Below, piece by piece: positions 1 through 8,535 of a stretch of 8,535 nucleotides of DNA (position 1 is its first letter; each line of letters begins with the position of its first letter). Both the position numbers and the translations under genes were made by a program. Source of the stretch: Naegleria gruberi (lineage: Eukaryota); the NCBI GenBank assembly GCA_000004985.1, contig GG739063.1. The stretch is one strand, 5' to 3'. A model generated the notes under the pieces. It worked only from the letters and a program-made list of their open reading frames with translations, was not told the DNA's origin and made no database searches.

Positions 1-879
1 TATGCCCAATCTCTTGAGTCTGTGCTTATCAAGTTCCATGACGTTACCCCAAAAGTCTGAATGTTCAAAGACAAATGTTGAAGTACCACCCCAAGTTGTA
101 TCAATTTGTGCAAGATCAATGTGTTTTCCAAAAATCTTGGCCTTTTCGCTTTCCTTACCATTCACAAAGTGAATCTTATTCTTTGTAACTGGATTAATGA
201 ATGGAGAAATTGCTCTCCAGAAAATATTAAAGATGAAAGGTGTATCAACCATAAAACAAGCACCAAGTCTTTCTGGGTAACATTCGTTCAAAATGCTTAA
301 AGTTTGTTTGGCAACAGAAAATGGTGGAGCGTTTCTTGTAGTATAGCCGTTAAAGTCAATGATCCAAGTCATTTGTTCAACACCTTCTGGCATTGCATCA
401 ACTGCTCTTTCCATAGTATATACCAATAATTTAATATTCTTTTCATAGTCAGTAGAATTTTCTCTAGCAGGGAACATGTATATAATTGGTCTATTATTCT
501 TATCAAATCCTCTTTGGAAGAGTTTTCCTGATGATGATTCATCTTCCAATTCTTTGGCAGTAATTTCATCTGGTTTAAATGTTCTTCTCCATTCAAGACA
601 GCTGTTCATTAACTTTTCTGCCTTGTTTAAATCATAGTCTCTTGCTCTGAGGAAACGTAAAAGTGATGGTTCATCAAGATATTTACGTTCTCTATCGGTT
701 AAACTATCATAATCGATTTTCTTGATAAAATCGTTTAAAATTTCATTTTGTTCTTGCGTCAGTGATGTTCTTGGGTTATATCCCTTGGTAACATCAATGA
801 ATGATGTGGCGCTGTGCCTGTTATTATTGGTATAATAATAATGGCAGTGCAGTTTAATAATGCACATAACAATGGTCAT
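1..879 (-). CDS. Sec14-like (CRAL-TRIO) phosphatidylinositol transfer protein of the Pdr16/Pdr17 (Sfh3/Sfh4) type. The N-terminal 293 codons are here and the 3' end lies beyond the window start.
   Basis: The reverse-complement frame is open from ATG (complement of 877..879) down to base 1, and the codon just upstream (880..882) is an in-frame TGA. My hand translation reads MTIVMCIIKLHCHYYYTNNNRHSATSFIDVTKGYNPRTSLTQEQNEILNDFIKKIDYDSLTDRERKYLDEPSLLRFLRARDYDLNKAEKLMNSCLEWRRTFKPDEITAKELEDESSSGKLFQRGFDKNNRPIIYMFPARENSTDYEKNIKLLVYTMERAVDAMPEGVEQMTWIIDFNGYTTRNAPPFSVAKQTLSILNECYPERLGACFMVDTPFIFNIFWRAISPFINPVTKNKIHFVNGKESEKAKIFGKHIDLAQIDTTWGGTSTFVFEHSDFWGNVMELDKHRLKRLGI... The LLRFLRAR(K/D)(F/Y)D motif is the signature of the CRAL-TRIO N-terminal domain, and the blocks IIDF.G and (H/C)YPERLG..(F/L) are Sec14 lipid-binding-domain signatures. 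The closest fit from memory is yeast Pdr16/Pdr17. The ORF track missed it because there is no stop inside the window. Confidence 0.85.
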   Translation of the reverse strand, partial: MTIVMCIIKLHCHYYYTNNNRHSATSFIDVTKGYNPRTSLTQEQNEILNDFIKKIDYDSLTDRERKYLDEPSLLRFLRARDYDLNKAEKLMNSCLEWRRTFKPDEITAKELEDESSSGKLFQRGFDKNNRPIIYMFPARENSTDYEKNIKLLVYTMERAVDAMPEGVEQMTWIIDFNGYTTRNAPPFSVAKQTLSILNECYPERLGACFMVDTPFIFNIFWRAISPFINPVTKNKIHFVNGKESEKAKIFGKHIDLAQIDTTWGGTSTFVFEHSDFWGNVMELDKHRLKRLGI

Positions 880-1460
880 TCAATGAATTAGATAATGAAA
901 AAGAATCTATTAACGTACATTCTAGTGTGACCCTTTCTTTCAGACATTTTTTTGTTCTTGTTGATTGCTGATTCTATCAAGCGTGAGTCAAAATTGAGGA
1001 CGCAAATATTCAGGCGGGTTTTGATGGTGTTGTGATCGGCTTTCGAAAAAATGTCTCGCGCAGTTTTTGTCAATTGCGACTCTTACACAATGGCAGTTTT
1101 AAAGCGGTTGCACTTTCAATAAGGTTTCAAAAATCCATCTCCGACAAATTGAGCGTGCTTGTAATGTTATTATAGTATTTGGCAATACAACCATGCTTGG
1201 AGAGAATAATCTAAGGTTCCATGTTCGAATAAATCAATACAATGATGCACCTGTTGACATCAATTCCATTGTAGATAGAAACAAAATTGATACTACAACT
1301 TTTATTTCAATCCATTCTGAATTTTGGATTCTAACAATGGTCCAATTGCTAAGAAAGATTTTTTCCAGTTTTAAAAGATTGTGTTATACTAGTCATGGTT
1401 GGTAAAAAATACTGAAAGAATCACTCAATTGGTGATTATCTGGAATATAAAGAAAGATTA

Positions 1461-1479
1461 AAAAATTAATCAAGCAAAA
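1461..1479 (-). terminator. RNA polymerase III oligo-T terminator for the tRNA
   Basis: On the minus strand, immediately 3' of the discriminator, the sequence is G-TTTT-GCTTGATTAATTTTT. That is a T4 tract at 1476..1479 and a T5 tract at 1461..1465. Confidence 0.5.
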
Positions 1480-1560
1480 CGTTGAGGATGGGATTCGAAC
1501 CCACGCGGATTACTCCACCAACTTAGCAGGCTGGCGCCTTAACCACTCGGCCACCTCAAC
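1480..1560 (-). tRNA. tRNA-Ser, anticodon GCU, reading AGY codons. It is type II with a long variable arm and has no intron.
   Basis: The reverse complement reads GTTGAGGTGGCCGAGTGGTTAAGGCGCCAGCCTGCTAAGTTGGTGGAGTAATCCGCGTGGGTTCGAATCCCATCCTCAAC plus a G discriminator. The 7-bp acceptor stem GTTGAGG/CCTCAAC pairs perfectly. The D-arm GCC-GAGTGGTTAAG-GGC carries the A box TGGCCGAGTGG. The anticodon stem CCAGC/GTTGG has one G:U pair, and the loop CTGCTAA gives anticodon GCT. The variable arm is 13 nt. The T-arm GTGGG-TTCGAAT-CCCAT carries the B box GGTTCGAATCC. The discriminator G73 fits Ser. CCA is not encoded, as expected for a eukaryote. Confidence 0.93.
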
Positions 1561-1606
1561 TTACATTGATATAAAAACAACTACTCATTGTATCATCAAA
1601 GAATAA

Positions 1607-1737
1607 GTTTACTGGTTCTCATCTCGTTTACTTGACGATTCAAAAGGATTCAGAATGAGCTCTCCATTTTCATCCTTTGCCTTCTGTTCAACATGGCCAG
1701 ATGAAACGCCCAAAGGTGCCTCCTTTCTACTCTTATC
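1607..1737. other. Open reading frames on both strands abut the left edge of the gap. Either a plus-strand gene starts at ATG 1655, or a minus-strand gene ends at TAA 1609..1611. The strand is unresolved.
   Basis: The plus frame is open from 1607 to the gap (VYWFSSRLLDDSKGFRMSSPFSSFAFCSTWPDETPKGASFLLL) with yeast-preferred codons (TTC, TCT, CGT, AGA, GGT, CCA). The minus frame is open for 42 codons from the gap down to TAA (DKSRKEAPLGVSSGHVEQKAKDENGELILNPFESSSKRDENQ*), but it uses less typical codons (CTC, CTG, CGA, TCG). Confidence 0.3.
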
Positions 1738-4700
1738 NNNNNNNNNNNNNNNNNNNNNNNNNNNNNNNNNNNNNNNNNNNNNNNNNNNNNNNNNNNNNNN
1801 NNNNNNNNNNNNNNNNNNNNNNNNNNNNNNNNNNNNNNNNNNNNNNNNNNNNNNNNNNNNNNNNNNNNNNNNNNNNNNNNNNNNNNNNNNNNNNNNNNNN
1901 NNNNNNNNNNNNNNNNNNNNNNNNNNNNNNNNNNNNNNNNNNNNNNNNNNNNNNNNNNNNNNNNNNNNNNNNNNNNNNNNNNNNNNNNNNNNNNNNNNNN
2001 NNNNNNNNNNNNNNNNNNNNNNNNNNNNNNNNNNNNNNNNNNNNNNNNNNNNNNNNNNNNNNNNNNNNNNNNNNNNNNNNNNNNNNNNNNNNNNNNNNNN
2101 NNNNNNNNNNNNNNNNNNNNNNNNNNNNNNNNNNNNNNNNNNNNNNNNNNNNNNNNNNNNNNNNNNNNNNNNNNNNNNNNNNNNNNNNNNNNNNNNNNNN
2201 NNNNNNNNNNNNNNNNNNNNNNNNNNNNNNNNNNNNNNNNNNNNNNNNNNNNNNNNNNNNNNNNNNNNNNNNNNNNNNNNNNNNNNNNNNNNNNNNNNNN
2301 NNNNNNNNNNNNNNNNNNNNNNNNNNNNNNNNNNNNNNNNNNNNNNNNNNNNNNNNNNNNNNNNNNNNNNNNNNNNNNNNNNNNNNNNNNNNNNNNNNNN
2401 NNNNNNNNNNNNNNNNNNNNNNNNNNNNNNNNNNNNNNNNNNNNNNNNNNNNNNNNNNNNNNNNNNNNNNNNNNNNNNNNNNNNNNNNNNNNNNNNNNNN
2501 NNNNNNNNNNNNNNNNNNNNNNNNNNNNNNNNNNNNNNNNNNNNNNNNNNNNNNNNNNNNNNNNNNNNNNNNNNNNNNNNNNNNNNNNNNNNNNNNNNNN
2601 NNNNNNNNNNNNNNNNNNNNNNNNNNNNNNNNNNNNNNNNNNNNNNNNNNNNNNNNNNNNNNNNNNNNNNNNNNNNNNNNNNNNNNNNNNNNNNNNNNNN
2701 NNNNNNNNNNNNNNNNNNNNNNNNNNNNNNNNNNNNNNNNNNNNNNNNNNNNNNNNNNNNNNNNNNNNNNNNNNNNNNNNNNNNNNNNNNNNNNNNNNNN
2801 NNNNNNNNNNNNNNNNNNNNNNNNNNNNNNNNNNNNNNNNNNNNNNNNNNNNNNNNNNNNNNNNNNNNNNNNNNNNNNNNNNNNNNNNNNNNNNNNNNNN
2901 NNNNNNNNNNNNNNNNNNNNNNNNNNNNNNNNNNNNNNNNNNNNNNNNNNNNNNNNNNNNNNNNNNNNNNNNNNNNNNNNNNNNNNNNNNNNNNNNNNNN
3001 NNNNNNNNNNNNNNNNNNNNNNNNNNNNNNNNNNNNNNNNNNNNNNNNNNNNNNNNNNNNNNNNNNNNNNNNNNNNNNNNNNNNNNNNNNNNNNNNNNNN
3101 NNNNNNNNNNNNNNNNNNNNNNNNNNNNNNNNNNNNNNNNNNNNNNNNNNNNNNNNNNNNNNNNNNNNNNNNNNNNNNNNNNNNNNNNNNNNNNNNNNNN
3201 NNNNNNNNNNNNNNNNNNNNNNNNNNNNNNNNNNNNNNNNNNNNNNNNNNNNNNNNNNNNNNNNNNNNNNNNNNNNNNNNNNNNNNNNNNNNNNNNNNNN
3301 NNNNNNNNNNNNNNNNNNNNNNNNNNNNNNNNNNNNNNNNNNNNNNNNNNNNNNNNNNNNNNNNNNNNNNNNNNNNNNNNNNNNNNNNNNNNNNNNNNNN
3401 NNNNNNNNNNNNNNNNNNNNNNNNNNNNNNNNNNNNNNNNNNNNNNNNNNNNNNNNNNNNNNNNNNNNNNNNNNNNNNNNNNNNNNNNNNNNNNNNNNNN
3501 NNNNNNNNNNNNNNNNNNNNNNNNNNNNNNNNNNNNNNNNNNNNNNNNNNNNNNNNNNNNNNNNNNNNNNNNNNNNNNNNNNNNNNNNNNNNNNNNNNNN
3601 NNNNNNNNNNNNNNNNNNNNNNNNNNNNNNNNNNNNNNNNNNNNNNNNNNNNNNNNNNNNNNNNNNNNNNNNNNNNNNNNNNNNNNNNNNNNNNNNNNNN
3701 NNNNNNNNNNNNNNNNNNNNNNNNNNNNNNNNNNNNNNNNNNNNNNNNNNNNNNNNNNNNNNNNNNNNNNNNNNNNNNNNNNNNNNNNNNNNNNNNNNNN
3801 NNNNNNNNNNNNNNNNNNNNNNNNNNNNNNNNNNNNNNNNNNNNNNNNNNNNNNNNNNNNNNNNNNNNNNNNNNNNNNNNNNNNNNNNNNNNNNNNNNNN
3901 NNNNNNNNNNNNNNNNNNNNNNNNNNNNNNNNNNNNNNNNNNNNNNNNNNNNNNNNNNNNNNNNNNNNNNNNNNNNNNNNNNNNNNNNNNNNNNNNNNNN
4001 NNNNNNNNNNNNNNNNNNNNNNNNNNNNNNNNNNNNNNNNNNNNNNNNNNNNNNNNNNNNNNNNNNNNNNNNNNNNNNNNNNNNNNNNNNNNNNNNNNNN
4101 NNNNNNNNNNNNNNNNNNNNNNNNNNNNNNNNNNNNNNNNNNNNNNNNNNNNNNNNNNNNNNNNNNNNNNNNNNNNNNNNNNNNNNNNNNNNNNNNNNNN
4201 NNNNNNNNNNNNNNNNNNNNNNNNNNNNNNNNNNNNNNNNNNNNNNNNNNNNNNNNNNNNNNNNNNNNNNNNNNNNNNNNNNNNNNNNNNNNNNNNNNNN
4301 NNNNNNNNNNNNNNNNNNNNNNNNNNNNNNNNNNNNNNNNNNNNNNNNNNNNNNNNNNNNNNNNNNNNNNNNNNNNNNNNNNNNNNNNNNNNNNNNNNNN
4401 NNNNNNNNNNNNNNNNNNNNNNNNNNNNNNNNNNNNNNNNNNNNNNNNNNNNNNNNNNNNNNNNNNNNNNNNNNNNNNNNNNNNNNNNNNNNNNNNNNNN
4501 NNNNNNNNNNNNNNNNNNNNNNNNNNNNNNNNNNNNNNNNNNNNNNNNNNNNNNNNNNNNNNNNNNNNNNNNNNNNNNNNNNNNNNNNNNNNNNNNNNNN
4601 NNNNNNNNNNNNNNNNNNNNNNNNNNNNNNNNNNNNNNNNNNNNNNNNNNNNNNNNNNNNNNNNNNNNNNNNNNNNNNNNNNNNNNNNNNNNNNNNNNNN

Positions 4701-6631
4701 NNNNNNNNNNNNNNNNNNNNNNNNNNNNNNNNNNNNNNNNNNNNNNNNNNNNNNNNNNNNNNNNNNNNNNNNNNNNNNNNNNNNNNNNNNNNNNNNNNNN
4801 NNNNNNNNNNNNNNNNNNNNNNNNNNNNNNNNNNNNNNNNNNNNNNNNNNNNNNNNNNNNNNNNNNNNNNNNNNNNNNNNNNNNNNNNNNNNNNNNNNNN
4901 NNNNNNNNNNNNNNNNNNNNNNNNNNNNNNNNNNNNNNNNNNNNNNNNNNNNNNNNNNNNNNNNNNNNNNNNNNNNNNNNNNNNNNNNNNNNNNNNNNNN
5001 NNNNNNNNNNNNNNNNNNNNNNNNNNNNNNNNNNNNNNNNNNNNNNNNNNNNNNNNNNNNNNNNNNNNNNNNNNNNNNNNNNNNNNNNNNNNNNNNNNNN
5101 NNNNNNNNNNNNNNNNNNNNNNNNNNNNNNNNNNNNNNNNNNNNNNNNNNNNNNNNNNNNNNNNNNNNNNNNNNNNNNNNNNNNNNNNNNNNNNNNNNNN
5201 NNNNNNNNNNNNNNNNNNNNNNNNNNNNNNNNNNNNNNNNNNNNNNNNNNNNNNNNNNNNNNNNNNNNNNNNNNNNNNNNNNNNNNNNNNNNNNNNNNNN
5301 NNNNNNNNNNNNNNNNNNNNNNNNNNNNNNNNNNNNNNNNNNNNNNNNNNNNNNNNNNNNNNNNNNNNNNNNNNNNNNNNNNNNNNNNNNNNNNNNNNNN
5401 NNNNNNNNNNNNNNNNNNNNNNNNNNNNNNNNNNNNNNNNNNNNNNNNNNNNNNNNNNNNNNNNNNNNNNNNNNNNNNNNNNNNNNNNNNNNNNNNNNNN
5501 NNNNNNNNNNNNNNNNNNNNNNNNNNNNNNNNNNNNNNNNNNNNNNNNNNNNNNNNNNNNNNNNNNNNNNNNNNNNNNNNNNNNNNNNNNNNNNNNNNNN
5601 NNNNNNNNNNNNNNNNNNNNNNNNNNNNNNNNNNNNNNNNNNNNNNNNNNNNNNNNNNNNNNNNNNNNNNNNNNNNNNNNNNNNNNNNNNNNNNNNNNNN
5701 NNNNNNNNNNNNNNNNNNNNNNNNNNNNNNNNNNNNNNNNNNNNNNNNNNNNNNNNNNNNNNNNNNNNNNNNNNNNNNNNNNNNNNNNNNNNNNNNNNNN
5801 NNNNNNNNNNNNNNNNNNNNNNNNNNNNNNNNNNNNNNNNNNNNNNNNNNNNNNNNNNNNNNNNNNNNNNNNNNNNNNNNNNNNNNNNNNNNNNNNNNNN
5901 NNNNNNNNNNNNNNNNNNNNNNNNNNNNNNNNNNNNNNNNNNNNNNNNNNNNNNNNNNNNNNNNNNNNNNNNNNNNNNNNNNNNNNNNNNNNNNNNNNNN
6001 NNNNNNNNNNNNNNNNNNNNNNNNNNNNNNNNNNNNNNNNNNNNNNNNNNNNNNNNNNNNNNNNNNNNNNNNNNNNNNNNNNNNNNNNNNNNNNNNNNNN
6101 NNNNNNNNNNNNNNNNNNNNNNNNNNNNNNNNNNNNNNNNNNNNNNNNNNNNNNNNNNNNNNNNNNNNNNNNNNNNNNNNNNNNNNNNNNNNNNNNNNNN
6201 NNNNNNNNNNNNNNNNNNNNNNNNNNNNNNNNNNNNNNNNNNNNNNNNNNNNNNNNNNNNNNNNNNNNNNNNNNNNNNNNNNNNNNNNNNNNNNNNNNNN
6301 NNNNNNNNNNNNNNNNNNNNNNNNNNNNNNNNNNNNNNNNNNNNNNNNNNNNNNNNNNNNNNNNNNNNNNNNNNNNNNNNNNNNNNNNNNNNNNNNNNNN
6401 NNNNNNNNNNNNNNNNNNNNNNNNNNNNNNNNNNNNNNNNNNNNNNNNNNNNNNNNNNNNNNNNNNNNNNNNNNNNNNNNNNNNNNNNNNNNNNNNNNNN
6501 NNNNNNNNNNNNNNNNNNNNNNNNNNNNNNNNNNNNNNNNNNNNNNNNNNNNNNNNNNNNNNNNNNNNNNNNNNNNNNNNNNNNNNNNNNNNNNNNNNNN
6601 NNNNNNNNNNNNNNNNNNNNNNNNNNNNNNN
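1738..6631. other. Run of 4894 N, either an assembly gap or a hard-masked segment. No sequence information is available.
   Basis: N runs uninterrupted from 1738 to 6631. Every long ORF crossing it (1655..6652, 1677..6644 and 1733..6847) is poly-X and therefore an artefact. Confidence 0.99.
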
Positions 6632-6847
6632 CATCAAGGAATAGGTACTTGATGTTATCTCAGCTACCTGTTCCGAAAGGTGGCTCATTAAGCACCATTC
6701 GCTTACCCTGTTATCAGAGTTTTGTAACAGTGTTTTAAAGCCTTGTTTGTTGATTTCCATGAACTTGCTCTTCCAACTCTGTAGTGTGAATAAGCTCATT
6801 TTTTTCAGTTTGGGCACTAACGAAAACTTTTTTTGGAAATATTCCAT
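6632..6847 (-). CDS. N-terminal 72 codons of an unknown protein-coding gene whose body lies in the N-run
   Basis: From ATG (complement of 6845..6847) the minus frame stays open into the gap: MEYFQKKFSLVPKLKKMSLFTLQSWKSKFMEINKQGFKTLLQNSDNRVSEWCLMSHLSEQVAEITSSTYSLM. Upstream is a repeat-bearing, TATA-containing intergenic region. I could not recognise a family from this fragment. Confidence 0.4.
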
Positions 6848-6880
6848 TAATAATAAGGCCTTACTAGTTAATTTACCAAA

Positions 6881-6952
6881 AGTATTTTATTTCCACAACA
6901 CATGGTGGTAATTTAGTATTTTATTTAGTATTTTATTTCCACAACACATGGT
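6881..6952. repeat. Perfect 26-bp direct repeat AGTATTTTATTTCCACAACACATGGT at 6881..6906 and 6927..6952. An extra partial copy TAGTATTTTATT sits at 6914..6925.
   Basis: Read directly from the sequence. The repeat lies 34 to 105 bp upstream of the minus-strand ATG at 6847, inside a divergent promoter region. Confidence 0.85.
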
Positions 6953-7007
6953 CACAACATGTGTCGCCATCAAGTATTTAATTTTTGTCTTTTCGCAAAG
7001 GGTGCTG

Positions 7008-7020
7008 TATAATAAAAAAA
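7008..7020 (+). promoter_or_regulatory. TATA-like element TATAATAAAAAAA, about 100 bp upstream of ATG 7117. The reverse complement (TTTATTATAC) could also serve the divergent minus-strand gene.
   Basis: The TATAATAA sequence is followed by an A7 tract. Downstream, 7021..7116 is A/C-rich and almost G-free on the plus strand, which is typical of yeast 5' leaders. Confidence 0.4.
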
Positions 7021-7116
7021 TGATGCAACAACACGCACACAACATCCACCTCCCACAAACTACATCCCACAACATGACTTCAACACTAACAACAAACAAA
7101 TAATCAAACATCAACA

Positions 7117-7201
7117 ATGAGCATTCCACATATGTTTAAATGGAATTGGAAGAAGTCTTCTGATATTACCGCTATCAAGAAGAAGAAACCAACAAAACGT
7201 G
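7117..7201 (+). CDS. Putative exon 1 of the plus-strand gene (MSIPHMFKWNWKKSSDITAIKKKKPTKR + G, phase 1), ending at the donor G|GTAGGT
   Basis: This is the first ATG downstream of the TATA element and leader. Left unspliced it stops after 31 codons at TAG 7210. GTAGGT at 7202..7207 is followed by AT-rich, non-coding-looking sequence. Confidence 0.35.
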
Positions 7202-7289
7202 GTAGGTTGTAGTTTGTATGATAATTAATTAAATAATTAATTAATCGGATAAGTGAACATTGTTAACAACCAGAGAGATATAATTCTAG

Positions 7290-7424
7290 ATATGGATGAC
7301 ACTTTAAATACAATGCCAAACGAAGGAACTATTCAACATTGGCCACTTACTTCTAATCAAGCCTCCAATTTTTCATTACCAACCATTAATTTTGTACCAT
7401 TGGAAGAACCAACACAAAATGAAA
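7290..7424 (+). CDS. Putative exon 2, reading (D)MDDTLNTMPNEGTIQHWPLTSNQASNFSLPTINFVPLEEPTQNE + A. The acceptor is CTAG| at 7288..7289, or alternatively GAGAG| at 7276..7277.
   Basis: This is the frame of the tracked ORF 7253..7444. Both candidate acceptors restore the frame from exon 1. Codon usage is yeast-preferred (five CCA). The exon ends at a canonical GTATGT donor at 7425..7430, after which the sequence turns abruptly into low-complexity AT-rich DNA. Confidence 0.4.
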
Positions 7425-7549
7425 GTATGTTTCATAATACTTAATATTTTAATATTTGAAAGCCTTCTCATATTTGGCTCTTCTTACACAACCCTCTCCT
7501 CCAAGTAAGTATTTCTTATTTAAATTTAAATTTATAATTTATAATTTAG

Positions 7550-8187
7550 AAATTAATTATCAATGTGGAAGAGTAATGGTTTCTAATAACAATATGTGGA
7601 ATACTGATAATGATACAACATACTGTCTTTCTGATAATGAATCTAAAGCCTTAATGGAAAGAATTCAATTTTTTATCACACCAAATGGTGGTGAAGACAC
7701 ATTCAACATTAAATTGTCACCAGCCTCTCCTAAATATAATCACACAAGAGTCAAGGAAGCCAAGACATTAATAGAAAGAAGTGTGGTAGCAAGAATGAAT
7801 CCTGATTCAGCAAGAAATGTAACTTGGAGACAGAATTTATGTTTTACACTTCCATTTGGTCCAATTTCAGATTTATTCTTCTCTCAGTTAACTCAATCCA
7901 AACCATCATCTGTTAAACTTACATCTAAGTATTACTATATGGAAGGCAAATCCTCTAAAGGTTTGAAACTTGATACAAAAGTGTATGTATGGGATGAAGA
8001 TAATATGCCAAGTTTAAAATCTGAACATTGGTTTTTGAAAAAGTGGAATGGGAAGAATGATACGTTTCGAGCTAGATGTATTCAGTTTACTTTAACTTAC
8101 AGGCCTCAACTCGACATTATTCGTGTCGAATTTAAATATACAACTCAAAAGTGGAACAATATTCTACAAGCTTGGCAAGATATGTAA
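7550..8187 (+). CDS. Terminal exon and core ORF of an unknown protein of about 212 aa. It is part of the tracked ORF 7456..8187. The acceptor is TTTAG| at 7548..7549.
   Basis: The frame is open to TAA 8185..8187. It reads (K)INYQCGRVMVSNNNMWNTDNDTTYCLSDNESKALMERIQFFITPNGGEDTFNIKLSPASPKYNHTRVKEAKTLIERSVVARMNPDSARNVTWRQNLCFTLPFGPISDLFFSQLTQSKPSSVKLTSKYYYMEGKSSKGLKLDTKVYVWDEDNMPSLKSEHWFLKKWNGKNDTFRARCIQFTLTYRPQLDIIRVEFKYTTQKWNNILQAWQDM*. I recognise no conserved domain. The leading part of the tracked ORF, MKAFSYLALLTQPSPPSKYFLFKFKFIIYNLE, looks like translated intron. An AATAAA lies just 3' of the stop at 8198..8203. Confidence 0.65.
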
Positions 8188-8279
8188 GATGTAAGTAATA
8201 AATCTTCATACCAAAACTCAAATATCCTTAATTGAAATTTCAAGTTGTCGAATCAAGGATCCAATTAAGATGTTGGCAG

Positions 8280-8305
8280 CCCGCCAAAAGTTAAACCCGC
8301 CAAAA
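8280..8305. repeat. Short direct repeat CCCGCCAAAA at 8280..8289 and 8296..8305. It forms a GC-rich island about 35 to 60 bp upstream of ATG 8338.
   Basis: Read directly from the sequence. It is followed by the near-palindrome CCAAAATTTGG at 8300..8310. Confidence 0.5.
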
Positions 8306-8337
8306 TTTGGGCATTTTGAAACTAAAAAAAATAGAGG

Positions 8338-8535
8338 ATGGTACCACCAAGAAACCGTCCATCAGAATCAATATTAACAAGACGAACAAGACGTTCCACT
8401 TGTGAGGCTTTGGAGGCAAATTATGTTAGACCAAACAATAATGCTTACTTCACGGACCAGTATGAGAAAGTTCCGTATGTAGTTAGGTCTGAAGTAGACA
8501 CACAAATGTTGAATTGTTGGTTTACTGTTTTCTTT
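8338..8535 (+). CDS. Possible 5' part of a plus-strand gene that continues beyond the window end, with 66 codons open and no stop
   Basis: ATG 8338 immediately follows an in-frame TAG at 8332..8334. It reads MVPPRNRPSESILTRRTRRSTCEALEANYVRPNNNAYFTDQYEKVPYVVRSEVDTQMLNCWFTVFF... A stop-free run of 66 codons is unlikely by chance in AT-rich DNA, at roughly 2%. A GTATGT at 8474..8479 lies inside it and could be a donor. I recognise no family. Confidence 0.3.
   Translation, partial: MVPPRNRPSESILTRRTRRSTCEALEANYVRPNNNAYFTDQYEKVPYVVRSEVDTQMLNCWFTVFF

What the first reader, a model, noticed from the sequence alone, without database searches (positions are those of the whole stretch)
7117..8187. Three-exon gene model with two phase-consistent introns, encoding a protein with no recognisable family
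The tracked ORFs 7253..7444 and 7456..8187 sit in different frames, and the ORF from the first post-TATA ATG (7117) is only 31 codons. Two splice events reconcile all three. The first uses donor G|GTAGGT at 7202 and acceptor CTAG| at 7289. The second uses a canonical yeast donor A|GTATGT at 7425 and acceptor TTTAG| at 7549. Each junction restores the reading frame exactly, which has about a 1 in 9 chance of happening for both at random. In both cases coding-like, CCA-rich sequence switches sharply to low-complexity AT-rich sequence right at the donor. Two introns in one gene is unusual for a budding-yeast-like genome. The spliced product is about 290 aa. It has a basic N-terminus (KKKKPTKR) that looks like a nuclear localisation signal, and its C-terminal 200 aa are not recognisable to me. 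Neither intron has a TACTAAC branch site; the best candidates are TGTTAAC at 7262..7268 and ACTTAAT near 7438. Acceptor choice for intron 1 is also ambiguous: 7277 and 7289 are both in frame.
Basis: partly seen in the sequence, partly recalled or inferred. Interest (0 to 1): 0.55.

Follow-up and report, generated by a model that had tools for sequence, protein, structure and literature searches.

The report
Annotated four-exon Naegleria gruberi gene

Summary
The window is a complete 8535-nt Naegleria gruberi scaffold, not yeast DNA. The gene is already annotated as NAEGRDRAFT_76646 (XP_002668442.1, 311 aa, "predicted protein").

The annotated model has four exons: 7117-7201, 7254-7424, 7463-7504 and 7550-8187. 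Its introns are 52, 38 and 45 nt, and its translation reproduces the database protein exactly. It skipped a 42-nt mini-exon and chose acceptor 7289 instead of 7253.

An orthologous metagenome locus (63% identity) has the same 42-nt mini-exon with the same flanking intron positions and phases. Contiguous-ORF homologues are collinear across both mini-exon junctions and share the N-terminus. Exon 4 has dN/dS of about 0.16.

The protein has a low-complexity, basic N-terminal part and a C-terminal alpha/beta domain of about 185 aa. AlphaFold models that domain confidently, but it has no Pfam match and no convincing PDB or viral fold match. Function is unknown.

The gene occurs in several near-identical copies in N. 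gruberi, always next to a second unknown gene of about 700 aa.

Low interest: the gene is already annotated and its function stays unassigned.

The parts
7008..7020 (+). TATA-like element TATAATAAAAAAA, about 100 nt upstream of the start codon
   Evidence: Read directly from the sequence. Its function is inferred. The L001 orthologue has no such run.
7074..7103 (+). Short upstream ORF (MTSTLTTNK*) in the presumed 5' leader
   Evidence: L001 has a comparable uORF at 230-265 (MTTSIPHINNK*), also ending NK-TAA shortly before the main ATG. The significance was not tested.
7117..7201 (+). Exon 1 (85 nt, phase-1 end): MSIPHMFKWNWKKSSDITAIKKKKPTKR + G. It contains a conserved N-terminal motif and a basic, NLS-like patch.
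   Evidence: The translation matches XP_002668442.1. The N-terminus is conserved in L001 (MNNIPYMFEWDLK) and P0014 (SIPYTFKFEWK, E 0.01). Over 10 codons pN is 0.19 and pS 0.82.
7202..7253 (+). Intron 1 (52 nt, GTAGGT...TAAG, 21% GC). Alternative in-frame acceptors lie at 7277 and 7289.
   Evidence: 7253 is the acceptor of the GenBank model and the first usable AG after the AT-only stretch. It is not independently verified.
7254..7424 (+). Exon 2 (171 nt): VNIVNNQRDIILDMDD...NFSLPTINFVPLEEPTQNE
   Evidence: The 3' part is conserved in L001 (NFTLPTLDFISLEDTTISE), with the donor at the same position and phase.
7425..7462 (+). Intron 2 (38 nt, GTATGT...AAAG, 16% GC)
   Evidence: L001 has a 43-nt intron (607-649, GTAAGT...CAG) at the same position and phase.
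7463..7504 (+).
   Evidence: L001 also has a 42-nt exon (650-691), encoding SFSFLSLLTGPSI. Of 11 aligned codons, 3 are identical, 5 synonymous and 3 non-synonymous, and 11 of 1000 shuffles reach the observed score. The contiguous ORF P0013 aligns without gaps across both junctions.
7505..7549 (+). Intron 3 (45 nt, GTAAGT...TTAG, 9% GC). It has no in-frame stop, so retaining it would add 15 aa.
   Evidence: The L001 equivalent (692-745, 54 nt, GTAGGT...CAG) has in-frame stops and a CTAAC branch-like motif.
7550..8187 (+). Exon 4 (638 nt including the TAA stop)
   Evidence: It is 62% identical to L001 at the amino-acid level, with dN/dS about 0.16.
7630..8184 (+). Conserved C-terminal alpha/beta domain (about aa 127-311) of an uncharacterised family
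8197..8202 (+). AATAAA poly(A)-signal-like hexamer, 10 nt after the stop codon
   Evidence: TGTAAGT(T)AATAAA is conserved at the same place in L001. Function is inferred.
8280..8305 (+). Two CCCGCCAAAA motifs (E2F-consensus-like on the other strand) in the promoter of the downstream partner gene
   Evidence: Two matches found where 0.00 are expected. There is one at the orthologous place in L001.
8338..8535 (+). Start of downstream gene B, which runs off the scaffold. It is the syntenic, co-duplicated partner of unknown function, about 700 aa.
   Evidence: 46% identity, E 3e-16, to L001 1517 onward. It is fused with gene A in model P0007. No Pfam, PDB, PHROG or NCBIfam match.

Best explanation
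This is the already-annotated Naegleria gruberi gene NAEGRDRAFT_76646 (XP_002668442.1). It is a four-exon, three-intron nuclear gene: exons 7117-7201, 7254-7424, 7463-7504 and 7550-8187, with introns of 52, 38 and 45 nt whose donors all fit GTAnGT. It encodes a 311-aa protein under purifying selection.

Shown: the protein has a conserved N-terminal motif (M..IP.xFxW) followed by a basic patch, then a low-complexity N/S/T/P/Q-rich linker that includes the mini-exon peptide, then a C-terminal alpha/beta domain of about 185 aa. That domain belongs to an uncharacterised family with close members in Naegleria-like organisms and Willaertia.

Inferred: the basic patch acts as a nuclear-localisation or nucleic-acid-binding element. 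The C-terminal domain is a binding module that works together with the product of the adjacent gene B, with which it is syntenic across species and co-duplicated within N. gruberi.
For: Identity and gene model:
- The protein search hit N. gruberi predicted proteins at E 1e-180.
- Cluster member P0005 sits on a contig of exactly 8535 nt. The four-exon translation equals P0005 exactly.
- Donors are GTAGGT, GTATGT and GTAAGT. Introns are 9-21% GC against 32-45% for exons.

Orthologue L001:
- It has a 42-nt mini-exon flanked by GTAAGT..CAG and GTAGGT..CAG introns at the same positions and phases.
- The mini-exon shows mostly synonymous codon changes, and 11 of 1000 shuffles reach the observed score.

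Other homologues:
- The contiguous ORF P0013 aligns without gaps over VPLEEPTQNE|TFSYLALLTQPSPP|KIN.
- P0014, a contiguous ORF on a metagenome contig, shares the N-terminus.

Selection, fold and context:
- dN/dS is 0.16 over 210 codons of exon 4.
- The AF2 model of the domain is confident.
- The basic patch is conserved in L001, P0014 and P0039.
- Gene B is syntenic. Both genes are present on several N. gruberi scaffolds.
Against: - No transcript evidence could be obtained. N. gruberi records are not in the contig index.
- The intron 1 acceptor (7253, 7277 or 7289) is not resolved by comparison. In L001, exon 1 and exon 2 cannot be joined by one good canonical intron.
- 38 nt is a very short intron.
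- Skipping the mini-exon preserves the frame in both species, so a skipped isoform is possible.
- The functional part rests only on sequence features and gene neighbourhood. No family, fold or literature match supports it.
Confidence: 0.8

Rival explanations
1. The first reader's three-exon model (7117-7201, 7290-7424, 7550-8187; 285 aa) is the main mRNA. On this view the 42-nt segment is intronic and intron 1 ends at 7289 or 7277.
For: Both junctions are in frame. A TGTTAAC branch-like motif at 7261-7267 lies 10-22 nt upstream of 7277 and 7289. The 42-nt exon can be skipped without breaking the frame in both the window and L001.
Against: A consensus GTAAGT donor at 7505 and an AG at 7462 lie inside the proposed intron. 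The 42-nt segment is 45% GC, against 9-16% for its flanks. It is conserved as coding sequence, at the same length, in L001. It is collinear with contiguous ORF P0013. The GenBank models of all full-length paralogues include it and use the 7253-type acceptor.
Confidence: 0.1
2. Only exon 4 is coding, with the protein starting at Met 7576 or 7594, as in paralogue models P0002 and P0007. The upstream ORFs would then be leader sequence or uORFs.
For: Two GenBank paralogue models start at MWNTDND. The AF2-structured domain lies entirely in exon 4. More distant family members consist of the C-terminal core alone.
Against: The exon-1 peptide, the basic patch, the end of exon 2 and the mini-exon are conserved at the protein level in L001, P0013, P0014 and P0039. 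Splice sites are conserved in L001. P0014 is one contiguous ORF that carries both the N-terminal motif and the domain.
Confidence: 0.05
3. Gene A and downstream gene B form a recently amplified cassette, either a mobile or selfish element or part of a larger repeat, rather than a single-copy host gene. This is compatible with the gene model above.
For: Near-identical copies of A lie on five N. gruberi scaffolds (6144, 8124, 8535, 222118 and 348446 nt) and a gene B fragment (P0008) on a sixth (499907 nt). Their C-terminal 197 aa are identical or nearly so. Three of the six scaffolds are tiny, as is typical of unresolved repeats. A and B are adjacent in every copy that is long enough to show it, and in L001. 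Neither protein matches any known family.
Against: No transposase, integrase or reverse-transcriptase signature was found. No terminal repeats were found in the little flanking sequence available. The small scaffolds could be haplotype variants. Homologues L002 and L003 lack gene B downstream. dN/dS of 0.16 indicates long-term constraint.
Confidence: 0.25

Closest known systems
GenBank/JGI gene model NAEGRDRAFT_76646 (XP_002668442.1 / EFC35698.1, UniProt D2W5F4), 'predicted protein' of Naegleria gruberi
   Same: It is the same locus.
   Different: Nothing differs.
N. gruberi paralogues NAEGRDRAFT_76788, _71313 and _53739, and partial model EFC35653.1
   Same: They are 99-100% identical over the shared parts and have the same downstream gene.
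   Different: There is a one-codon indel (RDNIILD versus RDIILD). The annotated models are inconsistent: some are exon-4-only, one has a 15-aa internal deletion, and one is fused with gene B. This shows the automated models are not all reliable.
Willaertia magna hypothetical proteins KAL9654772.1, KAL9657962.1 and KAL9654553.1, and the metagenomic homologues P0003, P0013 and P0014
   Same: They share the same C-terminal domain at 36-63% identity. P0014 and P0039 also share the N-terminal motif and basic patch.
   Different: P0013 and P0014 are contiguous ORFs with no introns in the region. Their linker regions differ in length. Gene B is not seen downstream in L002 or L003.
Archaeal-virus small beta-sheet proteins (AFV1 ORF99 3df6, SIRV3 AcrID1 6exp, SIFV0014 2h36)

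Membership tests
Annotated gene NAEGRDRAFT_76646 of Naegleria gruberi | The spliced translation is identical to the database protein, on a contig of the same length | tested here: met
   The four-exon translation equals P0005 (311 aa). The contig is 8535 nt, the same as the window.
U2-type spliceosomal GT-AG introns | GT donor and AG acceptor with a consensus-like donor hexamer | tested here: met
   The boundaries are GTAGGT..AG, GTATGT..AG and GTAAGT..AG. In L001 they are GTAAGT..AG and GTAGGT..AG.
U2-type spliceosomal GT-AG introns | Removal restores one open reading frame | tested here: met
   The result is a 936-nt CDS with no internal stop. However, many alternative GT..AG pairs also keep the frame open.
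U2-type spliceosomal GT-AG introns | Intron position and phase are conserved in an orthologue | tested here: met
   Introns 2 and 3 are phase 1 at the same protein positions, flanking a 42-nt exon in both species. Intron 1 is inconclusive: no single good canonical intron joins exons 1 and 2 in L001.
U2-type spliceosomal GT-AG introns | A recognisable branch point 10-40 nt upstream of the acceptor | tested here: inconclusive
   Only loose YTNAY matches (TTAAT, CTTAAT) occur in the AT-rich introns. L001 intron 3 has CTAAC. No Naegleria branch-site consensus was available to me.
U2-type spliceosomal GT-AG introns | Junctions are observed in mRNA | not testable with these tools
   No N. gruberi transcript data were reachable. 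An RNA-seq data set exists under PRJEB23822 (PMC6142364).
Budding-yeast (Saccharomycotina) intron-containing gene | The genome is a budding yeast, with GTATGT donors and TACTAAC branch sites | tested here: not met
   The organism is Naegleria gruberi. There is no TACTAAC. Only one of the three donors is GTATGT.
Classical monopartite nuclear localisation signal | A K-K/R-X-K/R cluster in an exposed region | tested here: met
   KKKKPTKR in exon 1. Equivalent basic clusters occur in L001, P0014 and P0039. Nuclear import itself is not testable here.
Any Pfam, NCBIfam or PHROG family | A significant profile match | tested here: not met
   There were no matches for the protein, its homologues or the 28-member alignment.
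Transposable element (for the A+B cassette) | A transposase, integrase or RT domain, terminal repeats and target-site duplications | tested here: inconclusive
   No such domain was detected. No terminal repeats were seen in the available flanks. The other genomic copies could not be fetched to define the ends.

The most novel reading that the evidence does not exclude
The C-terminal domain defines a previously undescribed fold or family. It is shared by heterolobosean amoebae and by uncultured organisms, including at least one archaeon (P0020, on a contig carrying an archaeal ribosomal-protein operon). In Naegleria it travels with gene B as a recently amplified two-gene cassette, a new kind of mobile or selfish module.
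Probability: 0.15. Interest if true: 0.5.

Novelty: already known. Interest (0 to 1): 0.15.

Why it matters
It matters little beyond annotation quality. The locus shows that very short introns (38-52 nt) and a 42-nt mini-exon in Naegleria can be confirmed by comparison with an orthologue. It also shows that paralogous JGI models of the same gene are inconsistent with each other. The protein family (gene A) and its partner (gene B) have no functional annotation at all. The confident AF2 model, the absence of a convincing fold match and the multi-copy two-gene arrangement make the pair a reasonable, but not urgent, target for characterisation.

Tried and rejected
- AF2 with only 3 sequences gave pLDDT 29.5 and was discarded.
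- Foldseek against afdb50 was unavailable.
- PDB sequence searches found nothing useful.
- Pfam, PHROGs and NCBIfam gave no hits for gene A, gene B or their homologues.
- Exact-protein look-ups of N. gruberi products, whether spliced or exon-4 ORFs, were not on record. As a result, no other genomic copies and no transcript contigs could be fetched.
- Two metagenome scans and one viral scan for further loci found none. One query alignment was too diverse to search with.
- The second profile search in the 5.8-billion database returned few proteins. The gene B search returned one orthologue without annotation.
- A literature search for the six locus tags found nothing.
- The N. gruberi genome paper is not held, so genome-wide intron statistics could not be cited. 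PMC6142364 calls N. gruberi 'intron-rich'.
- I tried to join L001 exon 1 to exon 2 with a single canonical intron or an extra 13-nt exon. No convincing solution emerged (and manual reading). Possible causes are an assembly error, a non-canonical site or a decayed 5' end.
- The gene A-gene B fusion in model P0007 was rejected as the general structure. Gene B has its own conserved ATG and N-terminus. In L001 the gene A stop codon precedes the donor-like GTAAGT.

Full report
**What the window is**

The window has a run of 4894 N at 1738-6631, so only about 3.6 kb is real sequence, at about 33% GC.

The 90%-identity cluster contains P0005 (EFC35698.1 / XP_002668442.1, NAEGRDRAFT_76646, 311 aa). 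P0005 sits on a contig of exactly 8535 nt, which is the window length. The window is therefore a whole small scaffold of the N. gruberi assembly. The "budding-yeast-like" premise is wrong.

**Checking the observation**

Joining 7117-7201, 7290-7424 and 7550-8187 gives an open 285-aa product.

The "1 in 9" argument is weak. Enumeration shows 12 GT..AG pairs that keep exon 1 to exon 2 open, and 7 that keep exon 2 to exon 4 open. The compositional switch is real: exons are 32-45% GC and introns 9-21%.

**The gene model**

The exons 7117-7201, 7254-7424, 7463-7504 and 7550-8187 translate exactly to P0005. The three introns are:

| Intron | Coordinates | Length | Boundaries |
|---|---|---|---|
| 1 | 7202-7253 | 52 nt | GTAGGT..AG |
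| 2 | 7425-7462 | 38 nt | GTATGT..AG |
| 3 | 7505-7549 | 45 nt | GTAAGT..AG |

**Independent support from related sequences**

*Orthologue L001.* P0003 is 63% identical and lies on a 2606-nt metagenome contig, L001. L001 shows:
- an exon-1 equivalent (MNNIPYMFEWDLK...);
- an exon-2 end (NFTLPTLDFISLEDTTISE) with donor C|GTAAGT;
- a 43-nt intron, then an exon of exactly 42 nt (SFSFLSLLTGPSI);
- a 54-nt intron (GTAGGT...CTAAC...CAG) that contains in-frame stops;
- then exon 4.

Introns 2 and 3 are therefore conserved in position and phase.

*The mini-exon.* Of 11 aligned codons, 3 are identical, 5 synonymous and 3 non-synonymous.

*More distant homologues.* A library-wide HMMER search found additional homologues.
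- P0013 is a contiguous ORF on Logan contig L003. It aligns without gaps to VPLEEPTQNE|TFSYLALLTQPSPP|KIN, across both mini-exon junctions (E 0.013).
- P0014 is a contiguous ORF on JGI metagenome contig L002. It starts MVNVHSIPYTFKFEWKPSKK, matching exon 1 (E 0.01).

*Selection.* Exon 4 against L001 has dN/dS of about 0.16 over 210 codons. The first 10 alignable codons of exon 1 have pN 0.19 against pS 0.82.

Together these results rule out the refuting scenario in which the upstream ORFs are leader sequence or uORFs. They favour inclusion of the mini-exon.

**What is not settled**

- Intron 1 acceptor. 7253 is the annotated site and the first usable AG after an AT-only stretch. 7277 and 7289 are also in frame, and TGTTAAC (7261-7267) could serve them as a branch site.
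- L001 does not help with this. Its exon 1 and exon 2 cannot be joined by one convincing canonical intron.
- Exon-3 skipping preserves the frame in both species. Intron 3 of the window has no in-frame stop. Minor isoforms are therefore possible.
- No transcript data were reachable. An N. gruberi RNA-seq set exists under PRJEB23822 (PMC6142364).

**The protein**

No Pfam, NCBIfam or PHROG family matches the protein or any of 28 homologues. PDB sequence searches gave no significant match (the single hit to the A4 profile had E 0.25).

The N-terminal 125 aa or so is low-complexity. It carries a conserved N-terminal motif followed by a basic cluster (KKKKPTKR). Equivalent clusters occur in L001, P0014 and Willaertia P0039.

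AF2 with a 28-sequence alignment models the exon-4 product with pLDDT 83.5 and pTM 0.71. The model has a long helix packed on a six-stranded antiparallel sheet, and residues 60-211 are mostly above 90. A run with 3 sequences failed.

More distant family members (E 1e-8 to 1e-4) are short metagenomic proteins that share only the C-terminal core: W..LP.L...W.LKKW...[FY]RA...F.L.Y.....VRVEF.Y...W. One of them, P0020, lies on a 38.9-kb contig with an archaeal ribosomal-protein operon.

**Genomic context**

Gene A is followed, after 150 nt, by gene B (ATG 8338). The N-terminus of gene B is 46% identical to the gene downstream of the orthologue in L001. Gene B is about 700-750 aa and also has no family or structure match.

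Near-identical copies of gene A, with gene B wherever enough downstream sequence is annotated, lie on five N. gruberi scaffolds, and a gene B fragment lies on a sixth. Three of the six scaffolds are only 6-8.5 kb. This suggests a recently amplified cassette or unresolved haplotypes. No transposase signature or terminal repeats were found, and the other copies could not be fetched.

The paralogue models are mutually inconsistent: some are exon-4-only, one has an internal deletion, and one is an A-B fusion. The fusion is unlikely to be general.

**Verdict**

This is a real spliced gene. The locus is already annotated as a hypothetical protein. Its function remains unknown. The best guess is a nuclear-targeted protein with a binding domain that acts together with gene B. 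Interest is low. The only mildly novel aspects are the unannotated domain family with no convincing fold match and the multi-copy two-gene arrangement.

Noticed in passing
window 8280-8289 and 8296-8305; L001 1469-1478: There are two exact CCCGCCAAAA motifs (reverse complement TTTTGGCGGG, which resembles the E2F consensus) in the 150-nt spacer between the gene A stop and the gene B ATG. Chance expectation is 0.00. One copy sits at the orthologous place in L001.
   Followed up: partly
window 6881-6906 and 6927-6952: A perfect 26-nt direct repeat, AGTATTTTATTTCCACAACACATGGT, spaced 46 nt apart. It lies in the 269-nt divergent promoter region between a minus-strand ORF start (6847) and gene A.
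   Followed up: no
window 7074-7103 (and 7020-7103); L001 230-265 (and 194-265): A short upstream ORF ending ...NK-TAA lies 13-20 nt before the main ATG in both species (MTSTLTTNK* and MTTSIPHINNK*). The longer frame starts MMQQ / MQQ. This may be a conserved uORF, or simply CA-rich leader similarity.
   Followed up: partly
window 1480-1560 (minus strand): A tRNA-Ser(GCT) gene, found by both Rfam (62.4 bits) and ARAGORN.
   Followed up: yes
window 1738-6631: A run of 4894 N (a scaffold gap or masking). It creates three spurious ORFs of about 1700 aa in mechanical ORF lists. A minus-strand ORF starting at 6847 (MEYFQKKFSLVPKLKK...) runs into the gap.
   Followed up: no
window 8338-8535 and beyond; P0007, P0006, P0042; L001 1517-2605: Downstream gene B (about 700-750 aa) is syntenic in the orthologous contig and co-duplicated with gene A in N. 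gruberi. It has no Pfam, PDB, PHROG or NCBIfam match. GenBank model NAEGRDRAFT_53739 fuses A and B, probably wrongly.
   Followed up: partly
L004 (ENA ERZ25072490 contig, 38.9 kb), gene at 10001-10597: A distant homologue of the C-terminal domain (P0020, E 2.5e-7) lies on a contig with an archaeal ribosomal-protein operon (L14-L24-S4e-L5-S14-S8-L6). Next to it is a 410-aa ORF with a Seipin (PF06775) hit, which is unusual for an archaeon.
   Followed up: partly
L001 286-470: In the orthologue, exon 1 (frame of ATG 286) cannot be joined to exon 2 by any single canonical intron with a good donor. The strong GTAAGT at 428 is out of phase. Possible causes are an assembly error, a non-canonical splice or a decayed 5' end.
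   Followed up: partly
window 8190-8202; L001 about 1398-1412: TGTAAGT(T)AATAAA is conserved directly after the stop codon in both species. It is likely a poly(A) signal. Its GTAAGT explains why gene predictors sometimes splice gene A onto gene B.
   Followed up: no
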